Below are positions 1 through 64,000 of a stretch of 64,000 nucleotides of DNA, piece by piece. This DNA is from Setoptus koraiensis (lineage: Eukaryota; Animalia; Arthropoda). Where the stretch lies: contig CM106586.1 in the NCBI GenBank assembly GCA_048013815.1, forward strand, positions 5,146,001 through 5,210,000, in the 5' to 3' direction. A model generated the notes under the pieces. It saw only the letters and a program-made list of their open reading frames with translations, had not been told where the DNA came from and searched no databases. Numbering within the stretch: the stretch's first letter is position 1; the number at the start of each line of letters is the position of its first letter. Both the position numbers and the translations under genes were made by a program.

Positions 1-2016
1 CTTAAAAGTTTACCTCAGATCCCCAACATAAAAATGGAAGACCCCGAGCATCATCCTGTAATGAAAAAAGCAAAAATCAAACAAATTGTCGATAGCAATA
101 AGAGAGAGTCCCTGATCAATTATACATTACCAATTAGAACAATGTTCTCCGTTTTACCGATGCCAACAATGTATTCATGGGCCGAAATACAGAGAAACTT
201 TTTAGCGGATGACGAAACTGTTCTTCACAACATACCATACATGGGTGACCATATACTTGATGAGGATCTCAATTTCATCGAGGAACTATTGGATAACTAC
301 GATGGCAAAGTACATAGTGACAAAGAAAAATCAGAATTGACTGAGGATTTGTTTGTAGAAGTAATCAACGCCTTACTGAAGTATATAGAAGAAACTAAAG
401 CAACTCAAGCTGCCAAAGCTGCCAACGCCAAAGTAAATCCCCCTACTCACGACTTGAAATTATCAAATGGCTCCTCTGCTTGTGTTACCAATGGCCACTC
501 TCACACAAACGGTAACGGGTGCCATGCTAGTACTTCAGACTGTGCTAGTTCATCAACAAGTTCTGAATCAAAATCAGACAAATTGACTTACTCAGCTAGG
601 AGAGATTCAACTTTGAGGCGCACCGCCGAACGACTTGCCAATATTTATTTGATTAGAGGCGAAGCCAACAGGCAACCACCGATAACACCCCCAGATCCTG
701 ATCTCATGTTCGCCGCGATGTCAGCTGTACTACAGGATCAAGGTAATGCAGAGGACATCAAAGCGAAATATTATCGTCTTATCCGTCCACAACCTGATGA
801 GCCTACGCCTCCACTGGAATCCAACCCGAACATAGATGGTGAAAAAGCACAATCTGCTTCGCGCGAGCAAACTATGCACTCTTTTCACACACTATTTTGC
901 AGAAGATGCTATGAATATGATTGTTGTCTCCACCCGCCTATTAAATCTGTTCCTAGGAGAAATTACCGTAATAGTGAAGAACCAACTGAACCACATAAAT
1001 GTGAACAATGCCGAGCAAATGCTAACGAGTCGCTTAATGGTGGTGATGCTGGTGAAGACAGAAAAATTATAACCGACTTTAGTGATTGGACAGGCGCTGA
1101 AATGTCATTAGCGAGAGTTTTCAACACCGTTTATCGGAGTAATTACTGTATGATTGCAGAAGTAATAGAAACTAAGACATGTTCTCAAGTTCGGGACTTC
1201 ATTCTCAATGAAAATCTGAAAAAAGATGATAAGGACCAAACTGACAAATGTGATGTAGAGAGTCGTGCCAAAAAGAAGAGACGCCGCGCTTGGTCTCTCC
1301 ATCGTAGGAAACGACAAATTAAGCGTGAAGGGTCCCATAGTCACCTTAGGAATTATGTACCTTGCGATCATCCAGGAAAGCCATGTGATGCAGATTGCCC
1401 CTGCGTCAGCTCTCAAAACTTTTGTGAGAAGTATTGTAATTGCAGCCCGGATTGCCAGCATAGATTCCCGGGTTGTCGTTGTAAGGCTCAATGTAATACT
1501 AAACAATGCCCTTGCTATTTGGCCGTAAGAGAATGTGACGCCGATCTCTGTACTGCATGCGGTTCGGAACACACGCAATGTAGAAATGTTTGTATACAAA
1601 GAAGTTTGAAAAAGCATCTACTATTAGCTCCTTCGGACGTTGCCGGTTGGGGAATATTTTTGAAAGATGGTGCCTTAAGACATGAATTTATAAGTGAGTA
1701 TTGTGGCGAAATAATATCACAAGACGAAGCAGATCGCCGAGGAAAAGTATACGACAAATATGCATGTAGTTTTCTATTTAACTTGAACGACGAATATGTT
1801 GTGGATGCCACTAGGAAGGGCAACAAAATCAGATTTGCAAATCATTCTGTCAACCCCAATTGCTATGCGAAAGTCATGATGGTCAATGGAGATCACAGAA
1901 TCGGTATCTTCGCCAAACGACAAATATATGGAGGGGAGGAGCTATTTTTCGACTATCGTTACGGCCCGACTGAACAGCTTAAGTTCGTTGGTATAGAGCG
2001 AAAACTACCAACATGA
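1..2016 (+). CDS. EZH2: Histone-lysine N-methyltransferase E(z)/EZH2, PRC2 catalytic subunit (probably 5'-partial)
   Basis: Frame is open from base 1 (LKSLPQIPNIK precedes the Met at 34), so the start is likely outside the window. Motifs: DETVLHNIPYMGD, HSFHTLFCRRCYEYDC (MCSS), CXC (PCDHPGKPCDADCPC...RFPGCRCKAQCNTKQCPCYLAVRECDADLC) and SET (GWGIF, EYCGEIISQDEADRRGKVYD, RFANHS, EELFFDYRY). No intron in the visible part. Confidence 0.97.
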   Translation, partial: LKSLPQIPNIKMEDPEHHPVMKKAKIKQIVDSNKRESLINYTLPIRTMFSVLPMPTMYSWAEIQRNFLADDETVLHNIPYMGDHILDEDLNFIEELLDNYDGKVHSDKEKSELTEDLFVEVINALLKYIEETKATQAAKAANAKVNPPTHDLKLSNGSSACVTNGHSHTNGNGCHASTSDCASSSTSSESKSDKLTYSARRDSTLRRTAERLANIYLIRGEANRQPPITPPDPDLMFAAMSAVLQDQGNAEDIKAKYYRLIRPQPDEPTPPLESNPNIDGEKAQSASREQTMHSFHTLFCRRCYEYDCCLHPPIKSVPRRNYRNSEEPTEPHKCEQCRANANESLNGGDAGEDRKIITDFSDWTGAEMSLARVFNTVYRSNYCMIAEVIETKTCSQVRDFILNENLKKDDKDQTDKCDVESRAKKKRRRAWSLHRRKRQIKREGSHSHLRNYVPCDHPGKPCDADCPCVSSQNFCEKYCNCSPDCQHRFPGCRCKAQCNTKQCPCYLAVRECDADLCTACGSEHTQCRNVCIQRSLKKHLLLAPSDVAGWGIFLKDGALRHEFISEYCGEIISQDEADRRGKVYDKYACSFLFNLNDEYVVDATRKGNKIRFANHSVNPNCYAKVMMVNGDHRIGIFAKRQIYGGEELFFDYRYGPTEQLKFVGIERKLPT

Positions 2017-2046
2017 TCAGTTTATTTTGTCATAACAACATAACTA

Positions 2047-4479
2047 CTACCTAACTCGAACCTTCGGCTGCCTCACTGCTTTTACATTCCTGCTTGGACT
2101 TCTATTTTGCTGTCCTGTAATGGGCGCTATAAGCGCGCCCAATATTGCGAAAACAAATATAAAAAACCATTTGTCAGGACTCAGATTCTCCAATCCAAAG
2201 GCATTAGTTTCTGTAAGAGTTATCTAATTACAGTAGTATATTTGGGAAGATTGTACAAAAGAATTATTATAATATATAGTAATAAACGATTTTCATGAAG
2301 GAATTCGTACATTTTGCTGAAACTGTTCAGGTGATAAAACTTACTTGTAGGAATATAGAGAAAATCAGTATGCATACAAAAAACGGGTGACTAGAGGAGC
2401 CCGCCAGTATGTTGAAACTGCCAGACTGGTTGAAACAATTTATCAGATTGAAGATATTATTGAGCACTAGCGAGTTAAATGCCATAGTTTGATGCTGTCT
2501 TTTACTCTCCACATTAATTTGGAACATTACTTTTCCTGTAGATCATATCGAGATGGAGAGAGTTACCAGGAGGTTTAGTTATTTTAGTATTTACTTTGCG
2601 AGTCTCTGTGTCAGAAGATCAAAGAAACTTACCAAAAACCATCACTATTAACATGACAATAATCTGGTAAGCAACGTGTAGTTTTATCAATTTGAATGTC
2701 ACATCATCGATTAGTTTGCTGTGATGGAATGTCTGGCGAAAATCAGAAATGATTTCTTTGTTTATGACTGTCTCATCTAGATTGACATAGGATGCCTCTG
2801 GAGTTACGGTTATAGCTGGCATAGATCCATCCAACTGAATCATTGAATGTCTGTATTCTTTCGGCCCTCCGTGTAAATAAGACTGATCTGATGATTGATT
2901 CTGGTCATTAGACATATGTAATTGGAAGGACGAGGCCCTTCTATGACTGTTTGGCTTCTGAGGGCTGACACTGGCTCTATGATGGCTATTTAGATTCCCC
3001 TGGGAAGCTCTCATCTGTTTACTTGATACGCTGCTAGAAAGGTTTGTATTTGATCTGATCGGGGTGGTGCCCGTGGAAAAGCTACTCTGTTGCGAAATAT
3101 TCGGCAGTTTCAGTGGAGCTCTGGGCAATGAAGAGAGCCATTTGGTCATCAAAGAGGCCACTCCCAAAAGCACATATATGATGGTCAGTAGAACAAACTG
3201 GCTATTGGATAATATGTAATCTTGAAATACCATAATGGTTAAAAATCTATAAAGACAACATGATACGGACATGCTTACTTGAAACAATGCGAATGATTGT
3301 GTTATATTTGATGCAAGCAAACAAGTGATCAAAAATAGGTAAACATCGGAGAAGTTCAAGTCCGGTGACTTTAGCATAACTTGTGATTCGCGTTTCACAT
3401 CATCATCATCACAATCTTGAAATGTGACACCACAATCAGCTAATTTCATTGCCTCAGGATCGGTGAAAGTATATCCAAAATATACTAGGTTCTCATTGGG
3501 GAGTGGATGACATTTTTTGATTAAATATATTAAAAAAGACTTATCTGCTGGTGTTGCTTGTGACATGATTTTCATACGAGATAATAGATAACAAACTTTG
3601 CTTTGCTTGATGTCGCCCCTTGAGTCGGTGATGATTTTGAGAAGATCAACAGATCTAATAACAGCTAATCTATGATGTTCCTTTCTGATGAGACCAATGC
3701 TGATACCCAATTTGCGAGCATCTTCAAATGAATCTTCGACGACCAATTTGGGCTTGATATAAGATTTAGATAACTGATGGATAACGTCCCGAACCTGAAA
3801 ATAGACATCAAAAATAGTCGTAAGTCAACAAATCAGAAAAGAGCAGCGGTGGTGCTTTGATGACACGAATGATGATACTCACTAAAGGCCTCAGTCTGGT
3901 TGTAGAGGGCTGATTGAAAGCTTGACCATCGCCAAACATGATGTATTTCGGTATGACATTCAGAATCTGATCATCTTTAATTCTGATTCTAGATTCACCA
4001 GCTCGCCATTTAGCGCATTTCTTGTTGAATAATGTACATATAGGTAAACCTAATGGTATGATTACAGACACAATCGCTATGGATTGTTCAATAAATTCCA
4101 ATATTCTTTCTAAAAAGTATTTTGATACAGTTACAGATGCTAGATCTTTATTTCCTGATGTCGACGAAGATACAACAATTGGCGAAGACGTATCCAACTC
4201 CTTGACAGCATAACGTACTATCAAACCAATGAAAGTTATTACTCCCAATGTTATACCTATAACAATATAATAGTAATGTTTTTTTCTTGCTGATGTCAGT
4301 CGCTGAGTGAACAAGATGATTTTTTTTTTATGAAAACAGTCATACAACTCACCTAATTGCAGTAATTTCCTGCAAACATTGTCATATATATGGGCAGGTT
4401 TGCTTCTTATTGTGGCAATCTCATCTTGAACGCCTTCTTTGGTGGCCGTAGAATCATATGAGGTCATTCGGCGATTCAT
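2047..4479 (-). CDS. Degenerate PMCA-like (P2B) P-type ATPase homolog, predicted catalytically dead; exons 3883-4479, 2633-3794, 2345-2535, 2047-2223 (708 aa)
   Basis: Three ORF-track fragments plus a short last exon join in frame through GT-AG introns 3795-3882, 2536-2632 and 2224-2344 (donors GTGAGT, GTAAGT, GTAAGT). The joined protein is collinear with PMCA: FTQRLT~LQGKLT; VSVIIPLGLP~VVAVPEGLP; RPLVRDVI~RPEVPDAI; ITDSRGDIKQ~IRNEKGEVEQ; SQATPADK~ARSSPTDK; AMKLADCG~ALKKADVG; HVAYQ~HAFYQ; QHQTMAFNSLVL~QHYTIVFNTFVL; LSPDKW~LSLSQW. Confidence 0.85.
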
Positions 4480-6435
4480 AATGTTTCGAATTGTGCAGAA
4501 TAGTAATCAAAGTTTGCAAAACATCACACATGACACTCATAATGCACATTTGTTGACAATGTTGTTGATCCGAACTGTTTTTTCAAATAGCTTGAAGTGG
4601 GTTTGTTGAACTAAAATACAAAAATGTAGAGCTCATATTGATCAAATGATGAGTGAAGATGAAGCCATTAAACTTTTTGTTGTTTCACTTGCGCAAATAT
4701 TAGGTATGCGTGACACAGATCCACGGCGCACTCTCAGAGCGAATATCAAATGGTGGCTAATGTGATTATAGTGTACTAGTAAGATTCTATATGTATGGCT
4801 TGCTGAAGATGAAGTGTTATTAATGGTGTCTATTGTGAGATATGAATAGTTTTATTTTTAGATGAAAGCATATAGACCCAATCATCCATCATAAAGATTA
4901 TAGAGTATCATGCTGGTTCAATAAGTCCATTATGTTAACAACAGAAACTATCTGATGTAATGTTGCTACAGCAAGCGGGCGAAATCTAGGCGGAGTCCTG
5001 TTATTATAAGCCTAGATGATGGTGATTAAGCTTTGTGATTCAGACTGCCAATAAATCACTAGTTTCAAGGCATCATTTAATTAGATCATGTTTCTATCCA
5101 ATATAGATGTCATCACGCACGCGTAAATACTTCATCGAAAACCTTCATTTAACTAGTTGGCACTTTTTTGACGTGGAATATAGTTTTATGAAAAGATTCA
5201 AGCAGGTCAGACATTGTTCGGCCAAACTAGCCTACTCTCTTTGCATACTCATTTGAAGGTTAATCTATTTTGAATTGATGATAGATTGTGATTGATGAGA
5301 TTTTCTGTATATGAGTACATCGGTATATTCAGTAAGTTGAGCGAGAAGCTCACCATTCAATGTGAATATATTTATGAACGGATTTTATGCGAGAGATTCG
5401 AAGACCGAATCATGACTGACAAGGTGCCCACAGTAGGACAGAAAACTTGTGAAAATCATGTTGCCCTGATATATTCTATGAACCGATTTTATATACCTAT
5501 TGTGCAAACCTCAAAGTTATTGGTGGATGTTGTTTCGACAAGTTACGAAACTAATGGTTACATGCAGTATTTCGCTTGCTAACATATATTTCGTGGAAAG
5601 AGGAATGAACAATGTGAAGTATTGGCACTGAAATTTGGGTTCATGAATTATTGATTCACAGCCAGATTGAGATCGTGCTGGTCGTTGCAATGATTAATTA
5701 ACAGCACACAACACGTGCAAATATAGCGTGTGGGCGGAATATCCATCGGAATAGCCTGAGCAGCCGATTGTTTTGACGGTAACATTAGTTATACGCTATG
5801 GTGGCGTTGTCAAATCTTCATAATTTTACATGCTAATGAGCCATTAGCAGTGACTATCACTAAATTTGATGGCGACTCATGTAGGCAAGCAAATGGCCTC
5901 AATGTTAGTATGTTCTCTTCTCTGTGTTTTCATGCTCGTATGTTGTTACTGTGCAAAAAATAATCATCAGGTTGGCATCATGCTAATGTCGAGTCATAAT
6001 TCAAATCACACAGCCATGATTATTAGTGACACGTCATGAAGTTATGTTAGCCTAACTTGCAAACTCACATAATGATAACTACCACACACTAATGTCTCGA
6101 TGAACTCTTTTGAGGCTACGCCCAATAGACCAAATGAACACTGCTGCTTTTTATTAGAACAGTGATGAGGCTGACTTTTGCTCCTCTTTTATGTGTAGTA
6201 TCTTGAATTCTGACGCAGATGATATTGCCTCAGTTGCTGGCGTCCATGGGGCCAAACATGGGAGCATAGTGTACGTGAATATAGCGAAGTTGTTGTAGTA
6301 TGGCTTTGGTTTTAGCCATCAATTTTGTTGTTCGATCTCAAATTGTGTCGTGATGATAAAAGTTAGCAAAAAGTTAGCAGCAACGTGGTACACTAACTAT
6401 CACTGATTTCAACTCTCGTACATGTAGTCTATTAT

Positions 6436-7455
6436 TTATTCCACGAGGACTCTAACGGCATCAGAATCTTTTATCGAGTAACGTACGCCGTTGTAGTTGT
6501 ACACAGGCGCTGGTTCTTTGCCGAACCCGGGCAAATTTGATGTACTAGATTGACCACTGAAACATCGATCAGAATCCTCATCAAGTAGTAAGGCAAGCCA
6601 GAATGCTGTTATAGAGTGCAATATTAAATCAATAGACTGTGATATAATATCCAAGTATTTCTCATACAGATGATTCTCGTAGGCCACCCAAGCCGGATTA
6701 ACTCTTCTATTATCGTCATCATCTGCATTATCTTCGTCATCAATATCCGACTCTTTAATTGGTACAATCGAGGTTACTTTTCTCAAAGTGTCAGTCTCCA
6801 CAGTAGTACTTGTCGTTATTATTGGTTCTGAAGATTTGTCCTTTAAATGAGGATCATTTTTTAGATCGTCTGGATGAATGTATTCGTAATCACTGCTGAG
6901 GTCGAGATTGTTTCTTGAGTTGTTCTTTTTTGTTCCTCCGACATCCAACGAGGCATCATACTCATAGTCTTTGTCGCTCGATCTAGTTTTGCTTGTTACC
7001 TTTCGCTTAACAATACCTTCGCTGTTGTTCTTATTAGTATTATTATTAACATTATCAAGGCCGATCTTCGTTCGATTGTTGTTGGAACTGTTCCAGCTGA
7101 AATTCCTGACAGATTTTACTGAGCGAAGCGACGATAATGAATTATCTGTTGGTTGAACTTGCTTCGATGGTGTTATCTTTTCATAATAGGGCATTCTGGG
7201 CTGCTGGCCGCTCTGATTTGTTGTTCCAACGGCGTAAATAATGATCGAGGCCAACATTATAAGACACATACTGATGGCATACACAACTAGTATACATCTA
7301 TTTTCGATTGTTATACCAATCAGGCCTATTAGACAGAATGCTATCAATATAATCACTATCATGAGATTGTCGTCACGATGAAAGCATTTTCTCAATGATG
7401 ATGCTGTCAATAATAACAAATTGATAAACAGCGACGTTTTAATAGTGAACTTCAT
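6436..7455 (-). CDS. Tetraspanin-like four-TM membrane protein with a long low-complexity loop
   Basis: Intronless ORF, ATG at 7455. It has three N-terminal hydrophobic segments; LIGLIGITIENRCILVVY resembles the tetraspanin TM2-TM3 signature (GxxGAxxENRCLL). A fourth hydrophobic segment (IISQSIDLILHSITAFWLALLL) follows a ~195-aa polar loop. Confidence 0.6.
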   Translation of the reverse strand: MKFTIKTSLFINLLLLTASSLRKCFHRDDNLMIVIILIAFCLIGLIGITIENRCILVVYAISMCLIMLASIIIYAVGTTNQSGQQPRMPYYEKITPSKQVQPTDNSLSSLRSVKSVRNFSWNSSNNNRTKIGLDNVNNNTNKNNSEGIVKRKVTSKTRSSDKDYEYDASLDVGGTKKNNSRNNLDLSSDYEYIHPDDLKNDPHLKDKSSEPIITTSTTVETDTLRKVTSIVPIKESDIDDEDNADDDDNRRVNPAWVAYENHLYEKYLDIISQSIDLILHSITAFWLALLLDEDSDRCFSGQSSTSNLPGFGKEPAPVYNYNGVRYSIKDSDAVRVLVE

Positions 7456-7816
7456 AGTGCGCAAGCTATTCCAATTAAAAATTGAAACCGACGAGCTAGA
7501 GGAATGTTTACGTTATTGGGAGCTGGTTGGTAGTATTTTTGCTTATCACGTTGATTGTGATTTTCCTAGACAATTGGTCCGTTGTTGATTAATAATAACT
7601 GTTCCTTCCTTCAGTTATTTTCGTTCAGATTTTGTTTTCGGATGATGACTAATTCAAATCGTCATTCTTGATTCTATCCCATGCTCATCCACAGTGTGAC
7701 AATAATACGAATTGATTTATATAGGTTGTGTCCAGGACACTCCAGAATGATATAATAACCACACAGATCGAACTTTTTTGAGCGCTCTAGTTTGTCGATG
7801 TTTTGCCAAGTTCGTT

Positions 7817-7852
7817 TGCGCCTGCGCAGTGAGCGTGTGCTCCAAAATGGCG
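7817..7852. promoter_or_regulatory. NRF1/EWG-type site (TGCGCCTGCGCA, 7817-7828) plus YY1/Pho-type motif (AAAATGGCG, 7844-7852)
   Basis: Consensus matches in the intergenic region between the divergent tetraspanin-like and ZMYND19 genes. A second YY1-type motif (AAGATGGCG) lies on the minus strand at 8776-8784. Confidence 0.4.
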
Positions 7853-9586
7853 CCAATTCAGTCAAGATTCGGCTGGCAGTGTTTCGGACTAAGGGAACAA
7901 GTGTTCATCGCTGCAAGATCTCCACCCTGGGCGTGATCCCGAATGTCCGCCAGTGAAAATGACAGGCGGGGTCACTAGAGAATGACTGAGTGAGAATGAC
8001 TTTAAAAATTTTGTGAGGAGACAGAACCAGGAGTAGAGGACGATCGAATTGGAAGAGATACAATGATCATGACAGTCATCACAGTCATCCCAGATATCTC
8101 AATCAATGCGCTCACACAACAGGATTTTCTATCTGATTTTCACTCCGTCACCAATCACTACGTCCTCCCTGTTTCACTCCGTCTCCCAAATTTGCCAGAG
8201 TTAAAGAATTGGAGTGATCCATCACCTCGAAACACTATCCGCTGCCAAGCTACTCTTTGTGCGAGGTAGTGTCTACTTCTTCTATCAAACTCTGTTTTCA
8301 CCAGAAAATCATTGTTGACCTCAGTCCGAGACGCCCCATCATATCTGTATGATCGCCATTCTTAATAATAGTGTTTTAACCGTGCTCTGGGCTGTCCCGA
8401 TCGGCTCAGCTCAGCTCACTTTTTGACTCAAAGAGTAAACTTGACTAATGGCGTTATATGATATAGATGTTAGTTCCGGTCTAAATTGCAAACTTTGAGC
8501 TCATGTAGAGCCTTGCATAATCAACACAAGTCAGAGTCCGAGGTCTGGATGTTGATTGAGCCGTTCGACAGATAGCTAAATAGTTTAGCTGTCAATGATC
8601 ATGACAACTGACAGAGTAGACCAAACTGAATCCATTCTAAGTTGAAACTTGTTTGCTATTGAGACTTATTCAACGAAGAATATTCTTTACACTGCTGTGT
8701 AAATGAGTTAGATGAAAAATACATTACAAACAAAAATTCATGTCCATAACATCATTTGATTGTATGAATAGGGGGCGCCATCTTTTGAGTGTGTTTCGGC
8801 ATTGGTGAACGAGCAACAAAACAGTGGCACAAGTGGTGAATGGCTCGCCTTACGACAACAACACAGATAGCACTGCTACAACAGCACACAGACACACACA
8901 CACACATACTTTATTTTAACCGATATCATGCGCAGTTGAACGCTTTGTTCGGATGAATTCCTCTTTCTCTCTGTCTCTCTCCCTTTCTCTTTATCTATTT
9001 CTCTTTATCAATTCAACAAACGTTTGCCTCATTTCTTCCATGACTACCTTGTTGAGAATCTTGATATCAATGTATGCCAAGAAATGCCATCAGCTATCAC
9101 CTTTGCCCACACCTATCTAATCCATATCACACTGAATACACTGTAGATAGCAATAGCCGGAATTTCAGAGTACAACAATCTTGGCTCACACTCAAATACA
9201 CACCAGAGCTACATCACCTACATAAAACTCTATCTCGTGACCAAAGGATGACCCTCAATATATTTCACCATTGGAATTCTAAAACGCAGATATAACCAGC
9301 TTGCTTGATTAAAAGAAGCACCTTAGACACGACGAAATCGCTGATGATACACACATTTTCACTCTAGCACGCACGAATACAATATTTTCCATGCTCATAC
9401 ACATTGAACAGCCTGCAATCTGTGCATCATCACATTTATAATATCGGCACCGTTACACGCTAATTTGGCCCAAGTGACCTATCCCGCTTCATCATCTGTG
9501 GATATCATTTGTTATTATTATCTACTTTATAAATAAACTAACATCTTATTACACAAGAGATACCAATTGATTAAACATTGATCAAA

Positions 9587-10504
9587 ATGAAAGACGATGA
9601 TACCATACCGTGCGGATTGAAGCTCAGTCTCATCAAGTTGGGCCGGGTAGCCGGCAAAATAAAATACACTCTTGTCGACGATAGAGACTTGGACTTAACT
9701 AATCTCTTCTATCTAGACGCTAGACTTGACATAGATAGAAATGGCAATGGAGCCTCGATTCATGCCTTTGCTTATAAACGAGGCTCAGAACGTGACACTG
9801 CTATACATTTGCATAAATTAATATGGCTCAAACATCATGAATATATACCTCAAGGTTACTTTGTGACCCATCACAATGATATTACTATGGATAATAGATT
9901 GGACAATCTTTACCTTTTAACTGCTGAAGATTATATCAAGAAGATCATCAATCGATACAATGAATCACTCTCTATTAAACGTTCATCTAGCTCAAACAAC
10001 AACGCAACATCGGAAACATCGACCTCCTCACATAGTAACAGAATTGATAATCAACTGGCCACAACCAGCAATATAACGACACCAAATGTTTGTAACGCTG
10101 CCAGAAATACAAATGCCACTATTAGTAACACCACAACAAACCAACACGATAATCTCTATTATGAAGCCCTTAAGAAATTAGACCTCAGACGTATAATAGA
10201 GGAAGATTCTAATTGTGTCAGTAGGGCTAATCGAAGCTACGACGCGAATGGCGACTTTGTTTTATCCACAAGCGCAACGTCTATTTTTGAGTGTCGTCAT
10301 CTGTTGTGTAACCGAGTTGAGGCGGAACCGGGACAATTCTCAATTTGTGGAAGGTGCCAGGAGGCGCGCTACTGTGGTAAACCTTGTCAACTGTCGGATT
10401 GGCCGGTTCATTTGAAACTCTGTCGAGAAAAAGAGCAGCCTAGGTCTCAACCATCATCATCACATGATGACGACGATGCTGATTTCTCTAGTGATAATAA
10501 GTAG
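9587..10504 (+). CDS. ZMYND19: Zinc finger MYND domain-containing protein 19
   Basis: LKLSLIKLGRVAGKIKYTLVD, DRNGNGASIHAFAY, HKLIW...VTHHNDITMDNRLDNL (HNH-like), YDANGD and the MYND finger FSICGRCQEARYCGKPCQLSDWPVHLKLC. First ATG at 9587; intronless. Confidence 0.93.
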   Translation: MKDDDTIPCGLKLSLIKLGRVAGKIKYTLVDDRDLDLTNLFYLDARLDIDRNGNGASIHAFAYKRGSERDTAIHLHKLIWLKHHEYIPQGYFVTHHNDITMDNRLDNLYLLTAEDYIKKIINRYNESLSIKRSSSSNNNATSETSTSSHSNRIDNQLATTSNITTPNVCNAARNTNATISNTTTNQHDNLYYEALKKLDLRRIIEEDSNCVSRANRSYDANGDFVLSTSATSIFECRHLLCNRVEAEPGQFSICGRCQEARYCGKPCQLSDWPVHLKLCREKEQPRSQPSSSHDDDDADFSSDNK

Positions 10505-10935
10505 GATTGTCAAAAGATTGCCTACATTGGTTAACTAACACCCAATCCATCATCAGTTGAAGAGTCTTATTTAAAACAATGTTTCATGTGGGCAATAAAA
10601 GATTTGGTATTGTTGCCCTGTAGATATCAACAAAATTATATTCTTGTCCTTACATATCTAACCTAGCCGTAGTATCTACTATCTCTTGATCAGATCAGAT
10701 AGGTCAATTTATGTGAAATCTGCCTCATAAGGACTTTATTATTAGACCCAAATTATCATGATTCCATCTATCTTCAAACATAAAAATCTATTATAGTAAT
10801 ATTCGAGATCGTCTTACAATTTTTCTGGCTTAGTCGCCTCGTATTTTATTCAAACAAGTTTGAGCATCTATAGCTATAACGATGGTCCTTCCTCTGTTAT
10901 TTTTCCAACTTCTTCAAATCACACACAAGCTGTAA

Positions 10936-11298
10936 TTAGACCTTTTGATTTTTGCAACAACATTTGATTGTACTTCCTGAGTACTTGTAATTATTGTCGC
11001 TGTATTCCTCATCACCACAAGCCTTGCGACAAGTTTCATCCGGACGTAGAAGTTGTGACATATCGATATCATCCAAACTTTTAATCTCACCGAGACATGC
11101 TGCAAGGTCTTTTTCCATAGAAGCGAGCAGACGATCTCTGATATCGTTTGTCAAGCCATTGAAGTATTCTACTCCAGATTTGAGCAATTTTGATATTTTA
11201 GTTTGCTTCTCTTCAGTAGGTAGTTCGTTCCCACTTGTACAGAATATATAAAAAGAGGCAATCAGGGACAAGATGATAAAAGGTTTTATCCAGGCCAT
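10936..11298 (-). CDS. Small secreted cysteine-rich protein of unknown family (120 aa)
   Basis: ATG start, signal-peptide-like N-terminus (MAWIKPFIILSLIASFYIFCTSG) and six Cys in the mature part, ending CRKAC...KCCCKNQKV. Single ORF between AT-rich flanks. Confidence 0.7.
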   Translation of the reverse strand: MAWIKPFIILSLIASFYIFCTSGNELPTEEKQTKISKLLKSGVEYFNGLTNDIRDRLLASMEKDLAACLGEIKSLDDIDMSQLLRPDETCRKACGDEEYSDNNYKYSGSTIKCCCKNQKV

Positions 11299-11537
11299 TA
11301 TTGAGTAATGTAGATACTTGTGTCTGGTTTTTCCAATATATTATCAATACAATGCTCTATAAAATTGTGATTTTGGCTTTAATTGATAGAACTTGTAAGA
11401 ACGCTCTAGTGCTTTTGATCCCAATCTATAAGTGAAGTCTATAAATAGATAGACATCGTTCCCAAATTCCTGATATAGAATAAGCGTCACATCATTCAAC
11501 GATTATGGACAAACTTTTATTTTTGTTGCTATCACAT

Positions 11538-14500
11538 TCATAAAGAATTGAGATGAGGATCGCCAACGAAAGTATTTACAAGAGGATCGCTTAAATCACT
11601 CAGGTTTGGTGTCTGAAAATTGTTTCCCAAGTCAACATCATCGACATCCAAATTATTTACAGAATCAACCATAGTATTGTCATGGTTAAAATTTAAAGAA
11701 CTTGAACCACAATCCATATCTTGAGTTTTTGTTGGCACAGGCTGATTCATTTCGGCAGATACACAAGATGGAATAGAGTAGGTTGTGGGCATAGCGAGCG
11801 GCGATGGATTTGTGGTTTTCTCAAATCTAGATAAGACGTCCGTAGCGTGCGTCGTGTGTGTGCTAGTTGTCGGTTGGACCATGCTGACAGACATTTGATT
11901 GCTCATGGATTGATCATCAATTGATGTGTCTCCTAGAGTAGTTGGAGTGATCAGATTTGAACTCGGCGAATGATTCGAGATTATTATGTTGTCGAGCGGT
12001 GGCGAGGAAGAACGGGCAGTGGGCGAGGAAGCCTCAGATTTTGTATCGAAGATTATGCCCCCTAAGTTATCATTGGATGAATCATTGTTGATTGCGATAG
12101 AATTCAATGTTCCTTCAGGGTTTTTCTCCGGTATAGTAGATGTAAATTCCATGGATTTACTTGTTAAGGTATTAGTCAAATTGAAACTAGGCAGTGGGTT
12201 ATTGATCTCTTCCGAATCTGTGCAAGATGATAACAGATTTGAGTCAATGTCAATCATTTTGCTGTCTGATTCTTCTTCATCGTCACTAAAGAGTTTGATA
12301 ACTTCGGGTTCAGTCCTCTTGGTGAGCGGTGGTTTCCCAGTCTTGATATTTGTCGTACCGTCTAACCCAGTGGCATTTTCAGTACCTTCTTGTTTTATGA
12401 TCGGTGATATACCTTTGTTGGAAGGTTTGTCAGGTTTTTCTTGTTTGACCATTGCATTAAGGATATCATCTTCATGGTCAGCGTTCGAATCGAGCGTGAT
12501 AGGAATTTGATCACCGAGTTTATCGAAGTACGTGGGCTTCGCCAATGTCCAATCAAAAGGCTCAGATTTGACAATCGTGTTAAATAAAGTAGCTCTTGAA
12601 TCTAGCCTATTCAATTCGTTTTCAGAAGATAGTAATCTCGCGTAGATAGGATCTTTTATATCAAGCTTCTCCATGAGAACAAACGTCTGTTGACTCAATC
12701 TCTTATCCAGTAATTGTTCAGTATGGGTATTACCATGTACCTCAAGAATGAGGCCTGGAAACGGAGAATCTGGGTCATTGTGTTGCATGATGGATTGCGA
12801 GAGAGCTGGAGCATCGTCATCCGAGTCATCGGATAACTCTAATTCGCGACTCAATTGTTTCCTAGATGTTTCCGTCACTCTATTTCGATTGTTGTTTTGC
12901 TTCTTCTTTATGGGTGAATCCGAAGCAGAGCTCTCGTACGATTCGTAGGTTTCAATATGGGCTCTTTTGCGAGACTTTGGAGAGGGAACCCTAGACTTTT
13001 GTAGCTTCCTTGGTTCATCATCGCTGATTAGTCGGCGCCTCTTCTCTCTCTCCTTCCTTTCTCTGGCTTCGATTAAACCTTGTAGATTTTCCTGGTAACG
13101 AGATCTATCTGAATTGTTTCTAGTAGCTTTGAGCCTCTCTAAGGAGCGATTCATATCACGATGATAATTAGATTCGATGAGCGGATCAATAAATACCATC
13201 CTAGTATGAGCAACAATGTGTTCGTACGATTTCATGTGATGCTCAACATCATTATCGTCAAAAAATCCTCTGTCACATAGAGTGCAATAAGCTCCAATAG
13301 TTGGAATGAGAAATCTTTGTCCTCGATAAGCATTCATTTCAGGTTTACTGTTGACCGTTTCACCAAGATCGCCAGAATTTTCGCTTGGTTCACCTTTATC
13401 AAGCTTCTTGATAGATTTATATTTCGATGGATCAAATATAGCCTTGAAATCATCAATGCTGAGGTTTACTCCATTTCTTTCTGCCTCCGCTTTCACCACT
13501 TTGTCTATCACATCCAAAGTTTCCCCTTTTGTCAAAAACTCGGTAGTGACTTTAGACCATGGCCGGGTTTTGTTTTTCATTCTAGCCAAATGATTCTCAG
13601 AATGTATATGCACACAGTACTCCTTAAAGGATTTCATATGCACGTCGCAAATTTGACACCAATTGTTGGCATCTTCCAAGTTCAGTTGGGCATTAGATAA
13701 ATGGCTCTCACGTTCCAGCCGATTCGGTGGTTCAACAGGAGGACCTGATGGAGTAGTCGACATTTTGGGTCTACTTTTTTTTGTCTGGTCAGGTTTAGAT
13801 GCAGGACGATCTGTAAGATCGGATGTTCTTTTGAGATTGAATTGACTTTCTAGTCTGTCCCATAAAGAGTTGAGTTGCGATTTCAATTCGCGTTCTTTGA
13901 CGCTTAACGCGGTTAACTGGTCTCTAAGATGTCGATGCTGGGGATCATTATCATAATAACTCCCTCTGCTACTTCTTTCAATGTCAGACTTTTTACGGTC
14001 AAGATTTTGCCTATTTTCATTCAAGTTACCTAGGATGCTAGTGATCTCCTTCTTTTTGCTAAGTAACTGTAACATACTCATAGAAGCAACGTCGTCTCTT
14101 TGATTATTGAAAGATTTCTTGGGAATTTTTCCTGCCTTATCCATCTTATTTGTAGTCACAGCATTGCTAGATGCTCTAACTTGAAGGCCTAATGGACGAG
14201 CGTCCACTTTCGGATTGATCACGGTTGATGGATTGAATCGTGAACCAGGTGATTTACTTCTGGGTGTAGAAAGAGGTGGCAACGGGGAATAAGTTAGTGG
14301 TCTTTCATTTGAAGTGGTGACGTGATCGATATTGTCACGATTATAAGGCCTTGAAGGATGATGATGTTCAGTGTCTGATGGTTTGTTGAGGCTGGTGTTG
14401 ATCGTTTTATCGCTGGAATTTGGTTTCTCACTAGATCTACGAATTTCATCAGCCATGTGCTTGATCTGTTTGGGCGGTTGGGTTTTAGGTCTGGAGAGAG

Positions 14501-15437
14501 GACGGTTATTTTGTCGAGAGTCCATTAGTCTCATCAGAGTAGGGTTCTGCTCATCTGCACTGGACAAAGAATCTAGAGATGGTGGAAAGCTAGTGCTAGT
14601 CGCATTATTGGATATATCGTTGTTGGTAGATTGCAGGTTGTGATGATTTCCTGCTTGTTTCTGTTTGTCTGCATCCTCGGGGAAGTAAGGTTTAGTGAAA
14701 TTAGTGACGGGCACTTCGACAGGTCTATATCTGTAATCACTGTTCGCAGTCGAAACCGTAGATGAAAAGACACTATTAGGTTGACGATTGTAATAGCTGT
14801 TTGAATTACGAGTAAGAGATTTAAAGTCCGAGACAGACGTTTTTTTCAGAAATGAGCCAGCAGCTGCAGCACTGCCGCTTAGGCTAGATGTAGCTGAACT
14901 AAATGACGGATTAGCCATAGGATTGGAGTCGGCTATGTCTGCGCTAAATGTTGAGGGCCGGGTCCGCGTTTGACTGTTGAATAACGATTCTGGCATTGAT
15001 GAAGACGATGGCGCGGAGAAAGTATGTTGTTGCTGTCCAGTTTGTTGATTATTCTTTTGTTGTTGATCATTTCTATTATAGAAGCCGGAGAAATGTGACG
15101 AGGTGGTGGTGGTGTTAGTGGTAAAAGGTCGCCCGGATACGTCAGTTGTAAAACTGCCTGAGTTGGAGTTGGGTAGGGATAGGTTGGATTGGTGGAAATG
15201 TGGCACAGCAGAGGAATATGCCGATACTGTAGATGGTTGCCTGAAATTGGTATCTATAGTGGAACGTTGTAAGACAGTGTTCTTTTCCAACACGTCAGGA
15301 TTAAATGGTACAATTTCGGAGGTAGTTGGCTCATTGTAGGTGCTGGTATAGCTTTGTGTATGGGTTCCTCCTTGAGTTTCCAGCATAATCTTACGGATGT
15401 CGTCCAAGTCATCGATTTCGTCCTCGTCGATGTCCAT
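11538..15437 (-). CDS. ZNF318-like matrin/U1-type zinc-finger protein
   Basis: Intronless ORF of ~1300 aa, mostly low complexity. A coiled-coil segment (LRDQLTALSVKERELKSQL) precedes two matrin-type fingers, WCQICDVHMKSFKEYCVHIHSENH(...RPW) and GQRFLIPTIGAYCTLCDRGFFDDNDVEHHMKSYEH, the arrangement seen in ZNF318/CIZ1-like proteins. Confidence 0.72.
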   Translation of the reverse strand: MDIDEDEIDDLDDIRKIMLETQGGTHTQSYTSTYNEPTTSEIVPFNPDVLEKNTVLQRSTIDTNFRQPSTVSAYSSAVPHFHQSNLSLPNSNSGSFTTDVSGRPFTTNTTTTSSHFSGFYNRNDQQQKNNQQTGQQQHTFSAPSSSSMPESLFNSQTRTRPSTFSADIADSNPMANPSFSSATSSLSGSAAAAGSFLKKTSVSDFKSLTRNSNSYYNRQPNSVFSSTVSTANSDYRYRPVEVPVTNFTKPYFPEDADKQKQAGNHHNLQSTNNDISNNATSTSFPPSLDSLSSADEQNPTLMRLMDSRQNNRPLSRPKTQPPKQIKHMADEIRRSSEKPNSSDKTINTSLNKPSDTEHHHPSRPYNRDNIDHVTTSNERPLTYSPLPPLSTPRSKSPGSRFNPSTVINPKVDARPLGLQVRASSNAVTTNKMDKAGKIPKKSFNNQRDDVASMSMLQLLSKKKEITSILGNLNENRQNLDRKKSDIERSSRGSYYDNDPQHRHLRDQLTALSVKERELKSQLNSLWDRLESQFNLKRTSDLTDRPASKPDQTKKSRPKMSTTPSGPPVEPPNRLERESHLSNAQLNLEDANNWCQICDVHMKSFKEYCVHIHSENHLARMKNKTRPWSKVTTEFLTKGETLDVIDKVVKAEAERNGVNLSIDDFKAIFDPSKYKSIKKLDKGEPSENSGDLGETVNSKPEMNAYRGQRFLIPTIGAYCTLCDRGFFDDNDVEHHMKSYEHIVAHTRMVFIDPLIESNYHRDMNRSLERLKATRNNSDRSRYQENLQGLIEARERKEREKRRRLISDDEPRKLQKSRVPSPKSRKRAHIETYESYESSASDSPIKKKQNNNRNRVTETSRKQLSRELELSDDSDDDAPALSQSIMQHNDPDSPFPGLILEVHGNTHTEQLLDKRLSQQTFVLMEKLDIKDPIYARLLSSENELNRLDSRATLFNTIVKSEPFDWTLAKPTYFDKLGDQIPITLDSNADHEDDILNAMVKQEKPDKPSNKGISPIIKQEGTENATGLDGTTNIKTGKPPLTKRTEPEVIKLFSDDEEESDSKMIDIDSNLLSSCTDSEEINNPLPSFNLTNTLTSKSMEFTSTIPEKNPEGTLNSIAINNDSSNDNLGGIIFDTKSEASSPTARSSSPPLDNIIISNHSPSSNLITPTTLGDTSIDDQSMSNQMSVSMVQPTTSTHTTHATDVLSRFEKTTNPSPLAMPTTYSIPSCVSAEMNQPVPTKTQDMDCGSSSLNFNHDNTMVDSVNNLDVDDVDLGNNFQTPNLSDLSDPLVNTFVGDPHLNSL

Positions 15438-16568
15438 TTTCAATATGTGAATCTAATCAATTATAGAATCTGTACAAGACTCAGTATAGCAAGGCAATGG
15501 CGGATAGCAAAAATTGTGACGATGATGAAATAGGAGACTTAGAGTTTGACTTGGAGCAGCAATGGTTACCAATGGCTCAGGGTGATAATTTTCATTTGAG
15601 TCATAAACAATAGACAACGATGGGTGATAGCCGTTTTTCAGAATAATAATTAATTGCCAGCTGAAAAAGGATGAAAACTTCGATAATTTGTATCTTGTGT
15701 GAAGAAATAGCAACGGAGCCTTGCCAAACTGGTTGATGATAGATGTGCAAGCCGCTCATTTAAACTCACATGCCCCACACAATGTGACCCGCACTCACGA
15801 TGACTACAGAATGACCATTGTGGATGTATCTGCACAGAAAACATTAAATGCACTGCGAATGCTGTGAGTGAGAAACGAGCATTACTAATTCCAAAATGAG
15901 CGGGCCATGTTGCTCTGCGCGCATTCCCACCGGGTAGGCTGGCCTAGCGGGTATGAAGGGGTATTGCGGCTTGTTGGTTCAGTGCGTAACTTTATTGAAA
16001 GCAAAATTTTTACAATAACAACATAGGCGTAAACTGCTATACAGTACCAGGCGATATTTGGCCTGGTGCCGAGAAGACGATTCCGCAAGATGTTTGTTTA
16101 CGGCAGCTATCGTGACCCAAACACTACCCCAAACCCGGCCCATTGATCAAACGATTGCGGGTGAGCACAGAAAAAAAGAAAACACCGTACCTTGTGCGCG
16201 AGAGAAAATTGTTACAACCATGTTGGCTACACCAAGTGCGCCAGTTGGCCCGACTAAAGCGTCAACACACTGATTGATAGTGAGTGATGGCGCCAAATTT
16301 GAACACAAAAAATTGTCGCTCTCACACAAATCCCATGGACAGATGCTGACAGCGAATGAATGTAAATAATATCTGTGGCGTTGCTCCAGCGAATATTCAC
16401 CGTTGGACAGGTCGCGTTTCTCAGCTGCTCAGTAACTTAGACAGTTGTTAGTAAATATCATCATCATGGCAACCAATTATTAATCCAACGTCGTCATCAT
16501 CACAATTATTATTATCCATTGATGACTATTGCCTCGCTTAATTGACTGGCACACGCGTAAAAACGACA

Positions 16569-18656
16569 ATGGATGACAATAGTAGAAAATTAGTGAATGA
16601 AGTTAAAAACTTGGATTCCTTGCGCCACTTCTCGATGAAATGTTGCAATCAAACAAAATCCATGTGCGACATATTACTATTATTTGACAACAGGCTACTA
16701 AAATTGGAAAGAACCATCCAACCCGTCTACAAGACAACTGGAAATTTGCAATCTAAACAGGGCGAAATAGTTAGAACATTAAAACGATTGGACTCTGTCA
16801 TAAAATACTACTCCGTTACCAGTGAAGTGGAGGCCACTATTGTAGCGGGGCCATCAAATCGTCTAGATCGTTATATGGAATGCTTAGACAGACTGAAAGA
16901 GGCAATAAATTATTTTGAAAATAAGAATCCAGAAAGCCCAGAGCATGAAAATGTCGTCTCATTATACAAGAGGGGCGGTAATGCTGTCGAACGCGAATTT
17001 AAACAAATACTACTTAGATATAGCATGCCCATAGCACCCATAGCCTTGTTGGATATGATCAATGATGATGTTAGTGAGCAGCAATTAGATTCAACAAATA
17101 GTGGGACCAGCAACGCTAGCAGCACAAGCTCTGTACAGGTTATTAACAAGCGAGCACCACCAGACATACCACAGGAGACAATTGAAAAACTTAGAGTAAT
17201 GTGCGAGTGGTTATGCGCTAATATGGACGGCGACTTTTTTGCCGGCTACGTAGAGCCAAGATCAGAACTTGTCAGCAAATCGCTAGAATCTTTGCAAAAC
17301 TATCAAAAGTCGAGGAGTGCTACATACGCCACTAGAGGTGGTGTTGATTCACCAGAAATGTCTGTAAGAAAAAGAATGACAATCTCCGGGGGTTCAGGTT
17401 TATCTAGAGAGTCCCAAGCTACGACGAAACGTACACCAAAATCTATTCAAATGGCCTTCAAGCGCAAATTACACAATGTTATACCCGGAGAAGTTCTCTC
17501 ATCTAAATTTTATGACCCTCAACAATCTAGTGCAAACGTGCTAGATGATACATCAATTACCGAGCGTGAGATTGTCAGCTATCTTACCTGTATCACAGCT
17601 TTACACAAACTTGTCATGAATGAATTGAATCTTATGTCTAGCATCATTCCGTTAGATTATCGTGCGGACATTTTCGATCGACTCATTCGACCAGCTCTAA
17701 GATTGATCGTCAACGAGGCCACTAGTCTATCGATGCGCGTAAAGAAGTCCATATCACGTCACGATTTTAAATCCTGCCTGAATCTATTTCCTATCCTACG
17801 CCACCAGACGCTAAGAAGGCATAATTTTGATTTATTGTTCGAAGGATGTCAATCAACAAACGAATTGACGAAGTTCCAGGGATTGATTGTAATCTTCAGA
17901 ACTACTATCAACATATCACTAGAGGAGTTTGTTAGCTTTGTCAAGAATGATCTAGATATGAAGGTGCCTGACGATGGAACTGTCCATGAACTTACTAACA
18001 ATGTTATGATTTTTATAGTGCAGCTTTACGATCATCTGGATATTTTGTATGATGTAATAACTGTCACCGATTCCAAGTCCATGGGTTATTGTACAAATAA
18101 GAATAAGCTTGCCTTTGCACAATATATATTGAGATTGTTGTCGGCTCTAGGGCTGACTTTGAAAAAGAAGAGCGAACAGTCCTACACTAACATATTTTTA
18201 CGTGCCATTTTTGAATTGAACAATCATCATTATATCCTCAAAACTCTGAAAGAGTCATCTCTTCTGAACATTGTGCATATCTACAATGATGAAACTAGTG
18301 CGTTCTACGAGGGACTTATCAAGGACGAGAGAAAGATATACCTGGCAAGTTGGAATCAAGCTCTAGACTATATAACCGAGCCGCAAGACGCTAGGGGTAA
18401 GTCTATCAAGGAACGATTTTCCGGTTTTAACAAAGAGTTCCAGGAACTACATAAAACGCAAAGTTGTTACGCTGTACCTGATTCAGAACTACGCAACGGT
18501 CTCAGGAAAGAAATAAAGGATTACTTGGTGCCAAAGTACAGAAATTTCTATGAGAGGTATAGAAAATCTGACTTCACAAAGAACAAGGACAAATATATAA
18601 AGTATACGCCCGAACAAGTGGCATCTATGATAGAGGAATTTTTCGAAGCTGCGTAG
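16569..18656 (+). CDS. EXOC7: Exocyst complex component 7 (Exo70)
   Basis: DILLLFDNRLLKLERTIQPVY, GPSNRLDRYMECLDRLKEAINYF, VPDDGTVHELTNNV, AIFELNNHHYIL, IKERFSGFNKEF, YAVPDSELR and FTKNKDKYIKYTPEQV. ATG at 16569; intronless. Confidence 0.96.
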   Translation: MDDNSRKLVNEVKNLDSLRHFSMKCCNQTKSMCDILLLFDNRLLKLERTIQPVYKTTGNLQSKQGEIVRTLKRLDSVIKYYSVTSEVEATIVAGPSNRLDRYMECLDRLKEAINYFENKNPESPEHENVVSLYKRGGNAVEREFKQILLRYSMPIAPIALLDMINDDVSEQQLDSTNSGTSNASSTSSVQVINKRAPPDIPQETIEKLRVMCEWLCANMDGDFFAGYVEPRSELVSKSLESLQNYQKSRSATYATRGGVDSPEMSVRKRMTISGGSGLSRESQATTKRTPKSIQMAFKRKLHNVIPGEVLSSKFYDPQQSSANVLDDTSITEREIVSYLTCITALHKLVMNELNLMSSIIPLDYRADIFDRLIRPALRLIVNEATSLSMRVKKSISRHDFKSCLNLFPILRHQTLRRHNFDLLFEGCQSTNELTKFQGLIVIFRTTINISLEEFVSFVKNDLDMKVPDDGTVHELTNNVMIFIVQLYDHLDILYDVITVTDSKSMGYCTNKNKLAFAQYILRLLSALGLTLKKKSEQSYTNIFLRAIFELNNHHYILKTLKESSLLNIVHIYNDETSAFYEGLIKDERKIYLASWNQALDYITEPQDARGKSIKERFSGFNKEFQELHKTQSCYAVPDSELRNGLRKEIKDYLVPKYRNFYERYRKSDFTKNKDKYIKYTPEQVASMIEEFFEAA

Positions 18657-19081
18657 GTCAAGCTGCTCATTTGATCATACATTGTTACTAATATTATTAT
18701 TATTATAATTTTGTCTAAGTTTTACTGAAATAAATACCAGATGCAATAAGGTATGTGAAAGTTGGTAGTGATTAGATTCTTTTAGGTTCCTTACGAACGG
18801 GCTCCACAGGAGCGAACTACTATACATTTGTAAGCAGCACTAAGGGTTTTTCTCGAAGAACAACGAGTGTTTTTTCTCCGTTCATCAATCAACAGATTCA
18901 TTGTCAGTGGTCACATGGAGACTATTGTGATACGGTCCTGTAATAGTATTTGGCTACGCTTCCTTTTTACCCTAATAACCACAAACCAATGCCAAAAGAG
19001 AGGATTTCGTCAGAGAAGAGTTTGTCTAGAAATAGTGCGAAATAGTGCATGGGGTCGAAAAAGAGAACTGGCTGAATCTAC

Positions 19082-21167
19082 TCACTCTTTTACAACGGAG
19101 CTCATATAGCTTATTTCGATACTTTGTATGTTATTCAGTTGCAGGCCAATTGACTTGGCATCATGGATTTGGGCTCGCACGAATTCGGGCGTTGACTGAA
19201 CTTGGGGCCCGCTTAGAATGGCCGTCATTATGTCCATGTGTTCGGGCCAGGGTCCAAATAGCTGGCTTGACACAGTTTGATTGGTGTTGCCCATGTCGTC
19301 TTCGAGTGTGAACGTAGCAAAAAATTCCGGTTGCCCCTCCAGTTCTCTAGTCAGAATGAGCCTGACGTGATAGACGTGCTCTGCTCCAACAGATTTGTTC
19401 GTGTGTGGAACATATCAGACAGTATCAGCATTGACAGATCAATTAGATCATCGGTTTGTTTGCTTTAGTTTGCTTTTCTTCCACTGACCACTCTACTTAC
19501 CACAGTAAGGCTCTTGCTTGTTGGGCAGCATGTAATAGAGCCTCTTTTCCATGCTTGTCGTGTCGTAGAGACGCTCAATTTCAGTTCGCTGATGCTGCAA
19601 CATGGCGCGAGCCTCTTCGCTTGGCTGTTGGTATTCAAAATCCATCACATAACACTGATTGGGCACCCCAGGTGAGCCTGTCTCGTAGCCACAGCTACCG
19701 CAACGGCCCCTAGCGAAACTCTGATAACTGTCACACAAATAGGCAACATATTGGCACTGTTGTTGCTGTTGCAATTGTTGAAATGCAAATCTAGTGGAAA
19801 AGTAATGCTCGCAGGCTATTGTTTCGCTGTTGTCACCAACTCTAAATAACCATCTAATAACAGCTATAAAGTATTGTTTTGCCAATGACTGTGAGCGCCA
19901 CACCGAACACTGGTCGGGTTGATATCGACCATCGCCCACTCGCACATTGAACTGGGCTATATTATGTCTATTACCGAACGGGCTGGTGTTAGTTACGAAA
20001 GCGTCCACTTGTTTTGCATCGGTGGGCCTAAGACCGTAATAGTTTTGAGTGTCCTCGTGGCCCAGCTCAAAACAGAAGCCACCAGTGTCCAAACTAGTGA
20101 TGCGTCCCATCGTTCGGGGCCCAAAGGCCTCGCGTGACGCTATTCCACAAATGTGAGCCCCGTAACTATGACCAAGACAATGCCACATACCGGGGTCCAT
20201 GTTGCCCGATTGTTTAAGCCAGCGAAACATTTTCGCCAGACGTTTTGCAATAACAAAATTGTTATTGAATACCTGGTACAGTGTGCCCATGGCTGATTTG
20301 GGCCAATTTACAAGTATCACCTGATGATCCCTTGATTGCAATACTGTGTCTCTAGTGGCCAGTGGCCAATACAACGATTCAACGCTGCCCATGAAGCCAT
20401 GCAACACAAATATTGTCTTTTTGTCCGCTTGCAATCGCGTCTTGACAAACAAATCGTCTGTGAGATCTTCATCGGCGTAAATAATGCACGCCTCATCCGG
20501 TTTGCTAGAATTGGTAAATATGTACCACTTGGGCTCTTCCGGCGGCTTGAGACTGTCAAACACGGACAGGGGACAGATGAGGTTGTTGTTGAACTCCAAG
20601 AGACTTTTGGTGCCATAAACAAACGACTTCATCACTCTGCCCGTGATGCCGGCTATTCCGCCACTGATACCGCCCACCAAACCGCCAATCAACTGACCGT
20701 CTATCGTCAATAGGATGTATGGCACAAAACAAAACAAGACACAGTTCATTTGTGACACGCTCATTAGTACTTGATCAGTTCAATCATCATTATCACTAGC
20801 CAGTGTATCATTATCACTGCCAAGACAAGCCAATGCAAAGATATCATGCTCAGACGACAAACGATACGAGGCGGCTCATGAGATTTGTAATGATTTTTTT
20901 ATTACCCGTTTGATTGGCCAGCAGCAGCAAGGCGATAATTGGCCCGCTTAGGCCAATGACAAAAGTCAACTGTTTCCATGACCACAAGCGGCTTGTTTGT
21001 GTTGTTGTTGTTGTTGTTGCTGTTGCCGTCCTATTGCTTGGCGCTGCTCTCAACCTGCTGTTACTTGCATGATGCAACCTGAATCTTGAGAATGTAGCCT
21101 GAACCCATACTGATACTGATAAATACGACGCTGATAATGGTGCTGGCGCTGCTGAATCTAACTTCAT
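19082..21167 (-). CDS. Pancreatic-lipase/phospholipase A1-family lipase with PLAT-like tail; exons 20906-21167, 19501-20700, 19082-19380 (~586 aa)
   Basis: HGF oxyanion motif, nucleophile GHSYGAH, acid RITSLD and His in ACEH. Phase-1 introns 20701-20905 (GTAATA..TAG) and 19381-19500 (GTAAGT..CAG) join the frames (PYC|EHVYHVRL). A further intron at 19085 (GTGAGT) is possible, so the 3' end is uncertain. Confidence 0.85.
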
Positions 21168-21915
21168 AATCCCATCAACTACTGCTGTTATCTACTCTGT
21201 TGTTGTTGTTGTGGTTGTTGTTGCTGTTGTTTTTGCTATACAATGCAATGCGACTGTTTGATGTTCATTTTGAGACTCATTAAGACTTGCTCACTTTTGA
21301 CGATCAAACAAAGTCCAAGTTCACACGACATCCAACAACCACCGAAGCTAAAAGAAGATTTATGTGTCATCAAAGGATTGATGATATGTGTTTATTTTAT
21401 GGCGCCAATATATTTATTAGTCTACCTTGATAAATCTTTCTGTTGACGGCGGTTCTCATTAGTCTAATGATGATAACGAGCGATGATGATGAAATAAGTT
21501 GCTCTCTTTTGGGAATAAAACAGACACATTCAGTCTTGCCAGCCGGTGTGTCAGTAATTTAAACGTGTGAAAAGAGCAAACGTCATTCACTTCACAACCA
21601 ATTGCCACAGATTACGTTATGCAATGAAAAACCAAACAGCCTAACAGCTACGCTTGTGTAGCTGTTAGGCAACACAATTTAGACCCAATTACTAATTAAT
21701 CGAACAATCGAACAGATCAACACAACGAACACAAATCATAGCAATCGGAGCAAGCCCCACAGAGAATTGATCAAGGGCTCGATAAAAAATTCGATTAAAA
21801 ATGATTCGAATAGCTCGACAGGCGACCATGCTCTATTTAATAGTGTTAGCATCTCTCTATAAGTAATATATACTCATTAGCGTTCATTCACTACTGCCAA
21901 CTACTGTGTCTGTGT

Positions 21916-21921
<6 letters not shown>

Positions 21922-21967
<46 letters not shown>
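21922..21967. repeat. (AG)n microsatellite
   Basis: About 23 perfect AG units. Confidence 0.95.
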
Positions 21968-21971
<4 letters not shown>

Positions 21972-22441
21972 TAAAACAAAATAAAAAAAAATATAGAGAA
22001 AATGCTTGCATGATAAAATGAGTAATGGAAATGGCTCTTCCCAGGATACAGTCGAGTTTAGTGAGCGAGTCATAAATCACAGCAAGAGCGATACTTTTGT
22101 GCAACCAAACGATCGTTAGTGATTAACTAGCAGCAAGATTAACCAATCAAGGAGACAAACGCAATGGGCAAAAAACAGACAATTTAAACACGATATTTGA
22201 CGTAACAAATTGCCTTGACGGGCCCCAATAATGTCAGTCAGCCAATAATGGTCGGTAGTTATAATAATGACAGCAGACGGGCAAAAATTTGGTAGCGCAA
22301 AGGAGAAAAAGTTCAATGAAACATGGGTGATAGCATAACAATTTATTACCAAACATCAGATGGATGTGTAATAACAGGTGGCGTAATCAATATTGATCAT
22401 ATAAAATGCTTACTGAATGTAATGAATGCCAACAGCATACA

Positions 22442-25400
22442 TTACATTCTTCTTTGTTGCCCTCTCTCCATCTCTGTATTTTTCAAACATTTCATATTGC
22501 ACCGATGGACTGTTGTTTGTTGTTGTACCTGTTGCAGGCTCTGTTGTCTATGCTGCTGCAGCTGTTGTTGTTGTTGTTGTTGCTGGTAATGATGGACGAG
22601 ATGATGTGGATGCTGTTGCTCTTGCTGATATAGTAGTTGCTGATGTTGATGCTGGTGTGCAGGTAGCGAGGGTGCATGATGAGCGTGTAGGTGACGAGGC
22701 AGCGTACCCGATGTAATGGCACCACTTGACACTAGCAAGGCGCCCTGTTCTTTTTGATTAAGCGCCTGTTGCTTGAGCAATAGGTTACCACTACTCATAC
22801 TGCTAGATAACAATAATTGTTGTTGGTGCTGTTGCTGCTGTTGTTGTTGTTGATGATGATGATGGTGGTGGTGATGATGCTGTTGGCGATGGTGATGGTG
22901 TTGTTGCTGCTGTTGTAGCTGCTGCTGTTGTAGCTGCTGCTGTTGTAGTTGCTGCTGCTGTTGTTGTTGTTGGTGATGATGGAGGTGATGATGTGAATGC
23001 TGCTGCGGCTGCTGATATAGCTGTTGCGTGATTATTGCCGATTGTTGTTGCTGCTGTGGCTGATGAGCGGGCAGCGGGGGCGGAAGATGAGCGTACAGGT
23101 GACGAGGCAGCGTGCCCGATGAGATGGAGCCGTTGGACACTAATAAGGAACCCTGCTCCTGATCGTTGAGCGCCTGTTGCTTGATCAACAAGTTACCACT
23201 ACTCATACTGCTCGATAAAGATAGTTGCTGCTGCTTCTGGCGGTGGTGCTGTTGTTTTTGTTGTAGTTGTTGCTGCAGTTGTAGCTGTTGCTGTTGTAGT
23301 TGCTGCTGTTGCTTCTGTTGCTGTAGTTGTTGTTGCTGCTGTAGTTGTTGTTTCTGTTGTAGTTGTTGTTGCAGTTGTTGTTGCATTTGCTGTTTTTGTT
23401 GTTGTTGTTGTTGTAGCTGTTGTTGCTGTAGTTGTTGTTGTTGCTGCTGTTGTTGTATTTGCTGCTGTTGTAGTTGTTGTTGTTGCTGCTGCTGTTGTTG
23501 CTGCTGCTGTTGTTGCTGCTGCTGTTGGTGGTGTTGTTGAAGAGCACCATTTTGAAGCGCCGAGCTGCTGCTTAAACGATGGGCCGCCTGGGCCACTTTG
23601 TTGGCGCTCGGCGTTGACGGATGCCGCGATCCGATCACGGGTGGTGGCGGCGGAGGCGGCGGTCCATCTAGCGGTGGTGGTGGCGGTGGTCGTGCATCAA
23701 CCAGCGCTGATGACGTCAGTTGCGTTCCGGCCGGCGGGGGCGGTAGGGGCCCGACGAGCGGTGGTGGTGGCGGTGGTGGCGGTTCAACCAGCGGCGGCGG
23801 TAACGGTCCGAATGGAGCAGGCGGTTCGACCAGGGGTTCCAGACTGGCAGAGTTGGGTAGCACTTTGTTAACTGGTGTTGAGCCATGATTCTGTTTAGGA
23901 TTCGCCTCTTGACTGGGGGGACTGTCGCTATTCTTCCTGTTATTGGGTGTCGCTGCATTATTAGACGACTTGAAGTTGATCTTGGCGGACACTGCGGGTG
24001 GCGGCGGTGGTGGCGGTGGCGGCGGCGGCGGTCCAGCCATCGGGGGCGGTGGCGGAGGTGGAGCCGGCGCTGTCGGCGCTTCAACCACCGGTGGCGGTGG
24101 TGGAGGCGTTGCCGGCTGTTGAACTATCGGTGGCGGCGGCGGCGCGGGTGCCGGAGGTTCCGGTGCGGCTGGCGTCTGTTGCGTATGCGGTCGCTGCCCG
24201 ACCATTGATGGCGGTGGCGGCGGAGGAGGAGGCGGCGGTGGTGGCGGAGGTGGCGCTGTTTGCACGGGGGCGCCTTGAGCAGTTTCTTGGTGTTTTTGTT
24301 TGTCCTCTTGTTGTTGGTCCTGTTGCTGCTGTTGCTGCTGCTGGTTGAATTGCTGATAATCGTGGCTGGTGACAACCATGGACTTGACTCGCGCAACGCG
24401 CGTCAGCGTGGTTGACGGGTCCCGCTTGGGCGGCTTAGGCGGCTGGACGTTCTTGCGTCTTCCGAGCGTGGCCACCAGTTGCTGATGAAGAGCCACTGCC
24501 GGATCCGTTGCGGTGGGCATCATTGTGAACGGCCTAGTTGCAGTTCGAGCAGCTGACAGTCTTGGCATTGTTGAAAATGTAGACGGTGGCACAGTATCAG
24601 CATGATCAGCATCGTGTCGCCGCTGTTGGTTATCGCGTGATAATCGCTCAGGCGACAATGGTTGTTTGTTTGGCGCTGGCTCTTGTTGTTGTTGCTGCTG
24701 TTGCTGTTGTTGTTGTTGCTGCTGCTGCAGCTGTTGATGTTGCTGTTGATGTTGCTGCTGTCCGGCCGACTTTGACCTTGGCATGGTGGACACGCCGAGC
24801 GCCGCACAAGAGTATGAGTTGGTGGGAAGCGGCGGCGGCGTCGCTATGGTCAGTGTGACTTTGTTGCCAGATTGACGAATCAATTGGACCACATACTCAT
24901 GGCTTGACAGTCGCACATCAAGATCATTGACCGCCACTAGGAAATCACCTCTCCTTAGTCCGGCCTGTTCGGCCACACTGCCCGCTTCTATCTCATCCAG
25001 ATATTGGAAACTGGCCAAATTGTTGGCCGCCAAAACGTCCATATCTATTCTTGTCTCACCTAGGGTACCATTGTTGTTGGCCAGCGTGGTGACGCTGTTG
25101 CTGTTGTTGTTGCTGTTGTTGATCTTTGCGCCGCGCAGCACAAAGCCGAAACCATTATTGGACCTTATTAGTGTCACTCGCGATTGCGAAGGACCATTGC
25201 ATTGATTAGTGGTGCTGCTGCCGATAGTGATAGTAGTAGTTGGTGCTGTTTGTTGCTGTTGACTAGTTGCGGTTTCCTGAGAACAAGAAGACAAGCGGCC
25301 AACAGCCGCTGATGCGGCCGTGTTGCCCGAAATAGGAGAAGTGTTGCTCGAAGTAGGAGAAGTGTTTGAAGCAGTAGTAATAGTGGTGGTGGTTGTAGTA

Positions 25401-28400
25401 GTAACAGTGGTGGTCATCACGGCGCTGTTGGTATTGGAGTTACAATCGGTGGTTATGCCAGTGTGCTGCTGCTGCTGCGGCTGTTGCGGATGAACAATGG
25501 CTGGAATGGGCGCCCTACGAGCCAGATTATATTTGGGCCTCTCGCGGAACGTTCGCACCATTTCCGGTTTGTGTGACTCAATCAATTGGGCCAATTGTAT
25601 GTTGCCCGATATAATGGCCACCTGATGAGGATTTTGGTGGCTATTATTGGTTATATTTGGCGAACAGCCGCGCATTAATAATATCTTGGCACAGTTCGTG
25701 CGGTCATTGATGGCGGCCACATGTAGCGGTGTGTTGCCTATGGGACGGTTACCAGCAATATTTGTGATCGCAGCCAGCAATATTTGTGATGGCAACAATG
25801 TTTGATTAATAACAACAATATGTTAAAAGTTTGTTGTTGTTCGTTGTCAGGTGATTATTAATGGTTATTAATGAGAATAATTAACGACGATTAATTACGG
25901 TTTGCATGGGTGGTAGTGAGAGCATGAGTGGCAAAGGTAAGTGAGTAAAAGTGACCAGCAAGTGACCAGCGAATGGCAGTGGTAGCCTTGGCTGTTAGTG
26001 TGTGCGCCTGTATCAAACAAGGGTCCTGACACACACAGAAAGATCGAGATAGATAGACAAACGGGAGTGGAGGCGTCGTTCAACAACTCACCTGAGCCAG
26101 TGATTTTGGCATTCATATCACAACCGTAGTAGAGTAGTTGCTCCAAGTGAGCGTCAAGTCCCAATTTGCAGGCCTACACACAAAATTGTTTGTGTTTGTT
26201 TGTTTGTTTATTTATTACCATACACATTGGTGGATGTCGTGTTGTTGACCAATGGTTATGGTCCGAACAGCCAGCAAGCGATCATAAGAGAAAGACAGGG
26301 GAGAGAGAGAGAGAGTTTATTTGGTTAGTTGGTGGTAAAATGGTTTGGATGATTGATTAATGTTTCTCGACTGGCCGGCCAGTTTGCGAGGCCATATTGA
26401 TGGCTTAAGAGTATCAGATGAGGAGCTTCTTATGTTGACCGGCAGGCCGATAAGCACAAAAGCAGCGACAACACGCCAGCAACAATAACGGCTCCGAGAT
26501 GCCTCGTCGCACTAAAAACGAACGGACTGGCAACTGGACGACCAACTACCAGATTGAGATAAAGTACAAGTTGCAACGATTAAACAGAGACACAGAGCTG
26601 CTGCTGGTGCCTGTGTTGTATTTAGCTTGGCCCGTTTAGTGTTCACTGTGTTTCTACCGAAGCCTAGTGTGTTAGTTTAAGTTGAAAAGTGACGCATTCC
26701 CTCTGATACAAGTGACGCAAGACAGCAGCAACAACAACAACATTAACAACAAGAGGAATCTTCCCACTGTGTGTCTATGTGTGCATTGTGTTTGACCGAA
26801 GACAAACGTTGCAATGTGTCGAGACACGGAGAGAGAGAGAGAGAGACATGGAAATAGAACCAACTGAAATCAATTGTTGCAAGAATTTGCATAAGAATAA
26901 AACTATGATAGCAAACACTGCGAATAATAATTGCATGCGCAAGCTGGGCAACTAATCTCCCATTGGACTTGATCTGGCGTTGTCGTCTGCTAGAGCCAGC
27001 TCCGACAAGACTGCGACCGAGTGAGCATGATTGAACATGAACGTAACAACGGACAAATTGAGAGGAGTAACTGACCAGCGTGCCTGAAACACACCGCTGA
27101 TGATGCGCGCAGGACAGATGCCAGATAGTCGAGTTAATCTGGACAGCGCAGGAGAGTGATTAACGACGACGACGACGACGACCGGCGCAGCGATGCTAGC
27201 AATGCTAATGGCGATGATGCAAGAATGTGTGCTTACCTGGTGGACCTCTTGCCAGCCGTGCTGGTCTATGACGCCATGAATTGAATGCTCATGCAACAGT
27301 AGCTGCGTTATCTTGATGTTTGACGAATACAAAATGGAATAATATAACGGAGTCAGGCCGTTTGAGTCTCGGTAGTTGGAAGTGGCACCTGTTGTGTTTT
27401 TGCAGTTGCGTTGCAGCAGTTGCGCCAATGGTAAATATATCGTCGTCCATTGACGATTGAGAGCGACAGAATGTGTGCCAAGTGTGCCAAGTGTGTGTGT
27501 GCGTTGGGCGGTGTGATATGTTAAAATGATAAGAATATTATTAGATAGTGAAGTAGAGAGATAGATGGGTTAGGCACTATTTTTGGCAAATGGACAAAAT
27601 ATAATTGAAAACATGGAAGAGAAGGTGATAATAATACGGTAATCAATAGGTAGCGGCGATCAAGTGTGAAGAGGCTAATGACGAGCCAACATCACGATGA
27701 TAGTGGTTCCATGAATAAAACGACGACCGGCAAATGGGCAAGTGGGTAGCTGGGCCGAATAATGACCAATGAAACACCACCGGACCAATAATAGCAGCAT
27801 TGCCAGTCTTGGCCAGTTGATAGTGCCAGTTTATCGGGTGACCAACATAGCCAGACAGGCGGACGCAGACACTTGTTGCTGTCAAAGTCAAAGCCAGCGA
27901 GGGAGAGAGAAAGGTCAGCCGGAGGCAGCAATGACCCAATATGATCAATAATAGATCTCTCTGCACCACTGGCTCAATAACAACAGCTTGGTAAAATTAA
28001 TCATTATAAAACCAATAGTTGATTGGTTCTGGACACAGCGCTGGCTATCGCAAGTCGGAGGAGTATGAAAAGAATGAAAATATAACTATAGAGTAATTGA
28101 TTTTCTCAACAACAAAAACAACAACAGCAATTCTCTCATTCATTTCTTATGCGCTCTCGGCTCGCTCTCTCTCGGCTCTCTCTCTCTCTCTCCCTCTCTT
28201 GTCTTGCCTTGCATTGCATCAGCCTTGTCTATTTCTTGCTCTCTATGCTCCTTTATTATTACGCCATTTTACAAGAATATCAGCAGCACACATCATATGC
28301 TGCGGCCACAATTAGTATTGGCCACAGGTTATTAGTAGTTGCACACTGGAATTCAAAGATTGCTTGCCAATCTTTCCATCATCATTTCGAGATACAACCG

Positions 28401-31400
28401 CACACATACGCTAGTGGCCAAGTGCAGAGAGATCGGCTCATCTTCGCACAATCCGTCCTTCGAAGTCTTATTAGTGTCGACGCTACGACGGAACTAACTT
28501 TGAAGAGAGCTAGCCGCAGACACCGGAGTTTATGTAACACGACGAGATGGAAGCAATGGGACCAGTGCTTAACATCCACTGACACGTCGAGCCGGCCGAG
28601 CCTGTCGATAGAGGTATGTTGGTCAAATGAGTGGTGGGCGCCTTTCTCTCTCTCTCTCTCTCTCTCTCCCTCTAATGAATAACTCATGAGCGGACGCCGG
28701 TTGTGATGCATCATCGCAGCAGCGGTTGAGCTTGCGCCAGGAGAGAGAGAGAAAATAGCCGCGAGCTCGGAATATCTACCTACTTATTACTTTTCATTGA
28801 TACTCCCTCTAAATGTGCGCCTGGGTATCATGAGAAGAGAATATCAGTCTCCGTGCCATGAATGCTCACTCATTGGGCAGCAACAACATTAACTCTAGCA
28901 AATGTTGTAATCAATTACTCATTTCATAACTGTTACTAACTGGAATAAATTCATTAGTTAGTGGCTACAACGGACGTAACTAACACCATAACATACGCAC
29001 ATTTACAAAATTGATGATACTTTCGAGAGTAGATAGACATTTCAGGCCAACTAACCAACTTAATGTTAGCGTGACAAATGCATCTTCCTATTTCCGATTG
29101 ACAATGAGCCCATTGATTGCCAATATGAGCGCTGCGATCGGTCACTACGTGAATGCCAGCCAAGCTAGCCAGACACACGACAAAAAGCCGCAACGTCATT
29201 GTGCGACCTATTGGGTGGTTGGTTCAGCGCCCCTTATCGTAACGTTGCAAATTGGCAAGTAAAGAGGCTCAGCCGTTTAGTAGTTAACTGTAACCATTAG
29301 GCCATCATTTGATCACTGTCAGCATGATGTGTGTGTTCACTTGTTAGTCGCTATCGCAATAGTAAAATGAGTGTCGTTGATGACTAAAGAGTTCACCAAG
29401 TAACGTAATGATCGTTTGGTCGTCTCAACTTGTCCTAACGGTCTATTTGCTATGTGAAGAGTTGGTTGGTCGGAACATGTATTTGGCTCACCTTTTATTG
29501 CCCAACAACGACAACAGCAACACAACTATTAACAACAAGCTAGACTAATAATTAAGTTCAGCTTCAATCTGCTAAATTGAGCTGACCATCATAGTGCATA
29601 TGGCTGCTGGCTCTCACAGGTTACTCGTTAGCTGCTGGCAATCATTAACAGTTACTTTTCGATATAGGTGTATCAGAATTTATCTAGCCATGCCTAACTA
29701 TATCTAGCTGATCGCTAGTATAGTTAGATGATCGCTACATCGCATCCTGACCGTTTCGATGATCAACATCCGGAATTTTGACTGCTCGTCATCATCAACA
29801 CTGCGTACACTGTTTGCGCAAAGTTCAACAAGGGATGCAAATTCGCCAAGCTATAGATGAGAGATTTTGATGCTGTCTCAAAAAGTTTAATTAAAATAAT
29901 TCAAAAAAGTTGCCACTGTTAATGTTTCGCTATGCCTGTCTTTGTTGATAAATAACAGGATATAAGGGAGTGTGCATATGACGCGTTCACTAGCCTACCA
30001 ACTAGCCAGTTTTCTCTAACTCTCTCCGTTTCTTTATATCTGATAGCACTAGTGGATGATTAAGGGGCTGATATACAACAACTATTGAATTGATGTGCAA
30101 CTGATGCAAACATCAAACGAACCACATAAACCATATAAACCGTGCAAATAACCACTGAATAACAGTGAGCACGCAACCAAATTCGGGTAGCGCATCTTAA
30201 TCATTGTGTCAGTCAGTCGTTGTGTTGCTTCTGGCAAGGCCCAAATCATCTCTACTACTAATTTTCTAACTGACCTTACCACACACTACCGCATTTGCCT
30301 TGGCTCTTTCACTCTTTTATACTGTTCAATTAGATAGAAACGAATAAGTAGAAGTTTGCTACTTGGTGACACGCAACAACAGATCGTGCACTCTACTATA
30401 TTATTCCTCCATTGAATAAATCCATTACTAGCTAACCATCTCCGCTCATGTATTCATTCGTTCGTATAAAATGAGAAAGTGAACCACAAATGTAATAAGC
30501 TAGCAGCAACAAAAACAACAACAAATAAAACTTTCAACTGAGTAGTGATCTTGGTGCTGATGGCAAGATAATTGTGTGACATGTATCTACTAATTATCTA
30601 CTCCTACTCGCTTTTGTAATGGTAAACTTAATGAGATTAATGTTGCAACCAAACCACTACTAGCCACGCAGCTGAGAGCTAAGAGAGACATAGCCAGCAA
30701 TAAATAGTAGGCTAGGTATCATCAAAAGAGAGTTACATTTTTTGTCCTTCTTTTTTGTTTGTTTGTTTGTTGATTCTGGTTCTTAAAACTTCTCTCTATG
30801 CTGTTAAAACTACCACTGCTTCTCTACTTTGTATGATGAATCATCAATTTTTTGCCCTATTTAAGCCTCTTTCTTTTTCATACTGAAAAACTATTCCATT
30901 GTGATGTGATCTGTTCTTATAAATTTATCATCATCGATGGCGTGATCCGTCTCGACTACCAGTTGACTTGCCAATCGTCCCGCCTAAACATAGGTTAGAC
31001 GATACACGCCGGTTCGATTGCCGCATCGACTTAGCGAGCGTCGTCAGCACCGCCTCTTCCTTCTCTAATCTATCTAGCTAGAAATCAAATCGATTACAAC
31101 TACAACTAATCATATTACATAAAGCATAAGCGGCAATGGGAAGTGGAGATGCTTCTAAACATTGCTGCTAACTGAATTCCGCCTGCCTATTTGTAAATAA
31201 TAACGACGACGAGGACGAAATATAAACATGGTGGTAGAGAGCGGCGATGGTGGCATTTTTCAAGCAAAAACAAATAATATTCGCCAACGGAGAGAAAAAG
31301 ATCACCATGGCAGCTTAGATGGGCGAGTAGTAATGGTGAAGTGGATTGAATGGAATTGGTCAAAATCTATCTGTCAGTTGGTCCACTTTTGTATTTGGTG

Positions 31401-34400
31401 AGTCCTGATTGATCGATTGTAACCGTTTCAGACACACAATCCCATTGGCCTATTGCCGCATAGCCACTCGCGCCACTATCTCAATAAGGATAATAATGAT
31501 GCTGCTATCAGAGTGACCGTTACGAGAAGCGCTTCACAACAGCAAGATTCCCGACTTGGAAACATCATCAATGATGGTTTGTTTGCTGCTGTCGTTTGTT
31601 TGCCGTGTACCATTTGTTGTTTGCTGCTCAATAATATCTGACTGCTTACAACAACATGGATCGAAACTAATTAATATAGAAATTTAGTCTAGTCATTGTA
31701 ATATTGATTTGATATGCATGGCATATCTAATCAATATTAAACTACCGGGGAGCATAGAATCAGACAAATGTGTAGATAATGTGCGGTGGAACTTAACAGT
31801 GTCTCGCTGGACGAACTATGATAAACATTTGTTAGTAGGTTTGTTATAGATGGTGCATTGTTTGTGAGTCAATAAAGGAAAAGTATATAAAAAACAAAAC
31901 TATTGACCAGCCATTTGGAGGTGTGTTTGTTGTGTAGGGCAAAATGAAAGAGTTGTTCCTCAGCATCATTTAACAACAACAACAACAATAACGATATTTG
32001 CCATAGCATGATAATCGATGGCATTAGCGCGCGTATAAGTGGAATTTGTATTTGTTTGCCATCAGATAAACTAATAATTATTGGTTGTAGTAACAAGCTT
32101 AAACTTACCTAAATCCAGTAGGGTCTTCAATGCAACATAGTTGGACTTTTGTGCAGCCGTGTGCAATGCCGTTCTGCCGTCATGATTGCGGAAATCAAGT
32201 ATGGCGCCCGCATTAGCCAAAGCCACTAATATTTGTTGTACTGAGTTTGGCGAGGCTTCCAACGAGGCTTGGCATGATGATGCCAGGCTAAGCGGACTTT
32301 CGCCAATACTCGACGAGTCTTCAGAAATGAAATTGGGATCACAATCTGTCAATAATTTATTAATTCTACTCAAACTGTAATCTTGTATTGCATCAATTAG
32401 TTTCGATCGCTTGCGCCTTTGTCGTGTGGAGTTACCTAATAATTTGTTATTGTTGTGCATGTGTGTGCATGCGAAATACAAATATAATAAACATAATTTG
32501 ACATTAGCAACAAAGGACCTAGAAATGGATGATTGCACTACGCCGCAATAACAAGTTGCCTAGTCAATTTGTATGACGAAAGACTATTTTTTGGTCTATT
32601 TTTTAGTGCTTACCTCCAGCGAACGTGGATGTCATCGAGATGTTTCGCTTTTTAAGCTTAAACTCTAGATCTAAGTAATAGCCATTGGGAGAACATATGA
32701 TGGAAAAATAATCTGTCAGAAATAGTTCATCATCAACAAATCTACCTAATGCAAACGAATAAAAGCCATAATTCAAGTAGCTCTGCCAACGCTGTTGACT
32801 GATTGCACTGGCTGATGTATATAAATGATGACGGTGTTTTTTCTTCCTGTTGTTATTGTTGTTGCTTGTGGTGATGGCTGTTGAGCCGCTGTTTCGGCTG
32901 TCATTCTGAGGTGCATGATTATTAACCTTGTTGGTAGAAGCAGCTCTCTTGTTGTTGCCCTGATAAATTGAAGCGCCACCGCTGCTGCCGACGCCATCGG
33001 CTATACCATTATTATTACAGTTAGCAAGATCATTATTACACTTGATCGTGTTACTTAAGATACCATCGATTAGACGCGCCTTAATGTTCCAAAATGTTTC
33101 ATCCACCTGACACTCGATCTCATGCTGCAATCAAATCATCATCATCATGATATAGAAATGATGAGTTATAGAGTAGTTTGCGGGATGAGGCAGGGTAGAG
33201 GAGAGGAGGGTAGTGATGTGATTCATCCAACAGCGCAGCCAAAGTAGTGTTAGTGGTTGTCAGTGGAATTTGTAGAAATAGTAGATGTTGTTGTTGTTGT
33301 TGTGAAGGTTCAGGTGAAGATGTTATAGTTGGACACGGTGACGAGGATAGCATTTTTTTAACGAAGACAGTATTGCGATACCATCGGGCATAGTATGTAA
33401 CACAGATTGATTAAATGCATGCGAAAAGATGGAATTTAACCGCATCATCCACATCAAAAGATGGATGGATAGATAGACGAGCATACGTTCAGTTGGACAG
33501 ATAGACGATGCAAACGTCAGGATTGTTTGTTAGCAGGCATTGTTAAAACATCACACATCACATCACAGCCATCGATTGTATGCATAATCATGGGGTCGAC
33601 GTCATCATCATGTTGCGGCCAAAGTGGTAGAAGTTCATATTTTTATAGTTCAGTTTTGTTTTAATCCAATATTTTGTTATTGTTATTGTTGATGGAAGGA
33701 TAATGTTTTGTTCGTAGTCAAACGGGTGCGAGGAGGGATGCGAAATTGAATTGAAGATGGATGAATGTTATAGTTGTTGTTGTTGTTTTTAGTGCAGAAA
33801 AAAAATACGATTGACGTTGCGTTTCGCAGGTAATATAAGTGATGCAGATGATGGCGATAAATAATAATAATACGGATAGGAGTCGTTTCCAACGGTGAGC
33901 ATCACCACAGTAGGGCAAAATTAGATGATCATTTTCAAGATAATATTTGTTGTTGTGGTTGTCGACCGTTGGTTATGAGGTAGTGGTAGTGATTGTTAAG
34001 TGGTTTTTGGGGGGAAAAAATAAAGGGTAACAATGCAGGTTGTTAGTTGTGTTTTGACGGTAATGTTGATGGTAGCGTAAGAAAATTATATTGTAACAAC
34101 AACGTCATACAATCATAATAGTCATAATAACGATAATAACAACATTACATTATATAGGAAACAAATTATAATAATAATAGGAATAGGAATGTATAAGTTA
34201 AGTGTCTTAATAAATTGGATATCTCATATCTATGTAGATCTTTAATCTAGATTATGGTGCAAATTAGAATAGAGGATTCTAATTTTAACACCAGCATCGC
34301 AGAAACTAAGTAGTTTGCTAAGTTGAAAGAAGGATTAATAGAATGGATCTTATCACCGTTGTGATGTTAATAAGAGAGAGATAGAGGAGCTGATTGATCA

Positions 34401-35927
34401 TGCAAATGAGATGATAAAATCTGTATCTCTGTCTTAAAAAAGGGAGTAGTATTTCACACTTGATTGGCACCATTCATCATCACCAAAGATGTAATAGATC
34501 ATGAGAGCCTTTCTTTTTTTGCTCTTTCCCTCTCTCTCCCTTCCTTTCTCTCTCTCTCCCTCAAAATGACCTTTTAGTGACCAATAGTCATTAAGCACCA
34601 TAGATAGATAAAGGTGGCTTCGTCTGATGAGGTGGAGTACTAACACCAACTAGTTAGGATCTTGATGATAATGTAGTAGAGTGAGTGTGCGAGTGTGTGT
34701 ATTATGAGTGATTATTAGCTTGTTGGCTGAGCTTGAATTATGGCTAGTAAAAGTTTGACACGGATTGGGTGGGATGTTGTGTGTATATAGTGAGACTGTT
34801 TGCTATTGCAAGGGGCTAGAATCTGTACTCGAGATGGAGAGAGTGTCTGTGTGTGTATATGCTTGCAATCTATCCAAGGAGATAAATACTCGTTCTTAGT
34901 GGCATTAGATTGATGAATAGATATTACAGTCAGCTCGCTAGCTTAGTTCTCGCTCGCTTGAGTGAAAGAATGGATGAGAGTGAAATCGCAATGTGCAAAC
35001 TCACAAAAAGACCGCTGAGAACAGAAACTCGCGCTTACACTCACACTTGTATACAAAAACACAATTGGACTAATATGCATAGGCAATTGCAAGCAACTCA
35101 CCAAGCCAATAAGTTTTCTATGGCTAAACAGTGCAATGTGGGCCAGTTGCTTGCAACACCCGATACTAATATATTAGTGTGTAAGTATAGCAGAGTGGAG
35201 AGTTCATTTGTTTGTTTGTTTGTCGAGGGGGGAGGGGGTGGACAGACAAGGGAAAAATATAAGAAAGTTGCTGTTATTATAAGATACTGACCTCAATACG
35301 TAATTCTGGAATGTGTACACGAATAGATGAACGTGTAGGCGCTGTATTACGGTTGTTCACTTGTATTGTAGCACAATCGGCGACTTCTTGGCTTGAGGAA
35401 TACGACACCGATGCAGATGATGATGCCGATGATGATGCCGATGTTGCTGACAAGGATGAAAAAATGTTGGATGATAACTGATGTTGGTCGATATTGGTAT
35501 TATTATTGCGATTATGACTGAATTGAAAATTTTGAAATTCTGCTGCAAGTTGATTAACTAAGATGCTGTTCGAGAAAGTGATATATGGCTCTCTTGGTGT
35601 AATGGTGCAATAATCTTGACTAGAGTTGAGATGATTGTGTGAGGATGATGATGCTGATGATATGGTATCACTGGGTGCGGTACTGATTATGTCATCGCTG
35701 ATGAAAGTAGATGATGATGAAGATGGTTGATGCTGGTGTATGTGACTATAGGGTTGATCAATTGAAGGCGATTTGGCGGAACATTGTTGCGACAATTGGT
35801 CATCGGTAGTTGTTGTTTCAAAATCAGCATCAAATACGGATCCATCAATTTGTTGCCTGATGAGTGTCCAATAGATTATATCTTTGAGATGATCATCGAA
35901 CTTTGTTGCTGTTTGTTCGTCTTCCAT
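22442..35927 (-). CDS. Shank: Shank/Prosap postsynaptic scaffold; exons 35292-35927, 32614-33124, 32109-32435, 27237-27388, 26092-26173, 22442-25737 (1667 aa)
   Basis: All junctions are GT-AG and phase-compatible. Domains: N-terminal ubiquitin-like domain (IRVHIPELRIE|HEIEC...LNYGFY...LEFKLKKR), ankyrin repeats (GESPLSLA, LDFRNHDGRTALH, YRDSNGLTPLY, GWQEVHQ|ACKLG, GNTPLHVAA), PDZ (GFGFVLRGAK...AGLRRGDFL) and the Shank motif PPKRDPSTTLT. Confidence 0.92.
22520..23540 (-). repeat. Coding CAA/CAG/CAT repeats (polyQ/polyH) in the Shank tail, including a 408-bp internal duplication
   Basis: Long Q and H runs; the block SSSMSSGNLLxKQQALN...SGTLPRHL occurs twice (GTTACCACTACTCATACTGCT at 22784 and 23192). 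Confidence 0.9.
23640..24260 (-). repeat. Coding polyproline tracts (CCG/CCA repeats) in Shank
   Basis: Many runs of 6-12 Pro, seen as GGC/GGT repeats on the plus strand. Confidence 0.9.
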
Positions 35928-37395
35928 GATCTGTATTTGTTGTGATTGAATGTATTACATGTAGTTGTTTTGTTTGTTGTCATATAACTATTACAATTAC
36001 TACTAATCGATATTATCCTCCTATCCATGATATATTGAATCTAGCTATCCAGAGGGTTGGCCGACATTACATGATAATATTATTGCCACTAGTAAAATAT
36101 TATTAATAATAATGCTAGTAATGCCGGTTATAATGGTAATAAATAGTGTGTAATTGTAACGACTAAAATTGATATAAAATAGATAATAATGATGATAATG
36201 GTATTACAAAAGTGGTGATAGTTGTGTCGACAGCGTCAGTTGTGATAATATAATATCTTGTAATATAAATATATATTTATATACGAAATGGTGAACGGTT
36301 GGCATTAGTAAATCATTTCAGGACTCCTGAATCAGGAGCGTGTGTGTGTGTGTGATTGTAGCAAAGTAGTGTGATGTTTCAAACTCGGTACTACTGTATC
36401 ACCATCAATACACACGGGATCAATTCCACTTCTAGCCACTAATAATAATTTTCTTTTTCTTTTTTCTTTTTCTTGTCTTGTTTCTTGTGTCTGGTGTCTA
36501 GTGTGTGTGTGTGTGTCTAGCAGTAAGTTGGATTAGTTGTTGGCTGACGGTGGCGCTCGTCGAGGTGCAATATGACTGACTATATCCGACCTATTCCACG
36601 GCAAACGCCAAACGAGTAAATACAAGTAAATGACGAGTAGTAAATGTGTTGCTGTTTGGTAAGTAACTTATCTATATTTTCACTTGATCGTACACTTGAT
36701 TGAATGATGTAATATAATAACATCGGCTTGAGCGTTGTCGGCAATGTTATAATATTATAAACAGTAGTGGTGGTATTAGCTAAATAGCGACACACTATGG
36801 CGATACATGCATTAAACACACACGCACTATTTGGTATTAACCTTTTGAGCAAGCAAATTTGTTTTTGTAAAGCCACTTCTTTCACTCTATCGCTTCTTAT
36901 TATTATTTTTATTATTGCTTAATTGATTAATAATAATATCACTGCTTGTGCTGCTGCTGCTGCTGTCGATATAATTCTTTTATTTTATCTCCGATATCTC
37001 TGTTGTTGCGTTATCCTTGTGGTGGTAATAATACCATTATATAATTCTTTTTTCGTTTTATTGGTGACCAAGGTAAGCGGTCGACGGGGCAACACACCAC
37101 GTTAAACAAATAACACGAGATTGTGCATGTACATTAACGCTTGCAACTGGCACAGTAGCTGGCTCTCGAGTGGTTCGTCTTGCCGTCGTCTTGATTCGCC
37201 CGTTCGTTCGTTCTTTGGTTGGTTGGTTCGTTCGATTATTATTATTGTTATTGCTATCACATTGATGCCATGAGCTCGAGTGTGCGAGTGTGTGTGCGCG
37301 AAACAGTGTGTGCACAGTGCCCTACACTAACCGACTAACTAAAGCAAGATGGCAGCAAGACAGCAGCTAGATTGCTGCAAGTTCGATTTTGTTTC

Positions 37396-37397
<2 letters not shown>

Positions 37398-37487
<90 letters not shown>
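37398..37487. repeat. (GT)n microsatellite
   Basis: About 45 perfect GT units. It explains the CV/HT-repeat ORFs in the track. Confidence 0.97.
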
Positions 37488-37488
<1 letters not shown>

Positions 37489-38500
37489 TATCTGTGCGAG
37501 CGTTGCGAGTGTGGACCAGCAGCCGACCAACGAATGAACAACGAGCAACGAAAATCGAACAAACGAACGAACGAGCGAACAAACCGACCGACCGACCAAC
37601 CAACTATACAACATGTATAAAACAAATTTCATCACATGTGAAGGAGCGGGGGAAAGGAGCCGCGCCGCACTGCCCAACACCATCGCTCACCCCCTTAGCC
37701 CTCACTATATCACTGACGGAGGATGGATCATCGCTGTTGTTCTTCTCCGTTGTTCCTATGCGCTGTTGCCCTTACTCTTAACCAATGCAGCCAACAATGA
37801 GTGAGTCAATGCACTTCAAATATAAACAAACGAACAAGCGAACGAACGCTAAACTGCCGCCGCCGCCACTGAGGCTGCTGCTGTGTGTCTGCTGCGTTAG
37901 TGACTCACTATACTACGCGTAGCCAATCAGACGCCTAACATACACACACACAGTTTCATTCTTTTGCATTTACCACACACTACTGCTGCGCTCTCTGTGA
38001 TCGCTTGCCAATGTCCGACGCATCCGACGCGAAACAGTTCTCTCTGAGGCGGCGCAGTTATGATTTCGTCATACAGCAGCAAACACGCCATTGGGCATGT
38101 AACAAAAAACACCAACACGTTTAGTGAAACACTCTGCCTTTCGTACGCCATTCCAAAGCGACGCGAGCGCACCTAGCGGATTTTTCCCATCAACGTCTTG
38201 GACAGTGTGGAACTTTACTAGAGCACTATTTGCACTGAATGGGCCTAGCATGCGATGGATGCCGCCGGTCTTCGTGGCGACCGACGTTGAACGCTCTCGA
38301 AGTGAGTTGTCATCTCGCTTCGCCGGATGGCGCTCTAATCGTCTCCCAGCCACATGTGATCGGATGCAAAATGTAAACAAGCGCAGCATAGCAAATGGTG
38401 AAACATTGTTATTTTCACGTTGGTAGCCGACATGTTACACCATAATTAATAAACCTATTATCGTCCAATCGTTATTGCTACGATAACTATTGTACCACCA

Positions 38501-39763
38501 ATGTTTAAAGTGCTGGGTATAGAGACAAGCTGTGATGACACCGGAGTGGCTATCGTTGATTCACAAGGACAAATACTGAGCAATTGTCTAAATTCACAAT
38601 TGGCCATACACCTGAGAAACGGCGGAATTTTACCTGTGATAGCTCGAGATCATCATGCCCAAAATATAGACTCGCTCACCAAGCAGGCACTGGAAAAATC
38701 TCGACTATCCATAAGTAAAGATGTCGACGCCATCGCGGTCACCAACAGGCCAGGACTTAGACTCTCGTTGAATGTTGGCCTGTCCTATGCCAAACAATTG
38801 GCCAGAAAATATTCCAAACCTCTGATTCCTATTCATCACATGCGAGCTCACGCCCTCACTGCATTAATGAAACACAAATCGGCCATACGATATCCCTTTT
38901 TGGGTCTACTCGTAAGTGGCGGACATTGCCTATTGACATTGGTTAAACGACACGACGATTTTCTTTTACTAGGCCAATCACTCGACGAGGCTCCTGGTGA
39001 CACTTTGGACAAAATAGCTCGCAGACTTAAATTGAAAAATCTCGGACCTCCATACGATAGAGTCAGTGGTGGTGAAGCGATAGAGATTCTAAGTCGTCAA
39101 GCGGAAGCCAACCCGAACAAATATTTCGCCCAAGGATTGAATGAAGTGCCATTGGCTCAATATAGATCGTGCGATTTCAGCTTTTCGTCGTACAGGAACA
39201 GTGTTGACAAAATGGTAATTCCTAACATACAACACATGATTGCCTCAGGAACAAGTAAGCAAGCAATGTTTGAAGAACTCGGCCACGTGAGTGCTTCACT
39301 TCAGAGAGTGATGGTAAATCAAATCATAAAGAAAATCCAACGTGCTCTGTTGTACTGTCGGAGTGAGAGCTATCTCAATGATGGTAATTGTCGTTCTGAA
39401 ACGATCGATTTGGTCATCTCTGGCGGAGTTGCCTGCAATCAGTACTTCTGTGATACGATCAGGAATTTTTGCATCAATCAATGGTCTCAAGATATGAAGG
39501 TCTATGTACCGGACAAGAGTTTGTGTTCTGATAATGGGGCAATGATTGCATGGAACGGAGTATTGGAATACGAGCACTACAAATCTCAGCAGGACACAAA
39601 CAACAATGTTTATGAAACAAACAGATTCGACGAGATAACTGTACAAAACGAGGAAGACATAGGTGAGGATTATCGCCAACATGTGATAGACAGCGATATT
39701 AAGCTTGAAAAGTTGAAAAAAACTGCAACAGTTGAGAAGAATTCAATACAAAATCTCGACTAA
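38501..39763 (+). CDS. OSGEPL1: Mitochondrial-type tRNA N6-adenosine threonylcarbamoyltransferase (TsaD/Qri7 family)
   Basis: VLGIETSCDDTG, PGLRLSLNVG, PIHHMRAHAL, LLVSGGHC, LGQSLDEAPGDTLDKIARRL, FSFS, VISGGVACN and CSDNGAMIAW. Intronless ORF of 420 aa. Confidence 0.94.
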   Translation: MFKVLGIETSCDDTGVAIVDSQGQILSNCLNSQLAIHLRNGGILPVIARDHHAQNIDSLTKQALEKSRLSISKDVDAIAVTNRPGLRLSLNVGLSYAKQLARKYSKPLIPIHHMRAHALTALMKHKSAIRYPFLGLLVSGGHCLLTLVKRHDDFLLLGQSLDEAPGDTLDKIARRLKLKNLGPPYDRVSGGEAIEILSRQAEANPNKYFAQGLNEVPLAQYRSCDFSFSSYRNSVDKMVIPNIQHMIASGTSKQAMFEELGHVSASLQRVMVNQIIKKIQRALLYCRSESYLNDGNCRSETIDLVISGGVACNQYFCDTIRNFCINQWSQDMKVYVPDKSLCSDNGAMIAWNGVLEYEHYKSQQDTNNNVYETNRFDEITVQNEEDIGEDYRQHVIDSDIKLEKLKKTATVEKNSIQNLD

Positions 39764-42577
39764 TTTAAATATAATATTGCGTGTCACATCATGAAGAGGG
39801 CGACATAACATGCCCTTCAAAAGTGGCACTTATGCCTTATTGATCTTGTCCGTTCTGTCTGGAGTTTATGAAGAAATCAGTGTCTTATGTTGTTCAATCA
39901 ATCTGCGCCGACAACGATGACGAATCATCGACATTGTGATAGCGTTCAGATAGATTAAGAGAGGGAGAGATGATAGTTAAAGAGGGAGTGATAATTATCA
40001 TGATACATATATATGTATCATAGCCCATTATTCGTACAAATGTCTAGTGTATACAGGCGCCTATAGAAATTGACGACTGTGATGACGAATGCAACTAAAC
40101 TCTATCGGCCGACTGACTCACTGACTGGCTAGACATGTCGCTCGCTAACTTGCGAAAAATCGCGGTCTAGAACGATTTGGACCATATCCAATGCGTAATG
40201 TTGTTACTCAAGTAGACTCAGCAGCATGTACAATGATAAGCTACATTGTTGAGGCCGCTGCCCCATCTTTGAAACCTTGAGGAAATATCAATTCGTTTAG
40301 CCGAATGCGCACGACGTGTATCGTCGTCAAGTGTAGTCCTCGTCACAGGCTTCCTCCGGGCTCACATTTATATAAGACGTTCTTATATTTGGACTTATTT
40401 TGCTCATTCAGTCACTCATACATTGGTATATGTACACTCCCAAGCGCGTTAGACCTTTGAATGAGCTCTGATGATGTGTTGTTCTCTCATTGTTACTGCT
40501 GCTCAAGGTTCAATCTTGTCAGTTTATTCTTCTCCAGCGTTTCTCCGGCTTGCCAGCTCCCTAATGAGTTGTCTAATTCTTTTTAGTGGCTCGTTGGACT
40601 GCGTACGCCTCTATCAAGCCAGTTTAAGATGGATAATAAAATTGGTAGCAGCAACGATAGTGGCGACTGAGACTGTCGACTTGGCGTCGTGATAAAACTA
40701 AAAATTACTACCAAAATCTTATCTGTATATGTGTGCGTGAGTGTGAGTGTGATCTTTAGATTTTCAATCTTACCGCATCTCTCTATTCTTCGCTAGTAAG
40801 CTATTGCAGTTGTTGTGCACCGCTGCAGTATAAGGTCTCGACCTCGGCTTGCAATGTCGGAGGTCTATTATCTATTACAAATCAACGATAGAAAATGACA
40901 TTAGTGCGCCGAGCGAGAACTGCAAAATTATCTTTAGCTGTTTACTCAAGTTGTAGAGGTAGCTTGAGTTGAGCGAAGAGGCTGCAGTTTGAACCCCCTA
41001 TTATTGTTGCAGTGAATCAAGTGCATTCGTGTGTTTGTTTGTGGTGATAAGAGCGGTGGTAAACACACACACTCAAACTTATATACATACACAATTTGCT
41101 TATATCCGAAATAGGTTATATCTGTCGGGCTGACTGATTGTTATCCAGCAGCAGTTAGATGTGCAAAAAGAATAACGAGAGAGCAATCAGAATAAACTAC
41201 CGCTTGCTCAGTTGAGTGACGAGACTTTGCAATTTTCTAAATAAGTATATCTGTTAACGATAGAAATCTGTTGATCTCTGGCGAGCGTAAGCCTCGCCAA
41301 GTGGATTTCGCAGTGACTTATTAAGTGTGCGAACGCGACGAAAGAAGCGCATTGACGAAACCGTAAGTTGTTGTCATACATAGTTGTCAGTTAGCTCTCG
41401 TCTCATGCTAAGGTTATCGCGACGAGGACAAGGCCATTCTAATCCTTTGATGACACAATCTCATCATCGACACCACCTAAGCTTAATCATTGGCTCGTTT
41501 TCACTTGTTCCACAGCGACTTATCGCTTGTGCCTGAGCATTGGACCCGTTATATTGAGTTGGCACGACTGCAAACAAACAACAACTAGATATAACAATAT
41601 GACTTGGAGCTTGGTCACGCTCTTGCTCAAGTCACTGGTGACATCGGTGACTTTGGCGCTGATGCCAGTGGTGTATCAAAAGTTGATTAGATGTGATTCA
41701 TAGCGCCTCATCTCACTCTTGGCGGGCGCTCACTTTTCTCGATATCGCAGTATCTACATTCGGCAGATACATATAAGCTCACTATATTTATATTATTCAT
41801 ATTATTATACTCTGAGGCGTTATGTAATGTTTGTTTTTTAAGCAATATACTACTCTAGTAGCGCGTGTTTTGTTGTGGCTTGTGTGCAAACAACGCATAC
41901 AAGCCACAACAATTGGATCTCCATTATTCGTCCGAAGAAACTCAGCGCCAACTAAAACTAAACTAAAAAATGAGACGCAGAAGCTCGGGTGAAAGATTCG
42001 TCATGAACAAGAGTGAGGCTGCCAGACCCCATCGGATAAACTGCCTTAGACTAGCTGATAATATCCATAAACATTGATTGCAATGCGCATGATCTTGGAT
42101 GCAACAACTCCCCGTGGAGTGCCCCCGTATCGTTAGCAATAATATATTTACATGTATAATTACTCACAATTCTTGTTCTGTTTGTTTCACTAACAGATAT
42201 ATATATATATATATATTCAATTATATATGTATGTATTCTCAAAGAGGCTCTATTTGGATATGTGCGAACGAACAAACGGCAAAACAAAAATCAACAACTA
42301 TAACTCGTTAAGTAACGTTGGACATACATCTAGCAGAGAATCCGTCCCCCAACAGTCGTTACGCTAGCGAATTGATTAGTTTGAAATTAACATCTCGAAT
42401 CATATCTTTTGACGACTCATCCACATCTGCCACCGTATACTAGTGAACAAGTGTCCTTCTGTAGATAAACAACATCTCACATATTGTACTATAGACACAT
42501 CTCTATTTAGACGCTATCTCTCTCTCTCGCTTCGCTAACCACAACAGATCAAACATTTCATCAGACTAGAAATAATC

Positions 42578-47595
<5,018 letters not shown>

Positions 47596-48426
47596 ATAAT
47601 GAAGAACAGTCAAACAAACACTATATGGATAATTTGTGTTTGTCGAAAAAAGTTGAGCAGATAAAGTGAGAAAATGTTGTCCGCGTGTCACGCACACTGC
47701 ATCTCTCAGTTGTAAAACGAAATCGCTTTATGGAATAGCACTCGGCCCATTAAGGTAGAAGGAATAGAAAAAATCAAAAGAAAAAACCAGAATTGTTATC
47801 AATATACATATGTCAAAAATAAAATTATGGATAGTCAGTCTGTTAGTGAATAAGTAAAGCTGAAGAATAATAAAAAGTCAAGTGAGAGGCTCACACAAAT
47901 AGAAAGTTCGATAGAAGAAACGAACAAAATTTAAAATTTCATCTTTTTAAATCTGGCGCTGACTTGAGAATATTGTGGGCGTGCGGCGATCTTCAGAGAT
48001 GACAAACGGCTTTCTCTCCGGACAAATATTCGAATTTCGAATGATAAAATAGAGTATCGCCAAGGCTGTGATGTTCATTTTTATGGTACACGACATTGAG
48101 AATTTAATTCTTTTTAGTTTTGAATTTTGCGCCGGACCCAATATTATCGCAATTCAGCATCATCTGTAGTAAGCAACTTCTTGCAGCAAGTGCAAGCTGT
48201 TTGCTCCACATTATTATTATTACATAGTGTGTCTCAGTATAACATTACATAACATCATCCACAGAGTATTCAAATCAAGCGAAATCACTATTATTATTAT
48301 TATTATTTATCCTATTACATAACTTGAGCAACATTACTTCACTATTATACCATAACAACAGCCCGTCACTCGTTCTCTTTCTAGGGAGCCCCTTTGATCA
48401 GTTGAGGCAACATCAGAATCGGCATC

Positions 48427-51068
48427 ATGAATCTTAACAAAGTCAAGACAAATTTTGAGCGGCTATTCGATAAGAATCTGACAGACTTAGTGAGAGGCAT
48501 CAGAAACAATAAAAACAATGAAACAAAATACATTGCCCAGTGTATCGAAGAAATCAAAGAGGAACTAAGGATACCCAATCCAAATATTAAAGCAAATGCA
48601 GTGGCCAAATTAACCTATATACAAATGCTAGGCTACGACATAAGCTGGGCGGCCTTCAATATAATTGAGGTGATGAGCTCGGATAGGTTCACTCACAAAA
48701 GAATAGGATATTTGGCAGCGTCACAATGTTTTAGTATCAACACCGATGTACTCATGCTTACGATAAATATGATTCGCAGAGTGAGTATTTTAAACCAACA
48801 TACTATTAATGTATTCTGCTATCATAACGGCAAAAAACTGATACTAATCGTTCAAATTAATGTTTTCTCTCAAAATTCTCCACTTTACACAGGATCTGTG
48901 CTCCAGAAATATGTATGATGCTGGATGTGCCATGTCCGGGCTAGGATGTTTTGTTTCAAATGAAATAGGCCGGGAATTATTCAATGACGTATTAAAGCTC
49001 CTATCATCCACTAAACCGTATCTGAGGAAGAAGGCTGTCCTATTAATGTACAAGATATTGCTAGTTTTTCCCGATACACTCAGCGAAGTCCTACCAAGAA
49101 TGGAGGAGAAACTAGACGATCCTGATCTGGGGGTGCAATCATCCGCCGTAAATGTAATCTGTGAACTAGCTAGAAAAAATCCTAGGGATTATCTTCATCT
49201 GGAAGGCACATTTTACAAACTCATGGAGAACTCGTCCAACAATTGGATGTTGATAAAGATCATTAAACTATTTGGCGCACTCACACCTCTTGAGCCAAGG
49301 ATTGGCGAAAAACTCATCGAACCATTGGTCAATCTTGTGCATAGGTTGGTATTTTAAACTTTCTCAATCTGGTAGCTAAGGAAACAAACAATTGCCATTG
49401 CCTCATTTTATCCGTTTTATTTTATTTTATTTTACTCTTACAGTACCTCCGCGATGTCAGTATTGTACGAATGTATCAGTACCATTATGGCAGTGTTGAT
49501 ATCTTTAACGTCGAGCATGCCAAAGGCCAGGGCATCCGGTCATAGACAACTTTGTGCCCAGAAGTTGCGTGTACTCATTGAAGACTCCGACCAGAACCTC
49601 AAATATCTTGGTCTGCTTGCGATGAGAAAAATTCTTCAGACCCACCCCAAATCAGTCAGAGCACACCAAGACATTATATTAACATGCCTAGAGGACAAAG
49701 ATGAATCTATCAGACTAAGGTGAGTGTCGCAATTAGTAATATCGAATCAGATAATTTCTTCACTAGCACAAACTAATTTATTCTGGACGGGTCATTTATT
49801 TTTTACAACTCAGGGCATTGGATTTGTTATATGGTATGGTATCTAAAGAAAATCTAACAACTCCAGACGCAAACGGAATCGTCGACCGACTTATGAAACA
49901 CGTTTCAGCGTCACAATTGGGAAACAAATTCAGAGACGAAATAGTTTTGAAAGTGATTGACATATGTTCAAGGAATGATTACTTTTACATCAAAAATTTC
50001 GATTGGTACATTACTGTATTAGTGACACTAGCCAGTATCGACGGTGGCACCAGCCATGGAGACTTAATCGCTCAACAATTGTTGGACGTAGCTGTTCGTG
50101 TTGAACAAGTTAGACCTTACGCTACAAGACAAATGGCTGCTATACTGGATCACACGGACAAATTCCTTAGCAATTTCTCTGTTACTGAGGTTCTTTACGC
50201 AGCTTCATGGATTTGCGGAGAATATTCTGAATTTTTACCAGACAAATCAGCTACAATGTTCAACCTGTTAGGCGCTATGTCATTTGCTCCATACATATTA
50301 GCGGTGTTTGTTCAAAATGCCTGCAAAATTTTCTCACGAATAGCACAAGATAAGCCGACGGATTTTGAAACAATATGCAATAGGCTTAAGCAGACTGAGC
50401 TCCGCCGATTGTATTCAATCAACGACCTAGAAGTACAAGAACGCGTTGCAAACTTTTATTCCATTGTAGATCTTGTATTGAACGAGGATATAGACTTTAG
50501 CAAAATGTTTTATGCCTATCCATTAAACCCAGTCGCGCCCCAAGCGCAGCTCAGGGTTCCCATTCCAGCCAATTTAGACTTAGATGAGCCACTCTTCGAT
50601 AAAGATGATAAAAGTGAATGTAGTGATTCCAGCGATGACGATGATAGTAACCATCGCTTAAATGATAAGACTAATATATTTATGGAGGAAGAGCAGCAAC
50701 AATGTGCTAGAAATTCGCCCTCTGAAGAAAGACATCCAGAAAGACATTCAGAAAGAGGGGTTGGTGGATATCAGGAATTGCTTGATGATACTCGAGAAAA
50801 CGATATCCATTATCTTAGGTCTACTACAACAACCAAAGGCGATACCACCTCAAATGCAATAAATAACAACTGTGAGAAAGAGTCTGAAAATATTGAGATC
50901 GGAATTGACGCAGTTAAACAACAAGAAGATAAAAACGATAAATTTCAGGGCATTCCAGGTCTTACATCTTATCATGACTTCCTCAAAAATCAAAAGAAAG
51001 TAACTAAGTCTGGCACCAAAAAAAAGATTGTTATAAAGAAGAAGAAGCGATTAGTCAATTCTCAATAA
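48427..51068 (+). CDS. AP3D1: AP-3 complex subunit delta (garnet); exons 48427-48780, 48893-49344, 49444-49719, 49814-51068 (778 aa)
   Basis: FERLFDKNLTDLVRGIRN, KANAVAKLTY, GYDISWAAFNIIEVMSS, KRIGYLAASQCF, KPYLRKKAVL, DQNLKYLGLLAM, DESIRLR|ALDLLYGMV, EVLYAASWICGEY and LNPVAPQAQLRVPIP. Canonical phase-compatible introns. Confidence 0.96.
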
Positions 51069-52602
51069 ATTTAATTGATAATCTTGAAACATCTTCATCC
51101 GATATTGCTAGAGAAATACATAGGGGATTATGATAACTTATTATTGCGAAAGAATCAGATAAATAATAATTAGATCCGTAGGGTAGAAGAAAGTTCCATT
51201 TATTCCATTAGGAATGGTTTTGATTAATGATTAGATCTTTGTGTCGGCTCATTTTTGGTGAACTCAATTGAAGGGCTTCACTTGCTATTCAAATTACTGA
51301 GTTTTGTGTCGGATTACGGACCTAGTACCTCTAGTACTTTGACAGAGCATGCACCTATGTTAAGCGCATGAGTCCTACCTGTCTCTTAGAATCAATTAGA
51401 TCATGACTTATGGCTCGACGATAGTTGACATTCTGTCTATCTCAGCGAAACCAACCTATCAAAGCTCACGGGCTGAGCCCCTCAACCAAGGACATCGCTA
51501 TTTTGTTTGATTGAGTTTTGTTTTCGAGAGTGTTCATTGAGCAGAAACGTTGCTGTAGTTTTGTATGTCTATAGCAACAGATCAACTTGAGTTTTGCAAG
51601 GTCTGATGGGAAAGAAAGGCGATCTGGGAGGCGCTGATTTTTTCAATTGTCTGCCTTATGATTCGACCCTGACGAGAAGTTTTGGACAGACGTCTCTAAG
51701 AGATTGTACATTTTCAGCGATTCTGATTAGAAACTCTTCTATTTCTCTATTTACATGAACCAGTAGAGGGTTTTCATGTCAGCGATTGCAAGACAACAAT
51801 GAGATTACAAAGACTTGTAACTGATTAGAATAAATTGTTTGCATCGGCTAGTTATATCTACTGGCCACCCGCAATCATTAAAGCTACATAACTATAATCA
51901 ATGGCGACATTGTTGCAATTTATCGGAGACAAATGCATGCAACATGCCATGAACATGAGGTTGTATGTCATGTCGTCAATCTTGCACACCCCTATCAGCG
52001 GGCTATCTATCAATCGATGTATTTTATAGTCGGCCTAGTAAATTAGATTTGTGAGTGATGACGACGAGGACGATAAATGGTGGTAAAGTATAGTTTGAGA
52101 TAAGAAATACATAAATTGATAGTGAGATGTTTGTTAAGATTGCGTTAGATGAGGGATGCGTCATCTGTTAACCATTGCAAATTGGTAGATTTCCTATGGG
52201 CGCTTCTCTTTGATTTTATTCAATTTCGTATTCCTGCCCGATTATGTGTCGATCCATGCGATCGACGTTGCAACTCGGCCAGTCTATCTGTCTGATTGAT
52301 TTTTGATATTTTTCACTAGTTATCTGGTTGGGCTATGATGATCAGCTATCATGAGTTTATCTGCCTGGTGGCTAGTTTCGGGCGGCAAGTTAGCTGATGA
52401 GCTCAAGATGAAAATAGATTCGCCGATGAGATGTCGAGATTTGAATAATTAAACTTATGAAAAATACTGACACAGATTAGATCGATCTAGATTTTCATCG
52501 CGATGATTTGCACAGAGACGATTTGCATCATGTATCACCGCAATGCGATTGTCACTATGAGGCAATTGTCACCGCGATGCCAATCTCCTAGATCGCAATG
52601 GA

Positions 52603-52939
52603 CTAGACATATTTACTTCGCTGATCAACTGAAAACTGGAAGCCAAACAGCAGCTTCTCCTCGCCTGTACTGATCTCAAATCGGCCAGCTAAAGTCGTTT
52701 TATCCCAACATCCAGCCTTGCGACACACACTAACCCTAGTGACAGTCTTGTGGTACGAGCTGACACGTGACACTTGATTACGTAAAGAGCCGGCAGCAAT
52801 CAGATCATGACGAGGGTATTTTTGAAAATAGTCAAAAGAAAGAACGGCCCTAGTGTAAGCAATATCATCTAGATCGGACCGTGTGGGAATAATGTATTCG
52901 TCCTCATTCTGCTGATATTTATCATCTCGATGACGCCAT
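52603..52939 (-). CDS. Orphan exon-like ORF, product unknown
   Basis: About 110 open, high-complexity codons after a T-rich tract and a TAG acceptor (52940-52941), with a possible donor GTAAAT at 52616. No family recognised. Confidence 0.3.
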
Positions 52940-55045
52940 CTATCAATTGCCACATCGACACAATATGAAAAAAAAAACACAAAAGTTTTCCTCCTTCTTT
53001 TACCGATTGCAAAATTGGAAATTTTAACCGGTTACCGACTCTTTAAATGATTTTTATTCACAATCATGGAAAATTTCCAGAATCAGTGTGTATAATTAAT
53101 TTGAGAAAGACTACCGCTGATGATAAAAAACAACAGCAGTGTATCGGAGTGTGAGATTAAAAGTTCTCCCATTTCGTCTGATAAAGCCGATTATTACTCT
53201 TCAAGACTTTAAAAAATGACAATAAATGACGACAATAAAATTTGTACCATAGTGCCGCTACCAAATTTGGTCATTATCAAAGCAGAGTTTGCTCAAGTAT
53301 TTAGCCTTGCAACAGCTACACACAAGTACAAGCCAATCTTGTGATATGATCTGACAATGGCTGATACGTGACACCTGATTATGTAAAGAACAAGTGTAAT
53401 TAGTTCAAGAAAATGGTAGTCCTTGGGTGACGTCAACAACGACAACAGTAGCATTAGTGGTAGTAGTAATAGCAGCGATGGTGGCGGCAACGAAGGCAAC
53501 TGGAACCCTGAACTAATTAACTTGCTCAGTGATCGGTTAATGACCTAGCTGAGGTAACTGATAGTTGTTGCCATGGTTGAATGGTTGTTGGTGGTTGCTG
53601 CTTGATAAAGTAGGACGCAACTCGTCATTGTCACATTGGTTGAATAATATGATATTTATATATTAATAATGCGATGATATGAGCGAGTCAGTTGACGTGA
53701 CTGTCATCATATGATGATCATCACGAGAAGACGTCACACCAATCGGAATTGTTTGTTTCTATCGGCTGCGATGAACGATGGTGAACAAACATGAATTCTT
53801 TGCATTCCTGCCGCCTTTGCATCGGCCGGATAATCCAACCGCTTGATAATACGTCTTCGTCTTGTTCAATCTCGCTCAATCTAGCCAGCTCCTGTTGTAG
53901 TCGGCGGTGACATAGCTCAAGTTGGTCCCGCACTTTTGCTCTTTGTGTATTGCCTATTGTTAATGCTATTGTACTTATGCCATTGGGTTAATTACGCGCT
54001 CAAGTTGATTACCTATCGAGTTAACATGAGTTAATTGTTAATCAAGCGCGACAAATAAAAAGCGACGTACATATTTGTCGAGCTCATTAGCTCGCAATTG
54101 TTTGCGCTAATGAGCTTATTGTTGAGTGTTTGATTACAGTCGGCTATTTGATTGGCGGTTCACATAGGAGGCTCTTGTTTTATCAAATTAAACAATGCCA
54201 ATCTATCTATCTAAAGCCGGCGCTTTGTTTGGCCGGCTATTCATTGAGTATAGCATTCATATATTGAATATATATTTTCGCAATCAGCTAACTAGCTGGC
54301 TATTTGTGTTATAGGCAAGTGAGTGTGTGTGTGTGTGTGTTGCATCAAATGAGATTACGTTGGTTGATTGGCGTGCCGCATACAGACACAATTGACAGGC
54401 ACAAATATCGATGTAACGACGACAACGACGACACAAAAGTAGCTATAGTAGCACCCATCAAACAACAACGACAAGACACAAAACACAAAGTGAAAAGAAC
54501 AACAAAAAGTAATTATATTGTGTATCATAGTATCAATTGATCCCGTTCATGTGACACACCAATTATATATATTATATCACTTCCGACATGCATTAGGCTT
54601 GCGTGTGATGAATGCGATGTTGCGATGCGATTACACACAATCTCTGTCTAAATCGCATCTAAATGCTAGGCGCTTTTGCAACCGCCAATTGGACACATGT
54701 TTCGCCCAATGTTTTCCGTCCCAATGTATAGAGGGAGCTGGCCGAGAATGAGCTCGATGTTTCAAGTTAATACTGGCATTGTATCAAGTTGATGCATTAG
54801 CGTTAGCCCGAGATAGGCATCTCGTGCACCAAGTTTGCGCCCAATTTATACAATTTACACCATCACAAACTACTGCTGTTGTCTGTGTTAGTCGGGCTTT
54901 GAAGGGCTTCAACGGTTTACGGTTTCGGCCTGTCCTAGGGCCCACAAAGATCCCCTCGACACCCCTGTGAGGGTCACTGGGTGGCCCATAGGGGCGCTTC
55001 AAACCTGTGCCCCAAATTGAAGCGGTCCGACTAGTCGCAAGCGAG

Positions 55046-55095
55046 GCCGCAATATATGGGCCGCAATATATGGGCCGCAATATATGAGCCGCAAT
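55046..55095. repeat. 14-bp tandem repeat GCCGCAATATATGG x ~3.5
   Basis: Directly visible. Confidence 0.9.
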
Positions 55096-55867
55096 CTCGC
55101 TGCGCAGCTCACATACTGCTGACGCAACTATCCGCTTTTGCAATATTATTGCAGTATTGCCAATATATTATTATAATATTTTGGGTCGGTTTTTTTTTCT
55201 TGCGATGTGTGGCATTCGGCGCGGGACTGATTGTCGACTAGTTGCTGTAGCTGTGTCGCTGATCGTGATTAGCCATCAGTAATAATTATCAGCGATAACC
55301 ATTGTGTAATCATGGGAACATTATGAGCACGGCCTCGTGTTTGCGGTCATGAACGCACACGGCAACAAGCAAACAACCATTGAAACAAGATGAGATTGGC
55401 CCGGCAAAGTTCAGCCGTTGCAAGCATGTCACGTTATTATTATTATTATTATTATTGGCAGCGCCAGTAGCGGATTACAACAAGCAGCTTGTAACGCGGC
55501 CAACTTGTCAAACTGAACAGATTATCTAATCTGGCTAGATCATTCTAATTCTCCATTATTCGCCGGGCCAATCATTAGCGAGCTTGCCAATCGATGATTG
55601 ACTGCGCTGATTAGTGGGCCAAAAATGGTTATCTCTGGTTACAACATTATGTTTTATGTTGTGTGTGTGTGTGTTCGCTGGTTGTGAGTTGCATATTGCA
55701 CAACGCCAATAAAGTGTAGCAACTTTTATAATTAACAAGACACAAATAATCACAATAATTATCTTATCTCTCTCACTTGCTTGCTCGTTGTAGCTGCCAA
55801 GCTCGCTCGTTGTGGCTGGCAAGCTCGCTACACAGCTGATCGGCGGCCGCTATCTGGGCGCTGTCTT

Positions 55868-55871
<4 letters not shown>

Positions 55872-55912
<41 letters not shown>
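55872..55912. repeat. (GT)n microsatellite
   Basis: About 20 GT units. Confidence 0.95.
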
Positions 55913-55914
<2 letters not shown>

Positions 55915-56420
55915 TGCATCAATCATTAATCAATGATTCAGTCAGCTGATAACGGCAGGCACGTAACTGACGGCACGTAATCAACTTTTTGCCACTTATA
56001 GGTTGTAACTTATGACACACAAAGCTTGCTCTCATCGAGCTCTCTGTAAATCATATGCTTGTGTGCTGACAATTGCGGGGGCGCTGTCACCAGACACACA
56101 CACACACCATTGATGACACTAATTAGTATTATATCTAATTAAGATAACGATCGCTATGCGTTAACTTGAACAATGACCAACAATGAGCCAGATTTATGTA
56201 TGGCACTTGTTGTTATGTGAGCAGCGGCGGCTGTTAAACGTACTCACAACCAACAACAACAACAACACAACATGTTACATTGTGTGATATTCATGGCAAT
56301 TGGCGACAACGCGCTCACATCGACTGTCAGCCATTAATAGGGTGCCAAGGTGATTAGGTGATCAAGTGATTTTCGTGATTAGCTGAGCGATTATTCGATT
56401 ATTTGATGGGCGCTCGCATC

Positions 56421-56580
56421 GAGCTCACATCGGCTCACATCAGCTCACATCAGCTCACATCAGCTCACATCAGCTCACATCAGCTCACATCAGCTCACAT
56501 CAGCTCACATCAAACTCACTCATCAAACTCACTCATCAAATAATCAAATGATCAAATAATCAAATGATCAAATAATCAAA
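56421..56580. repeat. Compound minisatellite: CAGCTCACAT x9, then CAAACTCACTCAT x2, then AAATAATCAAATGATC x ~2.5
   Basis: Directly visible tandem units. Confidence 0.92.
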
Positions 56581-59090
56581 TAAGGCGCGATTAAGCGATT
56601 AGCCGCCCCGGACTGTCGGGCTGTCATGTTGCCAATATTCACGACAACATTGCACAATATTGCGGCCCAATCCCGTCAGCAGCAGCAGTAGCCTTTTCGT
56701 GCCCCTTTGTTGGCCCGCGCTGCCACGTAACCTGTCATGCACGTGACACGCGACTGTCATCGCCACGTCGATGGCTAGATCACAATTCGGCCCGTCCAGT
56801 AGCGCCCCTGACAGCCGTGGCAGCAATGACAGCCATGACAGCAATGAAGGCCATGACAGCCATGACAGTCGGCACACAAATGATGACTGCTCTCTCCGAG
56901 CTCACCTATTAACCCCCCGAATGCTGCAAAACACCGCTCCATTATGTAACATAATTTATGAATCACACCAGCGATGCACAGCGGTGTCCATTGCACCATC
57001 ATTGATCTGGGGGGAGGGCGCCTCATTCGAGCCTCTTTGTAATTTGTATATCGTGCACAAATGCATAGCTAGTTAGTAACTAGCAGTTAGAGCCGAATAT
57101 TCAGATGCACAAATGTTCATATCGGCTCTCCGAAAGATAGTCTCTATTACCGTCCTTGGGGCCCGGCAGAGACCTTCAGACTATCCCGACACCAACGAGC
57201 CTGCAAAATCTGGCTGCCGGGTCCCCACGAGCAAGTTGCCGCAAGGGGCCCGGCGGGCCAGACTGAGATGCCGAAATTAGCAGCGGCCTGTTTACCTGCT
57301 GCTGGCCTCATTCTATGAAGGCCGTTTTATTTTGGCCATTGTAATTTTGTCTGAATGGACTGTTTGTTTATCTCTGTGTCTGTGTGTTGTGTTTTTTAGC
57401 ATCCCATGCACAGGTAGAAGAGGCTGACATTATTATCTACTATAATCATAATACGTCAATATTATTTGTTTAATGTGCGTGGGCGTTGCAAAAGCTCATT
57501 GCCGTCGCAGGGCGAGCTAATTTCCGCTTGAGCTTAAGCTGCTTGCAGCCAGCGACCATCGTCGGCTGTTGTGGAGCTTCTTTTTGAAAATTTTCCCCAA
57601 ACACTTTTGCCAATACCGGCTAACCCAAGATACCAGACACTCGTTCAGTGGGCCAACAAAGGGGCCCGGCTCGCCCTATATTGTGTTGGCCCAGTGTTAT
57701 CGTAAGCTCAGCGTCGCGAGCCCAGTGTCGTGGGCCCAATGTCGTGGGCTGGGTGTCGTGGGCCCACACTGTTGTCGGCTTACACTGTTGTCGGATGTCG
57801 GATGTCGGAAATCGATTATCGATAGCTACAAATCAGCGGCTCCGAACAGATTGGCCATCCGGTGCGATTAAAGGTTACCCGTGACGTGTCTGTCTGGCCA
57901 AATATCTGGCTCTCTCTCTCTCTGTGATTGTGACACCACTGTCCCCAGACAGTGAAAATAAGTAAACATAAACATTACGCACGCATGTACACAGGAATAC
58001 AGCGCTTTCAATTTCACTAAAATAATATATATATTTATATATATCTAAACAAGGCGACAAGACAAGAACAAGGCCGACGAAAGAGAAAAGGTCACGCACA
58101 ATTCTGACAGGTCTCACCTGGCGGCCGGGCTGTCCAAACACACCGAGTGACCGAGTTGACACATCACCAAAGTCCGGTTGCGTATTGGCCTGGCATCGGT
58201 TGCCGCAGCCTGTCACCAGCCAGCTGTCGTTTGCGGACGCTCGAACAGTGTCAGGTGTCATCCATCAGGAGCTGTCAGGGGCCCGTGTTTGTTATTAGGT
58301 GCGGCCGGTTGACTGGGTGTCGGGTGTCGCAAATGTGTGTGTTTGCACAATTGTCAATGTTTGACGATTTTGAGAGAGAGTGTTGCGTAATAATGGGCAC
58401 ACATTACACAATTTGGCAATTACACACACACACAAACAGTCGGCCGGCCAGTTTTTGGGCTGACAATTTGGTGGCGTCGTGGCGTTTATTATGAAACTTT
58501 CACGGTCTCTTTTGTCACATGACTCTCAGATGGCGACACCTGCGCCCTGTCCCACTTTGCCCGCTGCCAGCTCGCTGGCATAGCAAGTTTACAGTAAGTA
58601 GTGCAAACTTTGGACTCCGAAGTGATTCATGCGTGAATATTGGCCCATATCAATCAGTGGCCGTTGTCTGGTGCAATTATGCACGTCACCTAACTGTCAC
58701 AATTTTATTGACAGCTGACAGTTGACATTTGCATCATCCCAATGACACCGATCGGGCCCACTGACATCCGGTCAGCGAGATCGCGAGTCGACAAGCATCG
58801 TTGACAGGCGCAACATTCTTGCGTGCGACTTGTGTCTTGCGTCGCGATTGATGTCGCTGCCACCAATCTGGTTGGCGCCAACAGTCTGGTGGGCGCCAAT
58901 TATCTGGTCGCTGCCGATCATGTGGTCGGTGCAAATGCCACTGAAACCTGGCCGGCGGTTGCAGCGTCAGGCCGGCGTTCGCTGCGTCAGGCCAAATGCG
59001 TATCATCAATAATATTTCTATAATTACACGCACGCCGACTGAGTGACAGGTTGAATAATTTCAATTATGCACACACTCTTATATTAATGA

Positions 59091-59130
59091 GCCCGCCAAC
59101 TGTCAGACAAAAATCTGACAGTTGGCGGGC
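59091..59130. other. Perfect 17-bp inverted repeat with a 6-nt loop
   Basis: GCCCGCCAACTGTCAGA-CAAAAA-TCTGACAGTTGGCGGGC. Confidence 0.9.
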
Positions 59131-61019
59131 AAAAGTGGCGCAAGGTCTTGGCGAGCCCTGAATCGTGCGCGGCTAAATGTCAGCGGCTTTCAATGGGCAC
59201 GGCGACGACAACCACTAATGATGCCAGTCAGACAGTAGTTTGTTGCAGTGGCAAGCTCGCTATTTATAGTCTAAAATCGTGAAATGGTGAAATTCATGCG
59301 AACACAAGTGGGCACAACCAACAAATGGGCTTTTGGGCGATAATTTGGGCCCAATGGCTCATATGTGCGCGCGAATTCCCGAAAGCATTATGGCAAAGCG
59401 CCCCCGCAACATGGTCTCTGTTGGTGTAAGTGGCGACATTAGACGTCGACTAGATCGACGCTAGATGACACAACACAACCAGTGCGATGAACAGTGGTCG
59501 ACAATCCATTACTGAGAATCAAATAATGGGCCATTCTCATTCATAATGGACTAGCCATAATCCATTTCCAGCCGATTGAATTATGCTGGTGCCACTGGTG
59601 ACGACACCATAATTCACCAATAAGCTCACCAATGGGCACGGTAAACAATTCTGTGTAATTTGGTTATTATTAGGCTGTTTGTGCTGACAGGGTGCGGTAA
59701 ATGAGGGGCTTGTTATCATCATGCTCACGGTGTGTGTTTGCACCGGGCAGCGCGTTATATGGGCCCGTGGCGCCGGCCGCCGGCTGCAAGCGGGTCAGTG
59801 AGGCCGCTTTTCAATTTTGGCCCGGTGCCGGCTCGGCCGGTTGTGCTCGCCCGGCTAATTCTGGCCCGTGTGTCCGCCCGGCCAATTCTGGCCCGCGTGC
59901 CGGCGACCCAACGACCTATAGAGCGGTATTGCTTGACAGCAATATCGCATTACATATATATCGCTCTACAATATCGAGAGATGTTCTAGAAATATCGTGG
60001 CCGCCAATTGTTATGCACACACACAATAACAGACAGCAACAACAACAACAATGATATTATTATTATTATGTTGTTGTACCGTTACAAGGCGAGCGCTGCG
60101 GCAAGATTGCGGGGGCGTCGGGTGAGTCATGCGACGAGCATAATGAGCCAATAACAGAGGCTTGTGCGCGTCGACATTGTGTCTAGTCGCAAATTGTTTT
60201 GTCGATTGTGTCTGTCGCAAGCAAACAAACAAATAACAGCACTCGCCGACGACAACAAGATACTTTTGAGACTCGTCTACTTGCGCTGAACTTGGCGAGA
60301 CGAGTAGCCGGCGAGCCGTCGAGTAGCCGAGCTGTCGACTGTTGTGTACGCGTCTATGAGCCGGCCAGCTCAATATGTGCGATATACCAATGCGATATTT
60401 GCATAAGTGACCTAGATAATTGGTGTCGCTGGCAGCGCTCGAGCCGGCGAGCCTCAAGTGACCCTGGCGCCGTCAGGCACGTAACGCGCTGTCGTCTGGC
60501 TGGCAAGCAATGTCGCCATTGTTGTCACAAACATTACACATAGTTGTCGCATAGTTGAACTGCCGATGCACTTGTCGCCGTGACGCGCTTGTAAGGTTGC
60601 CGTAATTTTTGTTGCAACCAACAAGATGATAACTGCCAGTCGGGACACCGATTTGTGCACCGTTCGTCGTTACTCGTCTCACACTAACGCTGCTTTTTAG
60701 CAGTCGCTTTTTAACAGGCTCACATTATACAAGTCGAGTTATTAATGAGACTTATTAATTAATTGATGTTGATTGTTGGCAGTTTTTGTTGTTGTTGCTG
60801 TCACGTCATTGGTCGTGTAGTCATGCGACGCTATCCGGCGCGATTGCATCTATTGCATTGGCACGATTGTGTCACTTGCACAGACACGGTGTCTGGATAG
60901 GTCGCTCAAGAAGGTAGATAAACACAACAATTGGTAGTCTGAAATTGCAGTTGTAAGCAATGGAGCACAATAGCAGTCAATGGAATTCTTGCAGATGATT
61001 GCCAGTCATTGTCGCTGTT

Positions 61020-61165
61020 GTCTATAGTTTTTGCCTCTGTCTGTGTCGTCGTTGTTGTCGTTGTTGTCGTCGTTGCTGTCGTCGGTGCCGTCGTTGTTGC
61101 CGTCGTTGTTGCCGTCGTTGTTGTCGTTGTTGTCGTCGCTGTTGCTGTTGTTGTTGCTGTTGTTT
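61020..61165. repeat. Degenerate (GTT/GTC)n trinucleotide repeat
   Basis: GTTGTCGTTGTT-type runs that give poly-V, poly-T and CR ORFs in the track. Confidence 0.85.
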
Positions 61166-64000
61166 GTGTCGCGCACCAATGGTGCACCACAGACACCGAT
61201 GTAACTGATTGCATGAGTCATACCCGGCGTCGTTATGTATGTCTTTATTTTTTTATGTATTCAGTGTAGACTGCAGTCATTGAAACAGGCAATGGCGACC
61301 AATTAGTCAAAACAGACACCATCACGTAGCCAGTCTGTTGTCAACTAGACAAATGATTCATTATTGATGTTAATTGGGCTAGCAGGGGCCCACTGAAACT
61401 GTCGAGTTGTCCCTTATCAATCTGGTGCCAGTGGCAACTAATCGGCCATTTGCACCGAAATTAATTATTAGCGAATATCTGTAATCGCTCGCGCTAATCA
61501 CCTCGCCACCTCGCTCCTGTCGCCAAAATCCAGTAATGGTGTCGCGAGATTATTACTGGATGTACTGGTAATGAATTTCTACTACCCGGTACAGGTTTAT
61601 TAGGTTACACGATAGGCGAGGCATTATTGTGTGAATTACATGAATTAATTTTCATGAAACACGCTCTGCTGAGTAGTCGACTCACGGACACACCAACGCA
61701 AACGCGAGCAAAAATCAAACGCACATTCAAATCAATTTAATCAAATCAGACACACACATACGTAACATGTAATCAACGTCTAAATATCCGGATAGACCGA
61801 TTCACAAATGAGCGCATATCGTTCCCGGGTAATATTACATAGATGCGATTCAGGCAGATCCATAGAGCGGTTGTTTTTGGTCTTTGTTTTCGGTTTTCAC
61901 ATCAATTTGGGCGCCAAAAATCAACAAACCGCATGCGCCTGCCTTCATGCTGATTAATTGATTACAACAATTATTATCTTATCTCCTTATTTATTATGTA
62001 ATCGGTATCTTTCTCTCTTCGTGGCTGGCTTGACACTTGTGATAATTGTGGCTTGTGATAATTGTGGCGCGTTGTTAGTGACAATCAATAAATCGAGCCA
62101 ACGAGTCTGTTGTTGGCTAGGGGCGTTGGCTGAAAATTGTCTCAATTGCCTATTGATTTGTTGCAAATTAGATGCTCAATTGTGATGATGATTGCGAGAC
62201 TTTCCTCATCGGGCAATCTCAATGATGTGCCGTCTGTTTAGGATTAGGCGCACTAATTCGCGCAATCTAGCTCTAAAACTGTCACTTTTTTGCAATAAAC
62301 GGGCGCCATTAAGCTCGCAAAACTGAGCTTGCCCCACAGGACAGGCTCAATTTGGCAGAGATTTCGCAGAACAGTTTTATTGAAATTGCTGGAAATCAAA
62401 TTCATCACAGCTAAGCCGACACAATCGTTGGTCGTGCCGTCAGCGCCGGATTTATGAATTCGCGGAAAAATATACCGCTGCAAGAGATCAGTTGCAAACA
62501 AGTGTAAAAGCCATTGGCGGGACCAAATTGAAGTATCAAGTGCGCTTTGGCGGCGAGCCATAGCGCCTCATGGACAGTGAAAGTATCATGTGTGATATAT
62601 GCTGCCGAATCAGTGCGTCGATTGAGAGCCGATCGCAATCTGCTAGACATTAGACAATAAATGTAGATTATTATTAATTAGCGATGAGTGCCGATCACTA
62701 TGAGTCACTAATTGTAATTGTGTGCGTTCGAATAGATAGGCTTGAGATCGGAGAGAGCACGCGATCAATTGTATCCATTCAACCTTAAGTAAATAAACAA
62801 CATTTGGTTTGTTTGATTAGCTGTCCGATGGAACCACTAATTAACCTAGCCTAACAACAGCAAAACTCAATTAGCGCACAATTAGTCGGGCGACTAGTCG
62901 CTAGACTAATTGAGCGCACGACATAGACGCAACAACCAAATGTAGATGTAGCGAACTGACTTGAGATATTCCAATAATTGTTTATTATTTACAGGCAACC
63001 GCAGCAGTTTCATTGTCAATGTTTGTTGTAATTGTAAGACAAATTGTTGTTATTCTGCCAACAATATTTATTATATAATAATAGTTATTATATAATAATA
63101 ATTATTATATAAGTGTTTTTCTATTGACAGTTGTGTGAGTGTTGATGGAGTTATTTATTTGCTCAGTGGCCATGTGTGTTCCCTCATCTACTACTCAACT
63201 TGAGTGTGTCCTTCAAAACAATTCTTCTACTTCGATTTAAGCGGCCTAGTTACATATTGATTTCATAGCGCCACTGATACATTAATAGTCAAACAAAGTG
63301 TTATCACGATGCGATTAGCTAATGAGATGATCACACGACTTTTTGAGCGATCACATTTCGCCCTCCAATACCAGCCATCTCTAACATTTCGACCTCAAAT
63401 GGTGATCAATTGATGGGCGAATTTGATTGCCGCAAACGCCGGTCGTGGTGGCTCTATGAGATTTTGCGACCCATTGGCAAAGCAATTTTGCATTCGAGAT
63501 AAACGAAACTTGTCAATGGCAGCTATATATCAGCTATTTCTGATTACTTGCTGTGGCTCGTCAATTAGTTGCCACTAAAACGTTTGTATCTAACAATTTG
63601 TAAGATCAAATTGAATCCTATCCAATGCTCACGTACGGCTTACGTGGCCTCAATGAGCCGGCAAAAAACAATCAACCTTCATTAATTTCCGTTTTGTCTC
63701 TAGCTTGCACTTGTGATTTATTGCGTGCCGCTTCGATGTGAAAACACAAAACGACAAAGCGATTTGTCTGTTTTCATATTCTTTTATATGTGTCGCCAGA
63801 GTTGTGTTCACTTTTAGTTTTTACCGGTGGCAATGGGTTTTCAGAGCCGGCTCTCTGCGACAAATGGAGCCAATAAACAGACACTATATGCGTACAGTAT
63901 CTCTCAAATTCAAGTTATTGCTCATTGTGACGTCAAGGCATCTTGCTATTATTTCTCACCTCTCGCGCAAGCAGCCTGAAGATGATCAAAAAGAGTCCCC

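Follow-up and report, generated by a model that had tools for sequence, protein, structure and literature searches.

A spliced gene on the minus strand of the Setoptus koraiensis window (the whole stretch of DNA that was analysed, 64,000 nucleotides of contig CM106586.1) encodes a membrane protein which is, with high confidence, the product of a functional gene confined to one lineage, the eriophyoid (gall and rust) mites, and descended from the plasma-membrane Ca2+-ATPase (PMCA), a P-type ATPase of the P2B class. The protein has kept the stalk helix before M3, the membrane helices M3 to M10 and the Rossmann-like core of the P domain, and has lost M1-M2, the A domain and the N domain, leaving eight membrane helices instead of ten. 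The gene is transcribed and spliced and is under strong purifying selection. A pump skeleton thus appears to have been diverted to some non-pumping use in these mites, although its mechanism is much less certain than its identity.

The position of the gene, from 4479 to 2047 on the minus strand, and its spliced nature are as described in the first-pass annotation, while the four-exon frame of 708 residues given there has been replaced by five exons encoding 676 residues (Table 1), since it includes an unrecognised intron of 96 nt, intron 1a. In the main relative used for comparison, L001, the counterpart of this intron has low identity and contains an in-frame TAA together with 2-nt and 9-nt indels; in L002, L005 and L006 stops occur just past QLG, at the intron position, and in P0020 and P0005, which are devoid of the intron, QLG runs straight into (I/V)T(L/V). 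The open frame of intron 1a in the window is a matter of chance. A shorter intron of 50 nt (4352..4303) has good splice signals, yet its removal puts the window as well as L001 out of frame, and for this reason the 96-nt intron ending at 4257 was accepted. The start Met is conserved in five species, lies 43 residues upstream of M3 and is retained along with an IRxKPxxIYDNxxRRLLQLG motif in L002, L005, L006 and P0020, with L002 showing an in-frame stop upstream of it. All 13 nucleotide differences between the window and L001 in exon 1a are synonymous.

Table 1. Positions within the window of the exons, introns and selected protein features of the gene.
Feature	Coordinates	Strand	Description
Whole gene	4479..2047	minus	spliced; product very probably PMCA-derived
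Exon 1a	4353..4479	minus	start codon 4479-4477; 42 codons + 1 nt; N-terminal tail and stalk helix preceding M3 (…IYDNVCRKLLQLG)
Intron 1a	4257..4352	minus	96 nt, GT..AG, phase 1; frame open in Setoptus koraiensis
Exon 1b	3883..4256	minus	M3, outer loop, M4, first P-domain strand, short linker at the former N-domain site
M4 IIPLGLP	4045-4056	minus	corresponds to PEGLP, Glu to Leu
First P-domain strand YIMFGD	3928-3933 (GD)	minus	in exon 1b
Intron 1	3795..3882	minus	88 nt, GT..AG; 5 codons downstream of the N-domain deletion point
Exon 2	2633..3794	minus	C-terminal half of P domain, M5, M6, Ser-rich disordered loop, M7
VEDS	3729-3740	minus	in exon 2
TPADK	3540-3554	minus	in exon 2
GYTFTD	3459-3476	minus	in exon 2
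M6	3123-3203	minus	in exon 2
Ser-rich disordered loop	~3122-2745	minus	in exon 2, between M6 and M7
Intron 2	2536..2632	minus	97 nt, GT..AG
Exon 3	2345..2535	minus	M8 and M9
Intron 3	2224..2344	minus	121 nt, GTAAGT..TTAG
Exon 4	2047..2223	minus	M9-M10 loop (NAFGLENLSPDKW), M10, short basic tail, stop codon 2049-2047

The remaining introns are delimited by comparison with relatives and by RNA. Intron 1 shares 70% identity with L001, its flanking exons 86-88%, and it is missing from L004, L005 and L007, where RLRPLVRD is contiguous. Intron 2 shows 57% identity in a gapped alignment, an intron occupies the same position in L004 and L005, and the join between exons 2 and 3 is colinear with the intronless P0020. 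Exons 2, 3 and 4 align with L001 free of gaps, the last two at 91% and 92% identity. Spliced transcript contigs identical to the window are located on exons 2 to 4, where they cover two segments of exon 2 (3163-3608 and 2664-2892) and both exons 3 and 4. One contig of run X4 skips precisely positions 2224-2344, and one of run X5 has the same join, 2345|2223, read as a 13-nt loose end with one mismatch, so that two runs provide spliced contigs with the third junction originally predicted. An alternative model of 705 residues (donor 2341, acceptor 2210) is in frame but was ruled out by this join. RNA depth is low, and in the runs examined no transcript contig was found on exons 1a and 1b.

The PMCA origin proposed at the outset is borne out by phmmer, a family profile, hhalign, Foldseek and structural superposition, all of which agree. 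Exon 2 matches residues 670-875 of PMCA2 (9gsd) with an E-value of 1.6e-9 in phmmer, and aligns with PMCA1 (6a69) as well. When the family profile was compared with all PDB chain sequences, PMCA2 (1.9e-26), PMCA1 (1.6e-22) and the plant PMCA-type pump ACA8 (1e-8) were matched, and only PMCA-type pumps were found at E <= 0.01, with neither SERCA nor TMEM94 among them. A profile domain at 521-641 corresponds to PMCA2 901-1030, and the profile alignments to PMCA extend as far as M10. With an insect PMCA, hhalign gave a probability of 98.4 over residues 687-1051. Exon 3 alone passes the Pfam threshold for Cation_ATPase_C (PF00689; 30.2 bits against a cut-off of 27.3, E 4.6e-7), and the ortholog P0020 scores 47.3 bits. 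The segment ITDSRGDIKQ, which had been likened to a PMCA signature, is indeed aligned with the PMCA (P2B)-specific IRNEKGEIEQ in the PMCA alignments.

Exon 1 alone has no match in Pfam or the PDB, and an N-terminal profile of four sequences had no significant match to PMCA in hhalign; a profile of 38 sequences gave a marginal one (E 0.028) colinear with M3 and M4, and MAFFT pairs IIPLGFP of the family with VAVPEGLP of PMCA. The suggested equivalence of the first two helices to M3 and M4 is therefore not significant by sequence and is carried by the structure model of an ortholog. In the AlphaFold model of P0020 the P domain has a pLDDT above 90. The top Foldseek matches of this model are PMCA-NPTN complexes (E 8.8e-13), and VIA-align superposed its residues 35-692 on PMCA2 338-1007 with a Z of 26.2 over 421 residues, spanning M3 to M10 and the P domain. 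Against SERCA, the match of the model begins at about residue 243, which corresponds to M3.

Among the features of an active P-type pump, the M7-M10 membrane domain and the P-domain fold are present. The absence of an A domain and of TGES, noticed earlier, is confirmed by a start Met placed directly before M3, by alignments that begin at M3 and by the lack of a Pfam E1-E2_ATPase match; Pfam searches likewise returned no Cation_ATPase and no Hydrolase domain, the latter not even at E <= 1. In place of the N domain, about 10 residues join the first P strand to RLRPLVRD, compared with about 215 in PMCA. Between M6 and M7 an insert forms a Ser-rich disordered loop which varies from 130 to 300 residues across the family. 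PMCA alignments stop at M10, beyond which the window protein has 19 basic residues and its relatives have variable Gln/His-rich tails; no calmodulin-binding tail is recognisable in the sequence.

The residues on which a pump depends have been extensively altered. In HMMER alignments to 9gsd and 6a69, TGDN is replaced by VEDS, GDGTND by GYTFTD, WVNLIMD of M6 by LLTIIYV and SSPTDK by ATPADK, which reproduces the by-eye readings of these sites. Across the family, the TGDN site reads V-E-(D/E)-S and the GDGTND site G-Y-S-F-T-D, while the DKTGT site reads (I/F)GD(A/S/T/G)(Q/L)A, with K, T, G and T replaced and the Asp alone possibly corresponding. TGDN has lost its Thr, GDGxND its first Asp and DKTGT its last four residues (KTGT). 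The initial statement that every catalytic residue had been replaced is too strong, since the Lys of the P domain, two Asp residues and, probably, the position of the former phospho-Asp are invariant. The Gly-Asp of the first P strand, the Glu of VEDS, TPADK (whose Lys had correctly been reported as retained) and the T-D of GYSFTD are identical in all 39 members, and the Asp of VEDS, equivalent to the D of TGDN, is invariant or nearly so in about 39. The retained Asp-Lys-Asp set at the old active site could, with low probability, still bind a metal or carry out some chemistry.

The register of the first P strand was more difficult to establish. MAFFT places the Gly-Asp on the GN of ETMGNAT, and hhalign places it after DKTGT, so the proposed equivalence of DKTGT with GDGQA is not significant by sequence and its register is ambiguous; the structure model favours it. 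The Gly-Asp lies 42-43 residues from PxGxP by hand count, and because of this spacing and the strand-helix-strand pattern of the model an Asp-on-Asp register is favoured, in which the Asp probably occupies the phospho-Asp position. Set against the four HAD motifs, the protein lacks the full complement: in motif I one Asp is possibly kept, in motif II Thr has become Val, the motif III Lys is kept, and motif IV retains its second Asp but has Tyr in place of its first acid. Replacement of the Ca2+-binding ligands of M4 and M6, as first described, applies to the window and to the family as a whole. At Ca2+ site II the M4 Glu has become Leu or Ile, the M6 Asn is Ile, Val or Thr, and the M6 Asp is Gln (Val in the window); the old M6 Met-Asp pair is Gln-Gln in most members and Tyr-Val in the window. 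The helix break of M4, PxGxP, shows no variation across the family.

Substitution patterns were studied mainly by comparing the window with L001, an 86%-identical relative in which the 676-codon frame is likewise intact. The dN/dS ratio is 0.04-0.05 (dN 0.022, dS 0.46-0.59), with values of 0.027 for exon 1b and 0.013 for M7-M10, and the P-domain remnant has 43 synonymous changes and no replacement changes. Indels occur in introns and not in exons, and splice sites are conserved. A second pair, L005 and L006, also gave a ratio of 0.04. Long open frames of 480-807 residues have been detected in about 40 clusters at 90% identity, with intact full-length models in L001, L002, L004 and L005, and L007 is an intronless ORF of 807 residues on a genomic contig of 10.9 kb. 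Constraint is therefore strong, and disablement was found only in L006, a syntenic metagenomic copy with two in-frame stops and two frameshifts, which may indicate either that the assembly is faulty or that one lineage or more can do without the gene. All members of the family come from eriophyoid-type mite data. In the one public named model that includes a member, from Fragariocoptes setiger, the sequence has been joined to a tetraspanin and a GABA-receptor subunit to give a chimera, a practical point for annotation.

Taken as a whole, these observations are best explained, at slightly better than even confidence, by a PMCA-derived, maintained, non-catalytic membrane protein with a scaffold or regulatory role. 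Because the N domain (ATP binding), the A domain (dephosphorylation) and the Ca2+ site are gone, a pump cycle would not be possible, and a non-catalytic membrane protein would be the most likely working mode. The parts retained, set against those lost, suggest two binding surfaces which would serve such a role: the remodelled active-site pocket, with its invariant Asp, Glu-Asp, Lys, Tyr and Asp (Asp152, Glu187, Asp188, Lys252, Tyr275 and Asp279 in the numbering of the window protein), and the M7-M10 support bundle. These are the most constrained modules of the protein, and the disordered M6-M7 loop may act as a regulated tether. The roles suggested in the first-pass annotation (scaffold, leak, sensor, or regulator of PMCA or basigin) are putative, as is its designation of the gene as a paralog.

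Three other readings credit the protein with a function, the first of which, considered unlikely, is a passive pathway where the M3-M10 bundle, lacking the gate formed by M1-M2 and the A domain, would act as an ungated or loop-regulated cation leak, channel or facilitative carrier in the plasma membrane or an organelle membrane. It is consistent with the retention and constraint of all the ion-path helices (M4, M5, M6 and M8), with the invariant M4 break, and with the many polar residues left in M5 and M6, among them the common Gln-Gln pair; truncated SERCA1 splice variants, moreover, have been reported to raise Ca2+ leak from the ER. However, none of the three Ca2+ ligands is left and two have given way to hydrophobic residues, the substitutes differ among species in a manner unlike that of a selectivity site, and constraint is strongest on the cytosolic P-domain remnant rather than on the former ion site. 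A slightly lower probability is given to residual chemistry or ligand sensing, according to which the P-domain remnant would still use its retained Asp, Lys and Asp, with the new Glu, to bind a phosphoryl donor or a divalent cation, and would serve in the cytosol as a sensor of Ca2+/Mg2+ or of a phospho-signal, with coupling to the membrane part. The invariance of Gly-Asp, Glu-Asp-Ser, TPADK and T-D in about 39 sequences despite their departure from pump motifs, the confident modelling of the P domain and its freedom from replacement changes all speak for this, whereas the Val of HAD motif II, the Tyr at the first acid of motif IV (a Mg2+ ligand), the lack of an N domain for ATP delivery and of a TGES loop for hydrolysis, and the ambiguous Gly-Asp register speak against it. 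More doubtful again is a joint reading, in which the old active site has been rebuilt as a new acidic pocket, made of the invariant residues named above, that senses a cytosolic ligand such as Ca2+ or Mg2+ and controls M3-M10 via the long regulated loop, the gene being also the sole PMCA descendant in these reduced genomes; if true, a pump would have turned into a sensor or gated pathway, and Ca2+ extrusion in these mites would take place without PMCA. A transcribed but decaying, functionless PMCA pseudogene, as might be argued from the missing catalytic motifs and domains, the disrupted L006 copy and the low RNA depth with exon 1 uncovered, is very improbable, as the first-pass annotation had held, given a dN/dS of about 0.04 in two independent species pairs, exons free of indels (unlike the introns) beside conserved splice sites, transcription and splicing, about 40 clusters with long frames and many intact orthologs, including an intronless 2.4-kb ORF, and retention of the gene in genomes of extreme streamlining (PMC7738191).

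The opinion that no animal family of this kind had been described agrees with a search of the full-text literature, where no paper was found on such a dead or truncated P-type ATPase family and TMEM94 was the only loosely comparable case. Searches of AlphaFold DB clusters and the ESM Atlas returned generic P-type and HAD matches only, none with the same architecture. P-type ATPases work through the concerted action of three domains (A, N and P) and ten helices, and hardly any natural proteins are known that keep part of this machine under strong selection. The family represents a natural dissection of the pump, in which M3-M10 and the P-domain core have been kept and the remainder removed by evolution. 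In the smallest arthropod genomes useless genes tend to vanish, and it is in these genomes that the family is retained. Its reach is limited to one mite lineage and its role is putative; it makes it possible to ask what the support bundle and P-domain core can do alone, be it partner binding, membrane organisation, leak or sensing.

Among known systems, PMCA (ATP2B; 6a69, 9gsd) is the sole family matched by the sequence profile, and its structures fit best. Common to both proteins are the P-domain core, the P2B segment, the Cation_ATPase_C signature, M5-M10 and the Lys of (S/T)PxDK. Unlike PMCA, the mite protein has eight helices, lacks M1-M2, the A domain with TGES, the N domain and a recognisable calmodulin tail, has replaced KTGT, the Thr of TGDN, the first Asp of GDGxND and the M4/M6 Ca2+ ligands, and carries a disordered M6-M7 insert. 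TMEM94/ERMA resembles it in having a P-type architecture with degenerate motifs, and poses the same question of which role a pump fold can take on once pumping is lost. The pump activity of TMEM94 is disputed (PMC12134183; PMC13322241), one structural study having reported that it lacks a TGES motif, ATPase activity and a Post-Albers cycle (PMC12134183). TMEM94 is widespread in animals and keeps ten helices and counterparts of the three cytoplasmic domains, whereas the mite protein is physically short of two helices and two domains, descends specifically from PMCA and has no profile match to TMEM94 chains in the PDB. The P-domain remnant is also comparable to the HAD phosphatase fold, as a Rossmann-like core which keeps the motif III Lys, one motif IV Asp and the Asp at the end of strand 1; it differs in its motif II Val and motif IV Tyr, in the absence of a Pfam Hydrolase match and in having no cap or N domain. 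Shortened, non-pumping P2 Ca2+ pumps with a cellular effect are known in S1T, the truncated SERCA1 splice variants, which arise by splicing from the gene of an active pump and keep its N-terminal half. The mite protein, in contrast, is encoded by a separate conserved gene, and it is M3-M10 that has been kept.

The pump relic, the gene derived from the plasma-membrane Ca2+-ATPase (PMCA), lies on the minus strand of the window, and in its corrected form consists of five exons encoding 676 aa, a model that is likewise intact in L001, a 22-kb genomic contig of another run with 85.6% identity over the gene. The four exons proposed in the first-pass annotation do join into a 708-aa frame, but the first hides an intron (4352..4257), which was missed because it is only 96 nt long and by chance open in frame in this genome. 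The stretch is bounded by GTGAGT and TATAG, as an intron would be, and identity to L001 collapses across it, the L001 counterpart carrying 2-nt and 9-nt indels and an in-frame TAA. In the related mite contigs L002, L005 and L006 the frame likewise breaks directly after …LLQLG, and in the intronless orthologous proteins P0020 and P0005 …QLG/…KFG is joined straight to (I/V)T(L/V)…. Exon identity to L001 is 86-92%, with exons 2, 3 and 4 free of gaps; the introns, which contain indels, are 57-82% identical.

Exons of the corrected pump-relic model (window coordinates)
Exon	Position	Strand
1a	4479-4353	-
1b	4256-3883	-
2	3794-2633	-
3	2535-2345	-
4	2223-2047	-

Parts of exons 2, 3 and 4 of the window are matched at 100% identity by RNA contigs from two runs of one study. 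One of them lacks precisely 2224-2344 (GT..AG on the gene strand, CT..AC on the plus strand) and a second contains the same join, which confirms the last of the junctions predicted earlier and contradicts an alternative 705-aa model, which was rejected. RNA depth is low, with no coverage of exons 1a and 1b by RNA contigs; the remaining three joins are supported by their exact colinearity with orthologs that have few introns or none. The unspliced locus is present in two DNA runs. Across related mites the gene has no introns (L007), one (intron 2 in L004, intron 1a in L002), two (L005) or four (the window and L001), a variation that reflects stepwise intron loss or gain; this lineage is known for intron loss. 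The related protein P0019 shows a trap similar to that of the 96-nt intron in the window: its M7/M8 intron is open in frame and was called as coding at residues about 560-600 (…IFGKWNTFVSVPV…GNAMFQLN).

The descent from PMCA proposed at first sight has been supported by several approaches. Exon 2 alone matches PMCA2 (9gsd, residues 670-875; E 1.6e-9) as well as PMCA1, and exon 3 alone exceeds the Pfam threshold for Cation_ATPase_C. When the family profile was searched against all PDB chain sequences, only PMCA2 (1.9e-26), PMCA1 (1.6e-22) and ACA8, a plant PMCA-type pump (1e-8), were returned, with the matches falling in two blocks, the phosphorylation (P) domain with membrane helices M5-M6, and M7-M10. 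With a sand-fly PMCA, hhalign gave an alignment spanning residues 687-1051 at 98.4% probability. The seven sequences that reach E <= 1e-10 among 1.84 billion representative proteins are family members and fragments thereof, followed by ordinary PMCA-type pumps, mostly animal (E 1e-6 to 5e-4). The N-terminal part (stalk, M3, M4 and first P strand) gave no significant alignment by sequence, and was examined on an AlphaFold model of P0020, a full-length ortholog. Its pLDDT exceeds 90 in the P domain and is 60-75 in the membrane part, with disordered loops. The best Foldseek matches are PMCA-neuroplastin complexes (E 8.8e-13), and VIA-align places model residues 35-692 on PMCA2 338-1007 (Z 26.2, 421 aligned residues); on SERCA the match begins at about residue 243, the start of M3. 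The protein therefore comprises M3-M10 and a P domain without the nucleotide-binding (N) domain. The start Met is common to five species and preceded by a stop in L002; M1-M2 and the actuator (A) domain are therefore truly absent rather than overlooked, in agreement with the initial reading that no TGES or A domain was visible.

HMMER alignments and a 48-row family alignment have been used to compare the motifs. PEGLP of PMCA M4 appears as P(L/I)GFP in the family and PLGLP in the window, TGDN as V-E-(D/E)-S with the Glu invariant, SSPTDK as (S/A)TPADK with the Lys invariant, and GDGTND as G-Y-S-F-T-D (window GYTFTD) with the last Asp invariant. The M6 Asn is replaced by Ile, Val or Thr, and the M6 Asp by Gln (Val in the window). 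The claim that every catalytic residue had been replaced was thus overstated. The first strand of the P domain has the sequence (Y)(I/V/L)(V/I)(I/F)-G-D, with Gly-Asp in 39/39 sequences; in the P0020 model it lies at 157-160, after a strand and short helix, as in pumps. By manual count, Gly-Asp stands 42-43 residues past the Pro of PxGxP, compared with 43 in PMCA. Based on the modelled strand and this spacing, its Asp probably sits where the phospho-Asp used to be, shifted by one residue from the register first assigned; MAFFT and hhalign each pick a different register. There are good grounds for holding the pump cycle impossible, given that the N domain, the A domain with TGES, KTGT, the motif II Thr, the first motif IV Asp and the ion ligands are all missing. 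Five defining features of active P-type ATPases that were tested are lacking, the P fold and C-terminal membrane domain being the only features shared with them, and the protein lies outside this group.

Decay of the gene as a pseudogene is ruled out, as the initial annotation had held. Between the window and L001, dN is 0.022 and dS 0.46-0.59 (omega ~0.04-0.05); all 13 differences in the N-terminal exon are synonymous, none of the 43 in the P-domain remnant changes an amino acid, and omega is 0.013 in M7-M10 and 0.08 in the disordered loop. A second pair, L005 and L006, gave omega 0.04 with saturated dS. In a protein search, open frames of 480-807 residues were recovered in about 40 clusters (90% identity), intact full-length models were built for L002 (816 aa), L005 (840 aa) and L004 (883 aa), and L007, a 10.9-kb genomic contig, holds an intronless 807-aa ORF. 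The syntenic ortholog at L006:7415-10281 (JGI metagenome 3300061473) contains two substitution stops and two frameshifts, one with a 7-codon gap, and the Asp of Gly-Asp is changed to Val. Because omega against L005 is low, this represents a very recent loss in one lineage or else a faulty assembly.

The flanks of L001 match those of the window: upstream lies a tetraspanin, and downstream an E(z)/EZH2-like gene that converges on the pump relic. In the window the latter is a single-exon 660-aa gene with CXC and SET domains (34-2016, plus strand), whose stop lies about 30 nt from that of the pump relic (2016 and 2047), so that the 3' UTRs must overlap; one contig of RNA run X5 extends from this gene through exon 4 and into intron 3 of the relic. 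Upstream of the relic, the minus-strand stretch at about 4983-7868 aligns to the tetraspanin-bearing part of L001, and in L005 and L006 a tetraspanin also precedes the gene, with a TMIE-domain gene farther upstream. The tetraspanin/pump-relic neighbourhood constitutes a conserved micro-synteny block. The only named protein containing part of the family is P0053, a GenBank model for the eriophyoid mite Fragariocoptes setiger; it is a chimera in which a tetraspanin, part of the pump-relic gene and a GABA-receptor beta subunit are fused into 1223 aa, an annotation that hides the family. The genomes of eriophyoids are strongly streamlined, at about 32 Mb (PMC7738191). The pump relic may be a paralog of a canonical PMCA in this genome, or the only PMCA descendant there.

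With no N domain for ATP, no A domain for dephosphorylation and no Ca2+ site, the pump relic presumably does not pump. Two regions are the most constrained: M7-M10, and the cytosolic remnant of the P domain, with new invariant residues surrounding what was the active site. The old ion-ligand positions differ between species. For these reasons, a non-catalytic scaffold or regulatory membrane protein is the role favoured. In pumps, M7-M10 act as a static support bundle; in PMCA, the neuroplastin/basigin helix is reported in the literature on 6a69 and 9gsd to dock there. The variable Ser-rich M6-M7 loop could serve as a regulated tether of such a scaffold. Rival explanations are a passive ion path, and a remodelled pocket that would sense a ligand or metal.

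The initial statement that no described animal family of this architecture was known agrees with the searches performed: the literature search turned up no description of a conserved P-type ATPase derivative without A and N domains and M1-M2, and neither AlphaFold DB clusters nor the ESM Atlas gave a family with a similar architecture. Among the papers searched, TMEM94/ERMA, a P-type-shaped protein of disputed activity (PMC12134183; PMC13322241), is the one case that is loosely comparable. Unlike the pump relic, TMEM94 has retained all domains and ten helices, and the two are unrelated in sequence according to the PDB profile search. Seen in one mite lineage only, the pump relic resembles in its working a pseudoenzyme that has arisen from a pump, and is of interest to both the pump and pseudoenzyme fields.
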